64,000 nt of DNA from Takakia lepidozioides. Its lineage: Eukaryota; Plantae; Bryophyta. The stretch covers positions 19,468,001-19,532,000 of the forward strand of contig CM060733.1 in assembly GCA_030704615.1 (NCBI GenBank), read 5' to 3'. Under the pieces are notes generated by a model, which ran no database searches, was not told the DNA's origin, and was given only the letters and a program-made list of their open reading frames with translations. Below, one piece after another: positions 1-64,000 of this stretch (position 1 is its first letter; each line of letters starts with the position of its first letter). Both the position numbers and the translations under genes were made by a program.

Positions 1-599
1 AGTGTCAACGTTACAAACAGTCACTCAAACCCACGAATTAGTAGGTCTCTTTCTGAAGAACTTGCTCAAGTACATAGAGCTCCAGAAATCTGGTAGTAGC
101 CCGTACTGACTTCCACAGCATACACACCAATTTTTATACACTCATGTAGTATCTGTTTGCACCACAGAAATGATCACAAAACTCAGAAGACTGCTGACAT
201 GCTCAACTCTGAGACTGAAACTTGATCACTCCATGGGTGTATTTCAGCTCAAAACATCAGCTCATGTGGTAGACAAAGCAAAAGTGGCGGGCCTGCCTGA
301 TACCTCCACCCATGATTTAGTTCCTGATTGCTTTCCAATAATTCTAGCAGAGGAGAGGGTACAAGAACTGAGATTGGGATTTCTGTCCTTTCCAAAGGTA
401 GACAATCTCTACTTACTGACCTGTAACTTCTTTGTCAGCCTCCCAGCATTCTTGTGGACTTGGAGCAAACTCTCAGGCAATACTAGTTCAAAGAAGCTCG
501 CTCTAGCAGAGGGGAGCAATATAGCATCTCCAACATAATGTGTGTTCCGTTTATACATTCAAGTCTGATTAGCTTTTCAAAAATCTGATCAGGTTGCTA

Positions 600-2096
600 T
601 CAAGATGCTTTTTGACCAAAAGACTCTGACAGAGACTGCACCTGAGATTCAAACGGTTTTTGGTTACCCCATGGGTCCTTAGAAAACCGTCGCATGGAGA
701 ACTTCTCCAAGGGAAAACCAACACATACCCCAGTGAGGGCCAGATCAGCCATCACTCTACCCACAAGAGGTCCCATTTTAAAACCATGTCCGGAAAAGCC
801 AGCAGCAACCAATATCCCACTGTTTCCAGTCCTTATCTGATCTCTCTTACTGTGGCCTGGGAATTGAACACCATTTTGGACAAAGGCTTCTATTTCAACT
901 GTATCACCGTGATCAGGGTCAGCTGCCTCGGGCAACAGGGGCAACCTTTGATCCCTCTTTCCTGCATCTCTCCCACTTCCATTCTGTACAAAGAACCCTG
1001 ACCTGATATTCGGAATATTGATTCCAACCATCTCAGCTTTAGAACATGGAAGATAATCTAAAATAAAATCTTCATCAGGAGTCATGGAGTATACACATCC
1101 CTCTGCAATGATGGGGGCCTCTGACTTCACACTCCCTTTGAAACGTGATACCAGCCATGGGCTGACAACCCCCTTCAAGACCTCCATATTAGCGGCAACT
1201 GACCGCTTGTCAGGATCACAAGGTATGCCCGAATGAACAGAAACCTTCAGGAGACCAGGGTACTCAATGGACGGTGTTCCGTAGATATAAGGCTCACCAT
1301 AGTCTGCAAACACAGGGAACCCCCTTGCTGCTGAAAAAGCATCAGCGCTAGATTTCTCAACCGCCCAATATGCAGTGGATGTATGCAGTGGTCTGATCGG
1401 CAGCTCTAACCCTGAAATTTCTCTTACAATTTGGGGGGTCCAGGCACCTGCTGCTAGGAGACATGCACGACCTAGAGCAGCGCCCCGGACAGTTGCCAAC
1501 AAAATGCCGTCTGACCCATCTGGGAGTCTCCAGTTCGAGGACACCCTCAGCACTTTTGCTCTGTCTCTCAACACCGCACCATGTTTGGCTGCCAGGGCCT
1601 GAAACATTGCTACTGCCTTCGAAGCTCGAATTATTCCACCCTGAGCAGTGTACACAGCAAGCGAATTTTCTGGCAACTTGAATGCTGGAAAGCGGGTTGC
1701 AACTTCTTCAGGGCTCAGGACCTGGTGCGCAATCCCCTCCTTTTGAAGAGACGAAATAACAGCTTGAAGGCTCCCACTCTCACGGGGCCCAAAATCCAAC
1801 TGACCTGTTCGCTGGCATACCATATAGCCAGCTTCACTCTCTGCCTGTTCCCAAAGTTTGTAAGCTTCCTTCATCATGCGTATGTAATAGTCTTCAGGAT
1901 ACGTCACCCGGATGGTTCTAGATTCCCCATGTGACGAGCCCCTCCGATGGAGAAAATCGAACTGTTCCAGCAAGAGAACTGTCTTGCCCCTTTTTGCAAT
2001 TTGGTAGGCAGCACAGCTACCCATAATACCGGCACCCACGATCACCACATCATACACCCCACTAACCTCCCCACCCTCCTTTGAATCTCCTGCCAT
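600..2096 (-). CDS. SOX: Sarcosine oxidase / pipecolate oxidase family FAD-dependent oxidoreductase (498 aa, intronless CDS)
   Basis: N-terminal dinucleotide-binding motif DVVIVGAGIMGS, family motif GSSHGESRTIR, CVYSMTPDEDFILD (flavinylation Cys region) and C-terminal GFSGHGFKMGP. Confidence 0.93.
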   Translation of the reverse strand: MAGDSKEGGEVSGVYDVVIVGAGIMGSCAAYQIAKRGKTVLLLEQFDFLHRRGSSHGESRTIRVTYPEDYYIRMMKEAYKLWEQAESEAGYMVCQRTGQLDFGPRESGSLQAVISSLQKEGIAHQVLSPEEVATRFPAFKLPENSLAVYTAQGGIIRASKAVAMFQALAAKHGAVLRDRAKVLRVSSNWRLPDGSDGILLATVRGAALGRACLLAAGAWTPQIVREISGLELPIRPLHTSTAYWAVEKSSADAFSAARGFPVFADYGEPYIYGTPSIEYPGLLKVSVHSGIPCDPDKRSVAANMEVLKGVVSPWLVSRFKGSVKSEAPIIAEGCVYSMTPDEDFILDYLPCSKAEMVGINIPNIRSGFFVQNGSGRDAGKRDQRLPLLPEAADPDHGDTVEIEAFVQNGVQFPGHSKRDQIRTGNSGILVAAGFSGHGFKMGPLVGRVMADLALTGVCVGFPLEKFSMRRFSKDPWGNQKPFESQVQSLSESFGQKAS

Positions 2097-3680
2097 GGCT
2101 GTGATTCAGCCTAATTTCCTTCAAATCAAGATGAAGGTCTGCTTCAGTCAGTAAACATTTCTACTCCCCTGACTCATTGTACAAGTGCTAACAAGATCAT
2201 ATGATTGTCAAGCCCAAATGGGTAGGTATCTGTGCGACACTGCTTTCTACAAGTTCTCTAGCAGATATTCGTGAATTTGAGCAGTGACTGCCATGTGCTT
2301 GTCAGTGTTGCTGGCCTCTCATTCCGAATCCATTTAATGTCAAACTTTTGTAACAATTGTTTGGACATGAATGAGAGTCAAGTAAAGGCGTGAATCCAAT
2401 ATTGTTGCAGATCAATTGAACAGAACCAGCTAGCATGTGCAGCTATTGGTGAGTTTCTGCCTCTGCCACACAACTTTATTGAAAGCCATTGAGATTTGAA
2501 AAACCAGGCCATGCAGATTATACAGAGAGTCTACACCAAACCTCCCTTGGCAGCTGCCAGGGAAAGCCTGAGCATCCTTCACACCAAAGGATATGTTCTA
2601 AAGCAAATGAGATTTGGTGACATCTGACAAAGGGATCAAGGAGCCCTGCTGAAAACATAAAGTCAAACTTTTCATGAAGTTAGGCCAGCTCTTCAAGTGA
2701 ATGTTAGGAAGCACTGTCGTTCTCTCCAGCAGTGCACTAGCAGGTATGCTTTGGACGATCTAGCTTTTCAGACAACCCACCATAAGAAGAACGGTATCAG
2801 CAATGACACAACCAAACGCCATTCTTGCTCAAGATCTTCCCTCTTCGTTCTCTAGTAGGATGGATGCTTATAGGATTACACAGCAGGAATACCAGGTAAC
2901 GTTAGCCAACGTGAAGAAATTCAAAGTCGCCGTCGTGAAGTGCGTCCGCAATGACACTCGCTATGGTAATGCACGTGCGTATCCAAAGCTGCAACCTCTT
3001 CCACACTGCCCCTGCAAAGCACAGCAGCAGAGGCCACCCCAACTTCATCTCTTGTCTTTTTTCTTTTGTCCACTCACACCACCAACATCCCTTCCACCTT
3101 CATTGTGCAGCCAAGGCTATGAACACAGTCTGTGTGTGCCACAAGATGCAGAGTCAGAGGTAGAGCGTGCGGGAAAGGTCTTAACATGCTCATACTCTAG
3201 TATTCTTCAAATAACAATAGTTGATTTCTACCGTGAACAGACTCCTCTGTAGAGAGAGAGAGAGAAAAGCAAGTTGAAGCGTTCAATATAATCCTGACCC
3301 GGGACCCACTGGCGTTGCTCCCAGCACAAGCAGGAATTCCGAAGACGGAAGCGCTACATTGAGAGGCAGAATCTAAAGGGAGACACACAAACGGAAAGTG
3401 AAACGCAAACACAGAAGGACGAGAGGAGGCGTCTACGTTTAGGTAAAATGCTGTCAAAAGGATGCAAGGGCGGACCCACACTACCATAGATTGTTCATGT
3501 AACACAATAAAACACCAGATGTTCCAATTCGATTGCGCAGAGAGCACGAAACCGCAAGAGAGAGAGAGTTCGAAGCCGGCGGAACCGGGGGAGAAAATGT
3601 AGCCCCAGAGACAAATCCCGAAACAAGCCAAATCCTCCTGCCCTGTCCAGGGTTTCCTTTCACTTTCCCATCCAATTAGC
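2097..3680 (-). other. Probable multi-exon 5' leader of the SOX gene
   Basis: Minus-strand splice sites bracket candidate exons 3232-3246 (15 nt, (CT)n-ACAG acceptor, GTAGAA donor), 2893-3011 (TTTGCAG/GTATTC) and about 2542-2646. A further acceptor lies near 2140, just upstream of the ATG. Confidence 0.45.
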
Positions 3681-4482
3681 TCGCCTTTACTTTATACTAA
3701 TTCTCTCCCCTTCACACCACCATCGCTCGGATTATTTATCCCAAGTCTACAGTACGTAATCTAGACCTCAAATCAAACAATCCTTGAATTGGTCTCTCTT
3801 GACACGGTCAACATTGGAACCATTCCTTGCAACAAGTCCTCCATCAGGAGCTCGAACAGTGCAGGGAGATTGTGGCCTCCATCGCGAGTGATGAAGACGA
3901 GCAACTCCAGAACATTGCGGACCTTCAAACTTATGGCAACACGTAGGAAGCACGGGGAATGACCCGTGTTCGAACCCCGTAGCCCCTCCCTGATGGACCT
4001 CGTGGGCGTACGTAGGTAGGTAGGTAAGGCACGCATTCATCCAAATAGTCGTACTGTCCCAATCCCCGTGTATGCGGTTCCATCTACTCCATCCTACCTC
4101 GGTCCTGTCACCGTATTATGTACGTGGAGATATCAAGTCCAAAAAATACTAGTATTTCATTTTAATTTTTAATTATGTAATTGAAAAAGAAAATAAGTTC
4201 CCACCTTGCGAACAGGGGTGAGTCTGATCTGCTGAGTTTTGCAGGGCAGAATCTTCCAGGCTTTGAATGTGTGAATGGTCCATAGATGGTCGGCAAAGGG
4301 AGAAAATGTGGTCAGGGAAATTTCATGTGGCTTACACAGATGTCCAGATCGAAGAAAGCGTGAAGGGTGTGGTGCGGTTTCCTGGGATATGGTGAACGGT
4401 GGATATACTTGAGTTTTCATCGATTTGCTGCTGAATTTCACCTAAAGCATGTATTAGATGCCTGCAGTGCAGGCTGTGCGAG

Positions 4483-7400
4483 ATGAAGGGGAATGTAGAC
4501 ACATACGGTCAGCTCTGTCGGACTTTGGTCGAGCTATATGATGCTGCTGACAACGTTTTCAATGTCATTACTACTCGGGTATGTGTTTGTTGCTTACCTG
4601 GTTCTTTGGAGAGATTGAGGAAGAGATAGGTCAAATTTGAGGGTTTAGGGTTTAATCTCACCTGAGAGAGAGAGAGAGAGAGAGAGAGATTGTTGTGATT
4701 AAGTTTAGGAAAGTGAAGAATTTTTGCTGGTAGATGTAGCTACTTAACTTTTGAGCTAGTTTCTGGTGCATGTAATTTGTCGTCGTGGTAATCGTTGCGA
4801 CATCTCAAGGAAGGAATCTGGCTGAGGGATGAGTCAAGAGAATAGTGCTGAGTGGAATGTTATGAGGCTGTCATCGCATACAATCTTGCAGTCTCAAGAT
4901 GGCATCCCAACGGGAGGTGCATGGATGCAGGTAGGTCTCGAGCATCAACGACTTCATGATCTTTCTACCAGGATCCAAGCGACACAGGTATTCAGCAATT
5001 GAACCATCAACTTTGCTAAAGTTTTTGTTTTTCCACAGGTGTGGGTAGTTTCAGAACCCAGATCTTCAGAACAGGAATGCTTTGGTTTCACCCCCAGTGA
5101 CAAAGAGATAATTGGCTTTGTATTGAACCTCCCAGCATGGTAATTGTTTAAATTTTCATTTTCCATTCTAGCAGTGATAACCATGCTGACCAAGAGACAG
5201 CTATTGGTGTTTTTTATTTTATTGCATTTGATCACTTGGAGGCAGTTTCTGTCGTTTGGAGGCAATGTGTGTGCTTCTGTTCAGCTTTCTTGAAGCTTTG
5301 GAGGACCATCTGTTAGGAAGCTGTCAAGGTCTACCACTCTATGCCCTCCCTGTCAATAGTGGGATAGATGTGACAAGGACGTTCTCACTACAAGTTCTAT
5401 TTTCATGTAGAGCTAATTTAACCTAGCATTCTTTTGCTTTTGACAGGCCAAGGTGGCCGTACTATCTGGCACAAAGCGTGCTATTACTGTGGTTTCCTCT
5501 GCCAAGTATCCTCGGATCCCCCCGGAAGATACAGACTTTGTTCCCTTGTTTGGGGGCAAGGTAGAAGGCCATCAGTCACAACTTCCTATAGCAACACTTT
5601 CTCTCAATTCTGGCCAAGGGCAGGTGCACTCAAAGTTTCCAATATTCTTCCCACTTTGGTGTGCTCCAAAGTGGTTTTGACTTTGAATGGATGTTTCATG
5701 TGTAGTTAAGTTTGGGTTTTCTCCTGTTGTCTCTACCCCTTTCCCCCCCTTCCCCCTTGTATAACTGGTAAAGCTGGAAGGCAGAAAAATGGCGTGGGCT
5801 GATGTACAGAAACACAACACAGAACGTGAGGGTTCAACCCAAAAGTGGATGTCTGGCCACATTTAACACTCGTCTACTAGACAGAAAATCATCTTTCCAA
5901 GCAGTTAGCATATGGAGGTCCAAGAGTCCATTTTGGAAGATTGTGTAGTTCATGGTTCATCTTTTCTGGCATTGTTACAAATTTGAGAATTGTCACAATT
6001 GCACTTTTGGTGTTTAATAATAAAGGGTTGTCCATCAGCATCCACCTGTGTATTTTTCATGGGCTCTCAAGGGACTGCAAATAAGCTCACTGCAAAATTG
6101 AGATCACATTTTTTTGAGAACCAGACAGTACTGTTACCAGCAGCTCAGAGTAAAAGATAGATCTTTGTTTCGGCATTCCATCTTGTCTATTTCTGCCTCT
6201 CAGGTCATCCCTCAGTCTGTATGATCGTGCCTCTTTCTCAAGCATAAAGCCATATGGTGTTTTCTCTTTTGTTGCATACCTGCACGGGATCTTATCCACT
6301 AGGAAGCTTGTGTTGTGAAGTTCCTTCTATACATCTCGGCCAAGTTCAGACAGGAGTATATAAACGTAGTTGAACTATTTTTGGACTGAAGTTGTACGTA
6401 TCAATTTGCAGAGAAATGGAGAGGAGGGGACACTCGAGCTATTTCGATTTTTCGCCGAGACCAGCCATGAATACTGGCCTAGGGAGCACAAACTCAAAGT
6501 GATTCTCATACTGTGGCCTGCTTTGGCTAAGGAGGATCCTGGTTGTTACAACAATCAAAGAAATATCATGCAGTTCCTTATAGAGGATTGAGGATCTCAA
6601 GGCCAGGGGTTGGGTTTTGGGGAGGGAGATGAGGTGAAGACTGTGTGGTTTTGGCTCTTAAGGGAGGAGGAGGAAGCTATGTCTATTGCATGACCTTTTG
6701 ATCAAGCAGATTGCTAGGGATGGGCAACACACTGGGCTGCTAAACCATACACTGTATTTTGATAACAGGAAGGGATTGGAAAGATGCCAGCTGGCATCAA
6801 ATCAGTGGCGGATGCTATGCTTTTCAATACTACTGAGCTTCCCTACCATCGGTGAGTCAGTTGGCTTGGCTGGATGCATTTCTTATAGAGAAGCGGAAGA
6901 AAAAAAAGGATATAATTTCCACAGGGGGCCCTACCAGAGTTGGTATTTCTTTTGGCTTGCCAAGGTTGTCATCAGGTCTCTATGAGGGTTTGGATCTGTG
7001 GGCTTCTAAATGAAGAAGGCATTGTTAGGAATCTTTTGTGGGATTCCACTGCTACCTTGAGTGGGCTGGCTGGTTCCATCACCACATTTTGTCTTTTGAG
7101 CTCTTTAGGCTGCTTGTGCTTCATGACAGTTCCAGAAGATTGGGCTTCTTTCTCGGAAGGCTCCTCAGTTTCGTTTCCTTTGTGGTTGTTGCATGTTTGG
7201 TATCTTTTGGCTTCTAATATTTTTGACCTGGGGACTTGATCTTTTCCTCCTTTACCAAAAAATAAAAAAGAGGGGTCAGATGAGGTCAGAACTTCACACT
7301 GTAACTTTGAGAGTATTTTGAATCCACCCTCTAACTAGGATTCTTGTTGAATGGAGTCTTTGAATCCTCTGTGTGTGGTCCTCCTCCAGATACAGGATGG

Positions 7401-10400
7401 TTGATAATTTGACGGGGGCAGACCTGCCAGTTGGAGAAGAGGATCCCAAAAACAAACCTGCTCCCCTGCCTGCCCCGCCTCAAAGTGTGCTCACGGGTGA
7501 TGCATTTGTACGTGCCCAGCATCTTCATTTGCTACTCTGATCAGTGCAAGTTTTCACATAAATATTAAGATGGAGCTTTCTGGGGCTCCATCGGGGGCTG
7601 GAACAGTGACACAACTTTTGGTGTTGGTTTCTGTAGGGCTTATTAGGAAGTGAATAATTTATCTCAGGTATATAGCCCATTGATCTCTGTATATTGAACT
7701 TGTGGCTGTCCTTAAGACATCGTCAATGTTGCTAATCAATCTTCTTCCTTCTCTGGGTTCTTGCAAGCTGCATGCAGGTGCAATCCTTCTAGGTCCTTTT
7801 GAGCGAAGTGAGTACTAGAGACTATACTTGGCACCATAAGATCATTAACCTCTGCATACTAGTGCCAAGAAGTCGTAAGACAAGGAAAGTTTGCCACTCT
7901 AACAAGAACGTTGGGAATGGGTGTATAGCCTACATTAGGCATTGAAGAGTATGGGTTCAGACCCACTCTGGGGCAGGTACCATCCTTCAGCTTGCCATCG
8001 ACTCTTCCTAATCTGCCTATGGTTGCAGAGATAAGCTGGAGTGGTAGGCTGCTCTCCCTCTTTATTTTCTTGAAAAGAGCTTTTTGGGGTGTAGTCTCCT
8101 CCCTCTCTTTTCTTCAGGGTTGCACCTTGGATTTGTGTAGCCAGATGTAAAGGCAGTGTTGCAGCTTTGTGCTAGTGATCTTTACCTTTCTGGAATTCTA
8201 TCCGATGTTTTTGGGTTGCATCAATGAGCATTAAACCTGGCTGATTGAGCAACAGTGGAGGAATGAGTCTCCAATTTTGTTGCCTGGAATGCCATGATAT
8301 ACGGAATCAGTTTACTAGGGATGTGTTCTTTACATCCTTTTGCTTGATAAACACATTTGGTGTAATGAGTGGCAGGCATATTTGGCGCGTATGGAACACA
8401 ATAGCCTCCCTGATATCAGATTGCTGCTGTTTCGTAAGGTCAGTAAGCTCCCATGGATGCTAACATGTCTTATTTTTTTTCTTAATTGCAGGAACCACCA
8501 GTCACCTGGACTCTCAGCCATCCATTGCTCCCTCAGCTGGACATCGTACAACTACATCCTTGGGTGATGGTTCAGCCATGGGGACTCCCACAAAGAGTGA
8601 TACCAACTCATTAGATGGTGAGTTCAGTCTATTCCGAGTCAGGTTCTGTTAAGCTTTGTTTAGTAGTCCTCCACGCATCTGTAAAATTGGCTGGTGATGA
8701 GGAGAAACACAATAGCGTGTACAAATCACAAGAGTCTTTGGATGGCCAGATACACAGTATTTGCCAATGTCAACTCCCTGCACTTGTACAATTCCACGCC
8801 TTGAAGAAAACAGTAAAACAGAAAGGTCTCCCTTGATGAGGGCTGGGTAGCTTCACTTTACTGACTGTTTAGCTCTGATGTGATCATTTGAGTGGTTGGC
8901 AGGTTCAATGCGTGGCTTTGATGAGGTTTCATCGACTGCCCCCTCAGTCCTTAGTAGGGGTACATTACGATCTCCGCTCGGGGCTTCATTCATCGAGAGA
9001 GCCAGTCCAGTTAGCGGTAAGTATCTGAGATCTCAGCTTCTTTGCTGAGAGGTGATGTGCTCTCTTTCACTCACCGAAAGCCATGGACTGCTGCAAGACT
9101 ATGGCATGCAAAAGCTTCATGATTTCAAACACCAGGTGCTTGTGCTTGGAATCTTCACCAATTAGTCTCCTCTTCGTTGTCGTTTTGGTTTCTATTTACT
9201 CTTGTTTTCTTGAATGGTCTGAAATACAGGTGTTTCAAATGAAGTGCCAGCTGTTGAAGCCAAGGAAAGAGTAATCCAACCCCCTCCCCCGCCACCACCG
9301 CCCCCGCCCCCACCTCGACTTTCACCATCACCCATCCGTTCAGCTGGTGAAAATCATGCTTTAATTGCTACATCCTCGACTTCTAAACCTAGTGCAGATA
9401 GACCCAAGCCAAAAAGACGATCAGAAGGGGGAAGTCAACGAGTTCCTTTGCCTCCTGCAGCCCCTCCTCTTCCTCCAGTAGGTAAGCGTGACTCTCCCCT
9501 TGTTCTGGCTCTGTTGTCGACACTAACTCTGTCTGCTCTCTCTATCTCTATCGTCCTTGCATGCAAAGGAATCTACAGTGCAATAGCTGGAATTCTTTGC
9601 GGAATGTGGCATGAGGCACAGTTTAGTGCCTTGTCAATGCACACGGTAACATAGATGGGTCACCTTCTGTATCATTGTTGGTCAAAGCACGAAGACACCT
9701 ATATTAAGAAAAGTTGATCATGAGAATCTTGTGCTTGTAAGTACTAGTAGAATGAAATGAAATGGTGCTTTACAAAGAAAGACAACTAAAAGAAAAATCG
9801 GAGCAAATGTGCTGACATTTTTCATGCATGGGGAGGGCAGATGGGCCACGTGCGGCATTACTGGCGTCAATTCGTGAGCCCAGCATACAACTTCGGAAGG
9901 TACTTCTTGGTGCTAGAGGGTACCAGACCTTTACCTCTATGGTGCAGGAGAATTTTGCTTGTCAGTCTATCTATATTTATCTTGTCTTGCTGTCCCTTGC
10001 TTAGCATGAATGAACCTTCCAAGGTCTGTGACTTGTAGACAGGGATTGCAGAAGGTACTAGGCCATCCTTGGAGCAGATTGCGGGGACCCCCACGGAACG
10101 AAATGATGGCAACCGTGCTGGCTTCTCTGGAGCGAGGCAGGTACATTAAGATGAGCAGCTGCACTGGATTGATCTGAAGAATGAAATCATTTCAACACTC
10201 TTCCTTACTTCATGTCTTGTTTCGTACATTTAAATACTCAAATGCTCTTTTCATTCAGTTGGTTCCAGTTTTTTAATTAATGTTGAGAACATAGACACTC
10301 GACAGAAAAGACTTGTCTGCTGAATTTTAGCAACAGCTGTTCTGATCCCAGAAAGATTATTTCTGTCTCACCCTGTCCAGAGCATATCTTACCTTGCAAA

Positions 10401-12291
10401 TCGTCTATGTGTCTGTTCTACGCTGCCAAATCTGGGCATATAACAATACTAGGGTCAGGAGGATGGAGGAAGGAGGGATGCATGTGATGTTGTCTGTCAT
10501 TGTGGATTCTTTGGATAAAACTATTTGAACTGAAGATACTGTTTGACAGAAGATGGCACTTTGGTTGCTTTTGGTTGAGGTCTTGGCAGCCTGTTGATGT
10601 ACTGGCTGAGATGGCTACCACCCTTAAAATGAGGAGGCTCTCCATGCGTGGCGCTGCCCATGACAAAGTATTTTTCCACAACCTTCCTGTCTTCTGTACC
10701 CCTTCTCTATCTTTTCTCTTCCCTATACCTATCCCTACCCTCCCCTGCACAAAACCCAGAGTGACGGGCCAAAGCCTCCTGTGCACTGCACACTCCCCAG
10801 GCATGTCATTTCTGTGGTAAACAGAGGGCTATAAAACTGAAATCAATAACCCTGCAACCAGACTGTCGAGTTTGCATGCAGACAAGTGCCACTGTGAGCT
10901 CCTTAATGGCAGGTGCGAGAAAATAAGTTTATACCTACAGCTGAGTCGCAAGGATAAGCTAAACCCTTGTGGATGCAAACCCACAAAACGTTCCCGAGGA
11001 TTAGTTTCCTGCTTGGTCAATGGCCATAAGGCTACAGCAAGCCGTTCCCTGAGTACATTTTATACCTATTTCACCTGTTCCCCATTTTCTCTCCATTGTC
11101 TCTGCTGTCCCAAGTGTGTACAAGGTGTAGGGCAGTATGCTATGGCAAGCAATCCATTTGGATATATTGGGTCTGTGGCCACATGGCTACAGCAAGCAAC
11201 ATCTTAGGACTACATTTATTCGAATATATTCCTTCTCACTCTCTTCGTGTCCCTTCCCAAGCACCAATGCTTTAGTAGTTCTGGCTGACAGATCTCATTT
11301 GATCTGTAATGTCCTGAGGAAGGCAAGCCAGAGGTTTTGGGCTTGCTTGACTGTTTTTTGTGATGACGGGCAGGTGGCAGTAAATGTCGGTCAGCCGGCT
11401 GCAGGGTTTGACAACACAGACACCGTCAGTGTGTCCAGTGACACAAACAGGTATTTAGACACTGGAAGACATGTCGACAGTCAGTCTCGAGTATCATCTA
11501 TTTTATTGCATCCAGAGATTGTTTTGTAGTTGTAAAACAGGGGGCTTTGGATGTGTCTTCTCATTCAATTGCTTAGGAAAGTGTGCTGAAAGGCTTAGTG
11601 GACATGAGCTCTGTGAAGTTAGATTTTCTTGTTGATCCTGTTCTTTTTTCATTCCATCTTACCGATAGACACCATCGAAAAAAAAGAGAGGGAGGTGGCT
11701 GGACTCATCATTTATACTCCTTCCCTTGTATGCTTGTTCTAATTGGCAAATGTTTCCATGCGGCCACATTGTGGATGGGATAATGGGAATCTGTGCTCTG
11801 GCAACAGCACCAAGTTCACACTTCCAGTAAGCTCTTCAATTTATGGACCCTTTTTTCTCATGCATCTAACCTAATTCTAGTTTCTTTTGTGCTGTTGACT
11901 TGTCGAGACCTCAAGTATGCCAAAAAACTTGTGAGTGTAGTGGCAAAATGTTCTGGCTGCAACTCATAACCTGCATGGAAAATTACAAGGACAAGTGCCT
12001 ACATCCATAAGTGATGTGACAGTTGGTGTTCTAATTAAGTTGAAGATTACCTTTCTCTTATGACTGTAGGAGAGCATTGGCTTGGCAAATTTGCTGTTTA
12101 GAACATGTTGTAATGTAACTACAATAGATCCCTTCAGGATACAAGTGTCTCAAGAATAATTGTCATATCAGAGAACTAACTGTCCAGGTGCGGTGTGATT
12201 TTGTTGTTTCACCTTGCAGATCTCTAATGTGCATGCTTACATTGCACGCAAGAATCAAGAGTTGAGTGATGATGATGACTGGGAGGAATGA
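4483..12291 (+). CDS. WASHC1: WASH1 / WASHC1 Arp2/3 nucleation-promoting factor (WAHD-polyPro-WH2-C-A), about 543 aa, 16 exons
   Basis: Phase-consistent GT-AG exons: 4483-4578, 4931-4987, 5447-5623, 6412-6498, 6769-6851, 7390-7507, 7929-8043, 8492-8617, 8903-9016, 9230-9481, 9841-9899, 10039-10140, 10590-10667, 11374-11450, 11808-11826, 12220-12291 (1632 nt). WAHD motifs: AKVAVLSGTKRAITVVSSAKYP, EGIGKMPAGIKSVADAMLFNTTELPYHRY, EEYGFRPTLGQVPSFSLPSTLPNLP, SIAPSA. Then a 12-proline run, WH2 (DGPRAALLASIREPSIQLRKT), central domain (DVLAEMATTLKMRRLSMRG) and acidic end (SDDDDWEE*). The start codon is the least certain part. Confidence 0.92.
4664..4689 (+). repeat. (GA)n microsatellite in the first CDS intron of WASH1
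   Basis: Direct reading: about 13 GA units. Confidence 0.9.
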
Positions 12292-14545
12292 AGACCAGCA
12301 CAATTCGTCAGCATGCAGGGAGATGTATATTCTTTGTAGGATCATGTTGATGAGGTTGTGTCCCAAGGTTGGGTCGGGAGACTGTAGGTTGCCTCAAGAA
12401 CACAATCAAATGTGTGATGTCCATTGCACACTTGTGCCAAGAGCTTGAAGATCACATTCTCAATATTGAGACCATCTTAAGAGTAATTTGTGTTGTGCCC
12501 CACTCCCAGGGGTCGACTTCGGTAAAGATTGATGAGTTAAGAAATTGAGTGGGACATTGCGAGTACGCATGTTTGATGCATACTAGTGAGTCTGCTGGAT
12601 TGTGCTACTTTGTGGTGCTAGTTGTGTAATTTTTGTCAGGAGTCATGGAGGTACCACTACCTTGCAATTTGCAATGGCCATTGGAATACAACATTCACTG
12701 ATTTGCTAAACTATCTCTGGTGGAAATCAAAGAGACACCTTGGGATGTCCCAGAAAACCAACTGTGAGAAGCAATGTAGAGCATTTGTTGTGCTGTTTTG
12801 TTGCATTACTACTCTACCAAGCATGTGGGTTGTTAGGAAGCAAGAAACTATGCCAGAGTCTCCATGGGCGAAACTTCAGTTTTGTTGTTGATGGCACTGT
12901 GATCTTGGTCACAGGGGAATGAAAGTGGATAGATTGTGCAAGTATTGTGGGCAGACACGCACCAAGGTAAGATATGTAGCTCTTTGGGATTTTTTTTGGG
13001 CCTTGGTTGTTGGAGCTATGGATGTTCCTTAGTGCCCTCCAGCCTCTCCCACACTTCACTTCACTCAGGCTATGTAGAGGAAGGTGAGTGTAGGCGTTTT
13101 TCCCTCGATTACCTGCTTTTTCTATCATGTGTAACATCTGAAGCATTTGGTGTGAGTGAGTGTCTGTTTGAGAAAATGTACTCAAAAGACGTTGTCTGCC
13201 ATAGCCTGGTGGTCTATGGCACAGAATCCTTGCAATAGCAATTTGAGTTCAAAACTGCCATCCACCCTAAGAGATGGACAAGGGGAAGACACTTCTACAC
13301 ATTGTTATGATGCAGATCCAGACACAAAGGAAGTTACTGATAACCACCCCAGGATCTACTTGTGGGATTTCTACCCATGGTATTGTAGCTGAACCTGGAG
13401 ACGCCATAATGCTCAACTGAGGCCACCAATAGAAATTCACTGTCACTTCTACTGCTGCCTCTCATCCGAAGTGTGCAGTCTAATTGGCAATGTCAATCGC
13501 TTTAGAAGAGAGGTTCAGTTTCTCACACTCCAGACATGAGCAGCGCACATACAATATTGATAGATTGTCAAGACTTTATTTAGCCGCCGTTGCAATCTGC
13601 CATTACCTTCACTATAATGCTTCTTGTAGTACACAGTCTGCTCATGTGATGGCAAACATTTGGACACTCATCTCTCTCAGGCAGCATCATAATTCATTGC
13701 ATATTGCTTGACCTTCTATCCTGGCGAGTAGATCTGCTTTCACGGTGTCAGTTACCTTGCGGATGTTTGTTGTGTGAATGAGGCAGAGAAAGAACCCAGA
13801 CTACCTTTCAGAAATCTCTTCAAAGCTACTTTAGCAAAAGTTCTTATGCTTCTGCAAAGAATGCATTTGGGAGGAGTTCTTCTCAGATGCTTCACAATGT
13901 TGTGCAGCAGGTTTGATAAGGTGAGGATATCTTCACTTAGGATGTGCAAGGGTTTACAATGTACTCATAAGACTTCATTTGCCGTAGGCTTGTGGCCATA
14001 GACCCTGCACCCAGTTTGGACGGGAACAGAGGGAATAGACACTACCTTTGTGAGGGGCTCACTCCAGTAGTGGGACTTACCTTGATATAAACAATTAGTT
14101 CAGGCTCTCCAGATATCCCCTAGAAAAACCCTTCACACAAGCATCAATCTGCTGTGTGTGAGCAGCATGGTTTTCTATTGACTGGATTGTATCTCCAGTT
14201 GCTTAAACCATTGTTGGTCTTCCTGACAAAGTATGAGAGTTTCTATGTGACTCATGATATAGTTCAGGGAGTATAGGTGACCAATTTGAACAATACGAAA
14301 AGCACCAAAAGCACCTCATACTGTCAGTGTGTTGTGTTGTTTGAACGCAGGTTGTTCACAAACAACTTCTGTTATTTGAAAGATGCTTGTAGCTATGGTG
14401 GTGGTATCCTTGTTTGAGTGTGGCTGTAATTGATGCTACAGCTGTCTGGTTACCTGTTATGCTTTCCACAGAGAAGTCCAACATCACCTGACTTCACACA
14501 TAAGTGCACAAACCAGGTCAAACTGGTTTCCCAAAGTAAAGAATG

Positions 14546-17500
14546 CTAGTTGAGGCCCAGGATGAAGGCATTAGAGAATGTAGGAAGATCCAGCACCTTG
14601 TTTCTGGGAGTGAGAGGCTGCCTGAATGGGTTCACTTGCACCTGCTCAACAAAAGCCACATGATGAGTGACACATGGAAAATAAGTGCCTAGGGACCATA
14701 GCAGTTTTCAATGAAAATAGCAGTAAGAGAATTCTTATCTTGACTGGGAAAGCGACCTACTAGGCCATGGATGTACACAAGCAAAGCACACACCTTACCA
14801 TTGTGAACCACTGACAATTTCACTTAAGTCAGCAAACATAAATACCTTTGGAACATGTTGTAGAACCAAAATGAAATAGGTCATACAAAGGCAGCAAGTT
14901 GCCAGAAACACCAACAAAAATTCGCAGAGGTGAGAACTGTAAAGGGGCACACAGAGAGAATTACAGGAAACGTAAGTCGTTCTGCATGAGCGAGGGCAAT
15001 TGACTGCGCTGCCAAGATTGCTGCCTCTTCGCAATAATCTGTGAAGAATGCTGGCACTCTCATCCTCCCTAAGAGGTCCTGAGAACAAATGTCAGCCAAA
15101 ACAATATTTTAAAACTACAAGCAGCAACTTCTTCTGTTGGATTCATCATAATGACATGGCTCAGTGCAATGGGATCACCACGACACTGGGCGTTGAACAC
15201 TGGGATGCACATACACTTGTCATTCTCTATTAGTAGTCTAGACGCATTAAGAAGCTTTAGTGATAACCACCCAAAGCCTCTTCTGCAAATTTTAGACACT
15301 CAATTTTAAACTTCAAGCAACGGACCTAGTTCCACACTTCCACTGGATTTGGGTGCACTTCCAACTAATTATTGTGCATCCAACCTCACAAAGGAGTCGT
15401 TGAAGAGCTGCATTCCTGCTCGGGTCTAGGCAGCTAGAGTGGAAAGTTTGAAAAATAAAGAAGAGAATGCTGCAGACTCTAATCTTAGAGTAAATGACAT
15501 AAAGATACTCACAATGGTGGGTTGCCAGCTTGGAAACACAGCAATGCCTGCATTTGCAGCTAGAACAAAGTCTGGAGCACCATCCTGGTCCAACCAAGAC
15601 ATCCCCAAACATGCACAACTTGTTACATGACAATGCTCAATGCCTGCATTGAGCTGTGAAATTGTCTCAAGAATGTGCCTTTGTGGTGATGTCTTGTGAC
15701 TACGTGACTACTTCCGACAGTCAGGGATTCTTTGTACATCGAACATAAAGCTCCTGAACATACTTATGTTGACGGAATTGGTTTCATAAAGGAGGAAGAG
15801 CTTTTATACTTTACCAGCTCCGAGTGCCGCTCATGATAGAGACCTTTCCATGACCTCAACCAAACATGTCCATGCCCAAGACCATCCACCGAGTCTCGGC
15901 AAGGTTTTGATTTTGGCATTCTTGTTTTGCATGGACACTCGACATCCAAGCACATTGCATATCCATTAAGCTCCAACCGTTCCCCATCTCTGTACACAAA
16001 ACAACAGAAATAACGCATATTATTAGAAAGTATCAAGAAATCCTCTACACGTGTCATCTCCGAAAGGTGCCCCTGGAGAGAGGGAGAGAGATTGCTAACC
16101 CTGTGTGGGTTGGCAAGGTTTTGCTTGCCAACCTCGTGATCAAAGTTTATTGGTTTATGAAGTTTATTCTAGGATGCTGCCCCATTCCCTACTAAACAAA
16201 ACGAAAGCAAAGAGAAAGGTTCTAACCTTGAAGTAGGGACGGCAGGCCCAATAAGGTCGATATGGATTTGCACCCCTGGAAGGAGAGCTAGCAGCTCTCC
16301 AAACACAGCTAGCTGATCTAACTCTCTCTCTGGTCCTGCGGCCATTGCATCATAAGAATGGCTATCAGAATCAGAAAGATGTGGCAGAATTCATTATATT
16401 GTAGGAGACTGATAAAAAGGACACCAAGAGAGCCTTCCAGGATTTAGTATTTTTATTATTGGCAAACCATTCTAAAACAACAACAGTAAAACAAAATTGA
16501 AGATTTGAAGGGATAGAGACAGAGATAGCGAGTTACCCAGGTAGTGGACACGCAAGCTTTGCTCACGCCCAGCTGAAATAGTCGAGGAAGACCGAGATTC
16601 AAGCAGGTGCAGGACATGGTACAAAGTGAGGGGCTGCAGCCATGTGTGCACCAATTACAGATGAGAATTCATTTGGGCCTCTCTCTCTCTTCTTACCTGC
16701 AACCCAGGCATTCCCCACATGCCCCCTGTAACTTTGCTCCTTTGGATCTATGAAGAGGGACATTAGACAGCACAACTACTTATTATGGAAGCAAGAGACT
16801 TCTGGTCTAGTGTTCATTAAAATGGATGAACGTTTAATCTTAAATTAGTGTTATGAAGTGGTAAGACTAGCTAATGGTGACTAACCATTGGAGCAGTTCC
16901 AAAGAAACTCTCTCTCTCTCTTGATCATCTGGGAGCTAGCAAAATCAAGTTCATTTTGGAAGGGACTGGCATGAGCCTTCTTCAATGTTATGGTCCCATT
17001 CTACCCTCTTGTAACCCTCACACTTTACCCCTCATTTCTACTCAGCTGCAGCAAGCAAATGGCTAATCAGCAAGCACCCTTTATCACGAGGAATTGATCA
17101 AATTGAGCAAATGAAGTTGAGTGGTCACGACCTTCCCTAAACTAACTCGAGTATGTTTCCCTTTACTGATAAATGCAATGCCTGGATAATGCAGCACAAG
17201 GTTGGGAAAGAGTAGCAAGGTACATAGCCTAGAACCTACCCAATGTAGCAGTAAGGCTACCGGTGAATCGATCGGCAACTGCCGCCAACTGTAATACTCG
17301 TACCAGTCTCTCAGCGAACCCACTGAACTCGCTGGATCTGCACGCTTGTCACATAATGTGTCAGGGCGGGATGGGCTTATGGGAGGAGTAGAAAGAGAGA
17401 GAGAGAATGTGATTGAAGTAAATGAATTAGCTTTGTTCTCCTCCGAAAGGCCTCAACCCCACAATAGCTGGAAAATCACATCAATTAGGGAGATACCTGT

Positions 17501-20274
17501 ACAAGGGCACATCCTGGAAGGGAGATGCCAACCCGCACTGCCTGCATTAGGCAGTAAGATCCCTTCACGAAACTCCCCTTTGGTATTGTTGAACATGCAA
17601 TTACATCGAAAATAATGCTAACCAAACTTTCAAAGCAAAAGTCATTCTATGGCCTATGTCACTACGGGCCTTGAGTGATTAATGAGTGCCCTTAAGCTGG
17701 TTTGAATTTAGGGTTTCAGAACCTTAACCCTGCAATTTACTATTCATTTACAGAAGGCAGCCTAAGTACGATTGACGACTACATACCAAGCTTGGCCTTC
17801 AAGAGGTATCAACGTATGAACAGCGCTGCAGCTGTCAAGGCTCCCTGTTTTAATTATGCTGGTCAAGCTTCCTACGCATATAGAGAAGCCATGACTTCCT
17901 TTTCCACACGAACAGGAAGTGTCTCTCAGCCTTTACCTGTTTTTTGCAATTGCTTGCTGTGGATGCGTGCAATGACTCAAGCAGGTCTACCTCAGGCTTA
18001 CAAGGTTCTGTCCAGAGACACACCTTTACCCTTCTTGCTTAGATCTGCATGTTGGACAGCGATAGCAAGCGTGAAGACCTCTACTCACCTTGCGCATCCT
18101 CACTAACATGCATTCTGTTGGATGTGGTTTTTGGGACGGGCGCAGGTGAGGGTGCTTCGCTTTTCATGGGTCTCTAAGCTGTATGTGTAAGTTTTGCTAC
18201 CAAGTACTTTGGAAAGAAGGTGGAATCACCTGTCGCATGAAGCAACCGCTGCCTACGCAGAATGGTACAATGATGGCACATTTTTCATGCTTCTTTGAGG
18301 GAAGTATTAGACGAAAGTGATCTACGCTCGTCATGTCATACCAGAAGACTTGGAGTAATCCCAGTCTTGACACATGATCTTTGAGGAAACGCTGGTTGTG
18401 CAGTAACTTTGTTGAAAACGAATTGTCCTCGTAGAGAAGTGGTGTTCAGAAATTTACTATGACACAGATTTTCCTGTGGTTCAAGTAAGGCTGGTTTGCT
18501 GCAGTAAGGGCTAGGCTGACAATATAGGTCACAGACCTGCAGTCCACATGCCAAGCAGCACGGATTTCAGTTTTGAGGTAAACCATGTGTCACAGTACAG
18601 TGAATGAGAATACTTTTCAGTATGATGTCTTTTGTTATGAAGATACGTGGTGCTTTTTCCAACTCCCCACCACCCACCCCGATCTCCTCTCAGGAAAAAT
18701 GTGACATGCAAAAGGGTAACCTAGAGATATGGTGATGGTGCCTTGGTAACAAGGCTGTTTTTTGTCTTTGAGAAAAATGAAAAAATGATCTTGTCTGGGG
18801 CAAAGACAGATCCTTTCTTGTCATGACAAGACAAGCCCTCTCTCTCTCTCTCTCTCATATGTATAGGTCTTAACATGCTAGGTTTTCTCTCCCCCTCACC
18901 GTCACCTGCTGTGTGTCACTCTGTCATAGTTGCATGTGAGAGAAGCTGAAATCTAACATCAGTCTCAACAAAAACCAGAAGGCAAGGAGAACCCCAGGTG
19001 CCTGAGAGTGAGGCCTTGTTGGAAGCACAGTCACACTCTGCTTGCCACATGCCTTGACCATGAAGACCACGACTCTCTAGAAAGGAGCACGATGTTACAG
19101 CTCCCATATCCACCTGCAGTCACAATGAAACATGGTAAACAACATACACTAAGTGGTAATCAGATCTGTGGCAATTGTTTATACCCAAAAATTGCAATGC
19201 TGCAGAAATGAAACGATCCAAGGCGAATCTTGGCTTGCCTTGGCCTACAACCAGAGACTGTTCAGTAATCTACTTTTACTCTTGTTAAGCATATAATACA
19301 CAAAGGCAACTTGGGCACCAGGAAGTAGGGTGCACCAATTGAGTAGTTTCCGGAGTGAAAGTGAAAGGAAAGTCCTGTAGATAAGTAGCATGCTGCATCT
19401 GCTCTGCCATTCGCCTGCAAGCTTCTTCATGCTCCCGCCAATGCGCCTTCTGTAAAGACTCAGATCCAGCATTAGAGGAGAACCAACCACCTGAAGACAA
19501 ATACTTTCCACTTGCCTTGGATGGCATAGCTGTACATCTGTATGTGAAGAGACTGAACCATAGATGACACTGTTGCCCATCATTTCTACCACTTCCTTGA
19601 AACTTGATTCAATCCAGCCATGAAATGGCCATGTCCATGTTGACAAGAACATTATAGCTTCACTCTCGGTCCATGGTCAAGGCATATCTATCACCAAATT
19701 ACAAGACTGAGCAGCTTATGTGGCTAGACATGCAGGGACGGTGAGGTGTTCCCTCTTTTCCATTTTCCATTTTGCAAATTACCCTGATTGATGCCTTCCC
19801 TGGAATTTGCAAAAGGAAAGGTCCAGTCGAGAAACTGTTGGAGACTTCATCCACCGCATAAAAATCTTTTCTTTACTACGACAACGGACTACCAAACGAT
19901 TGCCAAAGTTCGGAGATACTTCGAACTATTTCCAATAAGCCTTAGACCCTGACCCTAAACCCCGAGACCAGCTTGGACATACACATTTTTCAGGCAGGCC
20001 TGGACTTTGAAGGGCTGAATTGTATTGCAACGCAAATCCCCTGCACTAACCTGTGCCCAAGAGAGAATCTTTCACTAGATAAGCTTAGTTGCTATACACT
20101 GTTTTGAACTTCAACTTGTAACCTCCGTTATGGTTGTGGTGTGCAGACGGGAACACTCACTTGGTGCTGGCGAGAGCAGTAGCGTACAGCCCCACACGAC
20201 CCACATCGCAATACTGCAGGGCCAACACAGTGACCTTTCAAGTGATTTCCTGCACACTCACTGCTTCGCGCCAT
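14546..20274 (-). CDS. ZMYND15: MYND zinc-finger protein, ZMYND15/MSS51-like plant family
   Basis: Exons (-): 20161-20274 (MARSSECAG..RCGSCGAVRYCSRQHQ), 19336-19449 (KAHWREHEEAC..DFPFTF), about 19003-19113 (GMWQAECDC), possibly 18089-18114, 17497-17541 (GWHLPSRMCPCT), 17240-17337 (DWYEYYSWRQLPIDSPVALLLHW), 16537-16633 (PLTLY..VHYLG), 16227-16335 (PERELDQLAVFGEL..IDLIGP), 15815-15989 (KGLYHE), 15513-15584 (PDFVLAANAGIAVFPSWQPTI), 14965-15078 (FTDYCEEAA), 14546-14641 (NPFRQP..FSNAFILGLN*). Splicing between 17541 and 19003 is unresolved. Confidence 0.88.
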
Positions 20275-20668
20275 CCGTCCTTCCCTCCGTGCTCCTTCGT
20301 CCTGTTAGTTCAGACCTCGAAGTGCACAGCGTGAATCTCAGAACACCTACGCTGGGCTTCGCCCATTGGAATGCATGGGTTTACATGATGTCCACAGACT
20401 GGTTCGGTGTGCTTGACATGTGGGTGTGAGGAACCTCTGGGTAGAACCCTTTCGGGGTCAGCGAGTCAAGCAGCGCCTGCCAGATGCATTCTACTTCCAT
20501 CTGGCCATTCCCCTCACCCTTTCTGGCTCTCTAGTTTGTCTTAATGCGTGACTTGAATGCAATGTTATCAACACCAATGTTGCAGGTAGAGCTGCATTCT
20601 GCTATTCGGCTGTGTACTGAATATGTTGTGGTAGGGAATTCCAAAAAGGCCTTGATGTGAAATGCATT

Positions 20669-20857
20669 GCAATTCACTTGATCACCCCCCTAAAGTGCGC
20701 AATTCAATTGAATTGCAAGGGCAATTCAATTGAACTGCTAAAACTAGCTTGAAAACAACCCTAATTTGCAATTCAATTGAATTGTCGGCACACGATTCAA
20801 TTGAATTGCGAATTGGCAATTCAATTGAATTGCTGACTACAATTCAATTGAATTGTA
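20669..20857. repeat. Cluster of about 7 copies of the 16-bp palindrome CAATTCAATTGAATTG with short variable spacers
   Basis: Exact or near-exact copies at about 20700, 20721, 20769, 20793, 20817 and 20840, with a degenerate one at about 20670. Confidence 0.9.
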
Positions 20858-22129
20858 ATCTATAATTTTTAACTTATTTTTGTATATATTATATATATGT
20901 ACATATTTAAATTATACATATATGCATACACAGGTATAAGCTAAAAAGACATGTTGCCCGTCTATTCTTGCTGTCCGTCTGTCAATCATTTGCCCGTGGT
21001 AAGGCTGGAGCCCAAGATAAGCCTAAAGGAGAGCGAGAGAGGGAGAGAGAGAGGAAGTCACAAAGCGCTTGTAAAAGCGGGATTGTCTCTCTTTGTGGAT
21101 GTTGGTGTCAATATATGGCTATGTACATATAACAAACATGATACCAATGTAAGAGCATCAACGTGTAAGAGTTTGATATATTAAACTTATATGGAACACA
21201 CATCCCAACTTCAACATGATACCTTTGTAAGGGTATCGAAACAATATTATTTTTGATAATTCTCAAGATGAACATATTTTTTGTTTTCTTTGTCATGGGC
21301 CAAATACTAGTGTTAGGGGACTACATGGTGATGCAGGGGAAGACTTTCATCAATTGTCAAGTTTGATTTTGTCTATTTCTTTCAGAGCCGGCCATGTTTC
21401 TTTTGCCAGTGAATCACTTAAGGGAGAGCTGCAGGGGCGCGGGGGATCCAGCTGCGGGGAAGCAGCGTTGCAGAGGCCGAGAGCGGGCTATATAAGGTGT
21501 TTTTTTTTTTTTTTTTTTCCTGCCTTAGCTGCATGAGATCGTTGTTGATCGAGGCAAATGAACGTATACAAGGCGGGAAAATAAAACAAAAACCCTTATA
21601 TACGTCCATTTGTCTGGATCGTAAATAGTCATAGATTTTGTCTAAGTTGGGTTTTTTTTTTTTTTTTTTTTTTTCTTAAAACATTTTAGGTCTTTACCTA
21701 CATGAGGCCATCCATGATCGATCGAGGCAAATGGATGTATACAAGGCAACCAGGGGAAAATTAATTAATTAAAATAAGTTCAACATGTTAGACTATTTGC
21801 AGGTGAGGGAAATCACAATTGTTGACGACCTTGGTAACACTACCTTCTGGAGCACTGTGTATCGTTCATATTTCTATGCAATGTAACTAGAAAAAATGAG
21901 GGTCTCCCTGTCATAATATGCACATATTCGTGGAACTGGCCGTCTATCCGCGGTAATAGGTACCAGTCTGTTATTATGGGCCCGAGAAATCGCTTGCCCA
22001 GGCTCACAAGCTCACGGGGCCAAGCTCATGTTCTAGCATTTCTCGATCTTTGCAATTTAACGCCTTCCCCCGAGAAAAAAAATAATAATAAAAAAAAACC
22101 AAATAATAAAATAAAACAATGGTATTGAA

Positions 22130-22570
22130 TGGGGAGCGGAATTTGAAGATGGATGTTAGAAGTATGGGATAGAAAGAGAGCACATTGCACCCTACTGACC
22201 CCAATGCAACGGCGTGATAGAAATGGTGATTAAATCCCTCAAACAATGCATTACGACATTAGTGATTGGGGAACAATACTGAATGAGATGCTACAATGCA
22301 TTGTTTGGATACAGGATGGGAGTGCATGCTTCAACGAGCTTCTCCCCTTATCAAGTGTTGACTGACAGAGTTCCAAGATTGGGGATGGACAACAGGCTGC
22401 ATTATTTCTGAAGCAGTGAACTTGGATGGGTCTGTTGCAGAGATGACACTTATGATGAGCAAAAGATCCAACTTCTTACAGAGATGAAGGCTGAGCTGCG
22501 GAAAAATGCAAGGAATGGGCAACATCAGCAGACAAAGGATTATGAGAAGAGACATCGTGCAAGGCACAAT
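22130..22570 (+). pseudogene. Degenerate Ty3/Gypsy integrase core fragment
   Basis: Reads FEDGC*KYGIEREHIAPY*PQCNGVIE and LFGYRMGVHASTSFSPYQVL, with stops and frameshifts. Confidence 0.7.
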
Positions 22571-22599
22571 TACTGCAAACTGGAGGAAAACAGCAAAGT

Positions 22600-24080
22600 A
22601 ATGATGCTGAAACCTTGGAAAATATTTGCTATGGAAAGAGGGACAGTATGATTTTGTAGGATACAATGACTCAGAGAATACTGCAAAAATAGGATAAGTT
22701 GGACGTCAGTGCAAGCTGAAAGACGAAGCAAGAAATGAGTGTGTAAGAAGCAGACGTGACTTAAAACCATTCATATATATCAACTGTGAGTGTTCAGCCT
22801 ATGAAGATGGTTAATGAGAACCCTGACACTTTAAAATGGAAATACACTACATATGCAGTGTGAATGCAGTGAGAGAACATTTTAACTTTGTTGTTGCTCA
22901 CTGAGTTGTATTATAGCTACAATGGAGAGATCTAGTGCCAGTATGAAAATATTTTAAATCAACCATATATGTTATTCATTCATCGAATGAATGTAGCTCA
23001 TTGTCGCCAAGGAGACAAATGGCGGGTAGTCCTTGCAGATGCTGCGAGCGATGGAATGGACAGGGGTGTGTGTAAAGGGTGACTGAGTGCATTCTGCTGG
23101 TCTTTTGATTTGCCTTAAAGCGTGACATGATTAGCAGTAATGAAGGGATGATGGAGAGACAAGGGGGATGCAGTTTGGTAATCTGTGTAGCCATCGTGCT
23201 GGCTTCTAATGCAATTCAAAAAATCTGCAATAGATTCGGATTGACTTTTAAAAAATTACAATGTCAAAATGTGGAAAACAAGAGATGATGATTCTTCAAT
23301 TGCTTTCAGTTGGAGAGCCGAAACCGCTATGTAAGACACATATTTGGGGAGAACATGAGAATGCATCGGAGCTAGAAACAATCTTACATCAAGTCCGACA
23401 TTAAAAAAAAACATGAATTTTTTGGAGAAAATAGATGCTCTTGGATGATTACTATGAAAATATCATGAAATAATATGATCAATATTGGACGGATATTCTT
23501 GAAGAACTTAACCTTGCTTGGAGGAGCCAATTGACAAAGTTCTCGAAGGATTTTGGCCAGCAACAAAATGGGTCGAGCATCACAAGAGAAAATGTGTTCA
23601 TATGCAGTCTTAAGGCGCATTGTCCAAGGAGGAATATATTGTGGAACCGAATTGTGGCCCAAAATGTGACCGTCTGAAGGTACCATTGAATCCATTTAAA
23701 GATATTCAGAAGGGGAATTTTTTATCTTTGTTCGCCCGCATGATACGGAGACTTTTCCTGTTTGGATGGGAATGATAATGTCGGATGTTGTATGAGATAG
23801 AGAAAATCGCAATTACAAAAAGATTTTTGTGGAGTGGTGGAGACCGAAGAAAGAGGGCAATCCTACGGATGCGGATAAATACAAAAATTATTGGTCCAAA
23901 AATTGGGAGTTCAACCCGATGGATCCCGCTTAATGGATTCATATTAACAATGTAGTGTGGACAATGTCACCAAGAATAAATACGACAAGAACAAATACAA
24001 AAAAGATAACCGTTCGAGAGGCGGACAATGCTAGAGCTAATTTGGAAGCATCAAGTCGTCATGTTAATGAAAACTAAAAT
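22600..24080 (+). pseudogene. Decayed coding remnant, probably of a DNA transposon ORF
   Basis: Broken but protein-like frame FVRPHDTETFPVWMG..KKIFVEWWRP..YKNYWSKNWEFNPMDP at about 23730-23980, with many stops. Family not identified. Confidence 0.4.
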
Positions 24081-24559
24081 GGTATGAATTCAGACAACTC
24101 TTCAACTTTCTTGTTTTCTTGTAATGTTTCGAACCTCAATGACTTTGAATGATGGATAAAAAAATATGTGTTATACTCAATTGTATTGTTGTTCATTATT
24201 ATAATAAAATTTAGATCACTTTTAATAAATTTTGTATGAATAAATTTTGTTAGAACACTCGTTTGGGAATTTTTTTTAAACAATGGCTTTGTACCATACC
24301 TGCCTATGTTGTCTGATGATAATTAAATCCCAAAAGAGGCTGTTGGAAAATTTAAAATTAAAGCACACCTAGTGTTGAATGTCAAGAATTCGACCCCAAG
24401 ACCTTTTCTGCAACAATCACGCATATTATGCTACACTAGCGCTTTTTTATAGTTATAATGATTAGTGTCGGAACTGCAGAAATTCCCAAAAAGCCTGCCG
24501 GACCCTTTCTTAAAGAAATATTACTTAGTCCGGCAGGGTCCTGATGAATAGCGTAGGCA

Positions 24560-27450
24560 AGTACGGTACTACTTGCAAGTTTTTATTTTTATTTTTATTT
24601 TTTTTGGTCCCATTGACCTTTATAATATGATAGAGTGATTTGGATTTTTTTAATGACATGTTTGTAGAGCCTAAACACTCTTTTATATTTGTTTTTTATC
24701 TAATATACTTTAGCTTAGCCTAAGCCCAATACCCCAAAAATTTCTTTGTAACATTTGAAGCTTGACACCAAAAATTTGCTTTTCTAACTTTTGCATACTA
24801 GAGGGGTTGGAATATTTATTTGAAAGTTTGTATAGGTCCTAAACACTCTCCCATTATTTGCGTCATTCATATCTTTGCTTGTTCTAAACCCTATACCCTA
24901 TAATGTAGTTTCTACGTTTGAAGTTTAATTAATTTTATTTTCCAGCTTATGTATATGATAGAGTCATTGCGATATTTACTTGAAATTTTTTATGTGTTCT
25001 AAACACTATTCCATATTTCTTTTGTACTTGATAGTACTTTTGCTTATCCGAAACCCTAGTATACCCTAAAACCTCATTCAAATCATTTTTCCAGCTTTAG
25101 GTATAATACAATGATTAGATATTACTTGATTGTTCAACATTTTTATATATCCTAAACACTCCTGCATATTTTTATGTGGTTCATAATCTAATTTCTTATA
25201 AACTTTATGCCCCTAAAATCTTATATACCTGTTTGATTCAGCTTGTTAAGAAAGCAAATTTGTACTTTGGGATACAGTGCATTCAAGGTTGGGATGTTTG
25301 ATTGAAAGGTTTTATAGGTTCCATGCACTGTTGTTGTTTTTTTAAAGTTTTTATAAGACCTCGTAGACAAGTCTCTTCCATATTAGTTTTTCATAAGTAC
25401 TTCTGTCCACCTCATATCCATGTTTGAAGCCCAAGCCCCGTTTTTTTTCTTTTCTTTTCTTTTCTTCTGATTATTTCAGCTTTGGGGTACAATAGAGTGG
25501 GGACGTGTTCGGGACATTTGATCGAAACATTTATAGGATTGATTTAGCTCATTAAAATAATTGCTTAGTACTACTTGCAATTTTGTATAAAACTTCCTAA
25601 GCACTTTTCAACCTTTCTTTTACATTGAATAGACTACTAAGACTTTTTTTTGCTAAGCTTTGGGGAAGTTTATAGAAAGGTTGCCCTATTTTTATATGTC
25701 TTAATTTCCACTCTTGTAAATTTATTTGTTGTTGAATCAGTACCAAATTTGCTTACCCTAAACCATAGTACACCTTAAAAATCTTTTTTGATTGTTTGAA
25801 GTTCATTAATTTTTTTTTCTTCAGTCATGAGCATTATGATACAATAGAGTGTCTAGATTTTTGAAATCACATGTTTGTAGGTCCTAAACACTCTTTCATA
25901 TTTGTTTCTTATCTATACTTTAGCTTAATAGCCTAAGCCCAGTACCCCAAAAATAGCTTCTCATTGAACAATATTAGGGTCTTGAATGCCCGCACGTGTG
26001 GTTGCGGCGGGGCCTGCGTGTGGCAGAGGGGTTCAGGAGGGCAGGCGCGCCCCCACCCGGACCCGGCCGGTCCACTGCTGGTTTTAGCCGGCAAGCTAGT
26101 CTGTTGGGGCCCACAAAACATATAATCTAGTCTGCTGGGGCCCACAATATACACATAAATAAACCATTAGTTATTGCAAAGGTTTATAGAAAGTGGTGGG
26201 TAGTGTGGTGGTTAAGAGCAATGGACAATAAACATGAGGTTTGGTGTTTAAATCATGTCAAGTTGTATTGTGGTAGTAATGTGTGTTATTAATTTTTTTT
26301 TTTGTCGAAGGGTCTGCTAGTCCGCTCGTCGGTCTGTTGGAGGGTGTGCCCGGTCTGCTGGAGGTCTGCCGGTCTGCTCGAGGAGGGTCTGCCCAGTCCG
26401 CTCGTCCGTCTGCTGGATGGTCTGCCTATTCGCTAGAAAGTTGGAGTCGGTTTGTTGGAGGCCCAGTCCGCTGGAAGTCCACCGCGGTAGATGCACAAGG
26501 ACTTGGAAAATTTTCAGAATCCGGCCGACCCGGTGAATGGGCGGCGGGCTTATGAGCTCACCCCATGGGCCGTACTGGCGGGGCCCATAGGTGCATTTAA
26601 GATGCTAATATTAAAAAATAAGAGGCCCAAAAAATATCTTTGTAATGTTTGAAGCTCACACAAAAATTATTTTTCTCACTTTGGGGTTGCATACTGGAAT
26701 ATTTAATTGAAAGTTTGTATTGGTCCTAAACACTCTCTTATCATTTATGTCATTCATACTTTTGCTTGTTCCAAATCCTAGTATGCCCTAAAAGCGTAGT
26801 TTCTACGTTTGAGGTTCAATTAGTTTTATTTTCCAGCTTATATGAATGATAGAGTCATTGGGATATTTACTTGAAAATTCTTCTATGTTCTAATTACTCT
26901 TCCCATTTTTTTTTTTGGTACTTGATAGTACTTTTGCTTATCTGAACCTCTATACCCTAAACCGCATTCAAATATTTGAAGTTCATTCAAATCATTTTTC
27001 CAGCTTTGGGTATAAATACAAAGGTTAGATATGACTTGGTTGAATGTTCCTATAGGTCATAAACTTTCATACATATTTTTGTGTGATTCATATTTTTATT
27101 TTTTTTAAATTTTATGCCCCTAAAACCTTATATCAATGTTTGAAGCTCGTTAGAAAAGCAAATTCCTATTTTGGGGTACAACATTTATGTTGAGATATTT
27201 GATTGAAAGTTCTTATAGGTTCCATGCATTTATTTATTTATTTATCCTCCTCATTGATACTTTTTTCTTATCCTAAGCCCTACAATACCTCAAAACCGCA
27301 TATCTCGAAGCGAGTCATTGACAAAGATAAATGTACATTGATAGCTTTGGAGTACATTGATAAATTGCTTTGGAGAAATTATTTTGATTGAAATTTTTTA
27401 GAGATTCCATAGATTCTTCCATATTTTATTAATGTTGATTCAGATTTCTC
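24560..27450. repeat. AT-rich degenerate tandem array (unit about 155-170 bp) with a higher-order duplication, interrupted by a MITE
   Basis: Recurring CCTAAACACT, ATAGAGT and CCAGCTTT motifs at about 24670, 24838, 24999, 25151, 25883 and 26725. Block about 24620-25330 is repeated at about 25830-27230. Confidence 0.75.
25976..26608. mobile_element. Non-autonomous DNA transposon (MITE) related to the MULE at 35.3-40.4 kb
   Basis: GC-rich insert in the AT-rich array. Imperfect TIRs: TAGGGTCTTGAATGCCC on the left and GTGCATTTAAGATGCTA on the right. Subterminal GTCCGCT/GTCTGCT motifs. Confidence 0.65.
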
Positions 27451-28149
27451 ATGTGAGTAAAAAAATAAAAAATAAAAAATGATTTCGATGTACCACTTCG
27501 ATTTTGAATACTTTTCAGTTCGCCTTCCTTTGTATTCATGAATTTATATCCATGGCTGCTCTTTTGAAGGATTCCATTGGATTTGAGATCGACATTTTTT
27601 TTTTATGAAACAAACTATTTATCAAAGTCCGATCTCTATTCTTATAAACTACTAATGTACGCGGAGGCATTTTCAAAAACATATCTTCGTGCGATTGACA
27701 CCCAGTCTTCTCAATGCCGGCCCTATGCGTAGATGTTCTAGTTTCAGTGCTAGGGTGTTTGTGGACGATAGTGCGTATGTATCGGGACAGACTACTTGAC
27801 AACATTATACTTGGTAACGACGTTTCTTCTGCTATAGAGAGAGAGAGAAGAGAGAAGACTCCGGCCAAGGAGACTTCTGCTAATTAATACATATCATTTG
27901 CATTGTCTAATGTATGTCATTCGACTTTGATCATTGATGTCGACGTTTAATGAATTTGGAGTTGAGCAAATTCACTTGAAAGCTAAATTTTGATTCATTG
28001 CTTCATAATATTGTTATTATTTAATTTAATTTAAATGCAACATTATATTAAGTTTTGACCAGATTAAGTCCGAAATTAGTTAAAATTGAGTTCATTTATG
28101 CAAAATGAACATTAGAGTACAAATGAGTTATAACAGTTTAGGTGATGTA

Positions 28150-29080
28150 AAAGTTCACTTGACCAATTTGAAGTTTTTTGGTTAAACTACATGAAACACG
28201 CAATATTTACAAGTGACATGTTGGTGTATACATGTATAATAAATATATTCATGTACTTATATAAACAATCAACATCACGAACAAAAATACTGCAAATGAT
28301 AAATCTAACAACCTATGCTAATTAGGAGGTTATATATAAGGTCTTCTGTTATATGATATATTTATAAATGACCTTCATAATTGGGGTACCTGTAAATTTT
28401 AAAAATAATAATTGAATTGTTAAGCTCTGTATGTATTTATAAATGATGCTATATATTATTTTATATTTGATCTGTCACATCCATGTGATTTTTAACTGAA
28501 AATATTGTATTGCATATCTAATAATACAAAACATTCCAAGTTTTACGAATATAATATTTCAAACATTTTATAAGTGACATGTTATCGTTTGAACTTTGAA
28601 ATATGTTTGTTCATTATTTATTTATTTAAGTACTGAAATGTAAGCATTATATATCTATAAATCCGACATCCTATGCATAGGTTGCTCATAATCTTCTTGA
28701 ATTCATGGGATACACATAAATGAAGTATGTAAGAATGAATATTAAATCATGAAATATTATCTGCATTTTAATATAAAATTATTTATTTTCTTAAATTCGA
28801 CCTCTCACATTCATGTACGGTGATTTTTAATTAAAAATACCTTATTGCACGTCGATGAAATATTCTATTTATAAGAGTTTGTACACATAAATGGTCAATA
28901 TAATAATAGAAGGTACATGTAAGAATGAATACTGAATTGTGATATTTTATCTGCATTTAATAAGGCTGTTATAAAATAGATTTTAATTCGATCTATCACA
29001 TCTTTGTGATTTTTTAATTCAGAATATTTTATTGCATATCTGATAATAATAAAATTCTTAAGTATTACGAATTAACTAGA
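28150..29080. repeat. AT-rich degenerate direct repeats
   Basis: TCACAT..GTGATTTTTAA..AAATA..TATTGCA recurs at about 28475, 28805 and 28995. TTATCTGCATTT recurs at about 28758 and 28947. Confidence 0.6.
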
Positions 29081-29168
29081 AAAGTATAGACTATACGTCC
29101 ACACATATTAGGTCCAATTGTTCTTTAAAATATCATCAAATTATAACGTTATAATCCAACATTCTTAA

Positions 29169-29995
29169 CCCTTAACTTCCTACGCGACCCGTTTCAGGTT
29201 GCGCCGTTTGAATGAACCATCCTAATTTTGCAGATGAATTTTTTACCATTCATTCCTTCTGAGCATTTATAGCGCATGAGGTGGCCCACCTGTTCCAATT
29301 TATTGCATGCCATTTGGAGCATGCATGCGACTTCCAAATTTTTCTGAAGGGACAGGGGTCAAAAAAATTATTGGGTAGAGGGGAGTTGACTTTAGACGTG
29401 GGCCCCCCTCATTGGGCCATTGAAGCATATTAGCAAGGATGCCAACACTATTTGATGCTACCTGACCTATTTGAAATTCGGTTTTCACCTATAGATCCTA
29501 TTGAAAATTTTCCTAGTGCTTATGGGTATTGTAAGACAACCCCTCAGAGGAGGGATTTGTGTAATTATGGTTTTTGGGATGACATGTTTTGGAGGAAAAC
29601 TTCATGCTTGAGGGGTGAATATGTCAACCCTCACCAAAACACATCCAAAGCAGCCTTTGTAGCAAAATGTTGGTTTGATATAAAATTTGGCATGCACTTT
29701 GCATTTGTACTATACATTATGTAAATTTGGGATATCCCTTTTGGAAAATTCAAAAAGCCCCTTTAACATGCCTGGTCAAAGCAAATAAAAGATTTTTCAA
29801 ACCCCCCAAAAAATAAAACGTCTCCAATAAAAAATATAATCTATCAAAGTCAACGGTGAAAATTCCAATTTGGGGAGATGTATGTGTATGGTCAATTTTT
29901 GTGGATGAATGTTGGTGGGTGGGTAGCCTCCAGTTAGTTCCAAGGGGTAGTAATTTTTGAGAGTGAAAAAATTCCATCTTGTAGGAAGTTAAGGG
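29169..29995. mobile_element. piggyBac-like non-autonomous element (827 bp)
   Basis: Perfect 15-bp TIR, CCCTTAACTTCCTAC and GTAGGAAGTTAAGGG, flanked by TTAA at 29165-29168 and 29996-29999. No transposase ORF inside. Confidence 0.8.
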
Positions 29996-31118
29996 TTAAA
30001 GACAATGTCTCATCATATTTGAATTATCCAAATGACATGCATACATGTACATATATGCAAATGTGTACATATACTTGTTTTTATCAAAAATTAGGTTGTG
30101 CCAATATGAACATAGTTGTGCCAACAATTGAGTGCCGCCGCGTTGTTGGCACCATTAAGCTTGTTGGTGCCACGAACCTTGTTGGCGCCACCTACGATGT
30201 TGACGCCCACGTTGTTAACAAGTGGTGTGAACAAGTAGGTTGATTTATCGTCATACGGCATTCCTTACTCTTGAATCTTGCATGCATGCCAGTCTTCCTC
30301 ACTAAGACTGGGGTATGATTCAACAGGTGGTAACTTACCTATTATAGAGCTGGGTTGCAGAAGTTGCATCACAAGGCTATGTATCCCTTGGGCTTGATAG
30401 GCTGGGGAACATTGGGAACACCGGTTAGAAATACTAAGCTCAACGCAGGGAAAGATTACAGTGGGAGTGAAGGCTTGCCAAAATTCTGTCAGGATTACTT
30501 TGCCAATCTTGTAAAGTTGATATTGAAATAAATGCCCAGGCCTGTACAAGTACTGGGGCAAATTAGTATTGCAGAGAAAGTGAACTATCCAATCATACTC
30601 TAGTTTTTCCAACCCAGTAGTTGAAACTTGAAACCTATTGGACTCTACATTCACATAACTCAAAATGTTTTTCTCACCCATATGCACTCAGAACCAAGGT
30701 CCCAACCACCTATATACAGCGATTGAGAGGTGTTCTTGGAAGCTTTTCTGTAAAGCAACTTACCGGCTCAAGCTGGATTCAAATGGCAAGGTTTTGGTAA
30801 TGCTGCTTTCTTGTCTTTGTGTAAAGAACTCTGTGGAGACCCACCAGTACCTACGCCCTTCATTCTGCGTCTCATTGTGCCCAACTCATTGTGCCCAATG
30901 TTCCTGGCAATCTGGACTCGATTCCTCTGTCTGCTTCGTGACTCTGCCTTTCAGAAATTTAATCAAGTCGTCTTCATCACCGTGTGGAGCCCACAGAAAG
31001 TATTCAATGACATTATTTCTTCCAACTGCAACTCTTTGCTCAGGAAATAGAATGACAAGTCATGACCTTTTGAGCCCACCTTTGGTGATGCCCGTTTATT
31101 TGTTCCTAGTCATTTGTT

Positions 31119-31574
31119 TTACCAGTAATCTCCACAAGAACAAACCCCATCTTGGAAGTGGTGAAAGTGGTTAACATCCCATACAACCACTGTTCATCCT
31201 ACAAACTTTGATATAAACTTGGTAGTATGTTCTTGATGATGCGGATAGGTGTTCCGCGTGGAATGTGATGAGCCTGAAAGTAATAGTCAGCTTCTTACTG
31301 TGGTGGAAGAGATTATTCCTACTTCCACATCATGGAGTACAAAGTGCATGTCAGGCACATACACATCGCCTTCGACGCCCAGGCAATCTCCTGTGCTCAA
31401 CATGGAGTCCTCCATTGGTGGATACAATTGTCTTCTACACCGGATGTATGTACCTCATTGTGAACCTCAATGTCGTACCCTGGTTCCTTCTGGATACCTG
31501 TCTGCCATCATTTTTCTCGGCTTTGCTTGAGCCTCGCACCTACCAACTGCAGCACAGATGCTCAATAGCAGCGA
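31119..31574 (-). pseudogene. Decayed E2/E+/DYW domain of the adjacent PPR gene
   Basis: After the TAA, broken frames read SLLLSICAAVGR..RKMMADR, YVPDMHFVLHDVE, HHSKKLTITFRLI, TPIRIIKN and TTKFISK..NHFHHFQDGVCSCGDYW*. Confidence 0.9.
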
Positions 31575-33902
31575 TTAAGTTGGAGCATGCTGTGGACCCC
31601 ACTCAAGAAGGCACTTTGCGGCATGTTCTGCTAGTTTCACATCGCCATGAACTCTGCAGGCACCAAGCAAGGCCCCCCACAATGAGGCACCTGGTTCTAT
31701 CGGCATTTTGTTAATGATGTCCTGGGCCTTTTCCAATTGTCCTGCACGGCCGAAAAGGTCTACCATGCAGCTAAAATGCTCCACTGTAGGAGTAACGTCA
31801 TGAACTCGACTCATCGAATCAAAGTAGTACCGGCCTTCTTCCACTAGGCCCCCATGGCTGCATGCAGAGAGAAGACACGTGAAGGTGATACCGTCCAGCT
31901 TTATGCCATCCTGTTGCATTTGCTCAAATAACTTCAGGGCCTCTCGACCACAACCAGTCCGAGCATATCCTGCAATCATTGCATTCCATGTGACCACATT
32001 TCGCAGAGTCATATTGTTGAACACTTCATGTGCATCCTTCATGCTTCCAGATTTGGCATACATATCAGCAAGGGCAGTCTCCAGAATGATATCAGGTGAA
32101 ATTCCAGCTTTGATGATGTCAGCATGGACACCTTTGCCCTTTTCCAGGGCTGCAAGAGTGGCACACGCACTGAGAACGTAAATGAATGTTACACTGTCGG
32201 GCTGCACCCCTTCCCATTGCATTTGTACATACATCTCAAAAGCCTCCCTACCACAACCATGCTGGGCATATCCTGCAATGATGGAGCTCCATGAGACCGC
32301 ATCTCGTTGAGCCATGTTGTCAAACACCATACGCGCCTCCTTCATGCTTCCGCATTTGGAATACATGTTAGCAAGGGCAGTCTCAAGAAGGCCATCTGGC
32401 TCAATTCCAGCTTTGATGAACCCAGCATGGACCTCCTTGCCCTTTTCAAGAGCTCCTAGGCTGGCACATGCATTCAGGATGCAAGTGACTGTCACCCTGT
32501 CTGGAGTCAACCCTTTCTGTATCATTTGCTCATACATATCCAAAGCCTCCCCACCACACCCATGCTGAGCATATCCTGCAATGATTGTGCTCCATGAGAC
32601 CACATCTCTTTGATTCATACTTTTGAACACTTCACGCGCTTCCTTCATGCCCCCGCATTTGGCATACACATCAACAAGGGTATTTTCCAGATTCACACAT
32701 GATGGGATTCCAGCTTTGATGATATCAGCATGGACCTCTTTGCCCTTTGCTAGGGCACCCAGACTGGCACACGCATTGAGAACGCAAATGAACGTGATCC
32801 TGTCGGGTCTCACACCTTCCCGTTGCAATTGCTCATAGATATCCAAAGCCTCCCTGCCACACCCATGCTGAGCATATCCAGCAATCATTGCACTCCATGA
32901 GACCACATTTTGTTTAGCCATATTGTTGAAAATTTGACATGCATCCTTCATGCTTCCACATTTTGCATACATGTCAACAAGGGCAGTCTCCAGAATAATA
33001 TCTGGCTTAATTCCAGATGTGATGAAGTCGGCATGGACCTCCTTGCCCTTTTCTAGGACTGCCAGGTTGGCACACGCATTGAGAACACAAATGAAAGTAA
33101 CTCGGTTGGGAGTCACCCCTTCCCATATCATTTGCTGATACATGCCAAAAGCCTCCTTACCACACCCACAGTGAGCATAAGCAGCAATCATGGCACTCCA
33201 TGAGACCACATTTCGATGAGCCATGTTGTCAAACACTTGACGTGCATCCCTTATGCTCCCACACTTGGCATACATGTCAACAAGCGCAGTCTCCAGAATA
33301 ATATCCAGCTCAATCCCAGCATTGATGATGTCAGCATGGATCTCTTTGCCCTTTCTTAGCATTCCTAGGAGAACGCATGCCTTGAGAACGCAAATGAATG
33401 TGACTCTGTTAGGCATCACCCCATCTTCTATCATCTGCTCGTAGATCTGGAAAGCCTCCCTAGCACACCCATGCTTTGCATACCCTGCCATCATTATGGT
33501 ACGCGCCAACACATCTCGTTCAGGCATTTTGTCAAACACTTTGCGCGCATTCACAACACTCCCGCATTTGGCATACATGTTCATAAGAGTGCTCAGTAGA
33601 AATATATTTGGCTTGATACCACTTTGGAACATGTGGACATGCACGTTCTTTCCCCTTTCAAGATCTTTAGTTTTGATGCACTGCTGCAAGAGACAGAGAT
33701 AGATATTTGAGTCTACAGAAATGCCTCCTTGGTTTAAAATGTGCAGTGCCTCTTTCAGTCGACCTGCCTGACAGAGTGTCCTCACATCCCAACAGGTGTC
33801 AGAAGACTGGTTGGCTCCCTCTTCTGATCCTCTTCCAGACACACTGGTCATGGTGAAGTTTCCTGCAGGTTCAAACAACTGTCCCTGATTCAAACCTGCC
33901 AT
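31575..33902 (-). CDS. PLS-class pentatricopeptide repeat protein (organellar RNA-editing factor type), truncated in the E region
   Basis: 775-aa ORF with five highly similar P1-L1-S1 triplets of about 101 aa, then P2-L2-S2 (LLSACSHGGLVEEG..HFSCMVDLFGRAG) and E1 (WGALLGACRVHG). A splice acceptor immediately upstream of the ATG suggests an additional 5' exon. Confidence 0.9.
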   Translation of the reverse strand: MAGLNQGQLFEPAGNFTMTSVSGRGSEEGANQSSDTCWDVRTLCQAGRLKEALHILNQGGISVDSNIYLCLLQQCIKTKDLERGKNVHVHMFQSGIKPNIFLLSTLMNMYAKCGSVVNARKVFDKMPERDVLARTIMMAGYAKHGCAREAFQIYEQMIEDGVMPNRVTFICVLKACVLLGMLRKGKEIHADIINAGIELDIILETALVDMYAKCGSIRDARQVFDNMAHRNVVSWSAMIAAYAHCGCGKEAFGMYQQMIWEGVTPNRVTFICVLNACANLAVLEKGKEVHADFITSGIKPDIILETALVDMYAKCGSMKDACQIFNNMAKQNVVSWSAMIAGYAQHGCGREALDIYEQLQREGVRPDRITFICVLNACASLGALAKGKEVHADIIKAGIPSCVNLENTLVDVYAKCGGMKEAREVFKSMNQRDVVSWSTIIAGYAQHGCGGEALDMYEQMIQKGLTPDRVTVTCILNACASLGALEKGKEVHAGFIKAGIEPDGLLETALANMYSKCGSMKEARMVFDNMAQRDAVSWSSIIAGYAQHGCGREAFEMYVQMQWEGVQPDSVTFIYVLSACATLAALEKGKGVHADIIKAGISPDIILETALADMYAKSGSMKDAHEVFNNMTLRNVVTWNAMIAGYARTGCGREALKLFEQMQQDGIKLDGITFTCLLSACSHGGLVEEGRYYFDSMSRVHDVTPTVEHFSCMVDLFGRAGQLEKAQDIINKMPIEPGASLWGALLGACRVHGDVKLAEHAAKCLLEWGPQHAPT

Positions 33903-34164
33903 CCTGCATGACTAATAACTCTTTGTTAAGCTATATCCAAGCTCCTCAATACTTCTCCACGAGGGACAATTTTTGCTATATATCAAGCCTGCAAACTACT
34001 GCTGTTATCTACTTTCAAGAGTGTATTGTATGTTTTTTTAAGTTGGAACGTCAAATCATCATCAGAACAGTACCTGTTGTATGCTCGACCTGGAGCTCTA
34101 TGATGCACACTGACATTAGAAGCATCACCGGATTGTACTCCACCTTGCATTGCTAGCTCTGCTT

Positions 34165-35062
34165 TCACCCAAGGAGGGGGCACTGTGAGCAATCCGGACC
34201 ATAGAACAAGCCTGGCTAGTTGTGGAATTTTTTGTGCATTTGGCATGGATGCCCAGAAAGGAATTGCATTAAGTACAGCAATCCCCTGCACCAAAGGCGG
34301 CGACATCGCTGCAAGGTAGGTGCCCATGTGTCCCCCCAGCGAGTTCCCTACCACATACTGATTCACCAATCACCTACATTTTTCCCACATAGAAGGGTAC
34401 CAGTATTGTCAACAATGGCTCCAATAAAGTCAGTTGTCAAGACACTACAACGAAAAAGAAAACGAAATAGAAGACTCAAGGCACTGAAAAATGACCTCGT
34501 CTACAAAGTTGTGAATTTGATCGCACCAACTGATGGGTCGAAACCCCCAATCTCGTGTCTTCATATGAGCCTGTGCAGTCTCCTGCAGTGGAGCTGGATC
34601 ATCCGTTGGCCAGGACTGACCTTGCCCAAGAAAATCAACCGCCTACACTCTAAAATCTTGTCCAAGATCTCGCTCATAATGCAAAGACCCAACCACAAAA
34701 CATGAAAAAGGTAGTAAAGCTGGCACTGCCCTTATGTTCTGGGCGCCAGCTTGCTCAAGTGAACTTGCCATATGTGTCTCCGTTCCCACATATGGCTACA
34801 TATTTGGGATCCTCCTGCGTCTCCATCCAGCCATCCCTTGAGGCGCAGAACCCTGGGTCTCCATCCCCTAGAGGTTGGATTTCAATATCCTGACCCTTGA
34901 AAGATCCCTGTGTATCCAGTGTCTCAACGAAACCACTGGTATTTTCATCCACACTATCTGCAGTTTCAAAACCCACCAATGTGGAATCAATCCAACACGT
35001 AATCCCATCCTGGTCCACTCTTACATGGTTTGATGTGTTCCAACCTTTTTGATGTTCCAACC
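34165..35062 (-). pseudogene. PPH: Pheophytinase-like alpha/beta-hydrolase fragment with a retained intron
   Basis: Reads RDLGQDFRV*AVDFLGQGQSWP, then DQIHNFVDE, an intron, VIGES, and YVVGNSLGG..GIAVLNAIPFW (nucleophile GxSxG plus the PPH-type LNATPFW motif). Contains frameshifts and stops; the C-terminal half is absent. Confidence 0.8.
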
Positions 35063-35065
35063 TTG

Positions 35066-35297
35066 CCCTAATTGATGTGATTTTTCAGCTATTGTTGGGT
35101 TGAGGCCTTTCGGAGGAGAACAAAGCTAATTCATTTACTTCAATCACATTCTCTCTCTCTCTTTCTACTCCTCCATAAGCCCATCCTGCCCTGACACATT
35201 ATATGACAAGCGTGCAGATCCAGCGAGTTCAGTGGGTTTGCTGAGAGACTGATCCGAGTATTACAGTTGGCGGCAGTTGCCGATTGATTCATCGGTA
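35066..35297 (+). repeat. Inverted duplicate of an intron+exon segment (17258-17490) of the ZMYND15-like gene
   Basis: Near-identical to the reverse complement of 17258-17490, e.g. GACAAGCGTGCAGATCCAGCGAGTTCAGTGGGT..GAGTATTACAGTTGGCGGCAGTTGCCGAT. Confidence 0.93.
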
Positions 35298-35580
35298 CCC
35301 AGGTCAGAACTTACAGCAGTGAGAATTCCGTCATGCATAGATCGACATTCAACGAAAAATGGCCTAAAGCTCCCAAAAATCCCATCTACTTTAAACGTCT
35401 TTACGACATTTTCACTGAGGAAGACCCGACAGCTCACCGTCTGGTATAGCGCTGGATTACATGGAGTCTGCTCCCTCACCCCTTGGGCAGGTGTGCCATT
35501 TCCTCTTTCAGCACTGTTGTTTATGTTTTAGCACATTGTGAAATTGGGCTAATTTGCCATTTTGCTCGGTATCCTCACAG

Positions 35581-37238
35581 GATGTTCGTCCCTCCGTCGG
35601 CAGACTGTCTACTTCTAAGGACATAACATCTTCCGCCCATCCTACAAACGTGGGATCGACAACCAAGAAAGGTGTGGGGGTGAGCACGCCCCCCGATGCG
35701 CGGGTCAGTTCTACGCATGCGACGTACGAAGCTGCAAAGACAGGTCCAGCAAGTGTAAACAAACCTGCTGACCAGCCTCTGTTGCGAAGTAGGGCGGCAG
35801 CGCTGCGTTTGTCTACTCTATCCAGCCCGCCTACAGCTGTCCCTGCTTCCCAGGGGAGAGGCAAAGCCAAGAAGGGGACTGTCGTGGACCATGCTGAGGA
35901 GGTCGAGGAGGGTCCGAGTACTAAGAGACCGGCGAAGAAAAAGTCTGGCGTCTTTATGAACAAGAACCGCAAGCTGGCCTTGGACATGGACAAAGATGTG
36001 GGTCGTTTCCTGGAGCAGCACAGGTGAGTATTGTGCTCAGTCTCCTCGTTTGTCTTTGTCGTTAAGTGCTTTGCAATCTGTTGTGGTCAGTCTGCTGCTG
36101 GTTTCATCATTGTCTGTTGTGGTTAGTCTTGTCAGTCTGCTGATGAACTGTTCAGCCTGTAGAGTGTTCAGTCTGTTTAGTACATGAGGCTTTCCGAAGG
36201 ATGGTCTGCTCTATGCAGGATGGGTGCTCGGTTTGGCAAAGCACATGCTCTGCACGTCAAGACAAGTAATTCCATACTGATGTTTTTTGAAGGGGACCTA
36301 CGGTTTGAATGTGGACTATTGCCGGATGACATAAAGGCGCTCCAGAAGGTTGAGTCGGAGTGCACACATAGACTCCTGGAGCTCTGGTGTATGAGAAGTC
36401 GGTTGAGGCTGCGTTCACCAACACTATTGCTGTTCTTCCAACGTCGAGTGGACGGTGTTGAAGTCATTGGGGGTGGGGCAACGTAAAAGCCTTCTAGAGG
36501 TCTTGAAAGGTTGCCTCAGCACTAAACGACTGGGCAAGGACTTGAAAGAGTGCGATTTCATTTTGGTGCTAATTGGGGACGAGTAAGAACTCTTCCGAGT
36601 CTGCTGAGACTGTCTCCTGAGTCATAGTCTGGTTTCGCAGTGTCATCTTGACTCTGAGCGATTAAGTTGACCTCTGTATTTGTGCAGTGGACTGGGTTTG
36701 AAGATTGAGTCAGCTGAGTGTCAGTCTGCTGAGTCTGCCCATCATGATTGTGCAATGACGCCATGTTGTTTGATACCATTACACGGGGCACTGGAGTGTT
36801 TGTATCATCGACCTCCGCAAGGGCTGTTACACTCACCTGAACTCTATCAGGGACTCGCATAGTTGTCCCTTTGTTCTAGGGTGGATTTGGAAGCTTCATG
36901 CTGAGTGCTTAGGGTACTCGATGGACTCACCGAAGTGGCACGAGATTGTTCAAGCATTTCAGTTCCACGCGCCTGATGTGCCCCAGCAACCATTCAGCTG
37001 GGAGTGTGGCTTTTACGTCATGTCATTCATTCAAGTGTTTTATGAGTGGGTAAAAGTCAGAGGAAATGTCTCCAAGACTGCAAAGCCAGAGAGAGGAACA
37101 CTTTTCACGAAGGACTGGTTTACTTTCAAGTTTGCACTTGGGCAGCGAATGCAGTGTGCCCAGTATATCGTGCGGGAATTGGACAATGTAGTCATGAGTA
37201 TGATGTACTTGTCCTGTGAAGTCTATGTACCGAAATAA
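35581..37238 (+). pseudogene. Ulp1-like (C48) SUMO protease, transposon-borne, degenerate
   Basis: GHWSVCIIDLRKGCYTHLNS (catalytic His region, about 36787-36850) and DVPQQPFSWECGFYVMSFI (Gln/Cys region, about 36975-37030). Confidence 0.7.
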
Positions 37239-37499
37239 AAAATGCGAGTTTTTTCGCTTACTATTCCAGTGGTGATGAGCACTTTTGTGTACTGTGGGTG
37301 CTGGCATGTTTTGTAATGTTATCACTAAACTCAATGGACACAATGGTGTCAATTTTTCCATGCATTGTGCACCCCGAGTCTGTTGAGCTTAAATGTGCGA
37401 GCAGTACGCTGCCGAGGCTAGGACTGGTGGGTCTGGTACCTAGTCTGGTAGGCACCATGTCCATGAGTCCGCTGGGACGCTGGATTGGCATGAGTCGTT

Positions 37500-38390
37500 A
37501 GGGAGGTAGTCCACTGGAACCTGTCCATTTTGAGTCTGCTGTTGTGGATGAGTCTGCTTGAGACTTAGTCTGTCCAGCAGTCTGCTGGGAGAGTTGCAGG
37601 GATGAGGTGGAAGTGTGGTGAGCAGACGTTCGGAGTGGGCAGCAGACTGACCAGCAGATTGGCTTCCTGGTGTTCACAGTCTGTTGACTGTGACTCTGTT
37701 GGGAAACTGTGCGTGAGTCCATTGGGAGACTATGCTTGGGAGACTGTGTGGGAGTCAGTTGGGAGACTGGAAGAGTCCGTTGGGAGACTGTGCAGGAGTC
37801 CATTGTGGGACTCTGCAACTGTCTTATGGGAGTTTATGCCGGAGTGTGCTGGGATTGTGGAGACTGGAGGAGTCCGTTGGGAGACTGTGCATGAGTCCAT
37901 TGCAGACTTGTATTTCAGAAATGGACAATGCTACCAGAGGAATTGCGGACTTATATTGTCTTCTTCGTGACACCTACACGACCTGAAACCTTGTACTGTC
38001 CACTGGACTCGCCCAGTGGACAGTACAATGCCATGACGTTGATGTGCTGGAACAACCCCATTGGACTACCCAGTGGACTCCCCATTGGACTTCCCCTAGC
38101 TAGGACTGGGGCAGCGGACTGCCACAGCGAACTGCCGAGCGGACTTGCCAGGGACTGCCGAGTGGACTTGACAGCGGACGGCCGACCCCAGGGACTGCTG
38201 AGTGGACTTGGCATCGGACTTGGCAGCGGACTTACCGGGGACTGCCAGTGGACTTGCTAGGGAACTGATGAGCGGACTTGACAGCGGACTACCAGTGGAT
38301 TTGGCCAGCGAACTGCCATCGGGTTTCGCCACATGAGTCTGACAGTGGACTGTAGCAATGGACTGCTGTACTGGACCTCGACAATGGACC
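37500..38390. repeat. Minisatellite-like repeats inside the MULE (GGGAGACTGTG..GAGTCC units, then GTGGACT/GCGGACT units)
   Basis: Direct reading; lies between the two convergent element genes. Confidence 0.8.
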
Positions 38391-38411
38391 GGTGTTGTGG
38401 ATCAACAGACT

Positions 38412-39932
38412 TACCGAATAGCGTTGATTTATGCTTTGGCATCGTCCACAATGAGGGCATTGGGTCGCCAGCTCGACAAATCTGCGAGGAGTGAATCACG
38501 TAAGGCTCTCATCCACGGAACTAGGTCTGTTGTCCGATTCCTCGCGGATAGGATATAAGCAACTGGTATACCGTTCAACCACTCGTCGAAGACCATCAAC
38601 GTGTACAATGGGAACTGTTGGAATGCACAATGTCAGATGGTCAGAGCATGCAAATTCCGCTCAATTCTGCACGAGAAGACTTCATAAGAGTGATGAGGTC
38701 TGCAGCGGTTCACAGTGGGTCTGCCCCTCGGTCTTCCGCAACATACACATGAAAACATACAGAAATGGTCAGCACACCAAATTTTATGTGAATGCTGCAT
38801 GGTACTATGCTATCATGCTCGTACAAGTCCATGGAATCGTTCGAATAGTACCTTGTCATGATTTGTCCCAAATGTTGCATCACATGCAACGATACGGTCA
38901 TGTCCTAGTTCCAACATTCGTCGTTTCTGCCACGGAGTCTGTATGCCAACAGTGAATGTCAAATCTTCATCAAAATGCTCGAATGTTGGCTCTAATTTCT
39001 CCTCTTGATAGAAAAAAACGGACGCATGATTCTGGTCTCTCCACATGCGCACACTCTCCGCATCATCGGCGTGCTTTTTGAAGGTGTTGTTCATCACGTG
39101 CTCTTTATGCTCCATCATGATTTGGGCGACCGACAGGCCTCGGCACAAACACTCGACGACCCAGGCTTTCAATTCTTTGCTAATGTGTGGTGCATAGGCG
39201 TGACGGGTGTTCCTGAACTCTGCGGACTTCCCATGCGAGGGTTTCTCTTGCGCATTTGTATGCTCCATGTTGTTGTAGTACGTGAGGACACAGATGTCAA
39301 GGGCGAGATAACATGCTGGACCTTGAAACAACATTGGTAACCACGCTTGTAAGACTCTCCATACTCCGACTTCTTTCTCCTTGGGCCTTTATGAGGGCAA
39401 GATGTTCCAGCACCCACAAGAGGTCCTCCACGCTTCTGTTTTGGATCCTCCACTATTGCTTTGTTGGTGTGCTTGTCATCAGGACCGTAGCAGCATTGAT
39501 ACCTGTACAGAAAATTCTAAAATCGATATCCAACGACTTGAGGAAGCATAAAATCAGAGAACTCGTGAAACAAAAAATGGCAACAGACATGCAATGAAAC
39601 GTCAAAATGACTGAGGATGGTGCACACATAATACTGGACAGAAAGGTGTTGGCTCTGGGTGCTTTTCGCGAGCCGGGTTCCACTTTAGAATGGACATTCA
39701 CCCAAAACTGAGTGGGGTATCCCAGGTTAAAGTCACCAACTCTATCCCAAGGTATGCAGGCCTTTTCAATATTCACTCGCACACCCATAAACCCATATTG
39801 CGTCTCACTCTTCCAATGGAGATCCTTCCTGTTGAAGGGTCCTGGTTTAGCTGTTTGCAAACATTGTCGAAGAGGCCGTATAAGCGGGCTTTCCGTGATC
39901 AGTATATCATCGGGTTTTGCTTCTACGTCCAT
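38412..39932 (-). pseudogene. MULE/SWIM-type transposase, spliced, frameshifted and 3'-truncated
   Basis: Motifs IPWDRVGDF, DDAESVRMW..VFFYQE, VGIQTPWQKRRMLELGHDRIVACDATFGTN (first catalytic Asp), FPLYTLMVFDEWLNGIPVAYI and WRPNALIVDDAKA* (second Asp). Confidence 0.78.
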
Positions 39933-40638
39933 GCCTTATACAGTACAAAGGACACGTTTCTGAACATGCAAGAAACGCGCCGCAATACAGGACACGATCG
40001 ACAACGTGCCAGGAGAACAATGCGCACGTTCACGGCTGCTGGCAAGTGGCAGGCGGCAGGGATAAAGGTTTGAATTGCAGCCCTAAAAATGGAGGGCTCG
40101 GATGGATTATGGGAATGGACGGTGGCGATCCTGCGCCGTCAACGGACTAACGGGCAGACTGGCGGACTGGCAGACTGCTGGGCAGTGGACTAGTCAACAC
40201 CGGATTGGCGTGCAGACTGGCAGACTGGCCAGCAGCGGACTGGCAGACTGGAGGGCAGCGGACTCATGGGCGGGGGACTGGCCGCGCGGTGGACGGGGCG
40301 GGCGGGGTGGTGGGGAGCCGGGCGTCCGTGCGCGGGGCCCACCGGCCACATCGCACGTGCCTATTGAAGACCCTATTATCTTAAAGTGAGAGGCAGTGAT
40401 GATACGTGCCATCCTATTAAAGTGAATACAAATACATATAGAAAGGGGTGTGGGTAGGGTAATTTAGCTTGTGAGGTGTCAAGCAAAGCAAAAAGAAGGG
40501 AGCAGATGGGGGCACGTGGGAGCTCACCCTCAAATGTTGGGTGTAGTTGGTGGGCCCATCTGCGGGGAGGTATAGCCATCTGGTATAGCCATTTTCACTA
40601 GTTCACTTTCTAGATAGTTCTACTTTCGAATGTCAATA

Positions 40639-41047
40639 AAGTTATCCGTTAAGTCACCCTCCCTTCCGCTCTTGATACATGCCCACAATGCCTCATGTGG
40701 GCACTTAGTGCGTATCCGCTAAGTCAAGCAAACGCAGTACCAAAAGAGGAAAACTAGGGACGCGAGCCTGCAGTAGCTGGCCCACGCTAAGGGTTAACCT
40801 CATGTCAGCATGGGCCCCGCCCAAGCCTCCCTGGCCACTTCGTTTCGCACCGCACCATGTACCGGAGAGGAATGCCAAAAACCAAGTACAAGATGAAATG
40901 CATTTTGCACTCATTTCTATGCTATTTGGAGTTTGGTCTTTTTTTTTTCCCTTGTACTTTGCTCACATGCTCTTTTGACACTTCAGCTTGCCTTTTGGCC
41001 AAACTGGCCTAACTTACCCTCCATCCCTTCTACTTAACGGATAACTC
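40639..41047. mobile_element. MITE (about 409 bp) with TA flanks
   Basis: TIR AGTTATCCGTTAAGT and ACTTAACGGATAACT, with TA on both sides. Confidence 0.7.
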
Positions 41048-44000
41048 TAATATGTAATAGAGGGTTGAGGGTCCAAAGGAGACTGAATAAGAATTTGACT
41101 CTAGTTGTGCACTATTATTTGATTATTACTTTATGAGGTCCACTAGCTATTTGCATGAATATTCAATATGATTGTAGGATCTGTCTAGGCACCAAATGCG
41201 CGCTAAAAAGGAGGGGGTTGTCTCTAGACCGAAACCCCCCTCGTCAGTAGGCTATCAAGGGAGGGGCTTTCCTACAAACTCATGATTTGAGTGTTTGGGT
41301 GGTTCCAGTGGAAGAGAACCTTTACTTCTACGCCTACAATAGAAAAAAGGAAGGGAATAGTTGTGAAGTTGTTGGTTAAATCCCAACACATAGCCCAATG
41401 GTTACGACATAATATTATTCCACTATTGGTTGTGGGTCCAGAACCACATATGTGTATTGGATGTTCCTTTAAAATAATAATAATAATAATAATGTCACAA
41501 AGATGTCCATCTTCTCCTCGGAAGGCAATAGCCCTTGGGGGTCAAGTTAAACCATGAGTTGTGCTTGCTTCTACAAGAGTCCACCATTGTACCTGCTTCA
41601 AGTGTGAGAGAAGCAAGGTTTCTTTTCTATTTTTTTTTCCCTCTGCAATGACTGAGCTACTTTGTACTTTGGGGAATAAAATCTGGAAATTTTGACGTAA
41701 TTCCTTGGTGTTGGAATATCAGGTCACAATGGGTCCATCAAAATGTGCCACCTGTCACATAGCAACCTTTCATATATAAATATATGTATAAGACTCCAAC
41801 CGAAGTTAGTAACCAATACCTATGTTTCCAGCTTGTTATCAATTTTGCTCCACTGCATCGGCGTTAGGTAGAATATCACCGACCAAAAACTTTAGAAAAA
41901 TGCGAGATGGGTTATTATTTCTTCAGGAAAAGAAAAAAGTCACAAATTTACTAATTTTGCTGTCTTCCAAAACATTCATATCGAATATCAAATCTCAATC
42001 CTTGCCTCTTTTTTTAATAAAGTTCAAATAGGCCGCCGTCCCCTTTTCCAAAACAAATTAAAAAAAAACAAACTCAAGAATGGCGACAGTCGCCATGATA
42101 CCATGTGGACTATTTCATGATGGGGGTCATCAATCATGACATAGTCGAGGGGATGATGAGGGCCGCCATGCATATCTATCATTATTGTCCGTTGGCGGGG
42201 CCCAAATCTGGCGTCAACTCCAAAACAACTCTAAGAATTACCTCTACAAAGGTTATGTGAAGACTTTTGCTGAGTAAGCACAAACACCTGGAAGCATATA
42301 ATTACCGTCATGACGGTTGTTTATAACGTGGAAATGATGGGTGCTGTGCGAAGTGGGGGACCAATGATGATGCTACAGGGAGTCAATTATAAGCAGTAAA
42401 GGATGGGGCCAGTATGGAGTGGCCACGTGGGGAAGGTGGGAGAGAGAGCAAGCAGCCTACCGCTATGGCTGCCTGCCTGGCCCCCATATCGTCCTATCCC
42501 TCCTCTTCTTCCTCTCCCCGACCGCGTCAACTCTGCGAGGTAAGCTTCCAGATCCACTCTTCTCTCGACTTCCTGCGCTCATCTTGCTGCATCTCTTGTT
42601 GTGGCTGTTTGGCCGCTGTTGGGAGGTCTCCTGAAGTCGGTGGGTCCTTTGCGTTGCCCTATTTCTCTGACTTATTACATAGTCTGTGCCCCTCACCTCA
42701 CCCTTGTGTGTGGGATCTGCGGCAATCTGCGTGTGGGTAAGTGTTTGAGGGTAGGAGGGGGAGAGAGTGGAGAAGTTGGAAGGTGAGCTATACTCGCATT
42801 TGGAAAATTTCCGCTATTGTTTTCGTTGTCTATGCGTCTATCTCCGGTCGTATTGTTGTGTTTGTGCAACCTGCTTGTGCTGTCTCTGTTTTTTTTTTAA
42901 ATCGTGAGGAAATCAATTTTTCAACTTTGGATCTGCGTGTGCGGGGTGGTTGTACAAGTCAGGGTTCCTCTTCCCTGCTTGCATATCGAATCTATGTCAA
43001 GTCTATCTCTGCGCTGGAGAGCAGCGGTTGTTCTTTCTGTGCTCCGGTCTCCTGGCTTCTCTACCACTTTTCCCCCTGCACATCTCCCCCCGGGCCTCCT
43101 TTCTGTTAACCTGTTAACTCTCTCCCCTAATCAACGCAACCCCCCCTCCAAATCTTATCTGCACCACACTGCTTTTAAGGGTCCAGGATGTGTAGTTGTG
43201 AAACAGGTCTCCTGAGGGACTTGTACAATGTGATTACTGCATATGGATTGCAGGAGATGTCCTCATGTAAAAAATGAGGCTCTTTTGACTGTTTTGTTTG
43301 TGCATATTGGGCCAGTTTCTCCTCAATTCCGTTAATGGATGACATCTGACATGAGGGCTAAGCTGTACATCGTCGCTGTGAGATTTTGTTCTCGGTGTGG
43401 CTTTAGTGCTGATGACGGTGTGTCTCTCATTGCTGGCCCCATAACCTGACCCATAACTTTTCCGTGAATGGGACCTTGCCGCTCCTAAGTTTTCCTTTTG
43501 TTGTTGTTGTTGCACAGGAGCGATGTATTTTGGGGGAAGTTGATTCCTGGGGCAGCAGAAGGATGTGTTCACCATAAGCTATGGCAGTAAGGGAAGTACG
43601 GCCCGGCTGTTGAACTCTCTTTGTGCAGCTTTAAGATCCATTGACTCAGAGGTTGGGGCAGTAGGGCATAGCAGGACTATGTTCATGCAAGGATTTGAAT
43701 CCCCTGTCCAGCCTGTTTAGGCTATAGAGCAGACAAAGCACACAGAAGGATTTTAGAACAGCTGGTTTTTACACCAGGTTGTTGGGGCCAAGGCAGTGCT
43801 TTATGTGCTGAGTACTTTCAAATAGATTCAGACTTACAGCATCACGTCAGCAGTATTTCTGATATCACGAAGTCCTGTTGCAAGGATCCAAACGGTTTGG
43901 TTTGAAGTTTCAAGTGTGACTGGCTGGGAACTTCATGTTACGGGCATCCTGGAATCTGGATATAAGAGGAGTGCAGAGGGGGAAAAGAACAGCAAGCAAT

Positions 44001-44288
44001 TGGGGAATCCAGATCGAGGAGCAAGGGTCAATGGATGGAGGTTGCTGTTCCTTTTAGCCAGATGAACCCACAGGGCACTTGATATATTACAGGCAAAAAT
44101 AGGTGCAGATGGAGGAGGCTGTTGCATGACAGGGGTTTGACTTAGGAAAGAAGATGGGAGTAGCTTCGCTTTAACTACATTATTCAGCCCAAAGACGACT
44201 AGTAGGCACAGGCTGGCTCAGCTCAGGAGAGGATTTCTGGTCAGGAAGCAGCCTAGCAAAACCAATAGGGACAGTGGTTTGAGGAGGA

Positions 44289-46121
44289 ATGGCTGGGGAG
44301 GAGCTGCTGGAGCTCAAGTTCCGTTTGTATGATGGCACTGACATAGGGCCCAACAAATATGCCCCAGCCTCCACTGTTGCCACCCTCAAAGAGAGTATCC
44401 TTTCCCAATGGCCACAAGGTGGGCATTCTCTATTTCCATGTTCATGCAAAAGTGTGCTCAGTTCACCTACCTTGTTGAATGAGGAAGCTCAGTCTTTACT
44501 ATTTCGACAGACTAAATTATGGGATTGTCTTGAGCCTTGAGCTGCCAATGTAGTTCTGCTTCACTAGATTCCATGCATCACTGCAGTGGATTGTTTGTGG
44601 ATTCTTATGGCTATTTCTGCCCATGTCCTCTTTATCTGTTCTGATATTTGCTGTCAAAGTCACATATATAACAGCTGCTTTGTATTGGACTTGACTCTGC
44701 TCTGGTATTGGGCTTGCTCATTTCTGGCTTGCTCCCTGGCTCATGCTCTACGTTTAACTTGTTGTCCTTCACCCAGTTGTTTCCAAGTATAGTTTTGTCG
44801 TGGTTGCCATCTCCCTTCACCATAAAACCAAGAAACATACACTTATTAGAGATTGGTCCTACTACTCAAGTGAGTCTTCAGTAATGGGGCATGGCACCAT
44901 CATGACTCCTGGACCCGTCCCCTCCTCGCTCCAGCAAAATCAGAAGCACTTGTCTATGGCCTGTAGGGTATGACAGAAGAGTGTAGCAAGTACATATCTT
45001 TCACTGTTCGTGGAGCATTTGAGATTCAAAGAAGAGTTACTGCAGTGTTCTTAGGTGGAATGCAGAGGCAGAATGCGTTCCCACAAGCTGTAGGCTGTTT
45101 CAGTCTTTATTGAAATGCCCTGAAGGGTGCTCTGCTGATGGCCCTTGCGCCACTCTTCACTTTTGAGTTGTAATGTCTGCCAAGCCCTTAGATTGGAAGG
45201 AATGAGAACTAATATTGGATGTGCATTCTGGAATGAGCTGTCAATTTTCTGTTGTAGGTAACAAACCCTTGTCAATTGTAGCTTCTGAGCTTGAGATTCA
45301 GAGGTTTGACATTGTTTTCTTCATACACTGTCTTGACCCCGCATGCAGTATGTCCTTTGCTGATGGAGAAGTATTTTGGTTGGTGACTCCTCCACCGCTC
45401 TGCCCTTCCAAACCCTTGCAAGGTATGGAGGGGCAGGGCTGCTGATTAATAGTCCTCACTTTCTTTCTTCGAAGCAGGCTCTCTCTTTCACCCTATTCCT
45501 ACGTAACACCAAACACAATGCACGCGTATGCTGTTCATGCAGATGGTGCAATCTGAAAATAGTCTTCTTACTTGGGCAGTTCGGTGCTTCTGCAGAGAAA
45601 GAGAATGGACCGAAGACAATAAATGACATGAAGTTGATCAATGCCGGGAAAATCCTTGAGAACACCAAGACACTTGCTGAGTCTAGAGTACCCGTGGGGG
45701 AACTTCCTGGTGGGGTCATCACTATGCATGTGGTTGTGCGCCCCCCCTCATCAGACAAAGCCAGTGGTACTCCTTTTCCATCTCTGCCCAAGATTTTTTT
45801 CCTGTTGGCTTTTTCCTTCTTGACCCCTCCTTGTCTGTATGGACTTAGTGGATGGCTCTCAGTTAGTTCCTTTGTAGAAAGTTCCTAGCTGTCTGTATGC
45901 CTTGTCATTTGTTGTGGGTTCTTTGGGCTACTCACTTGCACAGGTAGTGGCTGTGTAGTGTTTAGTGGTCAAGGTTATTCTAGATATCAACCTGTGTATC
46001 ACCAATTGAGCTTGAGCATGCATTCTCATGGCCATTATCGTGGTGCCTGGCATGGGTTGAAGCAGATAAACAGCCCTCGGACTCCCCGAAGCACAATAAA
46101 TGTGCCTGCACAATTCTTTAA
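44289..46121 (+). CDS. MUB: Membrane-anchored ubiquitin-fold protein (118 aa, 3 coding exons, CaaX-prenylated)
   Basis: Exons 44289-44418 (ELKFRLYDGTDIGP..LKESILSQWP), 45596-45766 (KLINAGKILEN..VITMHVVVRP) and 46066-46121 (SPKHNKCACTIL*, ending in CaaX CTIL). A likely 5'UTR exon ends at the GAG/GTAAGC donor near 42540. Confidence 0.95.
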
Positions 46122-49100
46122 CCTCTGGATTGTCTTCCATGGCTCAACAAAGTTTCACTTCCTATGAAGATGACTGTAGTGTGATCTCAAGTCACAAATC
46201 CGCTCTGGCAGATCGCCCGACAGTACCAACTGGGATATTTTATATGTCCGTAACTCGGGCGTGGTGCAGCTTACTTTTTTTTAATTTATTCTTTATTTTC
46301 TTAAGAGCATCCAAAGTGCCGCAATTGGTGTATGGGGGCACAAGGGGGCTGAAATAAGGAACAATCGCCCTGGATGCGCCTTCAAGTGCGAGAAGAAGCT
46401 ACAGGCACTCTCTAAGTGATGGATGGCCATCACTGGAAAAAGCATGGGGGTCAGTTGCGGAACCTGGTTAAGGACACCACAGGCACACCCCTGGTCCCAG
46501 GGCCCTCAGTTGGGTTTTTTCGGCACTTCAGTGCCTGCAGTGGGAGGGTTAAGAACTTATCTGGGATCTGAAGATATGAGGAGTAAGTGTTGGTATATGC
46601 TTGTCACATACTCCATCCCTATGATGCATTCCTCTCCTAGTCGCCCTCAATGGGGAGACTGGCTGAAAGCTGAGTGGAATGTTTCATGTCCCTGATGAAT
46701 TGCTAGGTGGTATCACCAAAATGCAGTGATGCTTTGGAAACCACAATTGCTGGATGAGGGGGACTGGGGGGGCTTTGGTGTATTCTAGTGACGGTGCGGC
46801 CACAGCCAGTTGGAAAGTTTCCATGGCAAGGTTAGTTTTGTGCATGCCTTGGATTTCTCTACAGTGTCTGATTTGGTTGGCTGCAAGAATTTAATGTAGA
46901 ACAGGATGGTTTGAGGATAGCACATCTTTGATCCAATTGAATGATTTTATCGTCTTAAGAACCTCAGAAATTGGTCACTGAGATGTGGGTAAGAGTGGCC
47001 ACAATCAACTATATTTGTGGTGCAGGATAAGTAAAGTTCACCAACCGCGTGCTGGATTGCAAAGGTTTTCAGTTTCTCTGAATCTGGTCGTACTGTGTGT
47101 TTTGTTGTGTGATGCTAGTCTGTGCTTCAAGGGTACCTCTCCATGCCAACTGGCAACATGGCTCTTGATTCCGAGCCCCTTTTTAAACCACAAGCAGTTT
47201 TTGGAGTAACAGTGGTTTGGTTTGGCTGTTAATGTCTAACATAGATTTTTTGTGAAGTTTTCAACAGCTGCCAGTCGTGTAGCATTTGTTTGCAAAGTAT
47301 TTGTGTGCTGTCGTTGTTCTCTGGGCTCATTTGCATCACTAGCTGATGTCTGTATTGTCTTTAAAACTGGAGATTCATGCACCCAAAATTTGCTCTGTTC
47401 TACTTGGCCACTTTCTGTCAGACTTCGCGAGAGACTCAGTGCAAGACAATCAAAAGATGTCAGGCACACTTGCCCTAGGTGTCTAATTTCTAAACAGTTT
47501 TGCACATAAGGCCCACATCCATGTCAGTGATACCCGCACCAGGAGCAAACCATGAACAATGATACTGGGCATCTATATGGCACTTCCTTTAAGCCATACA
47601 ATGCTACCCGTGTTTAATGGGGACAGTCTGTTTCATTGAACACCTTCGGCGTTGAAAGGCCAACTCCCTCTGCCTCTGCCTGGTGTTTTGCAGCGTGCTG
47701 ACTGCTCTTTCCCTATCTATACTGAGACTGAAGGTAGGGGTGTTGGTATCTGTACAGCATTACTACTCTCTCTTTCATGTCACTCCTAAAGAGAAGATTG
47801 TTCACTTCATGTCTTTCTATAAGTCATGTTCTGAAGGTAGGGGGTGTTGGTGGGCAGTGGCTTTACTATCATGTTGTAAATACCTCAATCTGGCATTAGA
47901 AAAAGGATGAACTCCCTGAAATTTATCCCCAAGGACACTATCTACCACCCTTCAGAACATATAGGTAGGAAAGAACGCAAGTTGCTAGGTCAAAACCAGC
48001 CCGCAATTCTTATTGCGATCGGGCTGAGGGGAACAGAACGTTATGTGAGAAACAGAACGTTATGTGAGAAGACGCGCATGGTTACATTGTTCCAAAAGAG
48101 ATATGACCCTCCGACAAATCCATTGCAGACTACCGTGGGGCCGCGCCGTCTCCAGGCACGTCAGCCCTGGAAAAGTTAAATGAGGTAGCTGAAACACATC
48201 GTACAAACCAAAAACAGACCCTCCGCGTAGTTAAGGGTGCGACAGTTGCTTTGAACAATGATAAATTTCTTAGGGTGACAGGGAAAGAATGGAGAGGGGG
48301 CTCTTTTTTATGAACAGATTACAGGGTAATTGCTAATCCCCGCAGTGGAAATGGGCTCTGAAAATTTGTGGGACTCATGAATTGAATTTCCAAAACTTCT
48401 AAGCTGGTGTAAAACAGGTGTGAAACTGTAATGATATCTAAAACTGTATGATCACTGGGTGGTCTTACATGTAGGATGCACATAGTGTTGTAAAGCCCCA
48501 TATTTGCTTAGCCTAGAAATGGCCCGTTTCATCCAAAACGGCGATACACATTCATAGTATATTTTTTTGGCGTATGAAGACATTAAACCGTTACAATGAT
48601 ATTTAGGTTAGGGTTAGTTTTGGCTGGTGGCTCGATCCTGGCCCTTCGTCAGATCTAGGGCTACAAGGCGGTGCCGTGGGCTTTGGCTTGTGACGCCTCG
48701 CCACGCGGCGGGCCACTACGGGTAGGGCTTTTGTATAAAGACGGCGCCCTGACACAAGGTCAGGGCGGTGTATTCGGGTGTTAGTGTATATGTGATTTCG
48801 GTGTACAAACTTTGGATGAGAGCTCCTGTGTGTTAGATCCGCCTGCTTGATCCTCCTCTCACGCATTGCCTGCTCTTTCGCTTGCCCCTTTGTTGTGTAA
48901 ACTCGTTTCTTGAGAGGAAGGGAGTATATGCTTCAGGCTCGTTTTGTGGTGGAGAGAAACCGGGTAGCGTCTAGGTGTTTTTAGCATCCACTGCCCGCTC
49001 TGACAACATTGTTAGGTTGTTGAGGGATCTGCACGCTTTGATCGATGCTATCTAATCAGTCTTGTTTGATGGCGGCCAGCTCGTTGTGCTATGTTGCAGG

Positions 49101-50519
49101 ACGATGGCCTCGGTGTGTAGTACTAGCTGTGTAGCACGCAGAGAGGGAGAAAGCCTGTCAGTGCAAGTTGATTTGGTTTTTGAGATTGAGACTGACCCTG
49201 CCTTGACAGTAGCGACTGATCTTGCTGTCACTAACCCCTCTCGACGTGCGCTGCTTGGCATTGTTGCCTCGCCAGTGTTACCCCTGCCTGAACCCAACAC
49301 TGATGGTCCTGGTCTTGTCGTGCATTTGAATTCATCTAGCCCTAGATATGATGTTAATGTGAATTAGGCTGAGGCCTAGTCACCGAGAGATGAGAGGTCA
49401 CCCAACTCTCTAGATAGCTGTGATCCAGAGTACTATAATTTTGACAATTTCTATGATCCAGGTCCTGATTACGAGTGTCCGAGAGAACGAGAGAGAGAGT
49501 TTGAGAGGGATGTTGAGCGCTCTCAGGAGTATGATGAGTCTCTAGGAGAGTTGCTTCCGGAGGATGTGCAGTGGTTTGAAAAGTTTGAAGCATCTGTTCC
49601 CGAGGATGCTCGTCGTCTGAACAGTCATCACGAGGCGATTTTTGTGCGACCTGGGTCTAGTTCTGACTTTGGGAGAGAGAGCGCGTTGTGCCAGACCCGA
49701 GCCATCGTGGCTGTCAGGAACTCCCTACGCTTGTGGCCAGAAGTATTCAAGGCTCGTCTTCTTCATCATCGGCAGGTGGCCTGGGAAGCGCTCGGGCTCC
49801 ACTTACCTTTATCCGTCCGCCGTGAGTCGGGCCTGTGGCAGACGACCGAACAGACAGCAGGCTCTTGGCTCTCGTTGTTGCTTGAAGGCTCTGGAGCCTT
49901 GTTGTTACGAGCTCTTCGATTTCACTCCCGGGTGTGTCGTTACAAACCCACGACGGTGGACTTGGTGGATGGTCTCGTGGGAAATAGTTTGCATGTGTAG
50001 TTGTGTGGGAGTGGCTGGCGTTGGCAGTTTATGGTTCCGATTCTCATGACCTGCTCAAGCTTCTTTCTTGCTCTGTCTGGACTCCCGAAGCTTCACGGGT
50101 GCCGAGCCCAAGGCCGCGACTACTCATCCCAGCGACTTAGAGGTTCTTTCTTTTCCACGATTGTCTTTGTTTTTGCATGCCAAACACATCTGCGAGTTCT
50201 TGGTTGCGATCTGGTAGACAAAGGTTCATGTCTGGTTTGCAAGAGCCACTCGGGCCGCCTGGCAGAGGCATGCCTGATGTGAGTGGGGAATTAGACAACC
50301 TCTTGGCAGGTAGTGCCTTGATTGATGAAGTTTCCTTGGACTCTAGTAATTTTGAGGAGGACTTAGGACTGTTGCATGATAATGGTATCGTGAGGATAGA
50401 TAAGGAGGGCTCTGTTGTTTTGCCCATAGAATCGGGGGTGGCAAACCCCGCAATTTTTCCTACTCAGATTAGTGGAGCCATGGAGGTTCAAGGTAGTGAG
50501 CCCATGATGCGATTTTCCT

Positions 50520-51865
50520 GTGTTGAATGTGCATGGTGCTATTCAAGGTGGGGATATCATGATGCAAGGGCCCTCTAGTGTGTCAGCTACTCCGACTCCT
50601 GCCATCACTGGTCAATTAGTGCGGGCTCTCTCTGCTCCACAGGTTGGGGTGCCACCACACCTTGTTTCTAGCCAGTCCATGGGTATGCATGTTAGCAATA
50701 TCCCTCTTAGCGGTATAGGATCAGTGTCAATACGACCGGTGGGAGTGGCATCCACTCTTCCCATGAGTGGAATGCCGCAAACCCACTTGCAGTCGACTTA
50801 CCCTGCTGCTCAGCCAAATGTGGCAACATCTGCTCTCCCCATGGCCACGGTGGCGTCACATCTGCTAGCTTCAACTACTGCAGGATCAGCCAGCAATAAT
50901 AATATGAGTTATAATTCTGCATCTAATATTGGATATGTGCATGGTAATGCTGCTCCCATGGTTCCCTGTTGCCCTGCTCATGGGTCTGTCCTTTCTGGTC
51001 ACATCAACCATAGCCTGCCTTGTCATTTGATCCCTCAGCTGACTACTCAACCTTACCCAGAATATACCATGGGAGAAGACTTTGATAGATACCTTCAGAT
51101 GTTTGGGGTCATTGCTAGTGTCAATGGAGTGCCTGAGAATTTCAAGATGACGATCTTTAGGATGAGCATGAAGGGACCAGCTCGTGACTTACTGCATGCA
51201 GCTGTCATGGATGATCCCAGCCTCAACTGGGCAACTCTGGTGGAATGGGCAAAGACCTTGTTCAAACCTCCTGAGAGGCCTCTGGATTGCTTTACCAAGC
51301 TTTCTGCTAGGACTTACCAACCTGGGGAATCCTTGTGGAAGTATTACATGGATCTTAAATTTGATGCTGTTGAAAATATCATAGACCCGGCAGAGAGGGA
51401 TCGTATGTAAGACTATGTTAGCAGAAATTAATCTTAAAATGGCAGACTTGGCTGACAGCAAATCAACGCAACATCATGCCAAGTTTCAAGCTCCAATGGG
51501 CTCAGAGCTTGGCATGTCTGCAACATCCTCACCCTATGTTCCTCCTACTATGACATACAAAGCTGATGATTTTACTCTTCAATGATTGGCTAATACTATG
51601 GGAAGTCTTAGTGAGTTTGTGGCCACTCAGTTTGCTGCCATGCAGGCTCATCAATAGAGGTGGCAGCCTCAACATGGCCAAGGATCAACATGTGGTAACA
51701 ATAGGTCGAACCCAGACTGGACAAGCCTATGAGGGTAATCGTGATGCCTGTTACATTTGTGGGTCATTTGAACACTGGACGAAGCATTGTCCAGACAGAG
51801 CATGGCTACCAGAGCCGATCAAGAACAAGAAGACAACTAGTGGCTCTTCCCCTCCTTTAAACTAG
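50520..51865 (+). pseudogene. gag: gag of element A (capsid region plus zinc knuckle), interrupted by stops and frameshifts
   Basis: EDFDRYLQMF..MKGPARD capsid-like region and the CCHC knuckle; ends PPLN*. Confidence 0.75.
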
Positions 51866-51895
51866 GGAGACCTCTTGGGAAGGGGGCAAGAGGTC
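51856..51895 (+). other. -1 programmed ribosomal frameshift signal at the gag/pol junction
   Basis: Slippery heptamer T TTA AAC directly before the gag TAG, a 6-nt spacer, then a 9-bp stem (GACCTCTTG/CAAGAGGTC). The -1 frame is open into the protease ORF at 51961. Confidence 0.8.
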
Positions 51896-54800
51896 CATCA
51901 TCTACCAACCCTACTTCTTCTGTTCCGACTCAAGCTATTTTATCTACTAACTTTAAAGCTTTGCATTGTCCTCTCAGTAGACAGACTGCTAGCCAGCAAA
52001 TCAGTCCCCTCATGGCCCAGTGCCATATCCACGAGCTCAGCTTTCCCTATGTGGTTGATACTGGATGCACTATATCTGCTATACCTTTAAGTGTTGTAAG
52101 AGTTCTTGGTCTTAAACTATGCCCTGCCACAGGAATTGAGGTACTAATTGCAGATGGATCCAGGTATGAGCCCTTAGGACTAGTCACTGTTCCCATCAGA
52201 ATTTATAAAAAGGAGGTTGTGGTGACCTGCATAGTTACCATTGGAGATCAATTCCTTCTAGGCCTTGACTGGATGTTTGGAGCTGGTGCCACCATCAGCT
52301 TAGCAGACTACTCCCTTCGCTTTAATAATGGAGAAGTGGAGGAAGTAGTGGTTCCCATGAAAGCGGTGAAGATCAAAGCTGGGTCTGCTACAACCGATCT
52401 GTCCAGAGTCCAGGCCCTAGAAAAGGAGGTACAGCAGAACTCTCACTCCAACCTCAATTGGAATGATTTCTACAAGTTTCAGCCTGATCTTCAACTCTTA
52501 TTATATCAGTGGCATGTTCCTGGTGCTAGGGATAGGACAGGGGTGCCCATAGTTATTCCAAAGAATTCTACTCTAATTCGTGCACCTCTCAACATCACCA
52601 TCACTGCCTTGACCCAGAAGGTGGTCAAGTCTGGTCCGGCCTTCGTTTGTCCAGCTGCTCATTTCCTAGAAGTTGAAGGATGGAGAAGACTGACTGCCCT
52701 TAAGCATTTCCTGGTGGCCATTGGTATTCTAGATAGAGGATATAGGCAAGAAGTCAAGATTATGATTGCTAATCCCGAGCGCTTCCCAGTGACTATTAAG
52801 AAGGGACAGGTTTCGGCTCGCAGCACTGCTCTACCCATTGCTGAAATACAAGAAGTACAAGCTGGCTTTGGACTTGAGGCCATTGGCATCCAACATGGCC
52901 CCTTGGATGCTGTTGCTGCTTTTGCTGCAATGGCACCACCACCTGTCCCTGATCTCAGCCCAAAAGGTAAGATAGCCCTCACCAAAGTATTATCTGAAAT
53001 TAAGATGGGCACCACTCTCTCCTCAGGTCAAAGGAGGAGAGTGGAGATGGTTATTGCAAAGAATCTAGACGTTTTCAGTTTGGGATCCATTGATTTAGGG
53101 CGCACTCCCATCCTTCAACATGACATTGTCACGGAAGGACCTCCTATTAAACAATTTGCATATCGAGAGAGTGTCAAGGAACGTGCTATAGTCCAAGAAG
53201 AAGTCCAGAAAATGCTTGATGCTGGTGTGATTAAGCCTTCAGTTTTCTTTGGGCCAGTCCAATTGTCCTGGTTGGTAAGAAAGATGGCACCACCCGCTTC
53301 TGTGTTGACTTCAGGAAACTGAATGACATCACCAAAAAGGATGCATACCCACTACCCAAGATTAATGCGACCTTGGATCAATTGCATGGTGCTACAATTT
53401 TCTCCTCTCTTGATCTTGCATCTGGTTTTTGGGCAAGTTCCTCTTACTGAAGCAGCCAACGAAAAGACTCCTTTGTGTGTCGCATGGGCAAATACTAATA
53501 TGAGACCATGCATTTTGGTTTGTGCAATGTCACCTCTACATTCCAACGCCTCATGGACATTGTCTTGGGCAATCTTCGCTGGGAGTGTGCTTTAATCTAT
53601 GTCGATGATATCAACGTATATTTAGCCAGTTTTGATGCTCACTTAACTAATCTGCAGCGTGTTTTCAGCAAATTGCGCGCTGCAGGTCTCAAAGTAAAGC
53701 CCAAGAAGTGTGAGATGTTCATGCCTGAACTGCACTTCCTTGGTCATATTCTGTCCAAAGATGGTTTGCTTCCTGATCCTGCCAAGCTTGAGTCTGTTTG
53801 GGGCTTTCCTATCCCCAGGGATAAACATTGTATCAAATCCTTCCTTGGTCTGGCATTTTATTATAGGCGCTTCATAAATAACTTTGCCAAGCTTGCTCAC
53901 CCTCTGACCAAGGTGTTGTGCAAAGATGCCAGGTTTGAATGGACCTTCTCCCAGTAGGCTGCCTTTGACACCCTTCGCAAGGCTTTGTGTTCAGCTCCCA
54001 TCCTGATGTTTCCCAACTTTGAGTTATCTTTTGTGCTTCAGACTGATGCATCAGATGTTGCCATCTCTGCAATCTTATGTCAAGTTGTAGAAGACAAGGA
54101 GCATGTAATAGCTTATGCATCTCGTCGTCTAGATGAAAAGAATTATTCCATATCTGATAAAGAGGGTCTAGCCCTGGTCTTTGGTGTGAAGCATTTCAGG
54201 CAATATTTACGTGGTAGAGACTGATTATCTTCCACTTAAGGCTCTTGTTAAGCCAAGGGAACTTCATGGCAGACTTGCTAGATGGGCTACGTACCTGCAG
54301 GAATTTGACATGGATATAGTCTACAAGAAGGGCAAAGAAAACACAAATGCTGATGTGCTCACACGGGTTGATCCTCCTGTCAGCAGGCCTATGCTCACCT
54401 TGGATGACCTTGTTGTTGCTGATACAGCCCCTCCTCCTGATCTTGCCCCTCTTCTCAACTTTCTTTGTGCAGAGCAACAACCTTTGGCCCTGGATTTACA
54501 TGGCATATTGGCTACTTGGGGCTGGTCTAGCCTTCTTGATGATCCTGGTTGATTTGTTTGTGTGTTAGTATGTGTGGTGGATTTATCGCTTAGAGAGAAT
54601 TTCGATGGTTTGGTGGAAATTCCTTGTTGTGTTTCAGCTCTTCTCTTTCCTAGGCTCCTGAGTTCGTTGTAATTCAGCTGTTGCACTCCGGTGTGACTAT
54701 TGGCTTGAGCCTCAAGGCCTAATTTGGCTATCCATGAGTAGTAACAAATGGGGTGAAGGTATCCCTGGCTGGAGATCATAGGTGCAGGCACTCCAGACCA

Positions 54801-55934
54801 CCTTCTCTAAACCCATTGTCTACCTCTTATGTGCAGTGCAGTCATGGATGATCAGCTACATGCTGCGCTACTTCAGCGATGCCAATCAGGGCGTTCGCCA
54901 GCTGACCTTTCCAAGTCCTTGTGTAAACAAATTCTCTATCATGTGTCTACTCACCGTTTTATGGGTGATAAGCTTTTCAAGGAGTTCACTCAAGGGGGAG
55001 TGCCATGCTATTTGGAGGTGCCACCACGGAGCCAGCTAAATGTTTTATTGGAGCGTTTCCATTGTTCCTTGTATGCAGGTCACCTTGGTATCAAGAAAAC
55101 TGTGGCTCGCATCCAAGAGGTATACTATTGGCTGGGAATTCACCGAGACATCACCGAGTTCATCTCTAAGTGTGAAGGTTGTTGTGCTAACATTGTTCTC
55201 CCTAGGGCCCGGATCTTGTATGAGTTGTAGCCTTTGCCTGTCACCCATGCTTTTGCTCGTGTTGGCATTGACTTGGTAGGACCCCTCGCACTCACATCAA
55301 AGGGTCGAAGCTACCTTTGTGTTGCTACCGACTACTTGACTAAGTGGGTGGAAGTCCGGCCTTTGCCTTCCAAGTCTAGTGATGTTGTAGCTCAGTTCTT
55401 CTTCAATGAGATCCTTATGCGGCATGGGTGTCTTCGGGAGATATTAACGGATCAGGGCAAGGAGTTTTGTAACCAGCTCCTCACGGTGATTTGCTTCAAC
55501 TTTGGTGTTAAGCATTCCACCACCGCCCCATACCATCCCCAGACCAATGGCCTCACGGAACGCTTCAACCAAACTCTTTGCCGAATGTTGGAGAAGAATG
55601 GCGCACTTACCAGGGAGTGAGATACCTTTCTTCCCCCTATTCTCTTTGTTTATCGTACCGCCGTGCATGCTAGCACCAAGAAGACTCATTTTGAGTTGTT
55701 GTATGGTCGCAAGTGTGTTTCTTCTTTGCATTCTACCCCTCTTATCTCTACTATTGTTGATCCGGTTGATCTTGAGACCTTTGTTGAGGATCTTCATGCT
55801 CGGCATGCGGTGTCTATCCATGATGCTGTTAGAGGACTGTCGGGGACTTAGACACTTATACGGGATCTGTAGGGTACCCTTAATTTTTGCACAGACTGAG
55901 ACCAACAGGAGCCTTAGGGGTGACAGCAGCGCAC
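51856..55934 (+). pseudogene. pol: pol of element A: PR, dUTPase-like, RT, RH, INT
   Basis: ORF pieces 51961-53322, 53508-53957, 53985-54224, 54211-54552, 54829-55230 and 55234-55620, separated by stops and frameshifts. Confidence 0.85.
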
Positions 55935-56729
55935 TGTAGAGGGGGGTTACACAGCCCGTCACAGCCGTCACAGTCGTCACAGCAGACACAGCCGACACAG
56001 CCGACACAGCCGACACAGCCCGGCACAGCCGACACAGCCCGTCACAGTCGACACAGCCCGGCACAGCCAACACAGCCCGTCACAATCGTCACAGCCAACA
56101 CAGCCAACACAGCCCGTCACAGTCGTCACAGCAGACACAGCCGACACAGCCGACACAGCCACACAGCCAGTCACAGCCCGTCACAGTTTCACACAGCCAG
56201 TCACAGCTTGACACAGCTGTCACAATCATAGGGAACAAAGAGTAGGACAGGGAACGACTGTGGGGAACAACACCTGCGAAGGGAACATGTTAGTTCACAG
56301 ACACGGTTAGTGAGGGAAACGGTTAGAACCGCGGATAGGAAGATAAAGGGAGAAACGGGGAATGAAGGGACATCATTCGGAGGAGGACTTCTTGGTGATA
56401 GATGATTGGGAGGAGATCGGGTAGAGATGAGGAACGGAAGTGAAGATAGAGAGATGATGAGTAGATGCTTGATATAGGCAAGGCTGTAATGATATTGTAG
56501 AGCAGATTAGAGACACAATGGCTTTGGCCTGATACCTGATAAATCATAATCGGATACTTTTACGATACAATCACACTGTGTAGAGAGATCTGAGTGAAGC
56601 TGTGAAATGAATGGATGAGCTGATGGAATCCAATAGATTGATAAAGCAAACTGATACTTAATTATCAATGGTAAGATAGCTAACATGAATACCAAAAGGA
56701 AAACAAATAGGAAATACCCCCATGATACA
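55935..56729 (+). repeat. Probable 5' LTR of element B, containing a CACAGCC-based tandem repeat (about 55948-56225)
   Basis: Starts TGTAGAGGGGGGTTA and ends TACCCCCATGATACA (TG..CA with imperfect terminal inverted repeat). The second LTR is not available to confirm the boundaries. Confidence 0.65.
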
Positions 56730-56742
56730 CTAGCTGTAGGTC

Positions 56743-57336
56743 ATGACTGATTGTTCTGCGCGGGCTGAGTACTTAGAGATTTCCAACTCTTCTATCTTGG
56801 AGTTTCCGCCTCGAATAGCGAAGGGATGGGTGAGTAAAAGCCGCGCGACATTTGGCGACCATACTGGGGACCTGGGACATGAACAACCAGATGTGACAGG
56901 CATCTGGTGGGATCATGGTGGTTGGACCATTAAAGAATTTGAAGTGAATCAAATTCCCTGTGGAACGAAGGAAGAAAGATTGTCCAAACAATTCTTTCAA
57001 AGGTTCTTGGAATTGCCAGACGGTTGTAAAGAAAATATTCTTAAACGAGTGCATGATGCTGATCCAGAATGGGGTCTGGAGAAAGGAGTGATAAAGATTT
57101 ATCAGGTAGCCTGTAGAGGAAGAGCACGTTGGTTACCAACATTGGTTTATGTGATAGCATTGCTATCCATTAAACGAGTAGAGTTTGAAGGCTGGGAAGA
57201 AAGAAAGGTGAATGTTTATACTCATATGCATGAAGAGCTTGTACTGGTAAAGAATTGGATTCCAAAGGATATTTTATGGATCAAACTCACACCAAGAACA
57301 GCTTTTCAGACTTGTTTGCCATATGGTATATGGTAA
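56743..57336 (+). CDS. Extra 5' ORF of element B, unknown function (197 aa)
   Basis: ATG-initiated ORF between the LTR and gag, with no recognisable motif. Confidence 0.45.
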   Translation: MTDCSARAEYLEISNSSILEFPPRIAKGWVSKSRATFGDHTGDLGHEQPDVTGIWWDHGGWTIKEFEVNQIPCGTKEERLSKQFFQRFLELPDGCKENILKRVHDADPEWGLEKGVIKIYQVACRGRARWLPTLVYVIALLSIKRVEFEGWEERKVNVYTHMHEELVLVKNWIPKDILWIKLTPRTAFQTCLPYGIW

Positions 57337-57878
57337 CGGAGACTTCAAGTATAGCCAAGGGTGCATTGAAGCTTGAAAGAAACCCAGGCATATACGAGAG
57401 ATATTACAGAAGAGAGTTTTGGTTATTGCCACATTAAAGAAATGAAAGACATGGGACATGAGTGATGAAAGAGAAGCTAGACGACAGAGATATTCAGCAA
57501 AAAGAGAAAGCTATCTGAAAGCTAATTATCCATATCTTTGGGAGAGAGGAATAGACATAGGGGAATCATCTGGACCTCTCACACCATCAAGATCAAAGAG
57601 TGCATCACCTATACCGGAAGAACTAGAGTTGGATGCCACTCCTTCTGTTTCTTTGCAAGAAAGATTAAGGGAATTGGTACAGGAAGAAGATCAATCACGA
57701 GGTGAAAGATCTGAGGTACATCCTTGGATAAAAGACTTGACAGAAATCTTTGATAAGAGTTGGCATGGAACACCAAAGCAGGAACTCCAGTTTCTGAAGC
57801 AGAAGGTGAAGAAGGAGAGAGGATGTGGCAGAGCCAACGGAGAGTTCAGACTCTCCAACACCATTACAGTTGAGTTAC

Positions 57879-59421
57879 ATGAGTGAAGAAGAAACCCAAG
57901 GGCAGAACTTGGAGGATGAAAACAGAGAGAGAAGAAAATTAGAAGAGGAAGAATATGAAGAAGTAGACCCAACAGCTGAGGTTGAGACTACAACCAGGAC
58001 ATCCCAACCCGTTGGACCTGGATCAAGTGGAGCACTTGGATCACAGGCCAACGAAGGGTCGGCTCAGGGGGATCAGGCGGGCTGCCTGGATCTGGCTCTG
58101 GGGGGACAGGGAGTGTGGGAAGTAGTGCAACTGAAGCTGGGAATACTGTGAATATCGTGGGGCCAGAAGCAAGGAGTGCTGAAGGGCCACCACTTGGTGG
58201 AAGATCCACCACAAAAAACAACAGGTCCAGAAGGACCAGCACCAGCAAGGGTGCCAGCACCTGTCAGTGGGCAGAAGGTAGGGCCACAGATGGCGTACAA
58301 CCAACACGGGCAAACCACCCTTTCCAATATATTCAAGAAAAGGGGATCCCGATGTACACATTAGCCAATTTGAGCACATGTGTATAGTGAACAATGAGAA
58401 TGGCGATGATGCCAAGATGAACTGTTTCCTTGTTCACTTATCAAGAAAGCAAGTGAATGGTATGCAAGATTCCCTGATAATCATTTCCTAACCTGGAATG
58501 GCTTGAATACAGCATTTCGAAATAGGTTCAGGACAAGTAAAACTGAGGATGAAGTGTATGGAAGTTTACAACAGCTGAAGCAGAAGAAGCATGAAACTGT
58601 TGAAGAGAGTATATGGAGAAGATGGAATTGATGATGAAAAAGCTGGCTGCAGTACCAGCGCCCGGGTTTACAGAAGACTTGGTTTGTGAGTGGACTAAGA
58701 CCAGAATTGCAAAAGAAAGTGGATATGTTACCCCATAATACAGTGGAGGAGGCATTTGAAACTGCGAACAGAATTGAGCAATTGGGAATGCTCAGGAGAG
58801 AGAAAAAAGAAGATGAGGACTCTGAGGATGAGTCAGATGAAGAAGAAGAGCAAGAACTAAAAAGAAAGAGTAAGAGAAAGGAGAAGTTGAAGAGGGATAA
58901 CTATGAAAAAAAATTGGAAGAAATCTTGAAGAAGTATGCCACAGAAGCCTGCAACACATTGGAGGAAGGGTGTATGGTGTGCAAAGTGCCAGAATGAAGG
59001 CCATACCACCACAGAATGCCACATGAAGGAGAAACACTGTACTATCTGTAAAATGGATAACCATTCTACTGAGAATTGTTACTACAACAGAAGGACAGCT
59101 GCAAGAGAACCTAGGCAAGTAAGGGTGCATCAGGTGCAGCCCCAGCCAAGAAGAAACAATGATCAGGACCACTATGGTAGGTCTGGTGGTAATCCAAGGG
59201 GGAATTACCAGCCCGGGAATCAGGATTATAGAAATAATCCAAGAACAGACCAAGGGCGAGGACCCAATGGTGAAGAGCTATGTTACTATTGTAATCAGCC
59301 AGGACATCGCAAGGCAGCCTGTTCATTCTGGATAAGACACCAGAATGAGATGAGAGCTCCTGTGAATGAGGGCCAGTGGTGGCAGCTCACATGGTTAGGC
59401 CATGTGTTGTACCAGAAGTAA
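57879..59421 (+). pseudogene. gag: gag of element B, frameshifted, with three zinc knuckles
   Basis: CAKCQNEGHTTTEC, CTICKMDNHSTENC and CYYCNQPGHRKAAC, plus the capsid motif SGLRPELQKKV. Confidence 0.8.
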
Positions 59422-62400
59422 GTACAATGATAGTAACAAGAAGTAAAGCCAAACTAATACCTCCAGTAGAAGAGGAAGAAGATGAGACTGGAAGTGGCAA
59501 TGATATGCCTGAAGATGAAGAGACTTGGAAAGATGAGAAGGAACTGCACAAGGAAGTGGCAGATACTATAAGGGAAATGCAAAAGAGTACTGATATTCCT
59601 GTGGCAGATTCCTCTGATTCGGATGGAGAGAAAGAAGGGAGTGAGGAAGAAAGGAAAAAAGAAGATGCAGACATGCAAAGTAATGAAGAGACTTTGGCTG
59701 CAGTAATATGTCAGACCAAAGCAGAAATTACCATTGGACAGCTATTAGCTGTGGCACCTTATTGTAGGCACAGGCTGTATCAAGCAATCAATCGAATTGC
59801 CCAAGAGACAGGAAACACAGACCTGAACAGCAAGGTGACCAGTTATAATGTGAAGCCGGAAGGGCGAGAACCAGTCATGGACTTTGATGATTCTATGCCA
59901 GTAATCCAATTGAGAATTGGAAGCACAGAACTAACTGATGTACTGATAGATGGTGGTTCTGGAGTAAATATCATGACAGACCAATTAAGGAAGAAGCTTG
60001 GTCTAAGTAACATGAAACCAGCCCCATTTACAGTAACAATGGCAGATCAAAGAAGTGTGCAGCCATTGGGATTAATAAGAGGAGTTAAGATACAGATACA
60101 GAAAATGATCTTTATGATCACAGTAACTGTATTAAAAATGGATGAAGTCATGGAGGCTTACTCCTTATTATTGGGACGTCCGTGGCTGAAACAGGCCAGG
60201 GTATTCCATGACTGGAATTCTCAGTTACTAACCGTGCATAATGGGATACACGAGATACAAATTACCACAAAGAAATCTAGTAGATTACCTGCTACAAGAA
60301 GACCTCGAGGAGTCAGAGAGTATGACTGGAGAGGAGGACTGGATGAGGAGCAGGAAGCTACCCTATTTGCTGCACACCCAGAGTGGGAGCAGGTTGTAGA
60401 GATGCGGCTGGAAAGCCTAAGTTGTTTGAGAGGTATCTGCTGTGGTGTAGTGACAGCAACACCAACTGAAGAGGAAACCAGCATTTACCCATCACATTTC
60501 TATGAAGAGAGAGAAGGAGAAATAGAAATCCTAGAAGAACCAGCCACTGTGAGCTTACAGGATGAAGTGGTGACTGGTTGGACAATCACAGCGGATGAGC
60601 AGGTGAGAGAAGTAAATGTGGGAACTAAAGAGGAACCGAGGATGGTGAAAGTAGGAGCTGATTTGGAGCCGGAATTCTTCGAAGAAGCTAAAAGCTTGTT
60701 CATCAAATACAGAGATGTATTTGCTTGGAGCTATGAGGATCTAAAAGGGATACCACCTGAAGTCTGTCAGCATAAGATTGAACTGGAACCAGGGTCAGTA
60801 CCAATCAAACAGGCGAGGTATAGAATGAATCCCAACTACGCACAGAAGGTTGGAGAAGAGATAAAGAAGTTGGCTGAGGCTAAGTTTATATACCCAATAG
60901 AGTATACAACTTGGTTGTCACCCATTGTTATAGTTCCCAAGAAGAATGGCAAAACTAAGAGTATGTGTGAACTATAAGAAGCTGAATGCTTGTACGAAGA
61001 AAGATCCTTTCCCTTTGCCATTCACAGAAGCAGTATTAGACACTGTGGCAGGCCATGAGATGTACTCATTCATGGATGGCTTCAGTGGTTATAATCAAGT
61101 GCAAGTGGCAGAGAAGACCAAGGGAAAACAGCTTTCATCACAGACTGGGGGGCTTATGCATACAAAGTCATGCCCTTTGGACTTTGTAATGCACCAGCGA
61201 CCTTTCAGAGAGTGATAAGTGAATCTTTTCATGAGTATCTGGATGATTTCATGCAGGTGTTCTTGGATGATTTCAGTGTGTACAGCTCTAAGAATGAGCA
61301 CTTGCATAAATTGGAGTTATGCTTGGCCAGATGCAGGATGAGAGGTCTGGGCCTGAATCCAGAGAAGTGTACTTTCTGTGTGAACTCAGGGGTGCTTCTG
61401 GGACACATTGTGTGTAAGAAGGGACTCCTTGTGGATCCAGAAAGACAGAGTCCATTAAAGCCTCTCCACCACCAGTGAATGTTAAAAGTCTACGAAGATT
61501 CCTTGGGCAAACCAGTTATTACAGGAGATTTGTCAAAAGGTATGCACAAATAGCAGCACCATTGAGCAAACTACTGAAGAAAGATGCAGTGTTTGCCTGG
61601 ACAGCTGAATGTCAACAGGCATTTGAGGAACTTACACTGTCAGTAACAACTACACCTGTGCTGATTAACCTCACTGGCATGTAGTATTTCATGTTCACTG
61701 CGATGCATCAGGAGAAGCGTTGGGAGCGGTGTTAGCCCAGAATGTTACAGGGAATATAGATTCACCTGTGTACTATGCTAGCCGGTTGATGAACAGTGCT
61801 GAGAGGAACTATAGCACAACGGAAAGAGAAGCATTGGCAATGATCTATGCAGTGAAGAAATTCAGGCATTACATGTTGGGCAAGAAGTTTATGTTTTATG
61901 TGGATCACCAGGCTCTGATATATCTGGTGAACAAACCTTTGATAAGTGGAAGGATAGCGAGGTGGTTAATAATCTTGCATGAGTTTGAGTTCGAGGTTAT
62001 TTACAAGCCTGGCCGTTTGCATCTTGTGGCAGATCATTTGTCACGACTAACAACAGGAGAGGCCGCCACAGGATCAGTTACCTGATGCGAGTTTATTTGT
62101 AATGGAGGTGCAAGGAAGTGCAGATGAATGGTTAGATTGGCAGTGGCCAATCAGATACTACCTTGCTCATGGTCAGTGCCCACCTAGTTATGGTAAGGAG
62201 CAGAGGAAGAGAATCGCTATCAAAGCTTTACCTTATACTATGGTAGGAAGCAGAATGTATAAGTTAGGACCTGATGGAGTACTAAAACGATGCTTGTACC
62301 ACCATGAAGTAAATAAAGTTTTGGCGGAAGTTCATAAAGGAGTGGCTGGAGGTCATTTTGGAGAAGAGACTACCAGTAGAAAGATACTACTCGCAGGATA

Positions 62401-63360
62401 CTGGTGGCCTACTTTGTTCAAAGATGTACACGAGTATTGTCAGAAGTGTGATGAATGTCAGAGGCCAGAGATCTGGAAGGATGGCCTTGCATCCTACAAT
62501 GCCTACGGAACCATTTCAGAAATGGGGACTAGACTTTGTTGGACCAATTAACCCACCATCCAAGAATACACGAAACAGGTACATAATTACAGCCACTGAT
62601 TATACTACAAAGTGGGTGGAAGCTAAAGCTTTGAGGGACAACACAGCCAAGTCCACAGCAAGGTTCCTGTACGAGAACATACTTACACGATTTGGCTGTC
62701 CCTTAGAATTTATCAGTGATCAAGGAAGTCACTTCATGAATGAGACCATTGAGTTGTTGACTAAAGAGTTTATGATTGTGCATAGAAAGAGTACAACATA
62801 TTACCCACAGGGTAATGGGCAGGCAGAGGCTACCAACAAAATACTATGTACTATCTTGGCTAAGATAGTCAATGCAAACAGAACGGATTGGGATACGAAG
62901 CTGCTGACAGCTTTGTGGTCATACAGGACTTCATATAAAGTCACCACTAAGTATACACCATTCCAATTAGTTTATGGTATGGAAGCCTTACTTCCAGTGG
63001 AATTCCTGTTACCTACCATGAGAACGGAGTGGGGAAAAAGAATGGAATTGCAAGACTCCATCAAGGTCAGGAAACATGATTATACCATGTGGAAGAAGAA
63101 GTCATGCTGATGCAGCTGATAATATGACCAGAATTCAGATGAAGCGAAAGGAACAGTTTGATGAAGGCAAGTTAAAGACTTTTAAGACAGGAGATTTGGT
63201 TCTATGGTTGCAGAAGAAAGGAAAGATTCAAGCTTCTAAGCTTAAATCACCGTGGAAAGGACCTTATGTCATACAAAAGATTGTATGATAACAACACCGC
63301 CATGTTACAAACCATTAACAAAGAAATGCTGGAAGAGTCAATGCGCATAAGTTGAAGGGG
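59376..63360 (+). pseudogene. pol: pol of element B (PR-RT-RH-INT), split by frameshifts
   Basis: Successive ORFs from 59376-60977 to 63076-63288 carry all canonical domains. Confidence 0.9.
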
Positions 63361-63509
63361 TACAGTGGTATCCATGACAAACCCCTGCAGCATGATTTGC
63401 ATGTTGAACCGCAAGAGCAGGTCAAGGGCTGCACCAGTGTTACGAACGGAGTATGGAACACTTGTCGCTAGACCCAGCATATATGACCAGGGTTGGCAAA
63501 ACAAACGTG

Positions 63510-63805
63510 ACACAGCCTATCCAGCCCAGCACGGCAAAAGCACAGCCTATCACAAGCCAATCACGACGTGAAACAGATCACAAGCCATCACGACGTACAC
63601 AGCAGCCTATCACAGATCGGACACCAATCCATCACAGCCCATACGACGTGACACATCCTATCACAGCCCAGCCACGGCGCAACACAGAGCCTATCACAAC
63701 CTACCCACAGCGTGTCACAGCCTATCACAGCTTACCACAGTGCATCACAGCCTATCACAAACGTAACACCTTAATGACACAGCCTGTCACAGCTCAACAC
63801 AGCCT
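63510..63805 (+). repeat. Degenerate ACAGCCTATCAC repeats in the 3' UTR of element B
   Basis: Direct reading; the motif is related to the CACAGCC repeat in the LTR. Confidence 0.75.
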
Positions 63806-64000
63806 ACTAAAGTTACACGATCCATAGAATCAGTGACAAGTGGACACATAATAACTTCAGGAAAATGGCTGACGGAAGAGGAAACGGAAATTACTTTAAA
63901 AATGGACACGTGGAGGTCGGGCGCGACACACACAGCCGAGAAGGAAGTGCAAGAACAGGTGTCAAAAAGAAAGAGGACAAGAACGGCCGTCAAAAGGGAT

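What the first reader, a model, noticed from the sequence alone, without database searches (positions are those of the whole stretch)
4483..12291. Complete, intact WASH1 Arp2/3 activator in a land-plant genome, implying an endosomal WASH actin system
Seen: 16 exons splice into an uninterrupted ORF of about 543 aa that the ORF track does not show. It is collinear with animal WASH1 along its length (animal motifs recalled from memory). Matches: SSAKYP (vs KAIKVFSSAKYP), EGIGKMP..MLFNTTE (vs EGLGGLP..LLFNTTE), PTLGQVP..PSTLPNLP (vs PDLGQVP..PSYLPDLP), IAPSA, polyproline, WH2, LKMRRLSMRG (vs LVMRRKGISG) and terminal DDDDWEE (vs EDEDDWES). Known: in animals and Dictyostelium, WASH works with FAM21, strumpellin, SWIP and CCDC53 to build endosomal actin for retromer/retriever recycling, whereas SCAR/WAVE is the characterised Arp2/3 activator in Arabidopsis. 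Inference: this plant retains a second, functionally little-studied Arp2/3 pathway. Automated annotations of homologues may already exist in bryophytes or lycophytes, so the novelty is probably functional rather than a first sighting.
Basis: partly seen in the sequence, partly recalled or inferred. Interest (0 to 1): 0.85.

Follow-up and report, generated by a model that had tools for sequence, protein, structure and literature searches.

The report
Expressed WASH1 gene in a moss-lineage plant
This is a real, intact and transcribed plant copy of WASH1, a protein that in animals and amoebae switches on actin branching at endosomes. Such genes have been reported in mosses, lycophytes and conifers since 2010-2012, so it is a solid but unsurprising find.

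Summary
Sixteen GT-AG exons (4483-12291, + strand) give a 1632-nt frame of 543 codons with no internal stop.

- **Transcripts:** spliced contigs from two public runs (two studies, same organism) reproduce all 12 junctions from exon 4 to exon 16, including a 19-nt micro-exon.
- **Family:** exons 3, 5 and 7 each hit only Pfam WASH_WAHD, in collinear order. Exon 11 hits WH2. Exon 13 carries the C motif (LKMRRLSM) and exon 16 ends DDDDWEE.
- **Relatives:** the closest are WAHD proteins of Sphagnum (about 70% identity, shared intron positions), Ceratodon, liverworts, lycophytes, Ginkgo and Taxus. NCBI already names the Selaginella one "WASH complex subunit 1".
- **Not SCAR/WAVE, a pseudogene or a contaminant.**

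WASH in Physcomitrella, Selaginella, Picea and Ostreococcus was published in 2010-2012 (PMC3298513, PMC3689024), so this is a new member of a known kind.

The inferred endosomal WASH system was not tested. The only leads are unchecked scan notes of FAM21 and CCDC22 genes in the same genome. The scan had noted this gene only on this same stretch, not on other DNA.

The joined protein was sent to no search tool. Searches were made exon by exon.

The parts
4483..4578 (+). Exon 1, start codon at 4483; N-terminal helix of the WAHD
   Evidence: First in-frame ATG after an upstream stop. Aligns to residues 1-33 of the Sphagnum orthologue at 67% identity. GT donor.
4931..4987 (+). Exon 2 (19 aa, VGLEHQRL...)
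   Evidence: 90% identical to Sphagnum residues 32-51, with the intron at the same place. AG/GT ends. Not covered by the transcript laying.
5447..5623 (+). Exon 3 (59 aa, contains SSAKYP); the long donor at 5623 is used, not 5560
   Evidence: Pfam WASH_WAHD 20.3 bits, E 4e-4, profile 63-96. Homologues align without a break to 5623. The transcript loose end at 6408 reads bases 5590-5619.
6412..6498 (+). Exon 4
   Evidence: Joint 6498>6769 seen in a contig of run X2. 88% identical to Sphagnum.
6769..6851 (+). Exon 5 (EGIGKMP..MLFNTTELPYH)
   Evidence: Pfam WASH_WAHD 17.6 bits, profile 148-173. Joints on both sides seen.
7390..7507 (+). Exon 6
   Evidence: Joints 6851>7390 and 7507>7929 seen. 76-79% identical to mosses.
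7929..8043 (+). Exon 7 (PTLGQVP..PSTLPNLPMVAEISW), the most conserved WAHD block
   Evidence: Pfam WASH_WAHD 20.0 bits, profile 220-248. 82-87% identical to mosses. Joints seen in both runs.
8492..8617 (+). Exon 8 (IAPSA, end of the WAHD, start of the linker)
   Evidence: Joints seen in both runs. 62-66% identical to mosses.
8903..9016 (+). Exon 9, poorly conserved linker
   Evidence: Joints 8617>8903 and 9016>9230 seen. Same intron positions as Sphagnum.
9230..9481 (+). Exon 10, proline-rich region (12-proline run at 9280-9315, then PPAAPPLPP)
   Evidence: Read directly from the sequence. Joint 9481>9841 seen in both runs.
9841..9899 (+). Exon 11, the WH2 (V) motif: RAALLASIREPSIQLRK, followed by T from exon 12
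   Evidence: Pfam WH2 19.4 bits, E 8e-4, profile 2-20 of 28. The plant orthologue profile matches the N-WASP, Cobl and WAVE1 WH2 chains in the PDB. Joints seen in both runs.
10039..10140 (+). Exon 12, linker between V and C
   Evidence: Joints seen in both runs. The plant consensus reads LRKT across the E11/E12 joint.
10590..10667 (+). Exon 13, the C (connector) motif VLAEMATTLKMRRLSMRG at 10599-10652
   Evidence: 93% identical to Sphagnum. The two arginines are invariant in 16 homologues. It has the same pattern as bird WASH1, LMSDLFNKLVLRRKGISG. Joints seen.
11374..11450 (+). Exon 14, linker
   Evidence: Joints 10667>11374 and 11450>11808 seen in both runs.
11808..11826 (+). Exon 15, a 19-nt micro-exon (..TKFTLP)
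   Evidence: Joints 11450>11808 and 11826>12220 seen in both runs. KFTLP/LPI is conserved in a moss, Ginkgo and Taxus.
12220..12291 (+). Exon 16, acidic (A) motif DDDDWEE at 12268-12288, stop at 12289-12291
   Evidence: The tryptophan is nearly invariant in the homologues. The tail matches the moss P0018 tail. The transcript contigs continue into the 3' UTR as far as the laid stretch ran, 12340.

Best explanation

Shown here:
- It is a 16-exon, 543-codon gene, and it is transcribed and spliced as modelled.
- Its product has an N-terminal WAHD, a proline-rich stretch and a C-terminal V-C-A module (WH2, LKMRRLSM connector, acidic tail with tryptophan).

Inferred from what is established for WASH in animals and Dictyostelium:
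- The first helices of the WAHD hold the protein in a complex with FAM21, strumpellin, SWIP and CCDC53.
- That complex is recruited to endosomes, where it makes branched actin patches for cargo recycling.

In this plant it would be a second Arp2/3 activator beside SCAR/WAVE.
For: - ORF and splice sites.
- Spliced contigs from two studies with all 12 joints E4-E16 exact.
- WAHD hits on three exons, collinear in the profile, with no other family hit.
- WH2 hit on exon 11.
- Full-length relatives score WAHD at E 1e-28 to 1e-37.
- Named relatives: 'WASH complex subunit 1' in Selaginella and in a bird, 'WASH1 WAHD domain-containing protein' in Riccia.
- Intron positions shared with the Sphagnum gene.
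- The invariant residues of the V, C and A motifs are present.
- Plant neighbours in the window (sarcosine-oxidase-like ORF 72% identical to Ceratodon, a PPR gene).
- Literature: WASH is ancestral to eukaryotes and retained in early-diverging plants (PMC3298513).
Against:
- The other four complex subunits were not searched in this genome. The only indication is an unchecked note of a FAM21 gene.
- A 2013 review states that among plants only Ostreococcus had been reported with all five subunits (PMC3689024).
- Each exon's Pfam score is below the whole-protein cut-off (24.2 bits for WAHD, 23.1 for WH2), because only pieces could be scanned.
- The runs are listed as 'RNA?' (a guess), although intron-less contigs with GT..AG gaps can only come from spliced RNA or cDNA.
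Confidence: 0.85

Rival explanations
1. It is an intact WASH1, but it does not work in the canonical five-subunit endosomal complex. The plant may keep only some partners (for example FAM21) and use WASH for another actin job, or in a reduced complex.
For: A 2013 review reports no land plant with the full subunit set (PMC3689024). Physcomitrium keeps only four COMMD subunits of the Commander partner complex (PMC10187114). Drosophila Wash can act without its regulatory complex in some migrations (PMC4436778 abstract).
Against: The N-terminal WAHD helices that mediate complex assembly in animals (my background knowledge, not checked here) are conserved: exons 1-2 are 67-90% identical to Sphagnum. 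A FAM21 gene is noted in the same genome (unchecked). NCBI annotates a strumpellin homologue even in Amborella, as quoted in PMC4824794.
Confidence: 0.12
2. It is a decaying relic like the N-terminal WASH fragments of grasses and palms, and makes no functional protein.
For: Such pseudogene fragments are described in Sorghum, Oryza, Phoenix and Setaria (PMC3298513).
Against: The frame is open through all 16 exons. All splice sites are canonical and used. The V, C and A motifs are conserved at 75-93% identity to other mosses. The five differences between transcripts and genome lie in linkers or are silent.
Confidence: 0.02
3. It is a SCAR/WAVE gene, another WH2 protein, or foreign (non-plant) DNA in the assembly.
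For: SCAR/WAVE also carries a proline-rich region (in non-plants) and a VCA. WH2 and acidic tails are common to all WASP-family proteins.
Against: No exon hits a SCAR/WAVE domain; only WASH_WAHD and WH2 are hit. The nearest relatives are mosses, and intron positions match Sphagnum. The flanking genes are plant genes.
Confidence: 0.01

Closest known systems
WASH1 / WASHC1 of animals and Dictyostelium (Pfam PF11945 WASH_WAHD plus VCA)
   Same: Same order of parts: WAHD, linker, proline-rich region, WH2, C motif with the paired arginines, acidic tail ending in W plus acidic residues. A profile of the plant orthologues finds bird 'WASH complex subunit 1' at E 2e-30.
   Different: Only about 30% identity to the animal protein. 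The linker between WAHD and polyproline and the stretches between V, C and A are longer and unrelated. Complex partners, endosomal location and activity are untested in any plant, as far as the held literature shows.
Plant WASH homologues already described: Physcomitrella patens, Selaginella moellendorffii, Picea glauca, Ostreococcus (Kollmar 2012, PMC3298513; Veltman and Insall 2010, cited in PMC3689024)
   Same: Same family and domain order, including the regular acidic domain that Kollmar et al. restored by manual gene correction. About 70% identity to Sphagnum and about 67% to Ceratodon over the conserved exons. Intron positions shared with Sphagnum.
   Different: A different species: no protein closer than about 70% was returned by either database search (the joined protein itself was not looked up), so this copy may be unannotated. 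Here the full C-terminus, including the 19-nt micro-exon, is backed by transcripts. Several public models (Sphagnum balticum, Taxus, Ceratodon) are truncated or lose the acidic tail.
SCAR/WAVE, the characterised plant Arp2/3 activator
   Same: Also a WASP-family protein with a C-terminal VCA that activates Arp2/3 from within a five-subunit complex.
   Different: SCAR/WAVE has a different N-terminal domain. No exon here matches it. Plant SCARs lack polyproline (PMC3298513), whereas this gene has a 12-proline run.

Membership tests
WASH1 (WASHC1), WASP family | N-terminal WASH homology domain (Pfam PF11945 WASH_WAHD) | tested here: met
   Exons 3, 5 and 7 each hit only PF11945 (20.3, 17.6 and 20.0 bits) at collinear profile positions. 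Each is below the 24.2-bit whole-protein cut-off on its own, but the rough sum is about 58 bits. Relatives that are 56-70% identical over these exons score 100-129 bits. The joined protein was not scanned.
WASH1 (WASHC1), WASP family | Proline-rich region between the WAHD and the VCA | tested here: met
   A 12-proline run at 9280-9315 and PPAAPPLPP at the end of exon 10.
WASH1 (WASHC1), WASP family | WH2 (V) actin-monomer-binding motif | tested here: met
   Exon 11 hits PF02205 WH2 at 19.4 bits, E 8e-4, covering profile positions 2-20 of 28. That is below the 23.1-bit cut-off because the motif is split by an intron. The LLxxI and LRK residues are invariant in 16 homologues. The plant profile matches the N-WASP, Cobl and WAVE1 WH2 chains in the PDB.
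WASH1 (WASHC1), WASP family | C (connector) helix and acidic tail with a tryptophan, the Arp2/3-binding part | tested here: met
   VLAEMATTLKMRRLSMRG compared with bird LMSDLFNKLVLRRKGISG. The tail DDDDWEE compared with the bird tail EDEDEWES. The two arginines are invariant and the tryptophan nearly so.
WASH1 (WASHC1), WASP family | Assembles with FAM21, strumpellin, SWIP and CCDC53 | not testable with these tools
   Only this 64-kb window can be read. An unchecked scan note reports a FAM21 gene elsewhere in the genome. No note mentions strumpellin, SWIP or CCDC53.
WASH1 (WASHC1), WASP family | Activates the Arp2/3 complex and localises to endosomes | not testable with these tools
   Needs a pyrene-actin assay and imaging. 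No plant study was found in the held literature.
SCAR/WAVE | N-terminal SCAR/WAVE homology domain | tested here: not met
   The Pfam scans covered 14 of the 16 exons at E up to 10 (exons 2 and 15 are under the 20-residue minimum). They returned only WASH_WAHD and WH2.

The most novel reading that the evidence does not exclude
This bryophyte keeps the whole WASH pathway: WASH1, FAM21, strumpellin, SWIP and CCDC53, linked to the retriever/CCC complex. It would use this for actin-driven endosomal recycling, a trafficking route that most flowering plants have dismantled. Plant endosomal sorting would then have been ancestrally animal-like and later simplified.
Probability: 0.4. Interest if true: 0.55.

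Novelty: new member of a known kind. Interest (0 to 1): 0.3.

Why it matters
In model plants, Arp2/3 biology is explained entirely by SCAR/WAVE, and reviews state that seed plants lack WASH. An intact, expressed WASH1 in one more deep-branching moss lineage adds to the case that early land plants had a second Arp2/3 activator, probably endosomal, whose function nobody has tested.

The practical value is a transcript-backed gene model. It shows that the Arp2/3-binding tail depends on a 19-nt micro-exon that automatic annotation tends to miss. Public models that seem to lack the acidic tail should therefore not be read as degenerate.

It does not open a new question. The presence of WASH in such plants has been in print since 2010-2012.

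Tried and rejected
- **Alternative donor at 5560 for exon 3:** rejected. Homologues align through to 5623, and the transcript loose end reads 5590-5619.
- **PDB by sequence:** the Sphagnum orthologue alone found nothing. The plant profile found only WH2 and polyproline matches, so no solved WAHD structure was available to compare. For that reason no structure was predicted.
- **Scan notes:** nothing for strumpellin, SWIP, CCDC53, retriever, COMMD, VPS35L or WASHC.
- **Literature:** no paper on WASH function in a bryophyte was found. One search for evolutionary surveys gave nothing useful. Derivery and Gautreau 2010 (PMC2918762) is not held.
- **Species identity:** not resolved. The neighbouring sarcosine-oxidase-like ORF has no relative above 74% identity; the best named one is Ceratodon at 72%. 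I can only say a moss lineage about equally distant from Sphagnum and Ceratodon.
- **Other features nearby:** Rfam scan of 2000-14500 returned nothing. ORFs of 90 aa or more on either strand in and around the gene have no Pfam hit.
- It was joined only inside the sandbox, to count length and stops and to read the codons at five variant sites.
Full report
**What is in the sequence.** I read 4000-12800 and translated the three + frames. From that I placed 16 exons whose ends are all AG/GT. I enumerated neighbouring AG and GT/GC sites within 4 nt of each boundary. Several nearby combinations also kept the frame open. The one retained, which homologues and transcripts later supported, is 4483-4578, 4931-4987, 5447-5623, 6412-6498, 6769-6851, 7390-7507, 7929-8043, 8492-8617, 8903-9016, 9230-9481, 9841-9899, 10039-10140, 10590-10667, 11374-11450, 11808-11826 and 12220-12291. 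It totals 1632 nt: 543 codons plus a stop, with no internal stop. The joining was done only inside the sandbox, to count length and stops and later to read five codons.

**Is it transcribed and spliced that way?** A look-up of public runs found two runs of one organism from two studies (2017 and 2021). They hold 13-14% of the sampled words of the 7.8-kb stretch, which is about what the exons alone would give.

Their contigs lie only on the exons and skip the introns.
- All 12 joints from E4/E5 to E15/E16 fall exactly where the model puts them, each with GT..AG ends. These include both joints of the 19-nt micro-exon 11808-11826.
- A loose end at 6408 reads the last bases of the long version of exon 3. 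This settles its donor at 5623 rather than 5560.
- The runs are labelled RNA only by guess, but intron-less contigs with canonical gaps can only come from spliced RNA or cDNA.
- Low-depth unspliced pieces lie over intron 11 and inside intron 14.
- The contigs differ from the window at five sites. Four are amino-acid changes in unconserved linkers and one is silent in exon 16. None touches the WAHD, WH2, C or A motifs.
- Junctions E1/E2 and E2/E3 were outside the laid stretch and rest on homology only.

**What family is it?**

- Scanned one exon at a time against Pfam at E up to 10, exons 3, 5 and 7 each hit one family only, PF11945 WASH_WAHD. The scores are 20.3, 17.6 and 20.0 bits, at profile positions 63-96, 148-173 and 220-248, so they lie in the right order.
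- Exon 11 (20 residues by reference 9840-9899) hits PF02205 WH2 at 19.4 bits, E 8e-4.
- Each score is below the curated whole-protein cut-off because only pieces were scanned. No SCAR/WAVE domain or any other family was hit.
- An exhaustive HMMER search with exon 3 returned 17 proteins. The eight longer ones that I scanned (402-558 aa) score WASH_WAHD at E 1e-19 to 1e-36, and several also hit WH2 weakly.
- Word-indexed searches gave names. The named homologues are hypothetical proteins of Ceratodon purpureus, Sphagnum balticum, Marchantia paleacea, Calypogeia fissa, Diphasiastrum complanatum, Ginkgo and Taxus, and "WASH1 WAHD domain-containing protein" in two Riccia species. They also include "WASH complex subunit 1 isoform X1" in Selaginella moellendorffii, a Magnolia sinica protein, and bird "WASH complex subunit 1" at E 2e-30 with the plant profile.

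**Collinearity and orthology.** tblastn of these proteins against the window, run in the sandbox, places their segments on my exons in order.

- Identity over the conserved exons is about 70% to Sphagnum and 67-68% to the two other mosses. It is 52-59% to liverworts, Ginkgo and a lycophyte.
- I fetched the Sphagnum balticum locus. Its annotated exons break at the same protein positions as mine for nearly every intron.
- The consensus of 16 homologues runs unbroken across my junctions. Examples are R|V..EHQRL at E1/E2, LRK|T at E11/E12 and TLP|I at E15/E16.
- The window's neighbours are plant genes. There is a sarcosine-oxidase-like single ORF at 600-2096 (-), 72% identical to Ceratodon, and a PPR gene at 31575-33902 (-). 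Contamination is therefore excluded.
- The organism is a moss-lineage bryophyte roughly equidistant from Sphagnum and Ceratodon. I could not name the species.

**The Arp2/3-activating end.**

- Exon 10 carries a 12-proline run (9280-9315).
- Exon 11 carries RAALLASIREPSIQLRK, with the invariant L, I and K of the family.
- Exon 13 carries VLAEMATTLKMRRLSMRG, with two invariant arginines. Bird WASH1 has LMSDLFNKLVLRRKGISG at the same place.
- Exon 16 ends DDDDWEE, beside the tail EDEDEWES in the bird and DDDDWEE in another moss.
- A profile of the plant proteins matches solved WH2 motifs of N-WASP, Cobl and WAVE1. The PDB holds no chain that matches the WAHD, so no structural comparison was possible.

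**How it most likely works.** Shown: an intact, expressed gene for a WAHD-polyproline-VCA protein. The rest is inferred from the established behaviour of WASH in animals and Dictyostelium:

- the WH2 brings an actin monomer;
- the C helix and acidic tryptophan tail engage and activate Arp2/3;
- the N-terminal WAHD helices dock the protein into the FAM21-strumpellin-SWIP-CCDC53 complex, which retromer and lipids recruit to endosomes.

None of these steps could be tested here. The scan's notebook holds unchecked first-reader notes of a full-length FAM21 gene and a CCDC22 gene elsewhere in this genome, and nothing on strumpellin, SWIP or CCDC53. Background from papers:

- A 2013 review says only Ostreococcus had been reported with all five subunits (PMC3689024).
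- Physcomitrium keeps four COMMD subunits (PMC10187114).
- NCBI annotates a strumpellin homologue in Amborella, as quoted in PMC4824794.

**Comparison with what is known, and novelty.** Kollmar et al. 2012 (PMC3298513) found WASH in Ostreococcus, Physcomitrella, Selaginella and Picea glauca cDNA, with fragments in Pinus and Cycas. They also found N-terminal pseudogene fragments in grasses and palms, and noted that the moss and Selaginella proteins have a regular acidic domain once the gene models are corrected. Yanagisawa et al. 2013 (PMC3689024) discuss this and also cite Veltman and Insall 2010. This gene is therefore one more member of a known kind.

I found no paper in the held library on the function of WASH in any bryophyte. 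This locus does not make that question newly testable.

**Things seen in passing.**

- The public Sphagnum balticum model ends without an acidic tail. Its locus nevertheless contains a KFTLP micro-exon followed by gtaagc, and a terminal reading frame ending DDDDWEE in another frame. The model has skipped the micro-exon.
- The Taxus partial protein stops exactly at KFTLP, and the Ceratodon model is truncated at 402 aa.
- A Magnolia sinica protein has the WAHD, a WH2-like motif and a C-like motif. This sits badly with the statement that seed plants lack WASH (PMC11397296).

**Verdict.** The identification as WASH1 is supported. The "endosomal WASH system" is plausible but untested. Novelty is low (new member of a known kind) and interest is about 0.3.

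Noticed in passing
L001:13219-13447 (Sphagnum balticum locus of P0019): The public Sphagnum model ends without an acidic tail. The locus nevertheless holds a KFTLP micro-exon followed by gtaagc, and a terminal frame ending DDDDWEE in another frame. The annotation appears to skip the 19-nt micro-exon and so loses the Arp2/3-binding tail. The Taxus partial model stops exactly at KFTLP, and the Ceratodon model is truncated at 402 aa.
   Followed up: partly
P0159 (Magnolia sinica LOC131251594, not in the window): An angiosperm protein of 533 aa has a WASH_WAHD domain, a WH2-like KRAALLASIRDPGIVLRKA and a C-like LKMRRLAMQG, but no acidic tail in this isoform. This is at odds with review statements that seed plants lack WASH (PMC11397296).
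   Followed up: partly
window:600-2096 (-): Single-ORF FAD-dependent oxidoreductase (sarcosine-oxidase-like, Pfam DAO E 2e-47), divergently oriented upstream of the WASH gene. The best named relative is Ceratodon at 72% identity, and nothing is closer than 74%, so the species itself appears to be absent from the protein collection.
   Followed up: partly
window:31575-33902 (-): Intronless 775-aa pentatricopeptide-repeat gene. An earlier scan note reports DYW-type PPR genes about 32 kb before the window (s1-479903).
   Followed up: no
window:50520-63110 (+): ORFs with gag-aspartyl-protease, dUTPase and integrase-core hits, which look like remnants of one or two LTR retrotransposons.
   Followed up: no
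window:9892-10049 and 11505-11714: Low-depth contigs of run X1 lie unspliced over intron 11 and inside intron 14. This is pre-mRNA or minor intron retention. Retaining intron 11 (139 nt) would shift the frame.
   Followed up: no
window:10741-10940 (intron 13): Contigs of run X2 match only partly here, at higher depth and with unrelated loose ends. This suggests a dispersed repeat inside the intron.
   Followed up: no
window:9374, 10072, 10103, 11413, 12252: Five single-base differences between the transcript contigs and the window. Four change amino acids in unconserved linkers (codons 373, 440, 450, 502) and one is silent (codon 531). They are most likely differences between strains or alleles.
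   Followed up: yes
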